From Candidatus Tectimicrobiota bacterium (GTDB lineage: Bacteria; JACPUC01), in NCBI GenBank assembly GCA_016192455.1, contig JACPUC010000006.1, forward strand, positions 186,001-250,000: 64,000 bases of DNA, given 5' to 3'. The notes beneath the pieces are model-generated. The model ran no database searches, was not told the DNA's origin, and was given only the letters and a program-made list of their open reading frames with translations. The first letter of the stretch is position 1, and each line of letters begins with the position of its first letter. Of the stretch, positions 1 through 64,000 are shown one piece after another. Both the position numbers and the translations under genes were made by a program.

Positions 1-237
1 CTCCTCTTCGCCGCCGCCGAGCGCCGCCCGGAGACGCTGTACCGCCTCAACCTGGAAACGAAGACCCTCACCTTCGAGGCGGACGGCGGCATGCAGCGGC
101 TCGCCATCGACCTCGCCGAGCCGCGGCGCGTCGCTCTGCTGAGCGGGAGCTGGAATTCCCTCGCCATGCTGCAGGCGAATGAGGCCCGCGTGCGCCAGGT
201 GGCGGCGGCCCTCCCCTACATGAACGAGTTCCGCTAG
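1..237 (+). CDS. leuD: 3' end of a CDS, probably 3-isopropylmalate dehydratase small subunit (partial, runs off the window)
   Basis: Frame 1 is open to TAG at 235-237: ...LYRLNLETKTLTF...RVALLSGSWNSLAMLQANEARVRQVAAALPYM, resembling the C-terminus of cyanobacterial-type LeuD. Confidence 0.55.
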   Translation, partial: LLFAAAERRPETLYRLNLETKTLTFEADGGMQRLAIDLAEPRRVALLSGSWNSLAMLQANEARVRQVAAALPYMNEFR

Positions 238-351
238 CGCCGTGGCTGTCGCCCTTGGCAGCCGTGGTGGCGGTACCGGACCTGGGAAGCCGTCCGCGCG
301 GCCACGGAGAGGGTTTTGGGGCCGAGCGGCTGGACCGCGGGGGGAGAGACC

Positions 352-1989
352 ATGCCCATCATCCTGGAGGTGCCGGATTCGTACCAAGAGTTTCGCGCCA
401 GCGGCGCCTGGCTGGGCAAGACGCTGCACGCCTGCATCGACGAGTGGGCCGCGAGCCAGCCGGGCAGCGAGGCGGTCGTCTCACCGCGGGCGCGCCTCAC
501 GTACAGTGCCCTCGCCGAGCGGAGCCGGCAGCTCGCGGCGGGCTTCCAGGAGATCGGCATCGGCCGCGGCGACGTCGTCTCCCTCCTCATCCCGAACCTC
601 GTCGAGTTCAGCCTCATCCACGTTGCCCTCTCCCGCCTCGGCGCCGTCATCAACCCTCTCTACCTCGCCTTCCGCGAGCGCGAGGTGACGCAGTTCGTCA
701 ACCTCGCCGAGTCCAAGGTAATCATCGCGGCGCCGAGCTACGGCGGCTTCGACTACGCCGGCATGCTGCGCACCCTACGGCCGCGGCTCCCCAGCGTCGA
801 GCACCTCGTCGCCGTGGGGGCCGCCCTCGGCCAGGCCACCCCCGCCGGCTTCCTCGACCTGCGGCAGGTCATCGAGCGCGGCGGCCGCGCGGCGGACTTC
901 CCCGACCCGCCGGTGAGCGCCGCTGAGCCGTTCTCCCTCTTCTTCACCTCCGGCAGCACCGGCGAGCCGAAGGGGGTAGTGCACCTGCACGACGCCCCGC
1001 TCAGCAACGCCGCGCACCTCATGCGCGCCTGGGCCTCCGACACGAGCGAGGTGATCCTGGGTCAGGCGCCCTACGGCTTCGCCTTCGGCGCCTACATCGC
1101 CTACTGCAGCCTCGTCGCGGGCGCCAAACTCGTGGTCCTCGAAGCCTTCACTCCGGAGGCGTACGCCCGCCTCGTGCAGGAGGAGCGCGTCACCTACACC
1201 TTCGGCGGGCCGACCCAGGTCCACATGGTGCTCGAGCAGCGGCTGCAGGAACGCTACGACTTCTCCAGCCTCAGGAAGTACCTCATCGGCGGCACGATCT
1301 CGCCACCCGAGTTGATCCGCGAGGCCGCGGCGAAGCTCGAGTGCTATCCTATCGCGCTCTGGGGGATGACGGAGACCTACGGCGGCCTCCATACCTCGTT
1401 TGGCGATCCCCCCGAGTTTGCCGCCACCTCCGTGGGCCGGCCCGCCTTCGGCAACGAGATCATGATTGCCGACGATCGGGGCGCGGAGCTGCCGCCGGGC
1501 GAGGTGGGCGAGCTCCTCTGCCGCGGCGCCATCCTCTTCCACTCCTACCACCAGCGGCCCGATCTCACCCGCGCCAGCTTCAGCAGCACCGCGCGCGGCG
1601 ACGGCTGGTTCCACACCGGCGACCTGGCGTGCCTGGATAGGGCTGGCAATGTGCGCATCGTCTCGCGCCTGAAGGACATGATCAACCGGGGCGGCGCCAA
1701 GGTCTACCCGGCGGAGGTCGAAACCCTCCTGAGCCGCCACCCGAGGATCGCCCAGGCCGCCATGGTGGGCATGCCGGACGAGCGCCTCGGCGAGCGCGCC
1801 TGTCTCTTCGTCACCACCCGCGACGCCGCCCCCCTCGGCCTCGACGAGGTGGTGGCCTTCCTGCGCGCCCAACGCATCGCCAGCTACAAGCTCCCCGAGC
1901 GCCTCGAGGTGATCGACCGCATGCCCCTCAACCCCGCCGCCAAGCTCGATAAGCAGGCCCTGCGCGCGCGCCTCCTGCCGCCGACCTAG
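352..1989 (+). CDS. AMP-dependent acyl-CoA synthetase/ligase (cyclohexanecarboxylate-CoA ligase-like)
   Basis: ANL motifs FTSGSTGEPKG, WGMTE, GWFHTGD, RLKDMINRGG and C-terminal K; ATG at 352 preceded by GGAGAG. Confidence 0.9.
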   Translation: MPIILEVPDSYQEFRASGAWLGKTLHACIDEWAASQPGSEAVVSPRARLTYSALAERSRQLAAGFQEIGIGRGDVVSLLIPNLVEFSLIHVALSRLGAVINPLYLAFREREVTQFVNLAESKVIIAAPSYGGFDYAGMLRTLRPRLPSVEHLVAVGAALGQATPAGFLDLRQVIERGGRAADFPDPPVSAAEPFSLFFTSGSTGEPKGVVHLHDAPLSNAAHLMRAWASDTSEVILGQAPYGFAFGAYIAYCSLVAGAKLVVLEAFTPEAYARLVQEERVTYTFGGPTQVHMVLEQRLQERYDFSSLRKYLIGGTISPPELIREAAAKLECYPIALWGMTETYGGLHTSFGDPPEFAATSVGRPAFGNEIMIADDRGAELPPGEVGELLCRGAILFHSYHQRPDLTRASFSSTARGDGWFHTGDLACLDRAGNVRIVSRLKDMINRGGAKVYPAEVETLLSRHPRIAQAAMVGMPDERLGERACLFVTTRDAAPLGLDEVVAFLRAQRIASYKLPERLEVIDRMPLNPAAKLDKQALRARLLPPT

Positions 1990-2060
1990 GCAGTGCGGCG
2001 GCGCTCCCGTGCTGTCCTCCAGGCGTCGCTCCGGCACGGCCCCGCGCCGGTTCAGGTGCA

Positions 2061-2089
2061 TTGACAGGCGCGAACCACCCCCGTACCCT
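2061..2089 (+). promoter_or_regulatory. Putative sigma70 promoter for the pfkB-rsmD-mnmA unit
   Basis: TTGACA-17 bp-TACCCT. Confidence 0.55.
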
Positions 2090-2247
2090 ACAAGGGGGAA
2101 AGGGGCCGGCGTTCCAGCGCGGCGGCGTCGCAAGGTGAAGGTGGGCCGTGCCGGTGGTCCAAGGAGGGGATCGGCCAGGGGGAGGAGCGGAGAACCGGTG
2201 CCGCGTGGCGTGCCTGGGGTTGCCAGCGCCAGAGAGGGGATGGGAAC

Positions 2248-3168
2248 GTGAGTCTGCTCGTGGTGGGATCGGTGGCGCTCGATTCGGTGCGAACGCCGTT
2301 CGGCGAGGTAGAGGAGGTGCTGGGCGGCTCGGCCACCTACTTTTCCACGGTGGCCAGCTACTTTTGCCAGGTGCAGGTGGTGGCCGTCGTCGGTGACGAC
2401 TTTCCGCACGAGCACCTGGAGTTCCTGCGTTCCCGTGACATTCATCTCGAGGGCCTCAGCGCGGTGCGGGGGAAGACCTTCCGCTGGCGCGGAGAGTACG
2501 GCTACGATCTGAACGAAGCGCACACCTTGGAGACGCGCCTGAACGTCTTCGAGACCTTCGAGCCGGTTCTCCCCGAGAGCTACCGCAAGGCCACCTACGT
2601 CTTCCTCGCCAACATCGACCCGGAGTTGCAGAGCCGGGTCCTCGATCAGGTGATCTCCCCGACGATGGTGGCATGCGATACGATGAACTTCTGGATCGCG
2701 GGGAAGTACGACGCCCTGCGCGCCACCCTGAAGCGCGTGGACCTCCTCGTCATCAATGAAGCCGAGGCGCGCGAGCTGGCCCGGGAGCCGAACATCATCC
2801 GCGCCTGCCGCATCGTCCTCACCTGGGGGCCGAAGATCGTCATCGTGAAGCGCGGCGAGTACGGCGCCATCATGGTGACCGTGGAGAGCATCTTCTCCAT
2901 TCCCGGCTACCCCCTGGAGACCATCGCCGATCCGACCGGGGCGGGCGACTGCTTTGCCGGCGGCCTCATGGGCTACCTGGCGAACGTCAACGACTGGTCC
3001 GAGCCGGCCCTCCGCCAGGGCATCATCTTCGGCAGCGCCATGGCCTCCTTCAATGTCGAGCGGTTCAGCCTCGAGGGTCTCAGGAAGCTCACCTACGAGC
3101 AGATCCTGGAGCGCTACGAAGCCTTCCGCCGCCTCGTCCACTTCGAGAGTGTGCCGAGCCTGGGCTGA
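2248..3168 (+). CDS. PfkB/ribokinase-family carbohydrate kinase
   Basis: GSVALD, GGSATY, NEAE and DPTGAGDCFAGG PfkB signature. Confidence 0.92.
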   Translation: MSLLVVGSVALDSVRTPFGEVEEVLGGSATYFSTVASYFCQVQVVAVVGDDFPHEHLEFLRSRDIHLEGLSAVRGKTFRWRGEYGYDLNEAHTLETRLNVFETFEPVLPESYRKATYVFLANIDPELQSRVLDQVISPTMVACDTMNFWIAGKYDALRATLKRVDLLVINEAEARELAREPNIIRACRIVLTWGPKIVIVKRGEYGAIMVTVESIFSIPGYPLETIADPTGAGDCFAGGLMGYLANVNDWSEPALRQGIIFGSAMASFNVERFSLEGLRKLTYEQILERYEAFRRLVHFESVPSLG

Positions 3169-3279
3169 CCGTGCGGCGCGGCGGCGCCGCGCCGCACGCT
3201 CGCCGCGCGGCACGGGCGGGGTGTGGCGGCGGGCCCGGCGTCGAGGCGGCCAGCCTGGCGGGAGGCGGAGGAGGCGGAG

Positions 3280-3915
3280 GTGCGGGTCATCGCCGGCAGC
3301 GCCCGCGGCCGCACGCTGCAGGCGCCCCGCGGCCTGCGGGTGCGACCGACGGCGGCTCGGGCCCGCGAGTCCCTCTTCGGCATCCTCGGCGCTGCCGTCG
3401 AGGCGGCACGGGTGCTCGACCTCTACGCCGGCGTCGGCTGCCTCGGCATCGAAGCCCTCAGCCGCGGCGCGGCGCACGTCACCTTCGTCGAGTTTGAGGC
3501 GGCCGCGGCGCGGCTGCTGCGGCGCAACCTGGCGCACTGCGGCTTTCCGGAGGCGCGCGGCGCGCCGCCGCAGGAGGCGGCGGCCGCAGGGCCGCGGGCG
3601 CGGCTGCTCGTCCAGCCCGTGGCGCGCGCCCTGCGCTGGCTGGCGCGGCGCGGCGAAGGGTTCGACGTGGTGCTCGCCGATCCCCCCTATGGGGCGCGTG
3701 AGCATGGGGCGCTCCTCGCGGCGCTGGGGGGAGGCTCCCTGCTGCGGCGGGGGGGCCTCGTCATCCTGGAGCACCACCGCAAGCTCGAGGTTCCCGCGTC
3801 CGCGGGGCGGCTGCGGCTGCGCTGGCAGCGCGACGTCGGGGGGACGCGATTCACGGCCTACGGGGACGACCCTGCGGCGGCGGAGGAGGGCTCGCCATGC
3901 CGTACGAGAAACTGA
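3280..3915 (+). CDS. rsmD: 16S rRNA m2G966 methyltransferase RsmD
   Basis: RVIAGSARGRTL, RPT..RESLF, LDLYAGVGCLGIEALSRGA, DPPY; GTG start at 3280 after GGAGG. Confidence 0.9.
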   Translation: MRVIAGSARGRTLQAPRGLRVRPTAARARESLFGILGAAVEAARVLDLYAGVGCLGIEALSRGAAHVTFVEFEAAAARLLRRNLAHCGFPEARGAPPQEAAAAGPRARLLVQPVARALRWLARRGEGFDVVLADPPYGAREHGALLAALGGGSLLRRGGLVILEHHRKLEVPASAGRLRLRWQRDVGGTRFTAYGDDPAAAEEGSPCRTRN

Positions 3916-4508
3916 AGCTCCTGGAGGCGAAGATCGCCGAGGCGACCCAGCTCATGGAGCGCTTGCGGCGTGAGAAGGAGGGGCTGGCGACGCGCTCCGC
4001 GGAGCTGCAGGAGGAGCTGGCGCGGCGCCAGGCGGAACTCGAGCAGGTGCGGCAGGAGAGCGCCGAGTTCCTGCCGCAGCTCGATGATCTCCTGACCCGC
4101 CTGGAGGGGCTCACGGAGGAGGTTGAGGAGGAGCAGCCGGCCGGTCGCGCCCCCCATGTCGAAGCCTCCTCCGCCGCTCCTCGCCGGCAGCCTGGAGAGG
4201 CGGAGGCGACGCCCGCGCCGCCGCTCCTCGGCGCCGTCGAGCCGTGGGGGACGGAGGGGGACGCGGAGGAGGAGGGTGCGTCGCGGCGGGCGCGCGAGCC
4301 CCACCTCGAGCACTACGACCGCGGCGTGCAGCTCGAGCGCGAGGGGCGGTACGAAGAGGCCATCGCCGCCTACCGCAAGGCGCTCACGACGGCGCCGGAG
4401 TTTGTCGACGCCCTCGAGCACTTGGCGTTCCTCCTCGAGAAGCTGAATCGCGAGGAGGAGGCCTCGCCCCTCTGGGCGAAGGTCTTGGCCCTCAAGAAGA
4501 CGAAGTAG
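3897..4508 (+). CDS. Hypothetical protein: N-terminal ZapB-like coiled coil, linker, C-terminal TPR
   Basis: Heptad-rich N-terminus (EKLKLLEAKIAEATQLMERLRREKE); TPR HYDRGVQLEREGRYEEAIAAYRKALTTAPEF. Confidence 0.7.
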   Translation: MPYEKLKLLEAKIAEATQLMERLRREKEGLATRSAELQEELARRQAELEQVRQESAEFLPQLDDLLTRLEGLTEEVEEEQPAGRAPHVEASSAAPRRQPGEAEATPAPPLLGAVEPWGTEGDAEEEGASRRAREPHLEHYDRGVQLEREGRYEEAIAAYRKALTTAPEFVDALEHLAFLLEKLNREEEASPLWAKVLALKKTK

Positions 4509-4645
4509 GGTGCGCGCGCCGCGCCGCTGGCCGGTCCCCGGTGGGGGGCGTCCGGCGCCGGCGCGGAACCTGAGGGGAGGTGCGCTCCTCAGCCGGGGTG
4601 CGGCGTCCCCCAGGCGGCGCGCCGCCCCCTGGAGAGGTTGCCGGC

Positions 4646-5815
4646 GTGGAACCAGTGCAGCCCGGCGGTCGCATCGTCGTCGCCATGAGCGGCGGCGTTG
4701 ACAGCTCCGTCGCCGCGGCCTTCTTGCAGCGGCAGGGCTATGAGGTGGTCGGGATGACGATCCAGACCCATGCCCTGGACGCGAACCGCCGGCGGGGGTT
4801 CGGCGGCTGCTGCTCGAGCGCCGACCTGCGCGATGCGCGCCGCGTCGCCGAGCAGCTCGGCCTGCCGCACTACGTCCTCAACCTCACCGAGGAGTTCCGC
4901 GCGCTCGTCATCGACGAGTTCGTTGCGGAGTACCTTGCCGGGCGCACACCGAATCCCTGCGTGCGCTGCAACCAGCGGGTGAAGTTCGACCTCCTGCTGC
5001 GGCGCGCCGCGGCCATCGGCGCCGCCGCCGTGGCGACCGGCCACTACGCCCGCTGCCAGTGGGAGGCGGCGGCGGGCTCCTACGTCCTGCGGCGCGGGCG
5101 CGACCGCCAGAAGGACCAGAGCTACGTCCTCTTCAACCTCTCGCAGCGGCAGCTCGCCCACCTGCGCTTCCCCCTCGGCGACTGCACGAAGGCGGAGGTG
5201 CGCCGCCTCGCCGCGGAGCTGGGGCTGCCCGTCGCCGCGAAGCCGGAGAGCCAGGAAATCTGCTTCGTGCCGGAGAACGACTACGGGGCCTGGCTGCGGC
5301 GGCAGGTCCCCGATCGCCTGCCCGGCCCCGGCGACATCGTCGATGAGGCGGGGCACGTCCTCGGGCGCCATCGCGGCGTCCCTTTCTACACCGTCGGGCA
5401 GCGCCGCGGCCTCGGCCTGGCGAGCCCCCGTCCCCTCTACGTGCAGCGCCTCGAGCCGCAGCGCAACCGCGTCGTCGTGGCGTCGCACGACAGCCTGGCG
5501 CGGCGCTGCCGCCTGCGCGAGGTGAGCTGGCTGCTGCCGCCCGCCGCCTCGACCTGCCGCGCCGCCGTGCAGATTCGCTCCCGCCACTCGCCCGCCCCGG
5601 CCAGCCTGACGCTCCTGCCCCACCGCGCCGCGGCGGGGGAGAGCGACGGCGGGGTGAGGGTGACCTTCGACGCGCCGCAGCGCGCCGTGACGCCCGGCCA
5701 GGCGGCGGTCTTCTACGCCGCCGACGGGCTCAACGGCGACCGGGTGCTCGGCGGCGGCTGGATCGAGGCGGTGGAGGAGGAGGGGCCGGGCGGCGGCGAG
5801 GCTGCCGCCGGCTAG
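4646..5815 (+). CDS. mnmA: tRNA 2-thiouridine(34) synthase MnmA
   Basis: [50 protein letters not shown]; start assigned to GTG 4646 after GGAGAGG. Confidence 0.95.
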
Positions 5816-5820
5816 CCGCT

Positions 5821-6768
5821 TCAGGTCAGCCCCGGCGGCGAACCCTCCTGCTGCGGAGCCGCCGCGCGCTGGCGTCGCTTCACCGCCTCCCAGCGGGCGT
5901 CGAGGTCGGCGGGGGAGGCGTCCTCGAGGCGCCGGCCGTCGCGGGCGAACTCCTCCTCGACGGCGCGGAAGCGGGCCTCGAACCTCCGCGTCGCGCCGCG
6001 CAGCGCCTCCTCGGCGTTGAAGCGCAGCCAGCGCGCCAGGTTCACGAGGCTGAAGAGGAGGTCGCCGAACTCCGCCTCGCGGTCAGCGTGGGTGCCCTGC
6101 GCCAGGCGCTCGCGCAGCTCCTCCCACTCCTCCTCGACCTTCGCCAGGACGCCGCCGCGGTCGGGCCAGTCGAAGCCGCCGCGCCGCGCCTTCTCCTGCA
6201 GGCGCTGGGCGCGCAGCAGGCCGGGGAGGGTGCGCGGCACCCCGTCGAGGGCGGAGACGGCAGCGCCGCCGGCCGCCGCCCCGCCCGTCCGCCGCTCCGC
6301 CTCGCGCTCGCGCCGCTTCAGCTCCTCCCAGCGCACCAGCACCTCATCGGCGGAGTGCAGCCGCGACCCCTGGCCGAAGACGTGGGGGTGGCGACGCACC
6401 ATCTTGTCGCACGCTTCCCGCAGCACCTCCGTCATGTCGAAGCGCCCCGCCTCGCGGCCGAGCTGGGCGTGGAAGACGATTTGAAAAAGGAGGTCGCCGA
6501 GCTCCTCGGCGGTGCTCCTGGCATCGCCGCTCTCCAGCGCGTCGAGCACCTCGTGCGCCTCCTCCAGGAGGTACGGCTTGATGGAGGCGGCGGTCTGCTC
6601 GCGGTCCCAGGGGCAGCCCTGCGGCGAGCGCAAGCGCTCCATGATGCCGAGGAGATCCTCGAACAGCCGACCCGGCGCGGCGCCCTCGGCCGCGGCGGCG
6701 GCCGGGACCTCCTGCCGCTGGCCGCTCCCCGTTTCCTCAGCACCCCCCTGCTGGGGTCTCTCGGTCAT
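5821..6768 (-). CDS. mazG: Nucleoside triphosphate pyrophosphohydrolase MazG
   Basis: GCPWDREQT, EELGDLLFQ, RRHPHVF, GFDW, EFGDLLF (two MazG domains). Confidence 0.95.
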   Translation of the reverse strand: MTERPQQGGAEETGSGQRQEVPAAAAAEGAAPGRLFEDLLGIMERLRSPQGCPWDREQTAASIKPYLLEEAHEVLDALESGDARSTAEELGDLLFQIVFHAQLGREAGRFDMTEVLREACDKMVRRHPHVFGQGSRLHSADEVLVRWEELKRREREAERRTGGAAAGGAAVSALDGVPRTLPGLLRAQRLQEKARRGGFDWPDRGGVLAKVEEEWEELRERLAQGTHADREAEFGDLLFSLVNLARWLRFNAEEALRGATRRFEARFRAVEEEFARDGRRLEDASPADLDARWEAVKRRQRAAAPQQEGSPPGLT

Positions 6769-6863
6769 CGTCGCCTCCTCTGCCTGCGCCCGGCCGGGCG
6801 TGCCGGCGGCTGCCGCCTGCCTCCCCGCCGACTACCAAGGATGCACCACGTGCGATCACCCAT

Positions 6864-6909
6864 CACAACATGTAGTGGCCGCGTTCCGCCGCCACTACAA
6901 TATATAAAA
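6864..6909. promoter_or_regulatory. Putative tandem NrdR boxes in the divergent mazG/mutL intergenic region
   Basis: CACAACATGTAGTG at 6864-6877 and TACAATATATAAAA at 6896-6909, 32 bp apart; compare consensus CACWATATATWGTG. Confidence 0.45.
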
Positions 6910-7032
6910 AAATGGCGGTTCCTTTCCCCTTGACGGGTGGAGTCGGCTGCGTTATCTCTAAGGTAACCCCGGGCCGCCTCGGCGGCAGCGGAGCCAGGAG
7001 GAGGAGCCACCGGCAGTTGTGGGGGCAGACGC

Positions 7033-10667
<3,635 letters not shown>

Positions 10668-10753
10668 CGACGCGGCGTGGCCCCCGGCGCGGTGCGCGGC
10701 GTCGCCGGTCGTCAGCGGCGGGGGGGCGGCGGCGCGCCTCCCGGGTGGAAGTC

Positions 10754-12340
<1,587 letters not shown>

Positions 12341-12468
12341 GAGGCTCTGGAAGCCGGAGACACCGGGGCGGCGGCGCTGCCGGCGCCATGCTCGGCCGGG
12401 GGACCGGGAGCACGGCACGAGGTGTTGTTCCTGCTCATACCGTGACACGCACAAGGAGCTGGCGACCC

Positions 12469-15963
<3,495 letters not shown>

Positions 15964-16155
15964 CGCGGCATTCTCTCACCCAGCCATCGCTGCGCCGGCG
16001 GCGGCGCCCGATGGGGGGCTTCAACGACCAGGACGCCCTGCAGCGCATCATTGACAGTACAACGTCGTGCAGCGCCTCAACGCCCTGGGGGAGCAACGTC
16101 CTCTCAAACGCTCTTCCACGCAAAACTCTTGGCAGTACCCTCGGCAGGTCCGTTC

Positions 16156-16184
16156 TTGTGAGGTGGGGGGTAGCGGGATATAAT
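16156..16184 (+). promoter_or_regulatory. Putative sigma70 promoter upstream of accA
   Basis: TTGTGA-17 bp-TATAAT; implies a leader of about 200 nt. Confidence 0.6.
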
Positions 16185-16391
16185 AGTCCTCTCACCTGCT
16201 CCTGGGGGTTTGTTCCGGCCGGCTGGAGGGAGCGCCGATGGAGTCGCAGCCGAGGGACTGATATCGTCCGCGGCTGCCGCGCCTAGCTTCCTCGATCGGG
16301 GGGAAGCGCGGTGATCCCTGCCGTGGCGCTGGCGTGGAGGGTTGCAAGCGGTTCCGGGAGCGGGGGGTGAGGGGGAGAGGAGCATGGCGCC

Positions 16392-17348
16392 ATGCACCTG
16401 CTCGACTTTGAACGGCCACTGGCGGAGTTAGAAGAAAAGATCGCCACGTTGCGGGCCTTCCAGGCATCGAACGAGGAGGTCGAGGTCCGGGCGGAGGTCC
16501 GCAAGCTCATGAAGCGCTTGCGGCGCCTCCAACGGGACACCTTCGCGAAGCTGAGCGGCTGGCAGCGGACCCAGGTGGCGCGGCATCCCAACCGTCCCTA
16601 TGTCCTCGACATCATCGGGGGCCTCTGCGCCGATTTCATCGAGCTCCACGGTGATCGCGCCTTTCGCGATGATCCGAGCATCGTCGGGGGCATCGGGCAT
16701 CTTGACGGTATCCCGGTGCTCATCGTCGGGCAGCAGAAGGGGCGGGATACCAAGGAGAAGCTGTACCGCAACTTCGGCATGGCGCACCCCGAGGGCTATC
16801 GCAAGGCCCTGCGCCTCATGCGCCTGGCGGAGAAGTTTCGCAAGCCGATCCTGACGCTCCTCGACACGCCGGGCGCCTACCCCGGCATTGGAGCGGAGGA
16901 GCGCGGTCAGTCCACGGCCATTGCGGAGAGCCTCATGGGCATGGCCTCGCTTGGCGTTCCCATCGTCTGCTGCGTGATCGGGGAGGGCGGCAGCGGTGGG
17001 GCCCTGGCGCTGGGGGTTGGGAACCGTGTCCTCATGCTGAGCAATGCGATCTACTCCGTCATCAGCCCCGAAGGCTGCGCGGCCATCCTTTGGAATGATG
17101 GGAGCCAGGCGCCGAAGGCCGCCGAGGCCTTGAAGCTCACCGCGAGCGATCTCCTCGAACTTGGGGTCATCGATGAGATCATCAAGGAGCCGCCCGGCGG
17201 CGCCCATCGGGACCCCCAACGCACCATCTCCGTCCTTCGCCGCGCCGTGCGGCGCCACCTCCATGAACTCCTGGCCCTGCCCCCTGAGAAGCTCATCGAA
17301 CAGCGCTACGAACGATTTCGTCGCATCGGCCAGTTCAGCGAGCGCTGA
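16392..17348 (+). CDS. accA: Acetyl-CoA carboxylase carboxyltransferase alpha subunit
   Basis: [46 protein letters not shown]. Confidence 0.98.
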
Positions 17349-17668
17349 GGCTCCCGCGCGGCGGCTGCTGCGGCATGGTCCCAGCCGGCAAGCCGGCGCC
17401 GGAACCCGGCGCAAGGCAGAACCGGCCGCCAGTCCCCGTCGATTTCCGTGGCCCCGCAGGGCGGCGCCTCGGGAGGGGCGCGGCGCCCGAAAGGTGAACT
17501 CTCGCCGCCGAGTGCTGTCTAATTGCCAGAGTCTGGCCATACCCCATCGGCCGGGAGCATGGCGGGTACGAATGTGCCCGGCGTCTGCCGAGCGGAGGTT
17601 CGATGGGTGGGGCCTGCGGGAGCTGGCAAGCCGCACCTCACCAACCCCACGGGGTCGAGCGACACGCA

Positions 17669-20020
17669 ATGCTTGGAGCCGGCACACCACGAGCTGCACG
17701 CGAGGCGCCCAAGCGCCGGCCTCCCCGGCGGGCCTGGCGCACCCGCGGGGTGGGTTGCCCCCTCCTCGTCGCGGCGCTCCTCGTCGGCTTCTTCCTGGGG
17801 TTCCCCCCCCTGCCCGCCCGGGGCGACGAGGCGGACACCTACCGGGCGGCGTGGCGCTCCTTCCGCGAGAAGAACTTCGAGCTGGCCCGGGACCTCGCCG
17901 AGGACTACCTCCGGCGCCAGCCCGCGGGACGCTACCGGCAGCAGGCCCTGCAGCTCCTCGGCGAGACGGCCTTCCTCCAAAAGGACTACACCGCTGCCGC
18001 CGCGGCGTTCGCCACGCTTCTGCGGAGCGCGCCGGCCGATGCCTCTCTGGAGCCGATGCTGGTGCGCCTGCTGCAGAGCGTCGTGCAGGGGAAGCGTTGT
18101 GGGAGCGAGCTGACCTCCCTGCAGAGCATGGTGTTCGCGTGGCCCCAGGGGGGCGCGGCGGCGGCCCGGTACTGGCTGGCCGAGTGTCACCTCCAGGTAG
18201 GCGACCTGGCGCGGGCGGCGAGCGAGCTCCGCGACGTCGTGAGCCGCCGCGGCGCCGAGCATCTGCGCGCCAACGCGCTCCGTACCCTGGCGTGGGTGGA
18301 GCAGCGCCTCGCCCACGAGGACGAGTCCATCGGCTACTACACGATGTTCGTCCAGGAGTTCCCGCGCCATGCCTTCGCGCCGGAGGCGCAGTTCCGCGCG
18401 GCGCAGCTCTACTTCCGCACCCAGCGCTACCGTCAGGCGATGGCGCAGTTCCGCGCCCTGCTCGAGCACCAGGCGGCGCGCGCGTGGCACGCCGAGGCGC
18501 GCTACTGGGCGGCGGAAAGCGCCTATGCCCTCGGGGAGTACCGGGAGGCGCGGCGGCAGTACGCGGCGTACCTGCAGACGTCCCCTCGGGGAGCATATGT
18601 GGCGGCGGCGCTCCTAGGACTCGCCTGGGCGGCCTCCAAGATGGCGGACTACGGCGGCGCCGAACAGCTCTTCCTGCGCTACGCCGAGCGCTTCAGCGGC
18701 CGCGGCGAGGCACTTGCCGCGCACTACTACGCCGCGGCGAGCGCGGCGGCCGCCGGCGCGCCGTCACGGGCCATCCGTCGGCTGGATCAGTTCCTGCTCC
18801 TGGCTCCCGGGCATCCCCTGGCCCAGCAGGGGCAGCACCTGTTCTTCCGCCTGGCGACCCAGCTAGCGGCCTACGACAAGCTCGAGGTCATGCTGGTGCG
18901 GCTCGAGGGGGCGTCCGAGAGCGTGACGCGCGCGATGTTCCGCTACCTGGGTGACCGCCATGCGGCGCGCGGACGGGTCGCCGCGGCCCGCCGCTGGTGG
19001 CAGCGGGCCGGCAGGGAGGAGACGGACCCAGAGGTGCGGCGCGACCTGGCGCTGAAGGTGGCCCGCAGCCTCGCCGACGAGGGTGCCTACGACGCCGCCC
19101 TGCGCGAGGCCGGCGCAGTGGTCGCGGCGGAGCCTCGCCGCGACGCGGGGGCCGCCGAGCAGGGGCCGCGACTCCTCACGAAGGCCCTCGTGCTGGCCGC
19201 CGAACGCGCCTCCCAAGCGGGAGCGCTGGAGCAGGCGCTGCACCTCTACCGCCGCAGCCTGCGCACCCTGCCGGAGGAGCGTGAGGGGCACGCACCCTGG
19301 CGTGCGGCCGTGCGCTTCCAGGTTGCCGTCCTCCTGCAGCGATTGCAGCGCCCCACCCAGGCGGAAGCCGTTCTCAAGACTTACCTCGCCGGGGGGGCGG
19401 AGAAGTTCGCCGAGGGCGCCAACTTCCTCCTGGTGAGCCTCTACCTCGAGACCGGCCGCCTGGCGCGGGCGGTGCAGGCGTTCCAGGCGGCGCGGCGCCG
19501 CTACCCCTCATCGCACTATAGCCTGCGCCTGCAACGTCGCGCGCCTCAGCTCCTGGCCGCAATCGGCCAGCCTGACCGCGCCCTGGCCGGCTACCTTGAT
19601 CAGCGCTTCGAGCGTCCGCATGACACCCTGCCGGCGTTGCGCGCCGCGCAACTGCTCCTCGAGGTGGGGCGCAGCACCGCCGCCGTCGCCCCGCTGCGCC
19701 AGGCGAGCCGCGCCGGCGACGCCGCGATCGCGGCGCCGGCCCTCTACTGGCTCGCCGAAGCCTACGGCAAGGCGGGGAACGAGCGGGCCGCGCGCAGCGC
19801 GCTCTACGAGCTGCTCAAGCGCTTCCCGCAGCGGCGGGAGTGGCGCCAGATCGGCCTAGCCCGTCTGGGGGCGATCGAGGAACGGCTGGGGAACCTGGCC
19901 AAGGCCAAGGCGCTCTACGATGAGCTTGCCGGGCTTCCCGGCGCCCCTGCGATCCAGGAGGTGGGACGGGAACGCAGTCGCATGCTGCTGAGCCGGCTGA
20001 CGAGAGGACGGGCGACCTGA
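17669..20020 (+). CDS. Exported multi-TPR protein (CpoB/BamD-like repeats)
   Basis: Hydrophobic signal LLVAALLVGFFLGFPPLPARG; repeated TPR units (ARYWLAE, AQFRAAQ, ARYWAAE, ALYWLAE); start uncertain (17603 or 17669). Confidence 0.8.
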   Translation: MLGAGTPRAAREAPKRRPPRRAWRTRGVGCPLLVAALLVGFFLGFPPLPARGDEADTYRAAWRSFREKNFELARDLAEDYLRRQPAGRYRQQALQLLGETAFLQKDYTAAAAAFATLLRSAPADASLEPMLVRLLQSVVQGKRCGSELTSLQSMVFAWPQGGAAAARYWLAECHLQVGDLARAASELRDVVSRRGAEHLRANALRTLAWVEQRLAHEDESIGYYTMFVQEFPRHAFAPEAQFRAAQLYFRTQRYRQAMAQFRALLEHQAARAWHAEARYWAAESAYALGEYREARRQYAAYLQTSPRGAYVAAALLGLAWAASKMADYGGAEQLFLRYAERFSGRGEALAAHYYAAASAAAAGAPSRAIRRLDQFLLLAPGHPLAQQGQHLFFRLATQLAAYDKLEVMLVRLEGASESVTRAMFRYLGDRHAARGRVAAARRWWQRAGREETDPEVRRDLALKVARSLADEGAYDAALREAGAVVAAEPRRDAGAAEQGPRLLTKALVLAAERASQAGALEQALHLYRRSLRTLPEEREGHAPWRAAVRFQVAVLLQRLQRPTQAEAVLKTYLAGGAEKFAEGANFLLVSLYLETGRLARAVQAFQAARRRYPSSHYSLRLQRRAPQLLAAIGQPDRALAGYLDQRFERPHDTLPALRAAQLLLEVGRSTAAVAPLRQASRAGDAAIAAPALYWLAEAYGKAGNERAARSALYELLKRFPQRREWRQIGLARLGAIEERLGNLAKAKALYDELAGLPGAPAIQEVGRERSRMLLSRLTRGRAT

Positions 20021-23000
20021 TGCCGAGAGTCTTGCAGGACAAGGGATGGATTACCTGGCCAGGCGTCGGGGGAGGGAAGCTGCGGTGTCCCGGCGGCCAG
20101 GCCGAGGCGCGCCGCGCGCACGAGCTGGCGGCGGCCCGCCGCGCTCGGCCGCAGGCGCGGGACGAGCTCCCCCTGCGCCGCAGCCGCCGGTTCCTCCTGG
20201 GAGTCCTCCTGGGAAGCCTGGGGATCCTGCTGCTGACTCCCCAGTGCCTGAATGCTCAACCACCGGTAGGCACGCCGGCGCCGCCGCGCCTGGCGGCCCC
20301 ACCGCCTGCGGCGCCTGGCGCGGCGGGAGGTGCGCCGGCAGGGGACCAGCGGCAGGTTCCAGCACGTCCCGCGGCGGAGCCGCAGGCGACAACGACGGGC
20401 GAGGGCGCGGCGCCCCTGACGCAGGGCGACAAGCCGCCGATCTCGCTGCCGGAAGTGGTCGTGGTCGGGGAAGACCTGGCGATCCTGCGCACCGCCGGCG
20501 AGAAGGTGCTGCCGGAGCCGGTCACCCTCGGCGTCAAGGAGACGCCTCCCCAGGCGAGGGAAAAAATCGATCCCTCAACCCTGCCGCTGGGCGAGAAGAC
20601 CGCCCCGGAGGTCGGCCAGCCGAGCGGCTGCTTCGGAAACCCGGTGACGGGCTCGATCAGCCGCGCCTTTCTGGGCGACGAGGGGGAGTACAAGACCGGC
20701 CTCTTCTACTTCCAGGCGCGCGACTACGCCACCGCCGAGGCGTCGTTCCGGACGCTCCTGCGCGAGCACCCGAAGAGCGAGTACCTGGGGCCGGCGCACT
20801 TCTGGCTGGGGGAGATCGCCTACCGCCGCAATGAGTACGACGTCGCCCTCGCCTCCTATCGCGACGTGATTGAGCGTTTCCCCACCCACCAGTTCCGCGC
20901 CTGGGCCTCCTTCTCCGCCGCCTGGATCCTGATGAGCCGCGGCGCTTACGGCGAGGCGCAGGGGCTGCTCGAGGCGCTGCAACGCGAGGCGCCGAACCAT
21001 CCCCTCGCCGAGGCGGTGCACTTCCTCCTCGCCGAGACGAGTTTCTACCTGAAAGACTTCGAGCGCGCCGCCCAGGAGTACGCGCAGGTCCTCAGGGTTG
21101 CGCCGGGCGGGCGCTTCGCCGAGCGGGGGCTGCTCTGGTTGGCGGAGAGCTCCTACCAGGCGGGGAGCTACGAGGCCGCCGTCACGAGTTTCGCCGCGTA
21201 CCTGCGCACGTACCCCCAGGGGGCCTATCGCCTGCAGGCGCTCTATGGCTACGGCTGGAGCGCCGAGAAGAGCCGACGCTCGGAGGAGGCGGTGCGGGCG
21301 TTCACCGAGCTCCTCGCCCAGGGCGGGGATGCCGTCTACAACGACTCCGCGCTCTATGGCATCCTGCTGGCCGACCTCCAGCTTGAGCGCAGCGACGAGG
21401 CGGGGCGAGTCCTGGCGGAGCTCCGGCAGCGTTACCCCGGCAGCCGCTGGGGCGCCAATGGCGGGGTGCACCTTGGCCTGCACCACTTCAACCGGCGGCA
21501 GTACGTGCCGGCCTGGCGAGCCTTCCAGGAGGTGGTGCGGCGCTACCCCGGCACCGACCTTGCCGACCTCGCCGCCTACCTGGCGGGCGAGAGCCTCTAC
21601 CGACGCGCCGAGTACACGAAAGCCGCGGCCTACCTCATGGCGGCCCGCCAGCAGACGCCCGCGACGCGCTTCGCGGAGAACCTCAGCTTCAGCCTTGCCC
21701 TCGCCACCTATCGGCTCGGCGAGTATGGTCCCGCGGCCGCCGAGCTGCGCCGCTTCCTGGCGGGGTTCCGCGGCAGCCGCCTCGCCGACGAGGCGCAGTT
21801 CATGCTGGGCGAATCGCTCTACCGGAAGAAGCAGTTCGCGGCTGCGGCCACCGCCTTCCGCGCCGTGCCGGTGGGCAGCGAGCGCTACCAGGCGGCGCGC
21901 CACGGGATCGCTTGGGCGCTCTATCGCCAGGACGCCTGGCGCGAGGCGGCGGCGGTCTTCCTGGCTTACGCGGCCTCGGTGACCGACGAGCGCCAGCGCT
22001 CCGAGGCGCTCTTCCGCGCCGCGGAGTGCCTCATCAACGCCAGGAGGTATGACCGCGGCGTCGAGCTCTACCTCGCCATCATGGCGCGCTCCCCCCTGGC
22101 GCCCATCCACCAGGAGGCCAGGTTCCAGCTTGGGCAGACCTACGTTCGGCGCGGCCTCCCTGAGCCGGCGGCGCGGCACTTCCGCGTCCTGCGTGAGACG
22201 GCGAGCCCCCTGGCCCCCGAGGCCGCCTACCTCTATGGCATGACCTTCTTCAGCCGCGGCGATTTCGCGGCGGCGCGGCGGGAGTTCTACACCGTCTGGC
22301 GTCGCTTCTCCGGCCAGCCGGCAGCCTTGAAAGCCCTCCTGCGCATGGGAGACGCCTACTACAACGAGCGCCAGTACGGCAATGCGATCACCACCTACGA
22401 GAACGTCCTGGCCAAGGGGGGCCCCCGGGAGATCGCCGCCGATGCCCACTACAGCATCGTTCAGAGCTACTACCAGCTCAAGAACTACGCGCGCTTCCTC
22501 GACTACGGCGAGGCGTTCGTGCGCACCTTCCGTTCCAACCCCCGCGGCGTCACCCTGCAGTTTCAGATGGCCGGGCACCGTGCGGCGACGGGGGACTATG
22601 ACGCGGCGGCCCGGGCATTCAGCGACATCGTGCAGAAGTTCAGCGACAACGACCTGGCGGATGACGCGCAGTTCCGGCTCGCCGAGGTGGAGGTGCAGCG
22701 CGGCAGGACCGCCGCCGCATTGATCGCCTACGACGCGCTCCTGGCACGCTTCCCCGACAGCCCCCTGCGTCAGGATGGGCGCCTGGGGAAAGCCCGCCTC
22801 TTGCGTCAGACCGGCATGTCGGCGCAAGCCGCGACGCAGCTCCGGGATCTCCTCAAGGAGGCGCCCCGCGGCCCCTTGGCGCCGGAGGCCCTCTCCCTCC
22901 TCGGCGACACGCTCGTGGGGCTTGGCCAGGCCGGCGAGGCGCGCCAGGCGTTCACCGGCTTTCTCACCGACCACCCGCAGGATGCGGCGCGCCACCGCGT

Positions 23001-23388
23001 CCACCTCGCCTTCGGCAAGCTCCTCGTGGCGGGCGGCGAGCGGCGGCAGGCGCAGTCGCATTTCCGGGCGGCCACGGAGAGCCCCGAGGCGTCCCTGGCG
23101 GCGGAGGCCCACTATCGCCTCGGCGAGACTCTGGCTGAGCAAGGGGAGCTGGAGCGGGCGGCCGTCGAGCTCCTGAAGGTTGCCTACCTCTACCCGAAAG
23201 TGCGAAACTGGAGTGATCAGGCGCTCCTCCTCGCGGCCGCGGCCTACGAGGAGCTCAATCAAACGGCGAAGGCGACGGCGGTGTACCGGAAGCTCGTCAA
23301 CGAATCGCAGGATGAGGCCCGTGTGCGGGTGGCGCGCGAGAAGCTCGCCTCGATGCACACCACGATCAAGCTCAAGCGCAAGCGCTGA
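20020..23388 (+). CDS. Very large exported multi-TPR protein
   Basis: Signal-like FLLGVLLGSLGILLL..NA, Pro/Ala linker, then many TPR units (AHFWLGE, AQFMLGE, ARFQLGQ, ALLRMGD, AHYRLGE); TGATG coupling to the upstream gene. Confidence 0.85.
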   Translation: MPRVLQDKGWITWPGVGGGKLRCPGGQAEARRAHELAAARRARPQARDELPLRRSRRFLLGVLLGSLGILLLTPQCLNAQPPVGTPAPPRLAAPPPAAPGAAGGAPAGDQRQVPARPAAEPQATTTGEGAAPLTQGDKPPISLPEVVVVGEDLAILRTAGEKVLPEPVTLGVKETPPQAREKIDPSTLPLGEKTAPEVGQPSGCFGNPVTGSISRAFLGDEGEYKTGLFYFQARDYATAEASFRTLLREHPKSEYLGPAHFWLGEIAYRRNEYDVALASYRDVIERFPTHQFRAWASFSAAWILMSRGAYGEAQGLLEALQREAPNHPLAEAVHFLLAETSFYLKDFERAAQEYAQVLRVAPGGRFAERGLLWLAESSYQAGSYEAAVTSFAAYLRTYPQGAYRLQALYGYGWSAEKSRRSEEAVRAFTELLAQGGDAVYNDSALYGILLADLQLERSDEAGRVLAELRQRYPGSRWGANGGVHLGLHHFNRRQYVPAWRAFQEVVRRYPGTDLADLAAYLAGESLYRRAEYTKAAAYLMAARQQTPATRFAENLSFSLALATYRLGEYGPAAAELRRFLAGFRGSRLADEAQFMLGESLYRKKQFAAAATAFRAVPVGSERYQAARHGIAWALYRQDAWREAAAVFLAYAASVTDERQRSEALFRAAECLINARRYDRGVELYLAIMARSPLAPIHQEARFQLGQTYVRRGLPEPAARHFRVLRETASPLAPEAAYLYGMTFFSRGDFAAARREFYTVWRRFSGQPAALKALLRMGDAYYNERQYGNAITTYENVLAKGGPREIAADAHYSIVQSYYQLKNYARFLDYGEAFVRTFRSNPRGVTLQFQMAGHRAATGDYDAAARAFSDIVQKFSDNDLADDAQFRLAEVEVQRGRTAAALIAYDALLARFPDSPLRQDGRLGKARLLRQTGMSAQAATQLRDLLKEAPRGPLAPEALSLLGDTLVGLGQAGEARQAFTGFLTDHPQDAARHRVHLAFGKLLVAGGERRQAQSHFRAATESPEASLAAEAHYRLGETLAEQGELERAAVELLKVAYLYPKVRNWSDQALLLAAAAYEELNQTAKATAVYRKLVNESQDEARVRVAREKLASMHTTIKLKRKR

Positions 23389-23444
23389 GGCCGAAACCGG
23401 CCGGGCCGCGCCCTGCTGGTTGCGGCAGCGCTGCTGAAGCAGGG

Positions 23445-24056
23445 GTGGAGACGGTTGTGATTGAGATGCTCACCAAGGGCGGCATCCTGATGGTGCCGAT
23501 CAGCTTCTGCTCGGTGCTGGCCCTAGGGATCGTGCTGGAGCGCCTGTTTAACCTCCGCCACCGGCGCATCGTGCGGATGGATATCCTGCAGCGCGTCGAG
23601 GACCTGCTGCGCGATAAGAAGATCCATGAGGCCACCACCCTCTGCAAGCGGTACCAGTCAGCCATGACGCGCATCCTCTACGCCGCCATCCTGAACCACG
23701 ATCTCGAGAAGCCGGAGATCAAGGAGATCATCGAGGACGCGGGACGCCAGGAGGTGCCGAGCCTGGAACGCTACCTGAGCATCCTGGGGACGATCGCCAA
23801 CATCTCTCCTTTGCTCGGTCTTCTCGGCACCGTCTTCGGCATCATGAGGGTCTTCCTGGTGATCACCTCGCAGGGGGTGGGGCATCCGCAAGCCATGGCG
23901 GGCGGCATCTCCGAGGCCCTCATCACCACCGCCGCCGGCCTGTCCGTGGCGATCCCCGCCCTCGTCTTCCATAGCTACTTCATGAACAAGGCGAACCTCC
24001 TCGTCCTGGAGATGGAGAAGAACGCCCTGAAGATGCTCAACATCCTGAAACGCTGA
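23445..24056 (+). CDS. exbB: MotA/TolQ/ExbB proton channel protein
   Basis: GGILMVPI, SPLLGLLGTVFGI, GISEALITTAAGL. Confidence 0.92.
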   Translation: METVVIEMLTKGGILMVPISFCSVLALGIVLERLFNLRHRRIVRMDILQRVEDLLRDKKIHEATTLCKRYQSAMTRILYAAILNHDLEKPEIKEIIEDAGRQEVPSLERYLSILGTIANISPLLGLLGTVFGIMRVFLVITSQGVGHPQAMAGGISEALITTAAGLSVAIPALVFHSYFMNKANLLVLEMEKNALKMLNILKR

Positions 24057-24107
24057 GGCGCGCCGCGCTGCGTCGCCGCGCAGGGCGGCGAGGGGACCCA
24101 CTTCCGC

Positions 24108-24518
24108 ATGCAATTTCGCGCTCGACAACCGACCTCGCCAAGCGTCAACGTCATCTCGCTCATCGACGTGGTGCTGATGCTGCTGATCTTTTTCATGCTC
24201 TCCACGACGTTCGTCGCGCAACCGGGCATCACGGTGAACCTGCCGAAGGCGGAGAGTCAGGCCTCCACCGGCAGCCAGGATATTATCGTGGCGGTCACCG
24301 CGGGCGGCGACCTCTACGTCAATGAGCAACGTGTGACCCTGGAGACCCTGGCGGAGCATTTGCGGCGCCTGCTTGCCGAGAAGCCGGCGTCGGTGGTCAT
24401 CGTGAAGGCTGATGAGACGATCCGCCACGGCCTCGTGGTCACCATCATGGATGTCGCCAAGCAGCGCGGCGCCCAACGTCTTGCGATTGCAACGCGACCG
24501 CGCGACACCGCGCCCTGA
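24108..24518 (+). CDS. exbD: ExbD/TolR biopolymer transport protein
   Basis: NVISLIDVVLMLLIFFM with conserved TM Asp, VNLPKA, KAD, VTIMD. Confidence 0.92.
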   Translation: MQFRARQPTSPSVNVISLIDVVLMLLIFFMLSTTFVAQPGITVNLPKAESQASTGSQDIIVAVTAGGDLYVNEQRVTLETLAEHLRRLLAEKPASVVIVKADETIRHGLVVTIMDVAKQRGAQRLAIATRPRDTAP

Positions 24519-24534
24519 ACGTGGCGGGCCGACG

Positions 24535-25440
24535 ATGGGTGATCGGGTCCTCAGTCTCGCCCTCTTCCTCTCTCTCCTCCTCCACCTGCTGCTTGTCGTG
24601 GCGCCGCTGCCCGTCGACTGGGGACGCGACGTGCACGCCTCGCGCATCGACGTGGAGTTGCGGGAGCTTCCGCCCCCCGAACCGCCGGCCAAGCCTGCGC
24701 CGCTTGCCGAGATTCTGCCGCAGCTTCCGCCTTCCGAGCCCGCCGAGGTGAAACCAGCCCCACCCTCGCCGGACACCTCCCAGATCGGCCGCGCTCCGCG
24801 GCCGGCGCCACTCCCAGCCGCGCAGCTCACCCCCTGGGCGGAGCGGGCCAAGGAGCTGAGCTTCGGGCCGCGCATCCTGCAGCCGTCGGTCAGGCTCGAC
24901 CTGCCCACGAGCGCCATTGACGCCGCCGACCTCTTCAGGGAGGAGGCGCGGGCAGCCGCGGCGAGCACGAAGCAGGAGCTCGAACGCCTGCTGCAGACCC
25001 TCCAGCCTTCAGGGGTGTTGGAGGGAACGAAGCTGACGGCGCGCTTGACCATCAAGGAGATGGAGCGGCCGCCCCTGCCGACTGACGAGCAGATCGGCTT
25101 TCCCCTGCAGCCGCAGCCTCCGAGCGAGGCGGTCGCCGAACCGCTCCCCGTGCCGCTGGCGGCCATGGAGAACATCAAGGGGCCGGCCAGCAAACGCTAC
25201 GTGGTCAGCAAGCCGGGCAAACCCCCGCGGGTGCAACTGGAGGCTTCCTCGAGTGTCGAGCTGAAGTTCTGGGTGAGGGCGGATGGGACGGTCGAGCGGG
25301 TCGTGCCGCTGAAGCGCGGGGCAACCGCGCTCGAGGAAGCGGGGATGAACTACTTCCGCCAGTGGCGATTCAATCCGCTCGCCAACGGGGAAGAGGAGCC
25401 GCAGTGGGGGATCATTACGATCCGCTATGAGCTGCAGTAG
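24535..25440 (+). CDS. tonB: TonB-family energy transducer
   Basis: TM SLLLH motif, Pro-rich linker, TonB_C-like VELKFWVRADGTV...QWRFNP. Confidence 0.8.
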   Translation: MGDRVLSLALFLSLLLHLLLVVAPLPVDWGRDVHASRIDVELRELPPPEPPAKPAPLAEILPQLPPSEPAEVKPAPPSPDTSQIGRAPRPAPLPAAQLTPWAERAKELSFGPRILQPSVRLDLPTSAIDAADLFREEARAAAASTKQELERLLQTLQPSGVLEGTKLTARLTIKEMERPPLPTDEQIGFPLQPQPPSEAVAEPLPVPLAAMENIKGPASKRYVVSKPGKPPRVQLEASSSVELKFWVRADGTVERVVPLKRGATALEEAGMNYFRQWRFNPLANGEEEPQWGIITIRYELQ

Positions 25441-25527
25441 CTTCCGCCGCCGGCTGCTTCTGGAGGAGGGCCGTCGGCCGTCTCCCGGCCGCGGCGCCGG
25501 AGCGGGGCGGCTGCCGCCGGAGGCCGG

Positions 25528-26511
25528 TTAACCTCGGAACGCCTCGGGGTTGACGAGGTTCGGCGGCCGCTCGCCGCGCAGCGCCGCCACGCAGTTCTCG
25601 GCGGCCATGCGGGCCATGCGTTCGCGCGTGCGGCGCGAGGCGCTGCCGAGGTGCGGCAGGAGCACCGTCTGCGGAAGCTCGGCGAGGCCGGGACTGAGCG
25701 CCGGCTCACGCTCGTAGACATCGAGCGCCGCGGCGCCGAGGCATCCGTCCCGCAGCGCGATGACGAGGGCGGCCTCATCGACCACCGGCCCGCGCGCGGT
25801 ATTGATGAGGCAGGCGGTCGGCTTCATGCGCCGCAGCTCCGGCATGCCGATGAGGTGGTGCGTCTGCGGCGTGAGGGGGACGTGCAGGCTGATGAAATCC
25901 GCCTCGCCGAGGAGGGTCTCGAGGGGGACGTAGGAAGCCGCGAGCTCCTGTTCCAGAGGCGCCGGCAGGGGGCGGCGGTTGTGGTAGATGAGGCGCATCG
26001 CGAAGCCGCGGGCGCGGCGAGCCACCGCCTGGCCGATGCGTCCCATGCCGATGATCCCCAGCGTGGCGCCGTGCACGTCGCAGCCCAGGAAGTCCATGAG
26101 CTCCCAGCGCCGGAAGCGGCCGGCGCGCACGTAGCGGTCTGCTTCCACGAGGCGACGGGCGGCGGCCATCAGCAACGCCCAGGCAAGATCGGCGGTGGTC
26201 TCGGTGAGCACGCCGGGCGTATTGGTGACCATGATGCCGCGGCTGCTCGCCGCCGCCACATCGATGTTGTCATACCCCACCGCCACGTTGGCGATCACCT
26301 TGAACCCCGTCGGCAGCGCGCCGATGAGCTGCGCGTCGAAGCGGTCGGTCAAGAGGCAGACCACGCCGTCGTGGGCGGCGGCTCGCCGGCGCAGTTCCTG
26401 CGGCGGAAGGGGGTCGCCGCTCTCGTTGACCTCGACCTCCGCGTGCGCGCGCAGGTACGCCGTGGCCGAGGCCGGAAGACGATTGGTCTGGAGAACGCGC
26501 GGCGTTGCCAT
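25528..26511 (-). CDS. gyaR: D-2-hydroxyacid dehydrogenase (glyoxylate reductase/D-glycerate dehydrogenase)
   Basis: AVGYDNID, NTPGVLTETTAD, GMGRIG, INTARG, LDVYEREP, PHLGSA. Confidence 0.9.
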   Translation of the reverse strand: MATPRVLQTNRLPASATAYLRAHAEVEVNESGDPLPPQELRRRAAAHDGVVCLLTDRFDAQLIGALPTGFKVIANVAVGYDNIDVAAASSRGIMVTNTPGVLTETTADLAWALLMAAARRLVEADRYVRAGRFRRWELMDFLGCDVHGATLGIIGMGRIGQAVARRARGFAMRLIYHNRRPLPAPLEQELAASYVPLETLLGEADFISLHVPLTPQTHHLIGMPELRRMKPTACLINTARGPVVDEAALVIALRDGCLGAAALDVYEREPALSPGLAELPQTVLLPHLGSASRRTRERMARMAAENCVAALRGERPPNLVNPEAFRG

Positions 26512-26813
26512 GGTGCCTTGGAACCTCCGGAAAGCGCGCGACGGCGCCCATTCTACGCAAGGCTGCGGCGGGTGCGCAAGCGACGCCGCCGGGAGAGCCG
26601 ACGGATCGACAGCTCCTGGGGTCCAGGCCATGATGCGGCGTCACCGAGCCGTGGCCGCGTCCCGACCTCACCCCGCGCCGGGGCCGCCGCGCTGCGGCGC
26701 CTCCCACCCGGAACCGGGGCCGGGAGGCGAGGGGAGAGGCGCGGGAAGCCGCGCGGGGTGGCGGTGAGCCGCCGAGGTGGAGAGCGGCTGGCGGAGCGGG
26801 AGGAGCGTGGCGC

Positions 26814-28532
26814 ATGGAGCGCATCTGGTTAGCTCATTATCCCGAGGGCGTGCCCCACGACATTGAGCCGCCGAATGTCACCGTCCCGCACCTCCTGGAG
26901 GCGTCGGCGGCTCGCTGGGGGGAGCGGCCCGCCACGATCTTCTTCGGCAAGAGGATAACGTACCGTCAGCTCTGGCGCGCCGCGCGCCGCTTCGCCAGCG
27001 CCCTGGCCGGGCTCGGAGTGGCGCCGGGGGAGCGGCTGGCGCTGTTGCTCCCCAACTGCCCGCAAGCGATCATCGCTTACTACGGCGCCCTCCTGGCGGG
27101 GGCCATCGTCGTCCAGCACAACCCGCTCTACACGGAGCGCGAGCTCGAGTTCCAGCTCAACGACTCCGAATCCTCAACGCTCGTCACGCTGGAAATCTTT
27201 TACAGCCGCATCAAGCGCCTGCGTGCGCGCACCTCCCTGCGGCGCATCATCATCACGAGCGTGCGGGAGGCCCTGCCGTTCCCGCTCAACCTCCTGTACC
27301 CCCTGAAGGCGCGGCGGCAGGGCTACAAGCGGCGCGTGGACACCGAGCCGTCGGTCTTCCAGTTCGCGCGCCTCCTCGCGGAGGCCCCGGAGGCGGCGCC
27401 GGAGGTGCGCCTCGATCCCGCCCAGACGGTGGCGCTCCTGCAGTACACCGGCGGCACCACGGGGAGGGCGAAGGGCGCCATGCTGACGCATCGCAACCTG
27501 GTGGCGAACAGCATCCAGGTGCGGCACTGGTTCGTCGGGGCCGAGGAGGGGCGCGAGGTCTGGATGTCCGTGCTCCCCTTCTTCCATGTCTTCGGCATGA
27601 CCGTCTGCATGAACGTGCCGATCTCCCTCGGCGCGTGCCTCGTGCTCATGCCGCAGTTCGACCTGCGGCTCCTCCTGCGCAGCCTGCAGAAATATCGCGT
27701 CACCATGTTCCCCGGGGTGCCCGCGATGTACGTCGCCGTCGTCAACCAGCCGGGCATCGAGCGCTACGATCTCTCCTCGGTGAAGTACTGCATCAGCGGC
27801 GCGGCGCCCATGCCGGAGGAGGTGCAGCGCCGCTTCGAGGCCCTCACGGGCGCCACGCTCATCGAGGGCTACGGCCTCACCGAGGCATCGCCGGTCACCC
27901 ATGCCAACCCGCTGCGCGGCCGGCGGAAGATCGGCAGCATCGGCGTGGCCCTGCCGAGCACCGAGTGCAAGGTCGTCGACCTCGACAGCGGCACGCGGGA
28001 GGTGCCGCCGGGAGAGGCGGGAGACCTCTGCGTCCGCGGCCCCCAGGTCATGCGGGGGTACTGGCGGCGGCCCGAGGAGAAGCAGGCGGTGCTGCGCGAC
28101 GGCTGGCTGCACACGGGAGACGTCGCCCGCCTCGACGAGGACGGCTACGCCTACCTCCTCGAGCGCAAGAAGGAGATCATCCTCACCGGCGGCTACAACG
28201 TTTACCCGCGCGAAGTCGAGGAGGTTCTCTGCCAGCACCCCGCCGTGCTCGAGGCCGCCGCCGTCGGCGTGCCGCACGAGAAGCTGGGGGAGGTGGTGCA
28301 GGCCTTCGTGGTCCTGCGGCAGGGCGCCACGGCGGAGCCGCAGGACCTCGTCGCGCACTGCGCCGCCGGTCTCGCGGCCTACAAGGTGCCGCGCACCATT
28401 CACTTGCGCCGGGAGCTTCCCAAGACCCTGATCGGTAAGGTGCTGCGGCGCGTGCTCCAGGAGGAGGCGCGCCAGCCTGCGCCGCGGCAGACAGCGGCTG
28501 CGTCGGGGGAAGGGACGGAGGAGCATCCGTAG
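26814..28532 (+). CDS. fadD: Long-chain fatty acid--CoA ligase
   Basis: YTGGTTGRAKG, EGYGLTEASP, GWLHTGD, GGYNVYPREVE, GKVLRR. Confidence 0.92.
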   Translation: MERIWLAHYPEGVPHDIEPPNVTVPHLLEASAARWGERPATIFFGKRITYRQLWRAARRFASALAGLGVAPGERLALLLPNCPQAIIAYYGALLAGAIVVQHNPLYTERELEFQLNDSESSTLVTLEIFYSRIKRLRARTSLRRIIITSVREALPFPLNLLYPLKARRQGYKRRVDTEPSVFQFARLLAEAPEAAPEVRLDPAQTVALLQYTGGTTGRAKGAMLTHRNLVANSIQVRHWFVGAEEGREVWMSVLPFFHVFGMTVCMNVPISLGACLVLMPQFDLRLLLRSLQKYRVTMFPGVPAMYVAVVNQPGIERYDLSSVKYCISGAAPMPEEVQRRFEALTGATLIEGYGLTEASPVTHANPLRGRRKIGSIGVALPSTECKVVDLDSGTREVPPGEAGDLCVRGPQVMRGYWRRPEEKQAVLRDGWLHTGDVARLDEDGYAYLLERKKEIILTGGYNVYPREVEEVLCQHPAVLEAAAVGVPHEKLGEVVQAFVVLRQGATAEPQDLVAHCAAGLAAYKVPRTIHLRRELPKTLIGKVLRRVLQEEARQPAPRQTAAASGEGTEEHP

Positions 28533-28568
28533 CGCGGGTCGGGAGGACGCCGGGATGGAGGAGCCGAG

Positions 28569-29591
28569 GTGAGGAGCGCTGCCGGCGCGGGGGCAGGGTC
28601 TGCCGCGCATCCGCCGCTGGACAACCTGACCGACGTGCCCGGGATCAAGGTGGGGCACGCCACCGACCTGATCGGCTACACCGGCTGCACCGTCATCCTC
28701 TGCGAGGGCGGGGCTGTCAGCGGCGTCGCGGTGCGCGGCTATGCCTCCGGCACGCGCGACCTCGGCCCGAGTACGCCGCTCCACATCGTCGAGCGCGTGG
28801 ATGCCATCCTGTTCGCGGGAGGCAGCGCCTTCGGCCTCGACGCCGTCGGGGGGGTCATGGAGGAGCTGGAGCGGCGCGGCCAGGGGTTCCCCGTCGGTCC
28901 CACCTGCGTGCCCATCGTTCCCGCCGCGATCCTCTTCGACCTCAACTACGGGAGTCATCGCGCGCGCCCGGACAAGGAGATGGGTCGGCAGGCGTGCCTG
29001 GCGGCGAGCCGTGGGCCGCTCCCCATGGGGAGCGTGGGGGCGGGCACCGGCGCGACGGTGGGCAAGCTCAGAGGCATCGCCTGCGCCACCAAGAGCGGTC
29101 TCGGCAGCGCCAGTCTGCATGCGGCGGGCGTGGTGATCGGCGCCCTCGCTGTGGTCAACGCCTTCGGGGATGTCCTTGACGGCTCCTCGGGGGGCATTCT
29201 GGCCGGTTTGCGCGACTCGCCCACGGGCCGACGCTTCGTCTCCACCATGGAAGAGCTGAAGCGCGGCCGGGCCGATGTCGCCCCAGCCTTCACGAACACC
29301 ACCCTCGCCGTCATCGCCACGAACGCGCGGCTCGGCAGGATCGAAGCGACGCGCCTGGCGGGGATGGCCCATGATGCCTTGGCGCGGGTCCTGGCGCCGG
29401 CGCACACGACGCTCGACGGGGATACGATCTTCGTGCTCTCGGCCGGCCCTGCCGCGGCGCAGAGGGAGGTGGAGCTGAATCGGCTGGCGATGCTGGCCCA
29501 GGAGGTGCTGCTCGTGGCGGTGCGGCGCGCCGTGGAACTGGCTGACGGCTTCGGCCTCCTGCCGGCGGTGCGGGACCTGCGGACACCATGA
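28569..29591 (+). CDS. P1/S58-family (DmpA-like) aminopeptidase
   Basis: LTDVPGIKVGH, GGSAFGL, GSVGAGTGAT, VNAFGD, NTTL autoproteolysis site, DGDTIF. Confidence 0.88.
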   Translation: MRSAAGAGAGSAAHPPLDNLTDVPGIKVGHATDLIGYTGCTVILCEGGAVSGVAVRGYASGTRDLGPSTPLHIVERVDAILFAGGSAFGLDAVGGVMEELERRGQGFPVGPTCVPIVPAAILFDLNYGSHRARPDKEMGRQACLAASRGPLPMGSVGAGTGATVGKLRGIACATKSGLGSASLHAAGVVIGALAVVNAFGDVLDGSSGGILAGLRDSPTGRRFVSTMEELKRGRADVAPAFTNTTLAVIATNARLGRIEATRLAGMAHDALARVLAPAHTTLDGDTIFVLSAGPAAAQREVELNRLAMLAQEVLLVAVRRAVELADGFGLLPAVRDLRTP

Positions 29592-32206
29592 CGGCGCAGC
29601 ATCCTTCTAAATGGGGCGCGGCGCGGGGGATGACCGCTTCGCCGCTCCCCTGTGAGGCGCCGGCGCGCGGCGGGGGCGCCTGGTGGGGCCTCCTCGCGTT
29701 CGTGCTCGCGGGTCTCCTCTCGCTGTTCGCTGCCGGCGGCCTGCCGGGGAGGAGCGAAGCGGGCGACCTGGCGAGCCGCTGGCAGGCGCGCTACGCGCGG
29801 TACCTCCACCTCGATGCGCCGCGCCTTGCAGGCCTCAGGCCGCCATATCGCTCGCGCGCTTGGCTGGGGGTGATGATCGAGACGGCGCCGCTGCCGGATT
29901 CCGCGGCGCAGGCTGGCTCCGCCGAGGCTGAGGTGGACGCGCCTCCGCAGGGCGACGGGAGGCCACAGCTCTCGGCGCAGGGGACCCGCCCGGCAGAGCG
30001 GTACGTGCGGATCACCAATGTGCTGCGGGGCTCGCCGGCGGAGCGGGCAGGGCTCGAAGCGGGCGACATGATCCTGTCATTCGCGGGCGAGACGACGGCG
30101 CATGGGGAGGAGACGCTCGACCGCTTCCTTGATCGCGCCCGCCGCCAGGAGCCGGAGGTGGACGTGCCTCTCCGCATCTTGCGCCGTGGCGAGGAGCGGA
30201 CGGTGCGCGTGCGGCTGGCGACGTGGCCGACCCGTAGGGGACCGGAGGCGCCTCACCCCGAGCTCGACCTGCCTGCGTCCGCGCCTCCGTCAACCCTCGA
30301 GGAGGCCGCGCGCGATGACGTCCGGGGCCGCCGCCTGGCGATGGCCATGGCATACCTCGAGGAGGCGGCGCAGCGCCGCTGGCCCTCCCCCGCGGAGGAG
30401 GGGCTGGACGCCGACCCCTTCCGGCTGCCGGAGGTGACCTACCTGCTGCGGCATCCCTTCGCCACCCTGCCGGTGGCGGCGCAGCTCGTCGAGCGGATCG
30501 GCCTCGGCGCGCCCGCGGACGACGCCGCTGCGGGCGCTGCGCAGGCGCAGAGGCCGTCGGCGGAGCGTCCGCACCCGGGGGCCTCGGGCGCCTCGCCGGC
30601 GCACCCCCTGGGCAGTGTGGTGGAACGCCTGCGTGGGGCCGCGGCGGCCCTCCACCTCGGCAGGCTCGAAGCACCGGCGCCGCCGCTCGACTTGGGGGTG
30701 CGGGCGCTCATCGCGCGCTGGCTGGCGGCGCAGGAGGCGGTGCAGCGGAGCCTGGCAAGGCTCACCGACGAGGATCGGCAGTTCCTCTGGCAGGCGATCA
30801 GCCGCTCCTCCCCGCTGCGCCTCGAGGCGGCGGAGTGGTCGCGCCTGCTGCGGCTGGCCACGACGATTGACCTTACGCCGTTTGTGCAGGCCGCCCTCGA
30901 TCTGGCCGTCTTTTTTGAGCCGCAGAGGCGTGCGGCCCTGCGCGCGGCGCTGAGAGCCTGGACGCCCTCGGCGCCGGCGCCGGCCGTCGAGGGGGTGAGC
31001 GGTCGCCTCCTGCTCGCCGAGGAGACTCCCGCCGGGCTGGTGCTCGTGGGGGATGAGGGACCGAACCTCTACCGGCGCGACGCCGCCTTCATCCTCGACC
31101 TCGGCGGCGACGACGTCTACCTCAACAATGCCGGCGCCAGCCGCCCGGGGATGCCGGTGACCATGGTCGTGGACCTCGACGGCGACGATCTCTACGGCGC
31201 GGCGCGGGGCGGGGGAGAAGAGGGTCCCGCCCAGGGCGCCGGGTGCCTGGGGGTGGGGCTGCTCATCGACCTGGCGGGCAATGATCGGTATATCGGCGGG
31301 AGGCTGGCCCAGGGGGCCGGCTGCCTGGGGGTCGGCCTGCTGCTCGACGCGGCCGGCGACGACACCTATGAGGGGAACGAGTTCGTCCAGGGGTACGGCC
31401 TCTTCGGCATCGGCATGCTCATTGACGAGGGTGGCTGGGACGCCTATCGGGCCGCCGGTTTCGCCCAGGGGGCGTCGATGACCGGCGGCCTTGGGGCCCT
31501 GGTAGAAATGGCGGGCAACGACGTCTATGTTGCTGGCGGGCGGGACGCCGATTTCCGCGACCCGGCCAAGGCCACAACGAGCTTCAGCCAGGGGTTCAGC
31601 ATCGGCGCGCGGCCGCGCGGGGAGCATCCTGGGGCGGCGGGGGGCATCGGCCTGCTGGCGGATTTCTCCGGCCACGACACCTACGTGGCGGACTACTTCG
31701 GCCAGGGGGCGAGCTATTGGTATGGGCTCGGAATCCTGTATGATGGCGCCGGCAACGATCGCTACCTTGCCGGGCGCTATGCCCAGGGGGCCGGCGTCCA
31801 CTTCTCCCTCGGGGCCCTCCTTGACGAGGGCGGCGATGATCGCTACGAAGCGCGCGTCGGCGTCAGCCAGGGGCTGGGGCACGATCAGGCCTTCGGCCTG
31901 CTTGCGGATGCCGAGGGGGAGGATGTCTATCAGGCCGGATGGCTGGCCCAGGGGGCGGGCAGCGCCAACGGCGTGGGCCTGCTCCTTGACCTGGGCGGCA
32001 AGGATCAGGCGCTGATCGGCGAGCGCGGCCTGGGATGGGGGGAGGCTCCCGCCGCCGGCGCGAGCGCGGGGATTGTCCTGAAAATCGGCGGCGGGTTGGC
32101 GGGGCAGCGTGGCGCCGGACCCGGCGAGCTCGAGCCGCTCAAGGAGGCGGGGATGCCGCCCCAGGGGCAGGAACGCGGCCGTTTCGGCATCCTCATCCAG
32201 CGCTAG
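29588..32206 (+). CDS. Exported PDZ-domain protein with C-terminal Gly-rich D-x-x-G-[ND]-D-x-Y repeats
   Basis: Signal peptide; PDZ (WLGV...GSPAERAGLEAGDMI); about ten repeats such as DLGGDDVY, DLAGNDRY, DAAGDDTY, DGAGNDRY. Confidence 0.8.
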   Translation: MTAQHPSKWGAARGMTASPLPCEAPARGGGAWWGLLAFVLAGLLSLFAAGGLPGRSEAGDLASRWQARYARYLHLDAPRLAGLRPPYRSRAWLGVMIETAPLPDSAAQAGSAEAEVDAPPQGDGRPQLSAQGTRPAERYVRITNVLRGSPAERAGLEAGDMILSFAGETTAHGEETLDRFLDRARRQEPEVDVPLRILRRGEERTVRVRLATWPTRRGPEAPHPELDLPASAPPSTLEEAARDDVRGRRLAMAMAYLEEAAQRRWPSPAEEGLDADPFRLPEVTYLLRHPFATLPVAAQLVERIGLGAPADDAAAGAAQAQRPSAERPHPGASGASPAHPLGSVVERLRGAAAALHLGRLEAPAPPLDLGVRALIARWLAAQEAVQRSLARLTDEDRQFLWQAISRSSPLRLEAAEWSRLLRLATTIDLTPFVQAALDLAVFFEPQRRAALRAALRAWTPSAPAPAVEGVSGRLLLAEETPAGLVLVGDEGPNLYRRDAAFILDLGGDDVYLNNAGASRPGMPVTMVVDLDGDDLYGAARGGGEEGPAQGAGCLGVGLLIDLAGNDRYIGGRLAQGAGCLGVGLLLDAAGDDTYEGNEFVQGYGLFGIGMLIDEGGWDAYRAAGFAQGASMTGGLGALVEMAGNDVYVAGGRDADFRDPAKATTSFSQGFSIGARPRGEHPGAAGGIGLLADFSGHDTYVADYFGQGASYWYGLGILYDGAGNDRYLAGRYAQGAGVHFSLGALLDEGGDDRYEARVGVSQGLGHDQAFGLLADAEGEDVYQAGWLAQGAGSANGVGLLLDLGGKDQALIGERGLGWGEAPAAGASAGIVLKIGGGLAGQRGAGPGELEPLKEAGMPPQGQERGRFGILIQR

Positions 32207-32318
32207 GGTGATTTCCCGCCACCCCGCGGCGAACGCTTGCGGGTTGCTGGTGTCAAATGGTAGGTATATGGGTCGTTGCCGTGAGGATATTGCTTTCCAA
32301 CCATCGAGGACGACGTGC

Positions 32319-32951
32319 ATGCTTTCTCCTGTCAGACGACATGCCAAGCGAGCGGTGCAGTTGTTCGTGGTGCCACCTAGGGGTACGCTCCTCACCGTTG
32401 GCCTGATCGCCGGCCTGCTGGTGGCCTTCCAGCTCGCCGCCCTTTGGAGCTGGGTGCCACCCGCCGCGGCGACCACCCTCATTCGCATGAGCACCAAGGA
32501 GCTGAGCCTGAAGGCCGACGCGATCTTCTACGGCATCTGCGAGGCCGTTGAGGAGGCGTGGAACAGCGAGCGCACGAAGATCCTCACCAAGGCGCGCTTC
32601 TCGGTCCGCGAGGTCCTGAAAGGCGAGCTGGGCGCCGAGGTGACCGTCTCCTCCCTTGGTGGTAGGGTGGGGGACCTCGCCATGCTGGTGCCGGCGTCCC
32701 CCAAGTTCAAAGCGGGAGAGGAGGCCGTCCTCTTCCTGTGGCAGAACCCTGAGGGCGCCTACTTTGTCCTCGGCATGGTGCAGGGGAAGAAGGACGTCCT
32801 GACGGACCCGAGCACGAGCGGCAAGTACCTCTCCACCGATTCCGGCGTTGACGGCGCCCCCCGGCCGGGGTCGAAGCGGGTGACGTCGCAGGGGCTGGTG
32901 CCACTCGCCGCGTATCTCGAGGAAATCCGCTCGTATCTTGCGCGGCAGTGA
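32319..32951 (+). CDS. Exported hypothetical protein, probable partner of the downstream metalloprotease
   Basis: Signal ending AAA-TT; ELSLKADAIFYG...VREVLKG...PKFKAGEEAVLFL...VLGMVQGK; start uncertain. Confidence 0.7.
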   Translation: MLSPVRRHAKRAVQLFVVPPRGTLLTVGLIAGLLVAFQLAALWSWVPPAAATTLIRMSTKELSLKADAIFYGICEAVEEAWNSERTKILTKARFSVREVLKGELGAEVTVSSLGGRVGDLAMLVPASPKFKAGEEAVLFLWQNPEGAYFVLGMVQGKKDVLTDPSTSGKYLSTDSGVDGAPRPGSKRVTSQGLVPLAAYLEEIRSYLARQ

Positions 32952-33114
32952 TGCAGCCGCGAGCCGCGCGGCTCGCGCAGGGGAGCCTCTGCGCGCCGCC
33001 TCCCTCCAGCGACCGCCAGCCAGCCTTCGCGGCGCCGCGGCGACCTTTTCGAGGACCTGTCAGCGGCTGCGGGTCCTGGGGCTGTGCCTCTCCTCTCAGG
33101 ATTCGCGCCTCACC

Positions 33115-35622
33115 ATGAAGCGAGCCACACCGACCCTCGTCCGTGCCTTCCTTGCCGTTCTGGCGGCGCTGCTGCTTCTGCCGGCGGCAGGCTCCCGCGC
33201 CTCAGTCGATGAGATCATCAGCCTGCCCTTTACCGGCCCACCCTATGATCTCGTAGAACCGCCGCCGCTGGCCGGCCCCTTCACTCCCTTGCGCTGGAAC
33301 CTGGACGAGTATGCGGAGCGGCGCATCCCCTTCACCGTCAACCCGGGGATCGATCTGCGCGGCGGCCTGGCCTTGCCGCCGCGCGCTGAGATCATCGCCG
33401 CCTTCCGCGCTGGCTTTGCGACCTGGGAAGGGGTGCCGACGGCGAGCGTCGGCTTCGCCGTGTCCACCCCGGAGAACCCGCCCCGGGAGACCGGGCTGGA
33501 TGGCACGAACCTTCTGACCCTTGCCGATGAATCCATCGTTGGGCCGGGCACCCTCGGCGCCACGCTCATCTTTGCGCTCGACCGCACGGGCCGGGTCGGG
33601 GTCGGCCCCTTCGCGACGGTCTCCGATTTTGTCAACGAGATCATTGAAGTCGACACCGCCTTCAACCCGGCGGTGCACTTCACCACCGACGGGTCTGCAA
33701 CCGGCTTCGACCTGCAGAGCGTCGTCACCCACGAGCTGGGGCACGCCCTGGGGCGCGACCATACCGGCCTCATCCACGCCACGATGTTCGGCACCGGGGC
33801 GCCCGGCAGCATCCGCCAACGCACGCTCAGCCAGGATGACATTGCCGGCATCTCGGTGATCTACCCCGCCGGCGATGCCTTCCGGCAGGCCCACGGCGGA
33901 ATTGGCGGCAGCGTCCTGCGGGCGGGGGCGCCGGTGTTTGGGGCGCATGTCGTGGCGCTCGACAGCGCGGGCATGCCGCAGGTCAGCGCGCTCAGCTATC
34001 CCGACGGCAGCTTCCATATTCCCGGCCTGCCGCCCGGGACGTACACCCTCTATGCGGAGCCCCTCGACGGCCCATCCCAGCCCGAGGAGTATGATCTCGG
34101 GGTCCTCTTCAGCTTCTCTCCAGGCTTCGCCACCACCTTCGCCACAGAGCCGGTGACGGTGCGGGCTGGCGAGGAGAGCGAGGCGGTGCTCCTGGCCGTT
34201 GGGGGGAGCGGCCAGCTCAACCTGATCAGTCTTGCGGCCGTTGATGCGCGTGGCAACGACGAGGATGCTCCCGCGGGCCTCGTGCTGGTGCCGGGACAGC
34301 GCACACGGCTGCGCGTCAGCGGTCAGGGGATCAGCGAGCGCGCCGAGGTCTCCGTCAGTGGCGCGGGGGTGACGGTGGTCGGCGGTCCCACGGCGAGCCC
34401 GCAGTCTCCCAGCTCGCTGGATCTCACCCTGGAGGTGGATGCCGAGGCCGCACGTGGCCCGCGCACGCTCTTCCTGGAGAGCAACGGCGAGCTGGCGGCG
34501 CTCAGTGGCGGGGTGATCGTCAGCGACGAGAGCTGCGTGGCACTCGCGCCTTCAGCATCGGCCCAGCCCCTCGCCCCTGGGGAGGAGACGAGCGGCGCCA
34601 TCAGCGTTGCGGGGGAAGAAGATCGGTACCGCTTTCAAGGCCGCGCCGGGCAGTTCGTCATGATCGCCATGCTGGCGACGGCCGCCTCGCAGCTCGACAG
34701 CTTCCTCGAGTTGCGCTCCCCCGAGGGCTGCCCGCTGGCCGTGAACGATGACACCATTGGGCTGAGTGCCGTCTTGCAGGATGTGCGGCTGCCGCGTGAC
34801 GGCGAGTACGAGGTCATCGGGTCGGCCTTTGGGGAGAGCACCGGCGAGTATACCCTGCTCCTGACCTTCGCCGACGCCCCGCGTGGGTTCGAGCAGCCGC
34901 GGGGCCCGCTCGTCCCCGGCGATGTCGTTGATGGGAGCGTTGCCGAGCCGGGGACAGTGGGGGAGACGGAGGTCTGGGCCCTCGAGGTGGGCGGCGAAGA
35001 GCGACTGACGATTCGGGTGAGCGGCGTGCGGAGCTTTGATCCCTTCGTCGAGCTTTTTGACAGCACCTTCGCGCTCCTCGGCGCGGACGACGACAGCGGC
35101 GCCGGGCGCGACGCCCTGCTGCAGGACATGCAGCTCCCGGCGGGACGCTACTTCCTCAGGGTGAGCGGCGCCGTCAGGACGTTCGGCTCCTACCTCCTGG
35201 CGTTGGAGGCGGCATCCCAGGGCGGGGCCGCATCGGCGGAGCGTCCCTTCGACATCCAGTTGACGTTGAACAGCTCACTCTATCGCGTGGGGGATCCCTT
35301 CTCAGCCCTTCTGACGGTTTCCGGAACGCCGAACCGGCTGGTTGATCTCTACCTCGCCTTCGTCCTTCCCGATGCGCGGATCGCCTACGCCATCCCCGAG
35401 CCGCTGCAGCGCTTCAGCGCCGAGGCGCTCCCCATCGAGCGCCAGACAAGCTTGGGTGTGGCGCCGGCGGAGTTACTCAGCCTGTCGATGCCTGATGTGC
35501 CGGTGGGGGAGTACGCGGCGATCGCGGCCACGGTGATCGCCGGGGCTCCCCCCTCGCTCACCACCATCCGCGCCCTTGACGTGGCCTTTTTCCAGGTGCG
35601 GGCGCAGGTCGGATCGCGATGA
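33115..35622 (+). CDS. Secreted matrixin-like (M10) zinc metalloprotease with carboxypeptidase-regulatory-like and two PPC domains
   Basis: HELGHALGRDH plus Met-turn ATMF; LPPGTYTLYAEP; PPC-like DSFLEL..NDD and DPFVEL..DDDSG. Confidence 0.85.
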   Translation: MKRATPTLVRAFLAVLAALLLLPAAGSRASVDEIISLPFTGPPYDLVEPPPLAGPFTPLRWNLDEYAERRIPFTVNPGIDLRGGLALPPRAEIIAAFRAGFATWEGVPTASVGFAVSTPENPPRETGLDGTNLLTLADESIVGPGTLGATLIFALDRTGRVGVGPFATVSDFVNEIIEVDTAFNPAVHFTTDGSATGFDLQSVVTHELGHALGRDHTGLIHATMFGTGAPGSIRQRTLSQDDIAGISVIYPAGDAFRQAHGGIGGSVLRAGAPVFGAHVVALDSAGMPQVSALSYPDGSFHIPGLPPGTYTLYAEPLDGPSQPEEYDLGVLFSFSPGFATTFATEPVTVRAGEESEAVLLAVGGSGQLNLISLAAVDARGNDEDAPAGLVLVPGQRTRLRVSGQGISERAEVSVSGAGVTVVGGPTASPQSPSSLDLTLEVDAEAARGPRTLFLESNGELAALSGGVIVSDESCVALAPSASAQPLAPGEETSGAISVAGEEDRYRFQGRAGQFVMIAMLATAASQLDSFLELRSPEGCPLAVNDDTIGLSAVLQDVRLPRDGEYEVIGSAFGESTGEYTLLLTFADAPRGFEQPRGPLVPGDVVDGSVAEPGTVGETEVWALEVGGEERLTIRVSGVRSFDPFVELFDSTFALLGADDDSGAGRDALLQDMQLPAGRYFLRVSGAVRTFGSYLLALEAASQGGAASAERPFDIQLTLNSSLYRVGDPFSALLTVSGTPNRLVDLYLAFVLPDARIAYAIPEPLQRFSAEALPIERQTSLGVAPAELLSLSMPDVPVGEYAAIAATVIAGAPPSLTTIRALDVAFFQVRAQVGSR

Positions 35623-35812
35623 TCGGGCTCTGAGGGAGAGAGGCGGAGGGGGAGGGCGCAACCTCCCACGAGGAGCGGGGCGAGGCGCTGCTTCGCAGGC
35701 GGAGCGGGCGAGGATCGGACTCCTTGGTGGTGGGTGGCGGCGAGGCTGGCGAGGAGAGATGGGAGGCGGCGCTGAATTTTGCGTTTCGTGAGCGGAAATT
35801 TACGATCAGATG

Positions 35813-35841
35813 TTGACAACTCGAAAATATGTCAGCACAAT
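35813..35841 (+). promoter_or_regulatory. Putative sigma70 promoter overlapped by an inverted repeat
   Basis: TTGACA-17 bp-CACAAT; TGTTGACA...TGTCAGCA inverted repeat at 35811-35837. Confidence 0.5.
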
Positions 35842-36259
35842 ATCACCGATCTGGCGGCGCGTGTGCAAGTCTCTGGGCGCTCTCTCCTGGTGTTCCTGCT
35901 GCGGGCCCGGCATTGCGGGCAGAGCGTGGGTCCTCAGCGCGGGGCTGGGCGGGGTCTTCTGCTGCGGTGGCGGGAGCGCGCGAGGTCAGTCTGAATTTTC
36001 GTTCGAGGTTCCGAGGCGGTGACGAGTGGCGGTCTCCCCTGGCTGGCGAAGCAAGGGGGAGGAGGATGGTGTGAGGGCTTTTTTTGGATTTAGATGCCGC
36101 GACGGATGACGCACTGATTGCACCTTTTCTGACCAGTAAACCTTCCTTGATCGTCAATCTTCATCCATCGGGCTCGTGGCTGCGTTGCGGAGTGGAAGGA
36201 TCACGAGCTGACGGTGGCAGGGTTGTCCCCTCAGCGTTGTAAAAAAACGTAAAATTTTC

Positions 36260-36288
36260 TTGACTTCCCTTGCGGTTGATCGTATTTC
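36260..36288 (+). promoter_or_regulatory. Putative promoter of pdaD-speB
   Basis: TTGACT-17 bp-TATTTC preceded by an A/T-rich UP-like tract. Confidence 0.45.
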
Positions 36289-36326
36289 TACGAAACTGAA
36301 GAAGCTGCCTTGCAGAGTGCAAGAAC

Positions 36327-36386
36327 GTCGTGTGTGGGGTTCTCTTTCAGTAATGAAAGGGGTGATTCTAACCTCGTAGCGACACA
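36327..36386 (+). ncRNA. Candidate structured cis-regulatory leader of pdaD
   Basis: CTTTCA-GTAA-TGAAAG GNRA hairpin nested in GGGGTT/AACCTC and GTCG/CGAC stems; overlaps uORF MKGVILTS. Confidence 0.3.
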
Positions 36387-36421
36387 GGTCCTTGAGGCCT
36401 GGCGAAGGGGGCGAGCCGTTG

Positions 36422-36970
36422 ATGCCTGGCATTCCCTCCAAGATCTTTCTGACGCGTGGCGTGGGTTCTCACAAGGAACACCTGACCAGCTTCGAGATGG
36501 CGCTGCGCGATGCCCACATCGCCGAGTTCAACCTCGTCAACGTCTCCAGTATCTTCCCTCCCCACTGCAAGGTTATCACACGCGATGAGGGATTGACGCA
36601 GCTCTTCCCAGGGCAGATCTGCTATGCGGTGATGAGCCGCAACAGCACCGATGAGGCGAACCGTCTCATTGCCGCCTCGATCGGCATGGCGATCCCAGCG
36701 GATACGAACCAGTACGGCTACCTCGCCGAGCACCACAGCTTCGGGCAAAGCGAAGAACAAGCCGGGGAGCATGCCGAGGATTTGGCCGCATACATGCTGG
36801 CGACGATCCTGGGAGTTGAGTTCGACCCCGACAAGAGCTACGACGAGAAGAAAGAAATCTGGCGCATCTCCGGGAAAATCGTGGAGACCCAGAACATCTG
36901 CGCCGCCACAGCCGGCGTGGCCAACGGCATCTGGACCACCGTGGTGTCGGCCGCCGTGCTGGTTCCGTAG
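36422..36970 (+). CDS. pdaD: Pyruvoyl-dependent arginine decarboxylase
   Basis: IFLTRGVG, SFEMALRDA, FNLVNVSSIFPP (Ser-Ser self-cleavage site), YGYLAEHH, WTTVVSAAV. Confidence 0.92.
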   Translation: MPGIPSKIFLTRGVGSHKEHLTSFEMALRDAHIAEFNLVNVSSIFPPHCKVITRDEGLTQLFPGQICYAVMSRNSTDEANRLIAASIGMAIPADTNQYGYLAEHHSFGQSEEQAGEHAEDLAAYMLATILGVEFDPDKSYDEKKEIWRISGKIVETQNICAATAGVANGIWTTVVSAAVLVP

Positions 36971-37207
36971 CGGCGGACCGTGCGGCGCGGAGGCGCAGGC
37001 GCGGCGAGGCCCGCGGGCGGGGCGGCCTGGCGCGCCGCGTGGGCGCGCGGAAGCTCCTGAGGCTCGAGGCGCCATCGGGCTGACGCCGTGTCCGGGGAAT
37101 TGTCTCCGCCGACGAGGCGGGAGCCGGGAGATGTTCTCGGCAGGCCGAAGTGAGCCTGCGACGGTGACATTCCTCGCCGCGCAGCGGCGTGAGCGCATCT
37201 CCGAGTT

Positions 37208-38101
37208 GTGGCGCTGAGAACTGTGCATTTCCTCGATCTTGACCCTCCTCTCCGAGACCCCGCAACTTCCCGAGTCGCCGTTATCCCCGTTCCTTTCGAG
37301 CAGACCACCTCCTACGTCAGAGGGACGTCGCGATCTCCGGCGCGCATCATCGAAGCCTCGGCGCAGGTCGAGTTCTACGATGAAGAGCTGGGCTGCGAAC
37401 CGTGCGAGGTTGGCATCACAACCTACCCCGGGCAGCACCCCAGCGACTGGCCGGTCAGCATGGAGGCCATGCTGGAGCGGGTGGAGCGCCTCGTCGAGCA
37501 AGCCTGCGCGGCTCGTCACTGGCCTCTCCTCCTGGGCGGCGAGCACACCCTCACCCTCGGCACCGTCCGCGCCCTGCTGCGCCGCACCCCTGGTCTCTGC
37601 GTCCTGCAGCTCGACGCCCATGCCGACCTGCGGCAGGAGTACCAGGGCGCCACGCTCAACCACGCCAGCATCGTCGCCAGGCTGCGCGAGCTCTGCCCCG
37701 TCGTGCAGCTCGGTATCCGCGCCCTGTCGCGCCAGGAGGCGGAACGCATCCAGAGCGAGAACCTGCCGGTCATCTTTGCGCAGGAGATGAATGCCGACGG
37801 CGCCTGGATGGACCGCGCCCTCTCCGCCTTGACCGGGCCGGTGTTCCTCACCATTGACATGGATTACTTCGATCCCTCCCTCATCCCCGCCGTGGGGACG
37901 CCGGAGCCGGGCGGCCCGGGGTGGCGCGACACCCTCGTCTTCCTGCGGCGTCTCTTCGCCAGTAACCCGGTGCTCGGCGCGGACCTCGTCGAACTCTGTC
38001 CGCGTGAGGGGGACATCAACTCCGATTTCATCACGGCGCGCCTGGCGTACAAGATCATCGGCCTGCGCGTCAGGCAAGGTTTCGCCGCGGCCGCGGGGTA
38101 A
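37208..38101 (+). CDS. speB: Agmatinase
   Basis: PFEQTTSY, GGEH, DAHADL, DMDYFDPS, GTPEPGG, DLVELCP; adjacent to pdaD. Confidence 0.9.
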   Translation: MALRTVHFLDLDPPLRDPATSRVAVIPVPFEQTTSYVRGTSRSPARIIEASAQVEFYDEELGCEPCEVGITTYPGQHPSDWPVSMEAMLERVERLVEQACAARHWPLLLGGEHTLTLGTVRALLRRTPGLCVLQLDAHADLRQEYQGATLNHASIVARLRELCPVVQLGIRALSRQEAERIQSENLPVIFAQEMNADGAWMDRALSALTGPVFLTIDMDYFDPSLIPAVGTPEPGGPGWRDTLVFLRRLFASNPVLGADLVELCPREGDINSDFITARLAYKIIGLRVRQGFAAAAG

Positions 38102-38475
38102 CGCTGCGCCGCGGACCTCGGCCACCTTGGCGGCGGCATAAGACCTCGGGTCGCTCCAGCAACCGGCGCCGCCGCAGCGCGAGCGACCGCCTCATCGTGA
38201 CGTCTGCGGCTGCACGCCCTCCGCAGCCGTCTGCCGGACGCGGCAAATGTAATCCAGCAGGCGCACGGTCTCAACAAAGGCGGGCAATTTACAGTCCAGA
38301 TGACTATGTTTACGAGGGGGAAAGAGAGGGGAGTTCGGGACGGGCGGAGCGTGCTTGCGTCTCGCCCGACTCACGCCGGGAGCAGCAGACACGCCAACCC
38401 CTGGAGCAGGGCTGCGAAGGTGCGAGCGCGGCCGTTGCCGACGTTGATCGCCCACGCACAAAGGAGAGTGCCACT

Positions 38476-40464
38476 ATTCCTAAGCTGCACGGCAACCTCA
38501 CGGGGCTGAAACCAAGCCAAGTCAGGCGGATTGAAAACATTCACCGCAGGCGCCTCGATCCGCGGCGCATCATCACCCCCGAGCTGGCGGCCTACCTGGC
38601 GGAGCTGTCGCGCGAGACGGGGCGGCAGCTTGGGGTGCTGGTCGATCGCGGCGGCAAGATCGAGGCGGTGGTCGTTGGTGATGCGCACAGCATCGTGCTG
38701 CCGGACCTGAAGCGGCAGCGCCGTGGGAGCGGGCGGTTTCGCGGCTTGCGTTGCCTGCACACGCACCTGCGCGGCGAGCCCCTGACGCAGGACGACCTCA
38801 CCGACCTGGCGCTCCTCCGGCTCGATCTCATGCTTGCCTTGCAGGTGGGGGAGGACGGCCTGCCGGGCGCCGTCGTCTACGCGCATCTGGTCCCCCTGAC
38901 GGCGGAGGGGGCCGGCGTTGACGGCGGTGACGGCGAGCCCTGGCGCCGCTTCAGCATCCCCCATCCGAATCAGCTCACCGAGAACTTCCTCGACCTCGTC
39001 CGCGCCCTGGAGGAGGAGTTTGCGCGCGCTCCGCAGGCCCGCGATGTGCGGGACGGGCGCGAGCGGGCCATCCTCGTGGGGGTGGCGATCGGCGACCGCG
39101 GCCGCGCCGAGGAATCCCTGGCGGAACTGCGCGAGCTGGCTCGCTCGGCGAACATCCTCGTCCTCGACAGCGTTCTGCAGCGCCGCAAAGCTCTCGACCC
39201 CAGGTTCCTCATCGGTCGCGGCAAGCTCGATGAGCTGATCATCCGCAGCCTGCGGCGCGACGCCGACGTCATTCTCTTCGACCACAACCTCACGCCCGGC
39301 CAGGAGCGCATGATTGCCGATCGCTCCGACCTCGCCATCATCGATCGCACCCAGCTCATCCTCGACATCTTTGCGCAGCGCGCCCGCAGCCGCGACGGCA
39401 AGCTCCAGGTGGAGTTGGCCCAGCTCCGCTACCTCCTGCCACGCCTGGTGGAGAAGGATACGGCCATGTCGCGGCTGACCGGCGGCATTGGCACGCGCGG
39501 CCCGGGCGAGACGAAGCTGGAGATCAACCGGCGCCGTGTGCGCAGCCGCATCCAGGTGCTCGAGCGCGCCCTGGCGCAGCTCTCCCGCGAACGTCAGGGG
39601 AGGCGCGCCCGCCGCCTCAAGGGGGAGCTGCCGATTCTCTCCATCGTCGGCTACACGAACGCCGGCAAGTCGACCCTGCTCAATGCCCTGACGAAGAGCA
39701 CCACGCCGGCCGAGAACCGTCTCTTCTCCACCCTCGATCCGGTCAGCCGCCGCTTGCGCTTCCCGCGCGACCGCGAGGTGATCCTCACCGATACCGTCGG
39801 CTTCCTGAGGGATTTGCCCCCGGACCTCGTGGCCGCCTTCTCCGCCACCCTCGAGGAGCTGCACGACGCTGATCTGCTCCTGCACGTGGCGGACGCCAGC
39901 GATCCGGCCCTGGAGAAGAAGATCGAGGCGGTGGACCGGCTGCTCGAAAGCCTGGAGTTGCATGGCATCCCGCGCCTCCTGGTGCTCAACAAGATGGACG
40001 CGACCAGCCCGGAGACGCTCTCGAACCTGCAGCGGCGCTACGACGCCGTTGCCACCTCGGCGCTCGATCCGAGCACCTTTGGGGCGCTTCTGCGGCGCCT
40101 CCAGGAGCACCTCTGGGCGCGGGGCGAGCGTGCGCTCGCCGCCGGCGAGGGGCGTGATGAGGACGCCTGGAGCGATGCGCGCGAGGAGACCGATACGGCA
40201 GGGACGCAGGCGGAGCGCGAGCTGGCGACGGCAGCGGCGGCAAGTCTGGAAGGCATCGGCGGTCCACTGCACGCCGCCGCGGCGGCAAATGGGGGAGTTG
40301 AGGGCGGAGATGAGTGGCGGTTAGCGAATCAGCCAGTCGAAGCGGAACCAGCCGAGACCGAAGAGCTCCGAGATGGTGGCGAAGACAAGAAGGATAACAT
40401 ACGCGGCCAGCAGCCCGATGACGATCTCGCCCGCGTGCTTTTTATGGAAGGGCAGGGTGCCTGA
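38476..40464 (+). CDS. hflX: Ribosome-splitting GTPase HflX (long N-terminal form), probable ATT start
   Basis: [11 protein letters not shown]-terminus, [42 protein letters not shown] 9 nt upstream of in-frame ATT 38476. Confidence 0.93.
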
Positions 40465-40725
40465 CGGGAGGGGAGGAGGCTGCTGAGCTTCTGCCGCCGC
40501 GGAGACTTCCCCTGCAGCCGGTGGCGGGGCCGCCGCCACCTCGGAGGGTGCCGACGCGGCGGCGGAGGCCGGCGCAGCTTCAACGGCTGCCGCGGCGGCG
40601 GAGACCGTCGGCGCAGGAGCTCCCTCGCTTGCCCTGGGCTGCGGGCCGGTGCGGGGTGCTGGCCTCGGCTTGGCTCCTTTGCCAGTTCCCCCCTTCGCTG
40701 TCCTGCGGCTCTTTTTTTTTGCCAT
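40321..40725 (-). CDS. Small membrane protein with basic/Ala-Pro N-terminus and C-terminal TM helix
   Basis: MAKKKSRR...[28 protein letters not shown]; has its own upstream promoter. Confidence 0.6.
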   Translation of the reverse strand: MAKKKSRRTAKGGTGKGAKPRPAPRTGPQPRASEGAPAPTVSAAAAAVEAAPASAAASAPSEVAAAPPPAAGEVSAAAEAQQPPPLPSGTLPFHKKHAGEIVIGLLAAYVILLVFATISELFGLGWFRFDWLIR

Positions 40726-40883
40726 GTCGTCAGTGCACGTGCGACGGAAGCGATGCGTAGCAGGCCGTTGCGCTGCGCCGCGGCTCCACTCCCTTGGACT
40801 CCCCCAAGCCCTGCCCGCGCCCGGTTGTTCGGCACGGCGCCGGGGGCTTGCACCCCCGTGGCGCGGCACTCCTTTTCGCAGTT

Positions 40884-40912
40884 ATAGTAAAGCCGCCCGG
40901 CAGCGCTGTCAA
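40884..40912 (-). promoter_or_regulatory. Putative sigma70 promoter (minus strand)
   Basis: TTGACA-17 bp-TACTAT on the reverse strand. Confidence 0.65.
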
Positions 40913-41409
40913 CGCAGAGGCGCGGGCTCGCCACCGGGGAGGGTGAGGGGGATGCGGCGCATTGCGAAGACCTTGTTGAGCAGCCCAGGCAGCATTGGGG
41001 TGAGCGGATAGGCGCTGATCTCCGCGAAGGGAATCCAGCGGGCCTCCACAATGTCGGACCCCGGGCGCAGCCTGCCGGAGATGTACTCGGCGAGGAAATC
41101 AAGGATCGTGTAGTGATGGAAGATGCGCCCCTGCGTGTCGGGCACGATGCGGTCTACGTAACCGATCAGCTCGGTCGGCCTGATGGTGATGCCGCATTCC
41201 TCGAGAATCTCCCGCTGCGCCGCGGCGTGCAGCGTCTCGCCGAGTTGCACGGCGCCGCCGGGGAGGCTCCAGGCGCCGTACGAGGGCTTCGTCGCCAACA
41301 GGAGGCACCCGGCGTGGATGACCACCGCTCCCACGGCGACAATCGGTCGGCTTGGATACTCACGCTGAAAATCCTTCGACGCATCTGGCTGAGTGTTGGC
41401 TGCGGTCAC
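40909..41409 (-). CDS. Nudix hydrolase
   Basis: REYPSRPIVAVGAV; Nudix box WSLPGGAVQLGETLHAAAQREILEECG. Confidence 0.9.
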   Translation of the reverse strand: MTAANTQPDASKDFQREYPSRPIVAVGAVVIHAGCLLLATKPSYGAWSLPGGAVQLGETLHAAAQREILEECGITIRPTELIGYVDRIVPDTQGRIFHHYTILDFLAEYISGRLRPGSDIVEARWIPFAEISAYPLTPMLPGLLNKVFAMRRIPLTLPGGEPAPLR

Positions 41410-41852
41410 GCACTCTCTCCCTGATCCCGCGTGCGGGGCTGGCGAATGAGGGGACTCGCCGCGGCCGGGCAGGAGGCCCCGTTGCCTGCGATGGATACGT
41501 CCGCTGGAGGCTTCTGCTCTGGGCACGTCTGCTCCGAGCGTTTCCGAGCCAGGCGGCGCCGAACGGGGAAACCCCTTGCTTGGGGGTCATCGCCTCAATA
41601 TATTAAAAAGGTTTATGAGGCGCGGGCAAGTCGGCTTCGCAAAGGGCGGCGTGTCGGCCCCGCGCGGCGGCCCGCCTTTTGATGAACCGCCGCATGCCGC
41701 GGCGGCGCGCCGGGGTCCGCGTCAACAGAGGGAGTGGGCGGTGGCTGAGCTTGGGAGCGCCCCGGCGCCGCAGCGTAGGCTCTGCGCCGCCACCACTGAT
41801 CGCGCAAGGACTGCACGCCATCTCATTTGATGACCGCGGAGGGAGCAAACCG

Positions 41853-42092
41853 ATGGCCGATTCGATTACCATGTACTCCACCACCTGGTGAGCCGCCTGC
41901 AGGGTGGCCAAACGGGTTTTGGACCAGCTTGGTGTCGAGTATCGCGTGATTGACGTGGAAGAGGATGAAGAGGCGGCGCGGCGCGTCATGGAGCAGAACA
42001 AGGGTAATCGGACCGTGCCGACGTTCCAGATCGACGGCGCCTGGTACACGAATCCCGATCCGGCGACCCTCGAGCGGTTGGTGCGTGGTTGA
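41853..42092 (+). CDS. Glutaredoxin/mycoredoxin-like (NrdH/YruB-type) selenoprotein, UxxC motif; in-frame TGA 41889-41891 read as Sec
   Basis: MADSITMYSTTW-TGA-AACRVAKRVLDQLGVEYRVIDVEEDEEAARRVMEQNKGNRTVPTFQIDG; RBS GGAG; TGA at the first Cys position of the CxxC; hairpin downstream. Confidence 0.85.
41892..41927 (+). promoter_or_regulatory. Putative bacterial SECIS element
   Basis: CCAAA-CGGGT-TTTGG stem-loop (41908-41922) extended by GGT/ACC; loop starts 22 nt after the UGA and has G at position 2. Confidence 0.55.
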
Positions 42093-42195
42093 GCGCCGTC
42101 GCGGCAAAGGGGCGGCGCCGCGGCGGCGGGGGTCGGCGCTGGCCGCGCGGCGGCCAGGATGAGGTGAAGCGTTGCCTCGGCTGCGGGGTTGAACG

Positions 42196-42453
42196 ATGCG
42201 GGTGACGGTGAAGTTCTTCGCGGCGCTCCGGGAGGTGGTGGGAAGCCGCGAACTGCAGCTCCAACTTGACGACGGCAGCACGGTGGCCAGTCTGCTCGAG
42301 CGTCTCAGCCGCGAGTATCCCCGCCTGGGGGCGCTCTGTCAGGCAGCCGCCCCGACGGTGAACCAGGAGTACAGCTCGCTGGGCGCCGAGCTGCACGAGG
42401 GAGACGAGGTGGTGTTCATCCCCCCGGTGAGTGGAGGCTGCGATGATCTGTAG
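42196..42453 (+). CDS. moaD: Molybdopterin synthase sulfur carrier MoaD with a 4-residue extension after GG
   Basis: MRVTVKFFAALRE...VNQEY...GDEVVFIPPVSGG-CDDL*. Confidence 0.88.
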   Translation: MRVTVKFFAALREVVGSRELQLQLDDGSTVASLLERLSREYPRLGALCQAAAPTVNQEYSSLGAELHEGDEVVFIPPVSGGCDDL

Positions 42454-42892
42454 GATCACCAGAGACAAGATCGACACCCCGGCACTCCTGGAGGCGGTGA
42501 AGCATCCCGAAGCGGGGGCGGTCCTGGCATTTGAAGGGATCGCGCGCAACAACTCGCTCGGGCGGCGCGTTCTCTACCTGGTGTACGACGCCTACCCGGA
42601 AATGGCCGAGAAGAAGCTGCGGCAGATCGGCGAGGAGATCGCCGCCAAGTGGGGCATCACCCGGCTGGCGATGGTGCACCGCATCGGGCGCCTGGAGATC
42701 AGCGAGGCGAGCCTGGTGATCGCGCTGGCGTCGGCGCACCGCGCCGATGGGTTTGCGGCCTGCCGCTACGCCCTGGAGCGCATCAAGGCGATCCTGCCGG
42801 TATGGAAGAAAGAGGTGTGGGAAAACGGTGAGGAGTGGATCGAGGGGAAGGACTTCGCCCCCTTCGACCAGGAGGCGGCCCTGAAACGCTGA
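42443..42892 (+). CDS. moaE: Molybdopterin synthase catalytic subunit
   Basis: GAVLAFEGIAR, AYPEMA, HRIGRL, SAHR, PVWKKE. Confidence 0.95.
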   Translation: MICRITRDKIDTPALLEAVKHPEAGAVLAFEGIARNNSLGRRVLYLVYDAYPEMAEKKLRQIGEEIAAKWGITRLAMVHRIGRLEISEASLVIALASAHRADGFAACRYALERIKAILPVWKKEVWENGEEWIEGKDFAPFDQEAALKR

Positions 42893-43049
42893 CGGCTGGG
42901 TCGCTGGGGAAGGCTGCGCTCCATCCATTCCCGAGGGCGGGAGGGTGGCCGTGCCCGGCGCCGCGGCTGGAGGATTGGCCACCCTGGTGGTGGAGAAGCT
43001 GCGGCGGCATCTCGGATACGCACGGCATCGGCAAGGAGCCCTGAGCAGC

Positions 43050-43886
43050 ATGCCCAAATTCGCCGATCTTCACATGCACTCGACCTGCTCCGATGGCCAG
43101 CGCTCGCCCGCCGAGATGGTGCGCGCCGCGGCCCAGGTCGGCCTGGACGCCATCAGCCTGACGGACCACGATGAGGTCGGCGGCCTGGACGAGGCGATCG
43201 CCGAGGGACGCGCCTGCGGAGTTGAGGTGATTCCCGGCATCGAGCTCAGCGTCATTATGGACGGCCGGGACATCCATCTCCTCGGCTATTTCTTCGATCA
43301 CCACGACCTGGAGCTGCGGGACTTCATCCGGCGCTTCAATGAGTGCCGCCTTCAGCGGGTGCATGCGATGGTGCGGCGCCTGGCGGAGCTGGGCGCGCCC
43401 CTGGAGGTGGAGGCGGTGCTGGCGAAGTCGACGCATGGCGCCATCGGCAGGCCGCACGTCGCCGCGGCGCTCCTCGAGGCCGGCCACGTCGCCTCGGTGT
43501 CCGAGGCGTTCGAGCGCTTCATCGGCAATGACGGACCGGCCTACGTCGCCAAGTATCCCTTCACCCCGGAGGAGGGCGTGCAGCTTATCCACCGCCTCGG
43601 TGGGGTGACCTCCCTGGCTCACCCAGGCTTGTACCCCGACGACGGCATCGTCGAGCGGTTTGTCACGGTCGGCGTGGACGGCCTGGAAATCGAACATCCG
43701 AAGCATACGGAGTCCCAGCGCTCGCGGTTTTACAGGATCGCCCGCGAGCATGGCCTGCTGGTGACTGGAGGCTCCGATTGCCATGGCGATCGCTTCGGTC
43801 TCCAAAGTCTCGGCGGCTTGAAAATCCCCTATGCCAGGGTGGAGGCCCTGCGGGAACGCGCCGCGCGCGTCGACACCCAGTCGTGA
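43050..43886 (+). CDS. PHP-domain phosphoesterase (YciV/TrpH-like)
   Basis: DLHMHSTCSDG, TDHD, GIELS, HLLGY, GRPH, AHP, GGSDCHG. Confidence 0.92.
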   Translation: MPKFADLHMHSTCSDGQRSPAEMVRAAAQVGLDAISLTDHDEVGGLDEAIAEGRACGVEVIPGIELSVIMDGRDIHLLGYFFDHHDLELRDFIRRFNECRLQRVHAMVRRLAELGAPLEVEAVLAKSTHGAIGRPHVAAALLEAGHVASVSEAFERFIGNDGPAYVAKYPFTPEEGVQLIHRLGGVTSLAHPGLYPDDGIVERFVTVGVDGLEIEHPKHTESQRSRFYRIAREHGLLVTGGSDCHGDRFGLQSLGGLKIPYARVEALRERAARVDTQS

Positions 43887-43954
43887 GCGATGCGCCGGGC
43901 CGGCCTGGCGGCAGGCCGGATGACCTCAATCCGTGAGGAGAGCGAGCAAACTGG

Positions 43955-44851
43955 ATGGCAAGTATCGTTGATCTGCACATGCATTCCTACTACTCCGATG
44001 GCAGCTTCAGCCCGCGGGCGCTGGTGGCGCGTGGGGCCGTCCTCGGCCTGCGCTACCTGGCGATCACCGATCACGATGAGGTGCAGGCGCTCCCCGAGGC
44101 GCGCGCCGCCGGCGCCGAGCATGGCGTGGCGATCATCCCCGGCATCGAGATTTCGACGCGCTACGACAACCTCGGCCTGCACATCCTCGGCTACTGCTTC
44201 GACGCGGACCACCCCGCCATGCGGGCCCTCGTGGCCCAGCAGGCGAGGAGCCGCAACGAGCGCGCGGAGCAGATCGTGGCGAAGTTTACCGACCTCGGCT
44301 TCGGGCTCGACTTCGACGCCATCGCCGCGCACGCCCGGGGCGCCCTCTCGCAGCCCCTCATCGTGCATGCCCTGCTGGCGAGCGAGCGCAACCGGCAGCT
44401 CCTGCGGCGGCGCGGGCACGAGGCGACGCACGAGACGCTCTACCGGCACTACCTGTCGCGCGGCGGGCCGGCCTACGTGCCGAAATTCAGCCCCGACAGC
44501 CGCGAGGCCATCGACCTCCTTCATACCTGCGGCGGCGTGGCGGTTCTGGCGCACCCTTCGGTGGACCTCTGGCCCGACCGCCATGACCTCCTCAATGACC
44601 TGGCGGAGGCCGGCCTCGATGGTCTGGAGGTTTACAGCAGCAACCACAGCGAGGAGATGACTGCAGTCTACGTCCGCTGCGCCCGCGAGTATGGGCTCCT
44701 CATGACCGGCGGCAGCGATTTCCATGGCGAGGCGGTGCCCGAGTTCGACCTAGGCAGCGGCTGCAAGGGGAACCTCGACATGGGCGTGGAGATCGTCGAG
44801 GACCTCTACCAGCGACACGCGGACTTTCTCGCGGGGCGCGCGGCGGGGTAA
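43955..44851 (+). CDS. Second PHP-domain phosphoesterase (tandem paralogue)
   Basis: DLHMHSYYSDG, TDHD, GIEIS, HILGY, AHP, GGSDFHG. Confidence 0.92.
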   Translation: MASIVDLHMHSYYSDGSFSPRALVARGAVLGLRYLAITDHDEVQALPEARAAGAEHGVAIIPGIEISTRYDNLGLHILGYCFDADHPAMRALVAQQARSRNERAEQIVAKFTDLGFGLDFDAIAAHARGALSQPLIVHALLASERNRQLLRRRGHEATHETLYRHYLSRGGPAYVPKFSPDSREAIDLLHTCGGVAVLAHPSVDLWPDRHDLLNDLAEAGLDGLEVYSSNHSEEMTAVYVRCAREYGLLMTGGSDFHGEAVPEFDLGSGCKGNLDMGVEIVEDLYQRHADFLAGRAAG

Positions 44852-44933
44852 AGGCGGCGGAGCCGGCGCGGGGGGTTCGTCACTGCGCCGTCCCGAAGCG
44901 GCACCAGGCGGGAGAGCAGCGCAGGAGGCGCGG

Positions 44934-45433
<500 letters not shown>

Positions 45434-45437
<4 letters not shown>

Positions 45438-46639
45438 GGCCCCTGAAAGAGCTCATCTCCCTGGGAGAAGCGCGCGGCATCTGGGAAGCGGCGGCGAAGC
45501 CACTGCGGCGAACCGAAACGGTCTCCACGCTGCAGGCGCTGCATCGCATCCTGGCCCAGCCGCTGGAGGCCCAGCTCGATGTGCCCGGCTTCGCGCGCTC
45601 CGCCATGGACGGCTATGCCCTGCGCTCGAGCGACTCCTTGCCGGCAGAGAAGAATCGTCCCCTGCGGCTGCGCTGCGTCGAGCGCATCTACACCGGTCAG
45701 GTGCCGCAGCGCCCCATCCGGCCGGGAGAATGCGCCGAGATCGCCACCGGCGCCATCCTGCCCGAGGGGGCCGATGCCGTCATCATGGTGGAGCAAACCG
45801 AGGCGGAAGGGGACGAGGTGCTCATCTACCAGGCCCTCGTGCCGCGCGCCAACGTCATCCAGCGTGGCGCGGACATCGCCATGGGAACTGTGGTGCTTCA
45901 GGAGGGGGCCTTCATCAACCCTAGCCGCCTGGGGGTGCTCTGCGCCCTCGGGGTGCAGCAGGTGACCGTGTACGACCGGCCGCGCGTGGCGATCATCCCC
46001 ACCGGCGGCGAGGTGGTGCGACCCGGTGAGGAGCTGCAGCGGGGGCAGGTCTACGACATCAACTCGTACACCCTCGCCAGCATCGTCCTCGAGGCCGGCG
46101 GCGAACCCTTCATCCACCCCATCGTCGAGGATCACCAGGAGAAGATCATCGCCGCCATGGAGTCCTGCCAGGAGACCGACCTCTTCGTCTTCTCCGGCGG
46201 CTCCTCGGTGGGGACGCGCGATCTGATCCTCGACATCTGCACCCGCCTCGGCGAGGTGCTCTTCCCCGGCATCGCCGTGAAGCCGGGGAAGCCGACGCTC
46301 CTCTCCACCTGGGGCGAAAAGCTCATCCTGGGGATGCCGGGCAACCCCACCTCCTGCCTCTCGAACGCCTACATGATCCTCATGCCGGTCATCCGGCGCC
46401 TGGGCCGTCTGCCCGAGGTGCACCGCCAGGTGGCCCACTACCCGCTGAGCCGTCGCCAGCCCTCCACCCTTGGGCGGCATGAGTTCCTCACCGTGCGCAT
46501 CGCCAATGGCGAAGCCATGCCGGTCTTCAAGTCGTCCGGCGACATCACCAGCATGTCCCTCGCCGATGGCTACATCGAGATCGCGGCCAATGTCGACCTC
46601 ATCGAGAAGGGGGAGCGGGTCGCGGTGACGTTCCTGTAG
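45434..46639 (+). CDS. moeA: Molybdopterin molybdenumtransferase MoeA
   Basis: RSAMDGYA, IATGAILPEGADAVIMVE, GGSSVG, KPGKP, MPGNPTS. Confidence 0.95.
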
Positions 46640-46699
46640 AAGATGCCGCGGGACTCGTCGTTGAAGGCCTGACGATGCCGCGCCGCAGAGACATGTTCA

Positions 46700-46966
46700 A
46701 TGTTCCGCGAGCCTGAGCGTGCGGGGCTGAAGGAGAGGGTCGAAGAGGTCCTGCGCACCATCCGACCCTACCTGGCGGCCGACGGCGGCAATATCGAGCT
46801 GGTGGCGGTGGAGGGCGGCTGCGTCAAGGTCCGTTTGCTGGGGGCTTGCGCCGGCTGTCCGAGCTCGCGGGAGACGCTGCGCTTCGGCGTCGAGGCGACC
46901 CTCAAGGAGTACGTGCCGGAAATCTCCGCGGTGATCGCGGTGGAGGCGGGTGGGTGTTCGTCGTGA
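46700..46966 (+). CDS. NifU/Nfu-type Fe-S cluster carrier
   Basis: IRPYLAADGGNIELV...LLGACAGCPSS. Confidence 0.9.
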   Translation: MFREPERAGLKERVEEVLRTIRPYLAADGGNIELVAVEGGCVKVRLLGACAGCPSSRETLRFGVEATLKEYVPEISAVIAVEAGGCSS

Positions 46967-47010
46967 TTGGTGGTGCTGCATGATTCGAGTCGAGGGCGCG
47001 GAAATCCCCC

Positions 47011-47256
47011 ATGCCTAGCCAGGCCTCGAGCCGGAAGAAGTTCTACGGCTTTATCTTTGCCCTCACGGGAGTGTTCACACTCGTCCTCGTCATCGCCTTC
47101 ATCTGGTCTTCTCCCGCCATGCCGGGAAACCCGGTGCACACGCCGGCGCAATCCCAGCAGTCGTGTCTGGCGTGCCATTGGGAGGGGCAAGGGGGCGCGC
47201 CCCTCATCCCGCATCGCCCCATGGGAAGCTGCACGTTCTGCCACGGCGCTCCGTGA
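47011..47256 (+). CDS. Small membrane-anchored diheme c-type cytochrome
   Basis: N-terminal TM helix; CLACH and CTFCH, each preceded by an extra His (PVH, IPH). Confidence 0.75.
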   Translation: MPSQASSRKKFYGFIFALTGVFTLVLVIAFIWSSPAMPGNPVHTPAQSQQSCLACHWEGQGGAPLIPHRPMGSCTFCHGAP

Positions 47257-47961
47257 GCCAGCCCTACGTTCCCGCCAGGAACCTGCAGCGGGCCCTCCTC
47301 ATCGCCCGCCCCAGCCGCTTTACCGGCCTCGTCGATCTCCAGGGTGTACGCAGGGAGGTCTTTGTGCCCAATCCCGGTCGCCTGGAGGGCCTCCTTGTCC
47401 CCGGCGCCACGGTGTACCTCCATGAACCGGAAAGGGCGGGCGCGTGCGCAGGACGCTCCACGACCTCCTCTTCGTCCGGCACGCCGTCGCCTCGTCTGCG
47501 TGGACACGCGCATCTCCAACGATCTCTTCGCCCACTGGCTGGGCCAGGGCCTCCTTGCCGAATTCGCGCCGTACCCCAGGCATCGCCGCGAGGTGACGTT
47601 CGGCAGAAGCCGCTTCGATTTCCTCCTGGAGGGGCCGGACGGCTCCTGCTTCGTCGAGGTGAAGTCCTGCACCCTCGCGCGCCGCGGCCGGGTGGAGTTT
47701 CCCGACGCTCCCACCGAGCGCGGCGCCCGCCACCTGCGCGAGCTTGTGGACGTGGCGCAGGCTGGCATGCGGGCCTGCGTCGTCTTCTGTCTCTTGCGCG
47801 AGGATGGGGAAGTGTTCAGCCCGGCCGACGACATCGACCGGCGCTTCGGCAGGGCGCTGCGGCAGGCCCTGTGCCAGGGGGTGGAGGCTTTTGCGTACCA
47901 AGTGCGCACGCGGCGCTTTGGCATGAGCTTGGCCGGGAACCGTCCCATTCTCCCGCCGTAG
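47253..47961 (+). pseudogene. sfsA: SfsA nuclease-family gene with two -1 frameshifts (pseudogene or assembly errors)
   Basis: RPSRF...PNPGRLEGLL (frame A), RRTLHDLLFV (frame B), VCVDT...SRFDF...VEVKSCTL...FPDAPTERGARHLREL (frame C). Confidence 0.85.
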
Positions 47962-48092
47962 GAGGTGCCGCCGCGCCCCGCCCTGCGAGCGTGGAGAACC
48001 TTCCCGATCGCCCCTGCGCAGGAGAGACCCGCCAGCCCGGCTGTATGGTGGAGGGGCGTATTCTCCCTCTTGCGCCGAGTACTCTGCCACAG

Positions 48093-48947
48093 CTACCGGT
48101 TCAGGAGCGCCGACCCCGCCACGTAAACGTACACCTCCAGGAGTCGGCGGCGCGCCGCGGTCCCCTCATCCTCGCCTGCCACGGACGCCACCGCGAGCCG
48201 CCGCTCGTACAGCCCTTCGGCGACACCCTCATAGACGTCGAGGCGCCGCAGTTCCCCCGCTCGCAGCCCGAAGAGGACCTCCCCGTCCACCACCGCCGCC
48301 TCCTCCGCGCAGGCTGAGGGGGAGGTTGGGACGAGAAATGGATAGGCGAACCCCGGCAGGAGCCGGCGCTGGAAGCCGGAAAGGCGGGCGGGCACAGCCG
48401 GCGGGGCGCGCCCGAGGAGTTGGCGGCGCAGCGCCGCATCGCCCAGGCTGCCATAGACGAAGAGCCGGGTGGTGGCCGCTGCGGGCCGCGCCGCCTGCGT
48501 CTCGAAGAGGGGCAGGTTCATCGCGTGCGGCGTGCTGCGGCTGCCGTCGAGGATGTGGAGGACCCGCCAGCCCCGCGCCGCCAAGCGGTCGGCGAGGAAG
48601 CGGCGGTGGCACTGGGCGGGATCGCGTTCGGCGCACATGAAGCACGTCGGAAGGCGCCCTGCCAGGGCTTCCAGCTCCGCCAGACCCTGGGCGAAGGCGG
48701 CCGTCTCCAGATGGGCCGGGTACTCCTGTTCGCCCCTGCCGCCGAGGAGATCGCCAACATATGCATAGCCGATCGCCTCGCTGTCGAGGAGCGCCTCGAG
48801 GGCGCGGCGGTTGAAGGAGGCGAAGCGACTGCGCGGCACGCTGCGCACATCCACCAGGAGGAGGACCTGGTGCGCCCGCAGAGAGGCCACGAACGACTCC
48901 GCGGTGCGGTTGCTGTGGCCGATCGTGAAGATGGTGGGACGATGCAT
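48093..48947 (-). CDS. DUF488 domain fused to a gamma-glutamylcyclotransferase (GGCT/AIG2-like) domain
   Basis: IFTIGHSNR, LVDVRSVPRSR, LGGR, MCAE..CHR (DUF488); LFVYGSL...LDVYEG...YER (GGCT). Confidence 0.85.
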   Translation of the reverse strand: MHRPTIFTIGHSNRTAESFVASLRAHQVLLLVDVRSVPRSRFASFNRRALEALLDSEAIGYAYVGDLLGGRGEQEYPAHLETAAFAQGLAELEALAGRLPTCFMCAERDPAQCHRRFLADRLAARGWRVLHILDGSRSTPHAMNLPLFETQAARPAAATTRLFVYGSLGDAALRRQLLGRAPPAVPARLSGFQRRLLPGFAYPFLVPTSPSACAEEAAVVDGEVLFGLRAGELRRLDVYEGVAEGLYERRLAVASVAGEDEGTAARRRLLEVYVYVAGSALLNR

Positions 48948-49114
48948 CGCGCCGGTCATAGATCGGGAAAAGCTTCCTGGACGCCAGGCGACGGAGAGCA
49001 GCGCCACCCACTTCCTGAGCAGCTCCCCGTGGGCCTTTGGCCCGCCCGCCAGGGATGAACATGGGGGTTACAGGGAGCGACCTTCTCTCCTGTCGAAGGC
49101 TTCGGCATCCCGGG

Positions 49115-49181
49115 TGTAGGGGCGCCGCTTGCCGCGCCCAAGCGTGGCGGCTCGGGGGGCGGCGCAAGCCCCGCCCCTACA
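49115..49181. repeat. GTAG-type REP inverted doublet (REPIN-like)
   Basis: TGTAGGGGCG...CGCCCCTACA terminal inverted repeat; left arm has an internal GGGCGC/GCGCCC palindrome after GTAG. Confidence 0.65.
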
Positions 49182-49355
49182 GTTCTGCACATTCCGTCCG
49201 CTGCAACATGCACGGTGGCAACCCCGCAATGTCGTGAAATCAACCACGTAGACGCTTATTTGCGCGGCAGCCCGCGGGAACACCCCGCCCCCCCGCCGAG
49301 CCGTCGCTCTCAACGTTGACAACGTTGACGGGCGGTTTCGAGCCAGGGCGTCAAG

Positions 49356-49375
49356 GAAAAAGTTCCAACTTTTTC
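49356..49375. promoter_or_regulatory. Perfect palindrome, candidate operator
   Basis: GAAAAAGTT-CC-AACTTTTTC in a divergent intergenic region. Confidence 0.45.
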
Positions 49376-49576
49376 GTACTCAAGAGAAAATTCTCCCTCT
49401 TGCTGGACCAGGCCCTTCGACCCCATACTATAGGGAAAGAGACTCCCAAGGGGCAGGTGCGCCCTGCCGCCCGCCATACTCCCCGAACCCGAAACCCTTA
49501 GTCGACGGGGGGCGCGTCGGCAAGGATCCGGTGCTGTCCTCGCCTTTACTCTTCCTACGAGGTGAATTCTAAGAAC

Positions 49577-50836
49577 ATGTCGACGTGGACACCATTGTAT
49601 GTCATGTTCTTTACCTTCATGGTAGCGATGTTCTTCGTGCAATTCCTGCTCTGCTGGCGGAGCGTGCGGGCGGTGCTCCGCCTGCGGTTGCGACGCCGTT
49701 GGTCGCGGCTGCTCAGCGGCGGAATTTGCGCCTTTTTTGCAGGGATGGCGGCTCCCAGCGGGCTGCAGGCGGTCGGCGTCTCCGTCTTCACGCTGCTGCC
49801 CGCCTCGATCAGCGAGCCGTACCGCACGCTCTTCCTTGTTTGGATGGTCAGCTCCTCGCTGTCGTTCCTGATCCTTGTCACCTCCGATACCCTGGGCTGG
49901 GTGGCGCGCCACGCGCGGGCCTGGCTTCGCCCTCGGGGCCGCCTCCGCGCCGCGGCGCCGTCGCGGGCGCCGGTCGCGGTGAACCCGTCGCGTCGCCAGT
50001 TCCTCCAGGTGATGAGCTTCGGCGCGGTGGCCCTGCCGATTGGATTGACGACGTATGGAGCGGTATGGGGCCGCTCCCGCCTCGAGGTCGTGCGCCGGGA
50101 CATCGTCATTGACAAGTTGCCGGCAGCGTTGGACGGCCTTACCATCGGCCAGATGAGCGACATCCACGCGGGCACCTTCATGTCCTGGCGGGAGATCAAC
50201 GACTATGCCGTGGTCCTGCAAGAGATGAAGCCCGATCTCATTACGCTCACCGGCGACTTCGTGACCCGCAAGCAGTACCAGCTCACGACCTGCCTCGATG
50301 CCTTGCAGGTGCTGCAAGCGCCGCTCGGCATCTTCGCCTGCCTGGGCAACCATGAGTTCTGGGCCGGCATCGACCAGCGCATGGCCGGCGAGTTTGCGCA
50401 GGGCGGGGTGCGCCTGCTCGTCAACGAGTCGGTGCATGTGGAGCGCAACGGCGCCCGTCTGGCGGTGCTGGGGATCGCCGACGCCTGGACGGGGCGGATC
50501 GATTGGCAGAGCACCCTGACGGCGGTGGCGCCGGAAACGCCGAAGCTGCTCCTGGCTCACATCCCCGACGTCTTCCCGACCGCTGGACGCTATGGCATTG
50601 ATCTGACGCTCTCCGGACACTATCATGGAGGGCAGTTGAAGCTGCCGAGCGGACGCGTTGGCCTGACGCCGGCCATGCTCGTCAGCAAGTACATCGCCGG
50701 GCACTACCGGCTCGATGGAGCGCGGCGCGGGCCTCAGCTCTACGTCAACCGCGGTCTGGGGACAACCGGCGTGCCGGTGCGCCTCAACGCCAGGCCGGAG
50801 ATTACGCTCCTGACCCTGCGGGCACGGCCTGCGTGA
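49577..50836 (+). CDS. Membrane-anchored calcineurin-like metallophosphoesterase (YkuE/YaeI-like)
   Basis: Three TM helices, SRRQFL, SDIH, TGDF, GNHE, LAH.PD, SGHYHGGQ, NRGLG. Confidence 0.9.
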   Translation: MSTWTPLYVMFFTFMVAMFFVQFLLCWRSVRAVLRLRLRRRWSRLLSGGICAFFAGMAAPSGLQAVGVSVFTLLPASISEPYRTLFLVWMVSSSLSFLILVTSDTLGWVARHARAWLRPRGRLRAAAPSRAPVAVNPSRRQFLQVMSFGAVALPIGLTTYGAVWGRSRLEVVRRDIVIDKLPAALDGLTIGQMSDIHAGTFMSWREINDYAVVLQEMKPDLITLTGDFVTRKQYQLTTCLDALQVLQAPLGIFACLGNHEFWAGIDQRMAGEFAQGGVRLLVNESVHVERNGARLAVLGIADAWTGRIDWQSTLTAVAPETPKLLLAHIPDVFPTAGRYGIDLTLSGHYHGGQLKLPSGRVGLTPAMLVSKYIAGHYRLDGARRGPQLYVNRGLGTTGVPVRLNARPEITLLTLRARPA

Positions 50837-51389
50837 GCCACAAGGCACCGCCGCGAGACGGCTGCCTGGTTGAGCGACGACGCACCGAGCTGGCGGGCCC
50901 GGCTGCAGGCGTTGGACCTGCCCGCGCTCGGTGGGCCGCCGCGCGGGCCGCGCCGATCCCGTCGCTAGGCTCTGGCGCGAGCACCCTCGACGTTCCTCCA
51001 GTAGGCGTCACCCCACCTCTCTCCCACCGCCTCTTCCCTAAGTCGGAGTCACCCTGCGATGCCCGGCGAGGGGTGGTGCTGCCTGCCGGAGGAGCGCGCC
51101 CGTGCCAGCGGGGTAGGTGCGCCGCCGCGGACCAGCAGGCAGGGAGGAAGAGAAAGCGGAGAGCGCCAGGCCGAGGGGTCGGCGCGGGTTGCCGCGCCTC
51201 TGCCGATCAAGCGCCGGAGGCTGCGGCGCGCGGGCCGGCCGGTTGCTGCCGCTGAGCCAGGCCCGGCACTGAAGGGTGGCAGTGCGCCCGAGGGTCGCGG
51301 CTTCCTGGCGCCGCGCCTGGCGGCGCGACCTCCACGCCGCCGCGCAGGCCGATCCGCGGACGTGGCGAACCAAGAAGACAGCGCATCGC

Positions 51390-53294
51390 ATGCTCGACAA
51401 GAACCTGACCTCACTCAAACCCTATCTCCTGCGCTACCGCTGGCGCTTGCTCGCGGGTATCCTGGCGCTGCTCTTCACGGACGCCTGCGGGCTCGTCGTG
51501 CCGTGGGTCTTGAAGCTCGCCATCGACGGCATTTCCAGCCCCAGGAACTCCGCTTCCTTGCTCCACTATGCCGGGCTCCTCATGCTGGCGGTGCTGGTGC
51601 AGGCAGTCTTCCGCGTCGGCTGGCGCAACGGCATCTTCGGCTTCTCGCGCCGCGTCGAGGCTGATCTGCGCTGCGACTTCTTCCAGCACCTGCAGCGTCT
51701 CTCACCGTCGTTCTACGACCGCGCGCAGACCGGCGATCTCATGTCGCGCGCCACCAACGATCTCAGTGCTGTCCGGGAGCTCCTCGGCATGGGGGCGATG
51801 GGCATTGTCGACGGCGTGCTCGTGGTGGCGGCGTCGGTCTCCATCATGCTTGTCATCGATCCGCGGCTGACGCTCCTCACCATGTTGCCGCTCCCCGTCA
51901 TCACGCTGGCGGTGCTGCGGCTTGGCAAGCTCGTCCACGAGCGCTCCAGGGAAACGCAGGAGCAAGCCGCGGCGCTCAGCGCCATGGTGCAGGAGAGCTT
52001 CGCCGGCATCCGCGTCGTCAAAGCCTACGTCCAGGAGGAGGCGGAGTACCGCGAGTTTGCCAGGCTCTCCCGGGAGTATTTCGAGAAGAACATGGCCCTG
52101 GTGCGGGTGCGCGCCATCTTCCTGCCGTGCATCGCCCTGATGTCCGCCGTGGGCGTCGCCCTGACCCTTGGCTACGGCGGCTGGCGCGTCATCGCCGGCG
52201 GCATGAGCCTCGGTTCCTTTGTCGCCTTCCTGGGCTACCTGGCGATGCTGACTTGGCCGCTCATGGCCCTCGGCTTCGTGGTCAACCTCTACCAGCGCGG
52301 CATGGCCTCCCTGGCGCGGATCAATGAGATTCTGGCCGTCGAACCGGAGGTGCGCGACGCCCCGGATGCCCTCGGGGACTTCACGGTGGACGGCGCCATC
52401 GAGTTCCGCAACCTCACCTTCCGCTACTCCCGAGGGGCTGCGGGCCCGGCGGCGACCGCCACGGGCGAGGCCGGCGCGCCCGTCCTCCGGAACGTCACCC
52501 TGCGCATCCCCGCCGGCGGGGTGGTAGCCCTGGTCGGGGCAACGGGGAGCGGCAAGAGCACGCTCGTCAACCTCGTGCCGCGACTCTACGATCCGCCGCC
52601 GGGCACGGTGTTCATCGACGGCGTCGAGGTGCGGCGCATCCCGTTGACGCGCCTGCGCAGCGCCATCGGCTACGTCTCCCAGGAGCCCTACCTCTTCAGT
52701 GACACCCTGGCCGCCAACATCCTCTTCTCCGCCCCGGCGAGGAACGGCGTGGAGCCGCGCGAAGAGGCCGAGGTGGCGCAGTTGAGTCGGGAGATCTGCG
52801 CCCTTCCGCAGGGCTTCGAGACGCTCATCGGCGAGCGCGGCGTGAACCTCTCCGGAGGGCAGAAGCAGCGCGTGGCGCTGGCCCGGGCCCTGGCGCGGCG
52901 GCCGCGCATTCTCATCCTGGACGACGCCTTCTCGAGCGTCGATACGGAGACCGAAGAGAAGATCCTGCGGGGGCTGCGCGCCAAGCTGCGCGGCTGCACC
53001 TGTCTCCTCGTCTCGCATCGCGTCACGACGCTGCAGGAGGCGGACCGCATCGTCGTCCTGGAGGAGGGGCGGATCATCGAGGAGGGGACGAACCGCGAGC
53101 TGCTCGCCAGGCGGGGAGCTTACTGGAGGCTCTACCAGAAGCAGCTTTTGGCGCAAGGCCTGGAAGATCGTCTGCGGCAGGCGCCGTTCCAGGCGGCTGT
53201 GGATGCCGTTCCACATTCCTCCCCGTACCGCGCCGCGCCGCCGCAAGAACGCCTCGGAACACGCCCCTCGCAGCGGCAGGAGAGCGCCCCATGA
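51390..53294 (+). CDS. ABC exporter, fused TMD-NBD (MdlA-like)
   Basis: TGDLMSRATND, GATGSGKS, LSGGQKQR, ILDDAFS (degenerate Walker B). Confidence 0.93.
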   Translation: MLDKNLTSLKPYLLRYRWRLLAGILALLFTDACGLVVPWVLKLAIDGISSPRNSASLLHYAGLLMLAVLVQAVFRVGWRNGIFGFSRRVEADLRCDFFQHLQRLSPSFYDRAQTGDLMSRATNDLSAVRELLGMGAMGIVDGVLVVAASVSIMLVIDPRLTLLTMLPLPVITLAVLRLGKLVHERSRETQEQAAALSAMVQESFAGIRVVKAYVQEEAEYREFARLSREYFEKNMALVRVRAIFLPCIALMSAVGVALTLGYGGWRVIAGGMSLGSFVAFLGYLAMLTWPLMALGFVVNLYQRGMASLARINEILAVEPEVRDAPDALGDFTVDGAIEFRNLTFRYSRGAAGPAATATGEAGAPVLRNVTLRIPAGGVVALVGATGSGKSTLVNLVPRLYDPPPGTVFIDGVEVRRIPLTRLRSAIGYVSQEPYLFSDTLAANILFSAPARNGVEPREEAEVAQLSREICALPQGFETLIGERGVNLSGGQKQRVALARALARRPRILILDDAFSSVDTETEEKILRGLRAKLRGCTCLLVSHRVTTLQEADRIVVLEEGRIIEEGTNRELLARRGAYWRLYQKQLLAQGLEDRLRQAPFQAAVDAVPHSSPYRAAPPQERLGTRPSQRQESAP

Positions 53295-55129
53295 TCCATG
53301 GCCTCGGGCCTGACAGCGCCATCCACGAGGATGAAGCGCTCGGCAAGGCGTACGACGCCCGCCTCATGCGCCGCCTCATGGGCTACCTGCGCCCCTACCG
53401 CGGCCTCGTCGTGCTGACGAGCCTGCTCCTCCTGGCCATCTCGCTGCTGCAGCTCGTCGGCCCCTACCTCACGAAGGTGGCCATCGACACCTACATCGTC
53501 TCGCAGGACTACGCCGGGGTGCGGAACATGGCCCTCCTCTACCTCGGCATCTGGTGCCTCCTGGCGGTCCTTCAGTACTTCCAGACCTACCTCATGCACC
53601 GCATGGGGCAACACGTCATCTACGACCTGCGGACGCAGGTCTTCCAGCACCTGCAGGGCCAGTCGCTGCGCTTCTTCGATCGCAACCCCGTCGGCCGCCT
53701 GATGACCCGCGTCGTCAATGACGTGGAGGTGCTCGATGAGATGTTCACCACAGGCGTGGTGACGTTCCTGGGCGACTGCTTCATCCTGGCCGGCATCACC
53801 GTCGCCATGATCTGGCTCGACTGGAAGCTGGCGTTGCTGACCCTCGCGCTGGTGCCGCTCCTCGTGCTCGTCAGCTCCATCTACCGCCGCAAGGCGCGCG
53901 AGGCCTACCGCCGCACCCGCCTCGCCCTGGCCCGGCTGAACGCTTACCTGCATGAGAACCTGGCGGGGATGCGCACCGTGCAAGCCTTCGTGCGCGAGCG
54001 CCGCAACCTGAAGACCTTCCACGGCATCAACCTGACCTACCGCGACCTCATGCTGCGGTCCATCTTCTACAATTCGCTCTTCTTCCCTGCCGTGGAGATT
54101 ATTGGAGCGCTGGCAACCGCCCTGGTCATCTGGTATGGTGGAGGGAGGGTGGTCCAGGGGCTGGTCGAACTTGGCGTTCTGGTGGCGTTCCTGCAGTACC
54201 TCGAGCGCTTCTTCCGCCCCATCCGCGATCTGGCGGAGAAGTACAATATCATGCAGTCGGCCATGGCCTCCTCGGAGCGCCTCTTCAAGATTCTCGACAC
54301 GCAGCCGGACCTCGAGAGCCCGGCGCACCCGGTCGCCGTCAGTCAGTGCCGCGGCGCGGTGCGTTTCGACCGGGTGTGGTTCGCCTACCGCAGCGGCGAG
54401 TGGGTGCTGCAAGACTTCACCCTGGAGATCGAGCCGGGTGAGCGCATCGCCCTCGTGGGGCCGACGGGGGCCGGCAAGTCGACCCTGACGAACCTCCTCT
54501 GCCGCTTCTACGACCCGCAGCGCGGGCGCGTCCTCATCGACGGCGTAGATGTGCGGGATTACGACCTGAAGGACCTGCGCCGGCGCATCGGTCTCGTCAT
54601 CCAGGATGTCTTCCTCTTCTCCGGCGACGTGGAGGCGAATATCCGCCTGGGCGACACGCGCATCGGTCTCGAGCGGGTACGGCAGGCGGCGCGGCGGGTC
54701 AACGCCCATCGTTTCATCGAGCAGCTTCCGCGCGGTTACCAGGAGCCGGTGGCGGAACGGGGCGCCACGTTCTCCGCGGGACAGCGGCAGCTCATCAGCT
54801 TCGCCCGCGTGCTCGCCATTGATCCGCAGATCCTCATCCTCGACGAGGCGACGTCGAGTGTGGACACGGAGACAGAGCACCTCATCCAGGAGAACCTGGA
54901 AGAGCTGCTGCGCGGGCGCACCTCGATCATCGTGGCGCACCGTCTCGCCACGGTGCAGCGCGTGGATCGCATCATCGTGCTGCGGGACGGCGCCGTCGTC
55001 GAGATGGGGTCGCACGCCGAGTTGCTGCGCCGCGGCGGCCTCTACGCCACCCTCTACTGGTACCAGTTCAAGGATCGCGCGGAGGACCTCGCGGACCTGG
55101 CGCCGTCCGGCGCCCAGGGGGCCTTGTGA
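53291..55129 (+). CDS. ABC exporter, fused TMD-NBD (MdlB-like heterodimer partner)
   Basis: GRLMTRVVND, GPTGAGKS, FSAGQRQ, ILDEATS, AHRL; ATGA overlap with the upstream gene. Confidence 0.93.
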   Translation: MIHGLGPDSAIHEDEALGKAYDARLMRRLMGYLRPYRGLVVLTSLLLLAISLLQLVGPYLTKVAIDTYIVSQDYAGVRNMALLYLGIWCLLAVLQYFQTYLMHRMGQHVIYDLRTQVFQHLQGQSLRFFDRNPVGRLMTRVVNDVEVLDEMFTTGVVTFLGDCFILAGITVAMIWLDWKLALLTLALVPLLVLVSSIYRRKAREAYRRTRLALARLNAYLHENLAGMRTVQAFVRERRNLKTFHGINLTYRDLMLRSIFYNSLFFPAVEIIGALATALVIWYGGGRVVQGLVELGVLVAFLQYLERFFRPIRDLAEKYNIMQSAMASSERLFKILDTQPDLESPAHPVAVSQCRGAVRFDRVWFAYRSGEWVLQDFTLEIEPGERIALVGPTGAGKSTLTNLLCRFYDPQRGRVLIDGVDVRDYDLKDLRRRIGLVIQDVFLFSGDVEANIRLGDTRIGLERVRQAARRVNAHRFIEQLPRGYQEPVAERGATFSAGQRQLISFARVLAIDPQILILDEATSSVDTETEHLIQENLEELLRGRTSIIVAHRLATVQRVDRIIVLRDGAVVEMGSHAELLRRGGLYATLYWYQFKDRAEDLADLAPSGAQGAL

Positions 55130-55188
55130 GGCCGTTCCGCGGCAACGGCGGCAGCGGCGCGGTCGGCTCCGCCGTGAGAGCAAGCAGG

Positions 55189-55824
55189 ATGACGGAGCAG
55201 GATCGGCATGCGGCGCTCTGGGACTGCATCGTCGGGCGGCGCTCGGTGCGGCGGATGCAGGAACGGAATGTGTCGCGGGGGGATCTCGAGGCCCTCGTCG
55301 AGGCGGCGGCCTGGTCGCCCTCGCCCCATAAGGCGCAGCCGTGGCGGTTCGCCCTGGTAGACGAGCGGCGGCGCCTGCAGCGGCTGGCCGGGGAGATGGC
55401 GGCGGCCTTCCGCGCCGATCTCGAACGGGACGCCGTCGAACCCGCCACCATCGAGCGCCTCTGCGGGGAATCGGTGGAGCGCTTCGGCAGCGCCCCGGCC
55501 ATGCTCGTCCCCTGCCTTACCATGGAGGAGATGCGCCGCTACCCGGATGCGCGCCGCCGCCGGGCGGAGGAGGAGATGGCGATCATGAGCGCCGGCGCGG
55601 CCCTGCAGAACCTGATGCTGCGGGCGCATGCCCTCGGCCTCGCCACTTGCTGGTACTCGGCGCCGCTCTTCTGCCAGGAGGTCGTGAGGCGGGCGCTCGA
55701 CCTCCCCGCCGGTTGGCAGCCGCTTGCCATCGTCATCGTGGGGTATGCGGCGGTGTCGCCGCCCCTGCCGCCGCGCCGGGAGTTTCAGTCGCTCCTGCGC
55801 TATGCCGAGGCGGCGAACGCCTAG
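55189..55824 (+). CDS. Nitroreductase-family protein resembling the FbiB C-terminal domain (putative dehydro-F420 reductase)
   Basis: RRSVRR, SPSPHKAQPWRF, YPDARRRRAEEEM, GAALQNLML, GLATCWY..PLFC; directly upstream of cofD. Confidence 0.8.
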   Translation: MTEQDRHAALWDCIVGRRSVRRMQERNVSRGDLEALVEAAAWSPSPHKAQPWRFALVDERRRLQRLAGEMAAAFRADLERDAVEPATIERLCGESVERFGSAPAMLVPCLTMEEMRRYPDARRRRAEEEMAIMSAGAALQNLMLRAHALGLATCWYSAPLFCQEVVRRALDLPAGWQPLAIVIVGYAAVSPPLPPRREFQSLLRYAEAANA

Positions 55825-55887
55825 CGGCGCTGCCGACAGCAGCCGCCGCGGGGAGCGCGGACGTTCGCGGCGGCGGGTTGAGGCTTC

Positions 55888-56838
55888 ATGATCGTCGCAC
55901 TGGCTGGAGGCGTTGGCGGCTCGAAGCTCGTCCTCGGTCTGGCGCGGGTGCTGCCGCCGGGCGACCTGACGGTGATCGTGAACACGGGCGACGACGAGGA
56001 CTTCTATGGCCTGCGGGTCTGCCCCGATCTCGATACCGTCCTCTACACCCTGGGAAGTCTCGTCGATCCAGAGCAGGGGTGGGGGCTGGCCGAGGAACGT
56101 TTCGATACCCTGGAGATGCTGCAACGCTACGGCGCCGCGACCTGGTTCCGCCTCGGCAACAAGGACCTGGCGACGCATCTGTTGCGCAGCCTCTGGCTGC
56201 GGGAGGGCCTGCGGCTCACGGAGGTGACGGGCAGGTTCGCCGCCGCCCTGGGGGTGGCGACGCGCATCCTTCCCATGGCTGACGCGCCCGTCGCCACGCG
56301 CCTCATGATTGCGGCGGACGACGGGGCGGGCGAGCGCGAGCTGGCGTTCCAGGAGTACTTCGTGCAGCGGCGCTGGCGCGACCGCGTCGTCGCCGTCCGC
56401 TTTGCGGGCATTGAGCAGACCGCCATCAGCCGCGAAGCGCTCGAGGCGATTGCCGCAGCCAAGGCGATCATCTTCTGCCCCTCGAATCCGGTGGTGAGCA
56501 TCGAGCCAATCCTGAGCGTCCCGGGGATGCGGCAGGCGATTCGCTCCGCGCGCTGCCCACGGGTGGCCCTCAGCCCGATCATCGGCGGCGAGGCGGTGAG
56601 CGGGCCGGCGGCGCGGCTCATGGCAGACCTCGGGAGAGAGCCGACCGCCGTGGGGGTGGCGAGGCTCTATGCGGACGTTCTGAGCCACTTCATCCTCGAC
56701 ACGCGGGATGCCGCCCAGCGCCCCGCGGTGGAGAAGCTGGGGCTTCAGGCGGGCGTCCTCAACACCCTGATGAGCAGCCAGGAGGAGAAGGAAACCCTGG
56801 CGCGCGCTCTCCTGAGGCGGATCGGCGTCGAGAGGTAG
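55888..56838 (+). CDS. cofD: 2-phospho-L-lactate/PEP transferase CofD (FbiA)
   Basis: LAGGVGGSK, VNTGDD, CPDLDTVLYTL, WFRLGNKDLATH, FQEYFV, PSNPVVSI. Confidence 0.95.
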   Translation: MIVALAGGVGGSKLVLGLARVLPPGDLTVIVNTGDDEDFYGLRVCPDLDTVLYTLGSLVDPEQGWGLAEERFDTLEMLQRYGAATWFRLGNKDLATHLLRSLWLREGLRLTEVTGRFAAALGVATRILPMADAPVATRLMIAADDGAGERELAFQEYFVQRRWRDRVVAVRFAGIEQTAISREALEAIAAAKAIIFCPSNPVVSIEPILSVPGMRQAIRSARCPRVALSPIIGGEAVSGPAARLMADLGREPTAVGVARLYADVLSHFILDTRDAAQRPAVEKLGLQAGVLNTLMSSQEEKETLARALLRRIGVER

Positions 56839-56843
56839 CAGGC

Positions 56844-57626
56844 GTGGCGGAGGCGAGCGGCTCCCTGCGGATCATCCCCGTGCGCGGCATTCCCCTGGTG
56901 CGGGAGGGGGACGACCTTGCCCCGCTCATCCTGGCGGCCCTCGAGCGGCAGGGCACGCCGCTCAGCAACGGCGCCGTGCTGGTGGTGGCGCAGAAGATCG
57001 TCAGCAAGGCCGAGGGGCGGCGCGTGGCGCTGACGGCGGTGACGCCCGGGGCGCGCGCGCTGACCCTGGCGGCGGAGACGCACAAGGACTCGCGCTTCGT
57101 GCAGGTGGTCCTCGACGAGTCGAGCGAGGTCGTCAGGACGGGGCACGACGTCCTCATCGTGGAAAGCCGGCAGGGATTCATCTGCGCCAACGCCGGCGTG
57201 GATCACACCAACGCCGGGGCCAGCGAGGAGGACCTCACCCTCCTGCCGCGCGATGCCGACGCCTCGGCGGCGGCGCTGCGGGCGCGCCTGCGAGAGCTGC
57301 GCGGCGTCGAGGCGGCGGTTATCATCAGCGACACCCATGGGCGGGCGTTTCGTCTCGGCGCCGTCGGGGTGGCGATCGGGGTGGCGGGGATGGCTGCGTT
57401 GCGCGACCTGCGGGGTCAGAAGGACCTCTTCGGGCACACGTTCCGGGTCACCACCGTTGCCGTCGCCGACGAGCTGGCGTCGGCCGCCACTCTTGTCATG
57501 GGGGAGGCGGCGGAGGGGGTGCCTGCGGCGCTCATCGAGGGGCTCGCGGTCGCCGGCGATGCGTCCGGGCAGGAGAGCGGGGCCCGAGCCCTCCTGCGCC
57601 CGCGTGAGCTGGACCTCTTTCGATGA
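56844..57626 (+). CDS. cofE: Coenzyme F420-0:L-glutamate ligase CofE
   Basis: QKIVSKAEGR, ANAGVD, IISDTHGRAFR, ADELASAA. Confidence 0.95.
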   Translation: MAEASGSLRIIPVRGIPLVREGDDLAPLILAALERQGTPLSNGAVLVVAQKIVSKAEGRRVALTAVTPGARALTLAAETHKDSRFVQVVLDESSEVVRTGHDVLIVESRQGFICANAGVDHTNAGASEEDLTLLPRDADASAAALRARLRELRGVEAAVIISDTHGRAFRLGAVGVAIGVAGMAALRDLRGQKDLFGHTFRVTTVAVADELASAATLVMGEAAEGVPAALIEGLAVAGDASGQESGARALLRPRELDLFR

Positions 57627-57774
57627 GCGGCGGCACGCGCGCCGGGGCGTCGGCCGCGCGGGGTAGCTGTCGGCCGGGGAGTTCCTTGCGCGGCGCAGGT
57701 CGGGGGCCGAGTGCCGCGCGGCGGCCGCGGCGGTTGCCGCGCGACCTGCCGCACAACTGGAGGGCTGGAGCCGC

Positions 57775-58428
57775 ATGAGCGTTGCTCTGCTCGGCTTGCC
57801 ACAGACGGAGCCAGGGTGCCTTGTCCCGACCTGGGGGGTCCTTCCCGTGGGCGCCCTGCGGTCGGGAAAGAGCCGGCTGGCGTCGGTGCTGTCGCCGGCG
57901 GAGCGCGAGACGTTCATCCTGGAGACTCTGGAGCGCACCCTCGGGCTCCTCGGGACGGCGCCGTCGCTCGAAGCAGTCGTCGTCGTCAGCCCCGACGAGG
58001 CGGTGCGGGCGCTGGCGGCACGTCGGGGCGCGGCCGTCCTGCGGGATGTGCGCGAGGACTTGAACGCGGCGCTCGAGGAGGCCACGCTGTGGGCCCAGGC
58101 GGAGGACGCCGAGCGCCTCCTGATCCTGGCCGCTGATCTGCCGTTGCTGGGGAGCGGCGACCTCGAGGCGCTGCTCGGCCTAGAGAGCGGGCCGAGTGTC
58201 TGCATCGCTCCGTGCAAGGATGAGAGCGGCACGAATGCGCTGGCCGTGCGACCGCCGGGCCTGCTGCGCTATCGGTTTGGGCCGCAGAGCTTTGCGGCGC
58301 ACTGTCGCGCCGCCCACGCGGCGGGCGCCCATCTGCGCGTCGTGCGGTCGCGGTCGCTCAGCTTCGACATCGATACGCCGCGTGACTATTCCCTCCTGCG
58401 CCAGTGGCGTGAGAAAGCAGTGCGGTGA
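57775..58428 (+). CDS. cofC: 2-phospho-L-lactate/PEP guanylyltransferase CofC (FbiD)
   Basis: GKSRLASVL, LNAAL, ADLPLL, GTNAL, FGPQSF, DIDTPRD. Confidence 0.9.
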   Translation: MSVALLGLPQTEPGCLVPTWGVLPVGALRSGKSRLASVLSPAERETFILETLERTLGLLGTAPSLEAVVVVSPDEAVRALAARRGAAVLRDVREDLNAALEEATLWAQAEDAERLLILAADLPLLGSGDLEALLGLESGPSVCIAPCKDESGTNALAVRPPGLLRYRFGPQSFAAHCRAAHAAGAHLRVVRSRSLSFDIDTPRDYSLLRQWREKAVR

Positions 58429-59570
58429 GGATGCTGCGGACACCTCACTCAGAAGCGGCCTCGTTAGCCAGTGAGCTCCGCGCCATGCCTGGCGCTGCGG
58501 CGGAGCTGCGGGCGTGCGGCGAGGCGGCGCCCGGGTCGCGGCTCAATGAGGGGCGGCGCTCGGCCCGGATGGTCACCTACGTCTGCAACGCCACCGTGCC
58601 GCTCACCACAGCGTGCGTCATGCGCTGCAGGTACTGCGGCTACTACGAGGATGACGCGCCCCTGTTGACGCCGGCGCAGGTGCATCGCCTCCTTGATGCC
58701 GCCGAGGCGAACGGCGCGACCGAGGTCCTCATCCTCTCCGGCGACCTGCCGGAGACCTTCCCGCAAATCCGGCGGCAGCTCCAGGATCTCGGCTACGCGA
58801 GCTTCGTGGAGTACGTCCTGCAGGTCTGCGCCTGGTGCCTGGAGCGCAACCTCCTGCCGCATACGAACATCGGCTACGTCACCTATGGCGAGCTGGAGCG
58901 GCTGCGGCAGGTGAACGGCTCGATGGGCATCATGCTGGAGACCACCGACCGGCAGCTCGCGCAGCGCGTGCAGCCGAAGAAGAGCATCACGGGACGGCTG
59001 GAGGTGATCAGGAACGCCGGCAGGCTGCGCATCCCGTTCACCTCCGGCATCCTCATGGGCATGGGCGAGGAGCAGACCAGCCGCCTCGCCTCGCTGGAAG
59101 CGATCATCCGCCTGCACGAGGAGTACCACCACATCCAGGAGGTGATCCTGCAGAACTTCGTGCCCAACAGTCGCTCGGCATTGCGCCTGGCGTCTCCGCT
59201 CACCTTTGAGGAGTATGCCGAGCTGATCGCCTTTGTCCGCCAGCGGTCGGATATCGAGGTGCAGATTCCACCCAACCTGGCGCGTGACTACCCGCACCTG
59301 GTGGAATGCGGTGCCACGGACCTCGGTGGCGTGTCGGCCGACATCGATTACGTCAACTTCGAGAACCCATGGGACGAGCCGGCGATGCTCAGCCGGCTGC
59401 GTGCCGCCGGCTGCACCATCCGCCTGCGCCTGGCGGTCTATGCCAAATACGTTTGGCTGGGGTGGTGCGCGCCACGGGTTGCGAACGTCGTGGAAAGGTA
59501 CAGCCGTGAAGATGCCTATCGCTACTATACTCGATCGGGCCGCGCGGGGAGCGACACTCAGCGAGGCTGA
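58425..59570 (+). CDS. cofG: FO synthase subunit CofG (radical SAM)
   Basis: CVMRCRYC, LLPHTNIG, SMGIMLE, IPFTSGIL, IQEVILQNF, QIPPNL, DLGGVS; start uncertain. Confidence 0.93.
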   Translation: MRMLRTPHSEAASLASELRAMPGAAAELRACGEAAPGSRLNEGRRSARMVTYVCNATVPLTTACVMRCRYCGYYEDDAPLLTPAQVHRLLDAAEANGATEVLILSGDLPETFPQIRRQLQDLGYASFVEYVLQVCAWCLERNLLPHTNIGYVTYGELERLRQVNGSMGIMLETTDRQLAQRVQPKKSITGRLEVIRNAGRLRIPFTSGILMGMGEEQTSRLASLEAIIRLHEEYHHIQEVILQNFVPNSRSALRLASPLTFEEYAELIAFVRQRSDIEVQIPPNLARDYPHLVECGATDLGGVSADIDYVNFENPWDEPAMLSRLRAAGCTIRLRLAVYAKYVWLGWCAPRVANVVERYSREDAYRYYTRSGRAGSDTQRG

Positions 59571-60630
59571 AGCCCTGGCGCTCTTCGCCCTTGACGATGC
59601 CGCGGCGCTGCGCGATCTCTACGCCGTGGCCGACCAGCGGCGCGCCGCCCTGGCCGGGGATGAGGTTACCTACGTGCGCAATCGGAACCTCAACTTCACG
59701 AATGTCTGCATCACGAACTGCACCTTCTGCGGCTTCAAACGCAACAAGCAGGACGCGGATTCCTACACCCTTGACACGGAACAAATGTTGCGCAAGATTG
59801 AGGAGGCCCTGAGCGAGGAGATCACCGAGGTCTGCATCCAGGGGGGGCTGAACCCGGAGCTGAAGCTCGACTACTACTGCGCCCTGGTGCGCGAGGTGAA
59901 GGCACACTACCCCGACATCCATGTGCACGCTTTCTCGCCGCAGGAAATCCAGTTCCTCATTGACAACAATGAGGTGAGCCTCACCTACGTGCTCTCTTCC
60001 CTGAAGGAGGCGGGGGTCGATTCGCTGCCAGGGACGGCGGCGGAAATCCTGCGCGATGCCATGCGCTTGCGCATCTCACCCCGGCGGCTGATGACGGCGC
60101 AATGGGTGGAGATCATCACCACGGCGCACCGCGTCGGCTTGCCGACGACCTCGACGATGATGTACGGCCACCTGGAGAGCGCCGAGGACATCGTCGAGCA
60201 CTACCGCGTGCTGCGGCACATCCAGCTCGACACCGGAGGCATCACGGAGTTCGTGCCGATGGCCTTCGTCCCCTTCACCACCCACCTGGGACGCAAGCAC
60301 GAGATTCGCAGCGTCTCGTCGCAGACGTTGACCTTCAAGGTCTACGCCATTGCGCGCCTGTACTTCCAGGAGCTGATGGTGAATCTGCAGACGAGCTGGG
60401 TGAAGCTGGGCTTGGAGTGCGCCGTAGAGAGCGTGCGGGTCGGCGTGAATGACCTCGGCGGCACCCTGTTGGAGGAGAATATCACGCGACTTGCCGGTGG
60501 GCAGCATGGCCAGCGCCTCGACCTCGACAAGGCGCGCGCCCTGCTCGCGCCAACGGGTCGGCCCCTCGTGCAGCGGGATACGCTGTATCGGCGAGTGCCC
60601 GCGAACCAGTCGGCGATGTCGGTTGGGTGA
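59512..60630 (+). CDS. cofH: FO synthase subunit CofH (radical SAM)
   Basis: NRNLNFTNVCITNCTFC, HAFSPQE, PGTAAEIL, TMMYGH, QTSWVKLG, NDLGGTLLEENI. Confidence 0.93.
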   Translation: MPIATILDRAARGATLSEAEALALFALDDAAALRDLYAVADQRRAALAGDEVTYVRNRNLNFTNVCITNCTFCGFKRNKQDADSYTLDTEQMLRKIEEALSEEITEVCIQGGLNPELKLDYYCALVREVKAHYPDIHVHAFSPQEIQFLIDNNEVSLTYVLSSLKEAGVDSLPGTAAEILRDAMRLRISPRRLMTAQWVEIITTAHRVGLPTTSTMMYGHLESAEDIVEHYRVLRHIQLDTGGITEFVPMAFVPFTTHLGRKHEIRSVSSQTLTFKVYAIARLYFQELMVNLQTSWVKLGLECAVESVRVGVNDLGGTLLEENITRLAGGQHGQRLDLDKARALLAPTGRPLVQRDTLYRRVPANQSAMSVG

Positions 60631-60722
60631 GCATCAAACAAGGGCCCTCCCCACTCATTGAGAGGTTCTGCCGCTACCCCCAAAGGTTCTGCCGGGAGCC
60701 TCGCTAGCGCAGGAGAAAGAGC

Positions 60723-61370
60723 ATGCTCGTCAAGGACTGGATGACTCGCGACCCCATTACCATCAACAGCTCCACCCTCCTCGTGGATGCCCAAAAGCTC
60801 ATGAAGGACAACGGCTTCCGTCGCCTGCCGGTGGTTGACAACGGCAAGCTCGTGGGCATCGTCACGCTGTCGGATATCCGCGAGGCGGCCCCCTCACAGG
60901 CCACCTCACTGAGTATCCACGAGCTCCACTACCTGCTCTCGAAGCTCAAGATCACCGAGGTCATGACCCGCACGCTTGTCACCATTGATGCGAACGCCGC
61001 GGTGGAAGATGCCGGTCTGCTGATGAACCGCAAAAAGATCGGCGCCTTGCCGGTCATGGAGCACGACCGGCTGGTGGGCATCATCACCATCACGGACATC
61101 ATCAAGGTGTTCGAAGAGGCGCTTGGCTACGGCACCCCTGGGGTGCGCTACACCATCGCCGCGGTGGATGTCGAGCCCGGCGCCGTCGGGCAGATCACGG
61201 CGATCGTCAAGCAGCAGAAGCGGAAAATCCTCAGCCTCTTGAGCATGCGGGCGCCCGGGACGAACCAACGGTCGCTCATCCTGCGCCTGGAGGGACGGGA
61301 TTCCGCTGAACTGCGCGAGGCATTCAAGGCTGGGGGATACACCATCTCCAACGTGCATGTCACCGAGTAG
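60723..61370 (+). CDS. acuB: CBS-pair plus ACT-like domain protein (AcuB-like)
   Basis: MLVKDWMT, RRLPVV, PSQATSLSIHELHYLL, IGALPV, C-terminal PGAVGQIT. Confidence 0.85.
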   Translation: MLVKDWMTRDPITINSSTLLVDAQKLMKDNGFRRLPVVDNGKLVGIVTLSDIREAAPSQATSLSIHELHYLLSKLKITEVMTRTLVTIDANAAVEDAGLLMNRKKIGALPVMEHDRLVGIITITDIIKVFEEALGYGTPGVRYTIAAVDVEPGAVGQITAIVKQQKRKILSLLSMRAPGTNQRSLILRLEGRDSAELREAFKAGGYTISNVHVTE

Positions 61371-61445
61371 CAGGCCTGCCGCGCCGGCGTGGGCACGTGG
61401 GCGGAAGGGGTCGCCGCGCCCGCCAGCGCTGCCGGAAGTTGGAAA

Positions 61446-61461
61446 TGTTCCACGTGGAACA
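61446..61461. other. parS: parS centromere-like site
   Basis: Perfect palindrome TGTTCCACGTGGAACA matching the parS consensus; intergenic. Confidence 0.9.
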
Positions 61462-61761
61462 TCCTGCGGGGTCGGCGCGCCCGCTGGCGCTGTCGGCCCC
61501 TGCTGGCGATGAGGTTCGGGCTCTCCTCGTGCGTGCGCACGTCTCTGCTTGCTGCCCCGTTTCTCCGTTGATCGTTCTCCAACCTCCTGGGTTCGCGAAG
61601 TTGCTCCCTCATGGTTGGAATGCTGCCGGCTGGTGGCATGGGGGGCTCGACACGGCACGCCCGCCAAGACGGCCGCGGCCGCCTCCGTGGTGAGGCTCTG
61701 TCGGCCGTCGGTCAATCTCTGCCCACGCTCCCGCATGGAGGCGCGTGGGAGAGGATGTCGC

Positions 61762-63318
61762 ATGAAGATTCGCCTCAGTCAGGAAGCTCCGCAGGAGATC
61801 GCCGCTGATCTGCTCGTCGTGCCGCGCTTCGAGGCAGACGCCGAGGTGCCCCCGCCGGCGCGGGCGCTGGACCGCGCCGCGAAGGGGTTGCTGAGCCGCC
61901 TCTACGCCACGGGGGATGTCTCGGGGAAGCTGCACGAGTGCTGCGTCGTCTACACCCAGGGCAGCGTGCCGTGTCAGCGCATCATGTCTCTTGGCTGCGG
62001 CAAGAAGGAGGCGTTCAAGCTCGATACCGCGCGGGCGGTGATCGGCAAGATGGGGCGCGCGCTGCACCCCCGGAAGATCTCGCGCCTCGCCATCCTGCCG
62101 CCCGGGCTGGGGTTGCCGGACCTCTCACCGCAGCACCTGGCGGCTGCCTGTGTCGAGGGGCTGCGCCTCGGGCTTTACCGCTTCACCGAGTTCAAGACGA
62201 AGGAGGAGGAGAACGGGCGCACCGTTCCCGAGGAGTGCGTCCTTCTCCTGCCGGCGGCTGAAAAGCTCGCCCCCATCCAGGCAGCGGTGGAGGAGAGCGA
62301 GATCGTCTGCGAGGCCGTCCTGCTGGCGCGCGACCTCATCACGCGTCCCGGCTGCTCCTCGACGCCGACGGCCCTGGCCGAGGTGGCGCTGGAGGTGGGA
62401 CGCCTGGCCAAGATGAGCTGCACCGTCCTGGATCGCGCCGACATGGAGAAGCTTGGCATGGGGGCCTTGCTGGGGGTGGCGCGCGGCTCCCAGGAGCCGC
62501 CGAAGTTCATCATCCTCGAGTATCGCGGGGCGCGACGGAAGGGGGAGAAACCGGTGGTCCTGGTCGGCAAGGGGATCACCTTCGACAGTGGCGGGCTCTC
62601 CCTGAAGCCCGCCGCCAGCATGGAGCAGATGAAGTACGACATGGCGGGTGGGGCGGCGGTCCTCGCCACCATGCAGGTGGTCGGCCGCCTGAAGCTGCCC
62701 CTCAACGTGGTGGGCCTCGTGCCGGCTACCGAGAACCTGCCGAGCGGCACCGCCTACAAGCCGGGCGATGTGCTGCGCAGCCTCTCCGGACAGACCATCG
62801 AGGTGCTCAACACCGATGCCGAGGGACGCCTCATCCTGGCGGATGCGCTGGCCTACGCCTGCCGCTACAAGCCCGCCGCCATCCTCGACATCGCCACCCT
62901 CACGGGAGCCTGCATCGTGGCGCTGGGCGACAACCTCATCGGCATGCTGGGGAGCGATGAGGCCCTCCAGGAGGAGGTGCGCCGGGCCGCCGACTTCAGC
63001 GGCGAGCGCGTCTGGCCCCTCCCCTTGTGGGAGGAGTTCAGCGAGCAACTGAAGAGCGATATCGCTGATTGGAAGAACGTCGGCAGCCGGGCCGCCGGCA
63101 CGATCACCGCGGGGATGTTCCTGAGCAAGTTCGTGCAGTCCTACCCCTGGGTGCACCTCGATATTGCCGGACCGGCCTGGGCGGAGAAGGAGAAACCCTA
63201 CGTCCCGAAAGGCGCCAGCGGCGTGGGGGTGCGGCTCTTCGTGGAGTTCCTGAAGCGGCGCGCGAGCAGCCAGGCCGCGGCAGGGGCAACAAAGACTCAG
63301 ACAAAGAAACCGACGTAG
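61762..63318 (+). CDS. pepA: Leucyl aminopeptidase (M17)
   Basis: VGKGITFDSGG, MKYDMAG, NTDAEGRLILAD, ATLTGA, HLDIAG. Confidence 0.96.
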   Translation: MKIRLSQEAPQEIAADLLVVPRFEADAEVPPPARALDRAAKGLLSRLYATGDVSGKLHECCVVYTQGSVPCQRIMSLGCGKKEAFKLDTARAVIGKMGRALHPRKISRLAILPPGLGLPDLSPQHLAAACVEGLRLGLYRFTEFKTKEEENGRTVPEECVLLLPAAEKLAPIQAAVEESEIVCEAVLLARDLITRPGCSSTPTALAEVALEVGRLAKMSCTVLDRADMEKLGMGALLGVARGSQEPPKFIILEYRGARRKGEKPVVLVGKGITFDSGGLSLKPAASMEQMKYDMAGGAAVLATMQVVGRLKLPLNVVGLVPATENLPSGTAYKPGDVLRSLSGQTIEVLNTDAEGRLILADALAYACRYKPAAILDIATLTGACIVALGDNLIGMLGSDEALQEEVRRAADFSGERVWPLPLWEEFSEQLKSDIADWKNVGSRAAGTITAGMFLSKFVQSYPWVHLDIAGPAWAEKEKPYVPKGASGVGVRLFVEFLKRRASSQAAAGATKTQTKKPT

Positions 63319-63538
63319 GTTTGCGTCGCCGCGCCTCGTGGCATGATGGGCGTCCTTCCTCTTGAATCGCGGCAAGATTCGCCGCCAGGGAGCCGCGCCC
63401 CCCAGGCGCACTCCTGCTCCCCGAGTTGCTGCGTTGCACACGCCCCGAGGGGGCCTGCGGGATCAATCACCCCCAGTTCATCCTCGCCAGGAGTGCCGCT
63501 TTCCCCGCCTGGATCGTTTGGGGCAATTCCCCCCTTCG

Positions 63539-64000
<462 letters not shown>

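What the first reader, a model, noticed from the sequence alone, without database searches (positions are those of the whole stretch)
41853..42092. Hidden selenoprotein: mycoredoxin/NrdH-like glutaredoxin with a W-U-A-A-C active site
Seen: the ORF track splits this gene into two fragments (41679..41891 and 41904..42092). Read through from ATG 41853 (RBS GGAG), it gives a continuous 79-aa thioredoxin-fold protein, ITMYSTTW-TGA-AAC...GNRTVPT. The TGA falls exactly on the attacking Cys of the CxxC. A stem-loop (CCAAA-CGGGT-TTTGG) lies 22 nt downstream, and the codons there are unusually A/T-rich for this genome (AAA, GTT, TTG, CTT), as expected if RNA structure constrains them. Known: bacterial Sec insertion needs a UGA plus an in-ORF SECIS, and Grx-like UxxC selenoproteins exist. 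Inference: this is a Sec-containing redoxin that pipelines would miss.
Basis: partly seen in the sequence, partly recalled or inferred. Interest (0 to 1): 0.85.

Follow-up and report, generated by a model that had tools for sequence, protein, structure and literature searches.

The report
Selenocysteine glutaredoxin-like redoxin gene, missed by gene callers
A small redox protein gene that looks broken by a stop codon almost certainly encodes selenocysteine at its active site, in a groundwater bacterium that carries many such selenium proteins; the kind of protein is already known.

Summary
ATG 41853 to TGA 42092 reads as one 79-aa glutaredoxin-fold protein if TGA 41889-41891 is decoded. That TGA falls on the first Cys of W-C-x-x-C, which is Cys in 121 of 127 short homologues.

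The reading as a selenoprotein is well supported:
- The genome holds tRNA-Sec, selA, selB and selD, and selD itself carries a TGA at its active site.
- 21 of 80 metagenome homologues have TGA at the same codon. One is a syntenic orthologue.
- All 21 carry a CCAAGA-GGU-UCUUGG hairpin at the same place as the window's CCAAA-CGGGU-UUUGG. One stem pair differs on both sides, G-C to A-U.
- Codons on both sides of the TGA show fewer amino-acid changes than silent ones.
- TGA is otherwise the commonest stop in this genome.

Selenocysteine glutaredoxins with a U-x-x-C motif (PF00462) are a known family, so this is a new member of a known kind. The protein scores below the curated cut-offs for mycoredoxin, NrdH and UXX-star.

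Side finding: the genome has at least 16 selenoprotein genes, including all three of its glutaredoxin-family genes, and it is the only member of its phylum in the held set.

The parts
41838..41845 (+). Ribosome-binding site GGAGGGAG, 7 nt upstream of the ATG
   Evidence: Read directly from the sequence
41853..42092 (+). Full coding sequence of the 79-aa glutaredoxin-fold selenoprotein, terminal TGA 42090-42092 included
   Evidence: Translation. Pfam Glutaredoxin PF00462 at E 5e-16, 59.1 bits against a cut-off of 22.9. AlphaFold model with pLDDT 95.2 and a beta-alpha-beta-alpha-beta-beta-alpha fold.
41889..41891 (+). In-frame TGA, predicted selenocysteine codon (U13), at the attacking residue of the U-A-A-C motif
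   Evidence: Aligns with Cys in 121 of 127 homologues. TGA at the same codon in 21 of 80 metagenome loci. In the model, residue 13 sits directly before helix 14-26.
41898..41900 (+). TGC, resolving Cys16 of the U-x-x-C motif
   Evidence: Cys in 119 of 127 homologues.
41908..41922 (+). Predicted bacterial SECIS hairpin CCAAA-CGGGU-UUUGG. It may extend to 41906-41925 with a bulged A.
   Evidence: All 21 Sec-type homologues have CCAAGA-GGU-UCUUGG in the same register. One stem pair changes G-C to A-U on both sides, and the GG in the loop is invariant. The loop starts 21 nt after the UGA. Rare codons AAA, GTT and TTG form the stem.
42012..42020 (+). Codons for T54-V55-P56, the conserved T-V-P turn of the thioredoxin fold (the cis-Pro label is recalled, not tested)
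   Evidence: P56 is invariant in the 60-sequence alignment A3. V55, P56 and T57 are invariant in A1.
40909..41526 (-). Upstream neighbour on the opposite strand: NUDIX hydrolase
   Evidence: Pfam NUDIX at E 1.3e-17. 68% identical to the gene at the same relative place in locus L046.
42196..42453 (+). Downstream neighbour: MoaD/ThiS-family sulfur carrier. MoaE follows at 42431-42892.
   Evidence: Pfam ThiS at 3.8e-17 and MoaE at 7.8e-37. 69% identical to the downstream gene in L046.

Best explanation
Window 41853-42092 is an intact gene for a 79-residue glutaredoxin-fold thiol-disulfide oxidoreductase. Its attacking active-site residue is selenocysteine, encoded by UGA 41889-41891.

Translation (inferred from the standard bacterial pathway). 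When the ribosome reaches the UGA, SelB carrying Sec-tRNA(Sec) is recruited by the in-frame hairpin at 41908-41922, whose G-rich loop begins 21 nt downstream. Sec is inserted instead of termination. The second TGA at 42090 has no such element and ends the protein.

Chemistry (inferred from the fold and the U-x-x-C motif). The selenolate of U13, at the N-terminus of helix 1, attacks a substrate disulfide or a mixed disulfide. Cys16 resolves the selenenylsulfide intermediate. The oxidised Se-S form is then re-reduced by a thioredoxin-reductase-type enzyme or an unidentified low-molecular-weight thiol.

Shown here: the gene, the fold, the Sec/Cys pattern among homologues, the conserved hairpin, the complete Sec machinery, and many other selenoprotein genes in the same genome. 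Not shown: actual selenium insertion, the substrate and the reductant.
For: 1. Family and fold. Pfam Glutaredoxin at 5e-16. The best solved relative by sequence is Mrx1 Rv3198.1, 2lqo, at E 3.8e-11. The model has pLDDT 95.2 with residue 13 directly before helix 14-26. Foldseek gives Mrx1 2lqo (TMq 0.77, 38% identity), NrdH 4fiw (TMq 0.80, rmsd 1.4) and many glutaredoxins.

2. The TGA lies on the invariant first Cys: 121 of 127 homologues have Cys there.

3. Sec machinery in the same genome. tRNA-Sec at C8:15301-15393 scores 75.5 bits against a cut-off of 47, and ARAGORN calls it SeC (tca). selA scores 596 bits, selB 366 bits and selD 389 bits.

4. Independent Sec forms. 21 of 80 metagenome loci have TGA at exactly this codon (W-U-G-Y-C or W-U-P-I-C), and none has another internal TGA. 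Locus L046 is a syntenic orthologue: NUDIX 68% identical, redoxin 61%, MoaD 69%.

5. Hairpin. All 21 Sec loci have 6 of 6 stem pairs of CCAAGA-GGU-UCUUGG at +20..+34 from the U of UGA. The window has 5 of 6 in the same register, with G-C replaced by A-U. Among 42 distinct Cys-type sequences only 6 have 6 of 6 pairs, all of them close kin of the Sec clade. The other 36 have 1 to 5 pairs, including forms that encode the same A-K-R-F-L peptide. The loop, stem and spacing fit three of the four criteria of the published bacterial SECIS model (passages of PMC13188914).

6. Selection on both sides of the TGA, window against L046. Upstream codons 1-12: nonsynonymous 0.10 against synonymous 0.57 per site. 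Downstream codons 14-79: 0.31 against 0.77.

7. Sec decoding is in wide use in this genome. SelD has U at A-G-U-A-A-K followed by a GGG-loop hairpin. Also carrying a TGA at the redox motif are 3 of 3 PF00462 matches, 8 of 13 PF00578 matches and 4 of 11 PF02627 matches.

8. The genetic code is not changed. TGA ends 2696 of 4667 open stretches of 300 codons or more.

9. Public gene calls of close relatives are truncated just after this position (P0002, P0004, P0006, P0022, P0075). This is as expected if their TGA is read as a stop.
Against: No direct evidence of selenium insertion or of expression. No RNA run was listed.

The window's hairpin is weak on its own. It folds at -4.6 kcal/mol locally, above the -7.5 kcal/mol limit of the published model if that limit applies to the minimal hairpin. 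The 62-nt fold is no better than shuffles, z = -0.45.

Covariation support is thin. Two pairs change on both sides, and 26 of 500 shuffles do as well. Six Cys-type relatives keep the hairpin, so it is not exclusive to Sec forms.

The two assemblies that confirm the TGA come from the study that may be the source of this genome, so they are not independent. The base at 41889-41891 in the two relatives laid (X5, X6) was not printed.

The genome is a metagenome bin, 88% complete with 2.3% contamination, so linking this contig to the Sec genes on other contigs rests on the binning. The reductant is unknown: MshC was not over its cut-off and GshB was not found.
Confidence: 0.9

Rival explanations
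1. A pseudogene: a Cys-type redoxin gene inactivated by a TGC/TGT-to-TGA nonsense mutation, with the remains not yet decayed.
For: A single base change turns TGC or TGT into TGA. Gene callers split the gene. The hairpin is weak by energy.
Against: The same TGA at the same codon occurs in 21 of 80 homologous loci, including a syntenic orthologue at 61% identity. There is no other stop or frameshift in the 79 codons. Amino-acid changes are rarer than silent ones on both sides of the TGA. The downstream hairpin is conserved. The Sec machinery is complete and at least 15 other genes carry a TGA at a redox residue.
Confidence: 0.04
2. A sequencing or assembly error: the real codon is TGC or TGT, and the protein is an ordinary C-x-x-C redoxin.
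For: The genome is a metagenome bin. The only assemblies that confirm the base come from the same study.
Against: Two separately assembled samples give identical sequence over 1001 bases, at word depths of 26.9 and 17.6. A relative's gene call at 89% identity (P0002) starts at the GTG just after this codon, as expected if it has the stop too. The orthologue L046 from another data set has TGA.
Confidence: 0.03
3. The UGA is real but is not decoded as Sec here. Translation either stops after 12 residues and a 62-aa fragment starts at GTG 41904, or another amino acid is put in by near-cognate read-through.
For: The ORF 41904..42092 has a start codon. There are no expression data.
Against: The 62-aa fragment would lack strand 1 and the whole active site of the fold. 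The 12 codons before the UGA are conserved at the protein level. Machinery and a SECIS-like element are both present.
Confidence: 0.03

Closest known systems
Selenocysteine-containing glutaredoxins (PF00462, U-x-x-C). They are listed among prokaryotic selenoprotein families in the review PMC13188914 and were first seen in numbers in the Sargasso Sea survey PMC1088965 (passages read). The review cites biochemical work on a clostridial Sec-Grx; that paper is not held.
   Same: Same Pfam family, same U-x-x-C motif at the start of helix 1, and an in-ORF hairpin with G in a small apical loop about 20 nt after the UGA. Cys-type homologues are widespread.
   Different: This protein belongs to the W-C-x-x-C / G-N-R-T-V-P-T branch nearest to actinobacterial mycoredoxin, not to the classical C-P-Y-C glutaredoxins. 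It is only 27% identical over the structural alignment to the clostridial cGrx1 chain 7c10. Its reductant is unknown, since neither GshB nor MshC was found. I could not check whether this subfamily is among the sequences already published, because supplements are closed and the groundwater survey cited in the review is not held.
Mycoredoxin-1 (Mrx1, Rv3198.1; PDB 2lqo; NCBIfam TIGR02200)
   Same: Best solved relative by sequence, E 3.8e-11. 38% identity and TMq 0.77 by structure. Similar length, with the W-C-x-x-C and G-N-R-T-V-P-T motifs.
   Different: Scores 77.2 bits against a curated cut-off of 89.5. Has Sec instead of Cys. The host is not an actinobacterium by placement, being the only member of its phylum in the held set. 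No MshC match is over the cut-off, so dependence on mycothiol is unlikely.
NrdH-redoxin (TIGR02194; PDB 4fiw, 1h75, 1r7h)
   Same: Small glutaredoxin-fold protein of about 75-80 residues. Closest by backbone, rmsd 1.4 over 72 columns to 4fiw. NrdH is reduced by thioredoxin reductase rather than by glutathione (recalled), which is a plausible model for a host without GshB.
   Different: Scores 40.1 bits against a cut-off of 85.75. No ribonucleotide reductase genes lie next to it; the neighbours are NUDIX, MoaD and MoaE.
UXX-star glutaredoxin-like selenoproteins (NF041212, NF041114, NF041211, NF047338)
   Same: Distant glutaredoxin-like selenoproteins. One typical member is present elsewhere in this genome at C23:136803-136982, with T-U-P-Y-T and a C-terminal U-E-V-stop.
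   Different: The window protein scores 42.2 bits against a cut-off of 66. It has U-x-x-C rather than U-x-x-T, and no U-x-x-stop at its end.

Membership tests
Bacterial selenoprotein gene (UGA decoded as Sec) | In-frame UGA at a position where homologues have Cys | tested here: met
   121 of 127 homologues have Cys at the aligned column, 1 has Ser and 5 are truncated calls
Bacterial selenoprotein gene (UGA decoded as Sec) | Other, independent homologues carry UGA at the same codon with intact flanking frame | tested here: met
   21 of 80 metagenome loci, 9 distinct over 45 nt, including the syntenic orthologue L046. Nonsynonymous changes are below synonymous ones on both sides.
Bacterial selenoprotein gene (UGA decoded as Sec) | SECIS geometry as in the published model: apical loop 3-9 nt, upper stem 4-16 bp, G in the first two loop positions, 16-37 nt between UGA and loop (PMC13188914) | tested here: met
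   Window: 5-bp stem, loop CGGGU, 21 nt spacing. Homologues: 6-8 bp stem, loop GGU, 22 nt spacing. Checked by hand; bSECISearch itself was not available.
Bacterial selenoprotein gene (UGA decoded as Sec) | SECIS free energy of -7.5 kcal/mol or lower (same model) | tested here: inconclusive
   The window's local hairpin folds at -4.6 kcal/mol; homologues range from -6.2 to -10.7. The 62 nt after the UGA fold at -21.1. It is unclear which stretch the published limit applies to.
Bacterial selenoprotein gene (UGA decoded as Sec) | selA, selB, selC (tRNA-Sec) and selD present in the genome | tested here: met
   All four are over their curated cut-offs. They lie on other contigs of a bin that is 88% complete with 2.3% contamination.
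Bacterial selenoprotein gene (UGA decoded as Sec) | Selenium actually incorporated at the UGA | not testable with these tools
   Needs 75Se labelling or mass spectrometry
Glutaredoxin family PF00462 | Profile match over the gathering score, and a thioredoxin-type fold with the redox motif at the start of helix 1 | tested here: met
   59.1 bits against a cut-off of 22.9. Model pLDDT 95.2 with E5-9, H14-26, E31-34, H39-48, E57-60, E63-66, H70-79. Glutaredoxin, Mrx1 and NrdH chains top Foldseek.
Mycoredoxin (TIGR02200) | Score over the curated cut-off of 89.5 bits | tested here: not met
   77.2 bits
Mycoredoxin (TIGR02200) | Host makes mycothiol (MshC present) | tested here: not met
   The best TIGR03447 match is 309 bits against a cut-off of 485.1, and it is the CysRS gene. 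The genome is 88% complete.
NrdH-redoxin (TIGR02194) | Score over the curated cut-off of 85.75 bits | tested here: not met
   40.1 bits. No nrd genes among the neighbours examined.
UXX-star glutaredoxin-like selenoprotein (NF041212) | Score over the cut-off of 66 bits, and a C-terminal U-x-x-stop | tested here: not met
   42.2 bits. The C-terminus is ...L-V-R-G-stop.

The most novel reading that the evidence does not exclude
This deep-branching groundwater bacterium is the only member of its phylum in the held genome set. It may have moved its whole glutaredoxin-type redox layer to selenium. All three PF00462 genes, 8 of 13 AhpC/TSA-type genes and 4 of 11 AhpD-type genes carry Sec, while no glutathione or mycothiol synthesis gene was found. 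In this lineage the W-U-x-x-C redoxin may also be a dedicated partner of the adjacent MoaD/MoaE molybdopterin synthase, for example by reducing a persulfide or acyl-disulfide on the sulfur carrier. The NUDIX - Sec-redoxin - MoaD order is kept in the orthologous locus L046.
Probability: 0.12. Interest if true: 0.6.

Novelty: new member of a known kind. Interest (0 to 1): 0.42.

Why it matters
Gene callers cut this gene in two. In public protein collections its relatives appear as headless fragments of 57-66 aa without an active site (P0002, P0004, P0006, P0022, P0075). No curated NCBIfam model reaches its cut-off on this subfamily, so automatic selenoprotein annotation would probably miss it.

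Recognising the W-U-x-x-C branch, with about 20 soil and groundwater members found here, would let annotators rescue these genes. It also adds a well-defined SECIS example with a GGU loop and a CCAAGA stem.

It further marks this genome as selenium-dependent in much of its thiol-redox network, which bears on the ecology and cultivation of a lineage with no cultured relatives. It does not change what is known about how Sec is decoded or about what Sec-glutaredoxins are.

Tried and rejected
- Folding energy as evidence for the hairpin. The region folds no better than shuffles (z = -0.45), so the argument rests on comparison with homologues.
- Covariation statistics. Only 2 of 7 pairs change on both sides, and 26 of 500 shuffles do as well. 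This is suggestive, not decisive.
- RNA evidence. No RNA holder was listed.
- The base at the TGA in relatives X5 and X6. Their contigs cover 41828-42077 and 41828-42500 (table 8), but the rows for that stretch were among the 50 differences not shown, and the tool's single call was used.
- The search for related loci in genome contigs. With alignment A1 it failed for lack of a conserved stretch. Repeated with the single protein, it found one distant Cys-type relative in a Chloroflexota MAG (L126), which was of no use for the Sec question.
- The genome search among 60 'relatives'. All are only 'same domain' kin. 20 have weak glutaredoxin matches, 4 of them with a TGA inside, which I did not follow up. 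The phylum-level search returned only the genome itself.
- Alternative code (TGA as a sense codon genome-wide). Rejected, because TGA is the commonest end of long open stretches.
- Mycoredoxin, NrdH and UXX-star membership. Rejected on curated cut-offs.
- A 'TGA inside' the CysRS match. It is only the stop codon of the upstream gene.
The paper on the clostridial Sec-Grx (PMC3062254) is not held. The groundwater MAG selenoprotein survey cited in the review did not appear in the listing and was not seen, and supplements are closed. I therefore cannot say whether this gene or subfamily has already been listed.
- Literature on a Sec-mycoredoxin. The search 'mycoredoxin' + 'selenocysteine' gave 6 papers. 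By title and abstract start, none is about a Sec-mycoredoxin.

Full report
**What is in the sequence**

ORFs 41679..41891 and 41904..42092 lie in one frame, separated by TGA 41889-41891. From ATG 41853, which follows GGAGGGAG 41838-41845 after a 7-nt spacer, the frame gives 79 residues: MADSITMYSTTW-U-AACRVAKRVL...GNRTVPT...LVRG. It ends at a second TGA at 42090-42092.

The protein is a glutaredoxin-family member (PF00462, E 5e-16, 59.1 bits against a cut-off of 22.9). The nearest curated NCBIfam models are all below their cut-offs:

| Model | Score (bits) | Cut-off (bits) |
|---|---|---|
| Mycoredoxin TIGR02200 | 77.2 | 89.5 |
| YruB-type TIGR02196 | 65.3 | 88.55 |
| NrdH TIGR02194 | 40.1 | 85.75 |
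| UXX-star NF041212 | 42.2 | 66 |

The closest solved relative by sequence is Mrx1 of M. tuberculosis (2lqo, E 3.8e-11). An AlphaFold model built on 60 homologues has pLDDT 95.2 and the elements E5-9, H14-26, E31-34, H39-48, E57-60, E63-66 and H70-79. Residue 13 therefore sits at the N-terminal end of helix 1, where the attacking Cys of this fold lies. Foldseek returns glutaredoxins, Mrx1 (TMq 0.77, 38% identity) and NrdH (4fiw, TMq 0.80, rmsd 1.4).

**Is the TGA on the catalytic residue?**

A full HMMER scan of 1.84 billion representatives gave 2217 hits at E of 0.001 or less. I aligned the 127 fetched homologues of 140 aa or less. This left out 28 longer, multi-domain hits among the 155 proteins fetched.
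- 121 have Cys at the column of the TGA and 1 has Ser.
- 5 are gene calls that begin only after that column (P0002, P0004, P0006, P0022, P0075).
- Trp precedes the position in 121, and Cys follows at +3 in 119.

P0002 is 89% identical and starts at the same M-A-K-R as the window's second fragment. P0075 starts at x-Y-C, directly after the position. This is what a gene caller produces when it meets a TGA there.

**Sec machinery and code**

The window's genome (G000) has 4.46 Mb in 31 contigs, is 88% complete and has 2.3% contamination. It holds all four Sec genes, each over its curated cut-off:

| Gene | Place | Score (bits) |
|---|---|---|
| tRNA-Sec | C8:15301-15393 | 75.5 (cut-off 47) |
| selA | C23 | 596 |
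| selB | C23, adjacent to selA | 366 |
| selD | C3 | 389 |

ARAGORN calls the tRNA SeC with anticodon TCA. SelD itself has a TGA at A-G-U-A-A-K, followed by a 6-bp stem with a GGG loop that starts 17 nt after the UGA.

TGA is not a sense codon genome-wide. It ends 2696 of 4667 open stretches of 300 codons or more, against 1380 for TAG and 591 for TAA.

**Homologues with TGA**

A scan of JGI metagenome contigs with alignment A1 kept 80 loci. Reading each in frame gives:
- 21 with TGA at exactly this codon: 20 with W-U-G-Y-C and L046 with W-U-P-I-C.
- 59 with Cys: 58 with W-C, and L088 with S-C-G-D-C.
- No Sec-type locus with another internal TGA.

The Sec forms and their nearest Cys forms are closely related. 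This is the classical Sec/Cys pattern.

L046 is the closest relative at 61% identity, and it is syntenic. It has a NUDIX gene on the opposite strand upstream (68% identical to window 40909-41526) and MoaD downstream (69% identical to window 42196-42453). An orthologue that has diverged to near-saturation at silent sites therefore still keeps the TGA.

By the Nei-Gojobori count, window against L046:

| Region | Nonsynonymous per site | Synonymous per site |
|---|---|---|
| Codons 1-12, before the TGA | 0.10 | 0.57 |
| Codons 14-79, after the TGA | 0.31 | 0.77 |

Pairs within the soil clade give 0.11-0.15 against 0.65-0.71 upstream and 0.06-0.07 against 0.60-0.68 downstream. Both halves are kept as protein, which a nonsense-mutated gene would not show.

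**The SECIS**

All 21 Sec loci (9 distinct sequences over 45 nt) carry CCAAGA-GGU-UCUUGG at +20..+34 counted from the U of UGA, with 6 of 6 stem pairs. Some extend to 7 or 8 pairs.

The window has CCAAA-CGGGU-UUUGG in the same register (41908-41922). The fifth pair is A-U where the others have G-C, a change on both sides. The sixth pair is lost into a 5-nt loop. G26 and G27 are invariant.

The published bacterial SECIS model (passages of PMC13188914) asks for four things:
- a 3-9 nt loop;
- a 4-16 bp stem;
- a G in the first two loop positions, often followed by G or U;
- 16-37 nt between the UGA and the loop, with a free energy of -7.5 kcal/mol or lower.

The geometry is met. The energy is not met by the window's minimal hairpin (-4.6 kcal/mol; homologues -6.2 to -10.7).

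As a control I looked at the 42 distinct Cys-type sequences. Six have 6 of 6 pairs, and all six are close kin of the Sec clade. One has 5 pairs, 9 have 4, 14 have 3, 11 have 2 and 1 has 1. Several of the low scorers encode the same A-K-R-F-L peptide. The hairpin therefore goes with the Sec clade and is not forced by the protein sequence. Because the clade is one lineage, this is not many independent observations.

The formal covariation test is weak, with 26 of 500 shuffles as good. The fold of the region is no better than shuffles.

The stem is built from rare codons: AAA at 15%, GTT at 8% and TTG at 6% of their amino acids.

The other selenoprotein genes I looked at in this genome mostly show hairpins with G-containing small loops about 17-22 nt after their UGAs. 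That is consistent with one SelB recognising them all.

**Reads**

Logan contigs of two samples (X1 and X2, at word depths 26.9 and 17.6) match 41500-42500 with no difference. They come from the study that may be the source of this DNA, so they show that the assembly is reproducible but are not independent support. Two relatives from other studies (X5, X6) cover the gene, but the letters at the TGA were not printed.

**Context and function**

Around the gene lie HflX (38197-40464), an unassigned ORF, NUDIX (on the minus strand), the redoxin, MoaD, MoaE, a PHP-domain protein, an unassigned ORF, a MoaB/Mog-type protein and MoeA.

The soil clade has a different setting: ECF sigma-like and anti-sigma-like ORFs, a protein of about 552 aa, the redoxin, and then a UvrA-like ORF. 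These names are from the first residues only and were not tested. The molybdopterin link is therefore limited to the window's lineage.

I found no GshB, and no MshC over its cut-off, in this 88%-complete genome. The most likely reductant is a thioredoxin-reductase-type enzyme, as for NrdH (recalled), or an unknown thiol. This part is inference.

**Comparison and novelty**

Sec-containing glutaredoxins (PF00462, U-x-x-C) are an established family. There were ten sequences in the Sargasso Sea survey (PMC1088965, passages). The family is listed, with biochemical references, in the 2026 review (PMC13188914, passages).

The same review reports a large selenoprotein scan of groundwater MAGs and a Methylomirabilota MAG with 63 predicted selenoprotein genes. 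I could not see those data.

A search for 'mycoredoxin' plus 'selenocysteine' gave 6 papers, none about such a protein by title and abstract start. The W-U-x-x-C mycoredoxin-like branch may therefore be undescribed as such, but it is a new member of a known kind.

**Side finding**

The genome is rich in selenoprotein genes. I checked the residue context of each of the following:

| Family | Matches with TGA at the redox motif | Motifs |
|---|---|---|
| SelD | 1 gene | A-G-U-A-A-K |
| Glutaredoxin PF00462 | 3 of 3 | window W-U-A-A-C; C27 T-U-R-P-C; C23 T-U-P-Y-T plus C-terminal U-E-V-stop (UXX-star type) |
| AhpC/TSA PF00578 | 8 of 13 | U-G-D-C, T-P-G-U, W-U-K-S-C, W-U-P-Y-C twice, W-U-P-K-U, W-U-Q-S-C, T-U-P-P-Y |
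| CMD/AhpD PF02627 | 4 of 11 | C-x-x-U |
| Thioredoxin PF00085 | 0 of 4 | - |
| Formate dehydrogenase TIGR01591 | 0 of 32 | - |

That makes at least 16 genes.

A crude screen of my own required coding score on both sides, a redox motif and a SECIS-like hairpin. It gave 23 TGA sites against 3 TAG sites. It recovered only 7 of the 16 and missed the window gene, so it is insensitive and the true number is probably higher.

The genome is the only one of its phylum in the held GTDB set.

**Verdict**

It is a new member of a known kind and of moderate interest.

Noticed in passing
Own genome G000: C3:190937; C27:118646-118825(-); C23:136803-136982(+); eight PF00578 sites (C31:75970, C5:40802, C30:65892, C27:116562, C23:22490, C9:76107, C20:47929, C1:78518); four PF02627 sites (C7:104265, C6:8860, C3:18187, C31:112044): The genome carries at least 16 genes with an in-frame TGA exactly at a redox-motif residue: SelD, all 3 glutaredoxin-family genes, 8 of 13 AhpC/TSA-type genes and 4 of 11 AhpD/CMD-type genes (C-x-x-U). 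One gene has U-x-x-U and one looks deiodinase-like (T-U-P-P-Y). A crude screen gave 23 TGA candidates against 3 TAG controls, so more are likely.
   Followed up: partly
G000:C23:136803-136982 (+): A typical UXX-star glutaredoxin-like gene with two predicted Sec residues: T-U-P-Y-T at the active site and U-E-V-stop at the C-terminus.
   Followed up: partly
Whole genome G000: A phylum-level search returned only the genome itself, and all 60 'relatives' offered were kin only at domain level. This groundwater bin is therefore the sole representative of its phylum in the held GTDB r232 set.
   Followed up: no
window 42196-42453 and 42431-42892: The MoaD/ThiS-family protein does not end at its G-G. 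It runs on for four residues (..V-S-G-G-C-D-D-L) and overlaps the MoaE start by 23 nt. The orthologue in L046 also continues past G-G (..S-G-G-R-D). A tail after G-G would need removal before the carrier can be activated; this is inference.
   Followed up: no
window 42112-42145: The G+C-rich intergenic stretch after the redoxin gene attracts many short pieces of unrelated contigs. Summed word depth is about 250 against 27 for its flanks in run X1, and all four runs show a rise. It looks like a repeated G+C-rich element or a low-complexity match.
   Followed up: no
L047-L074 (soil metagenome loci), e.g. L055:3001-3231: The soil clade of the redoxin sits between a gene of about 552 aa (itself preceded by ECF-sigma-like and anti-sigma-like ORFs) and a UvrA-like gene. 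These names come from the first residues only. Within this clade Sec and Cys forms are mixed, and six Cys forms still carry the full SECIS-type hairpin, which suggests recent switches between Sec and Cys.
   Followed up: partly
G000:C15:2734-3738 (-): the genome search flagged '1 TGA inside' for the CysRS match. It is only the stop codon of the upstream gene in the same frame. Such flags need checking by eye.
   Followed up: yes
G006:C99:5049-5270, G040:C245:1922-2137, G040:C64:1398-1610: Three weak glutaredoxin-like matches in two unrelated genomes of the 'relatives' sample also carry one TGA inside the match. They may be further Sec-redoxins.
   Followed up: no
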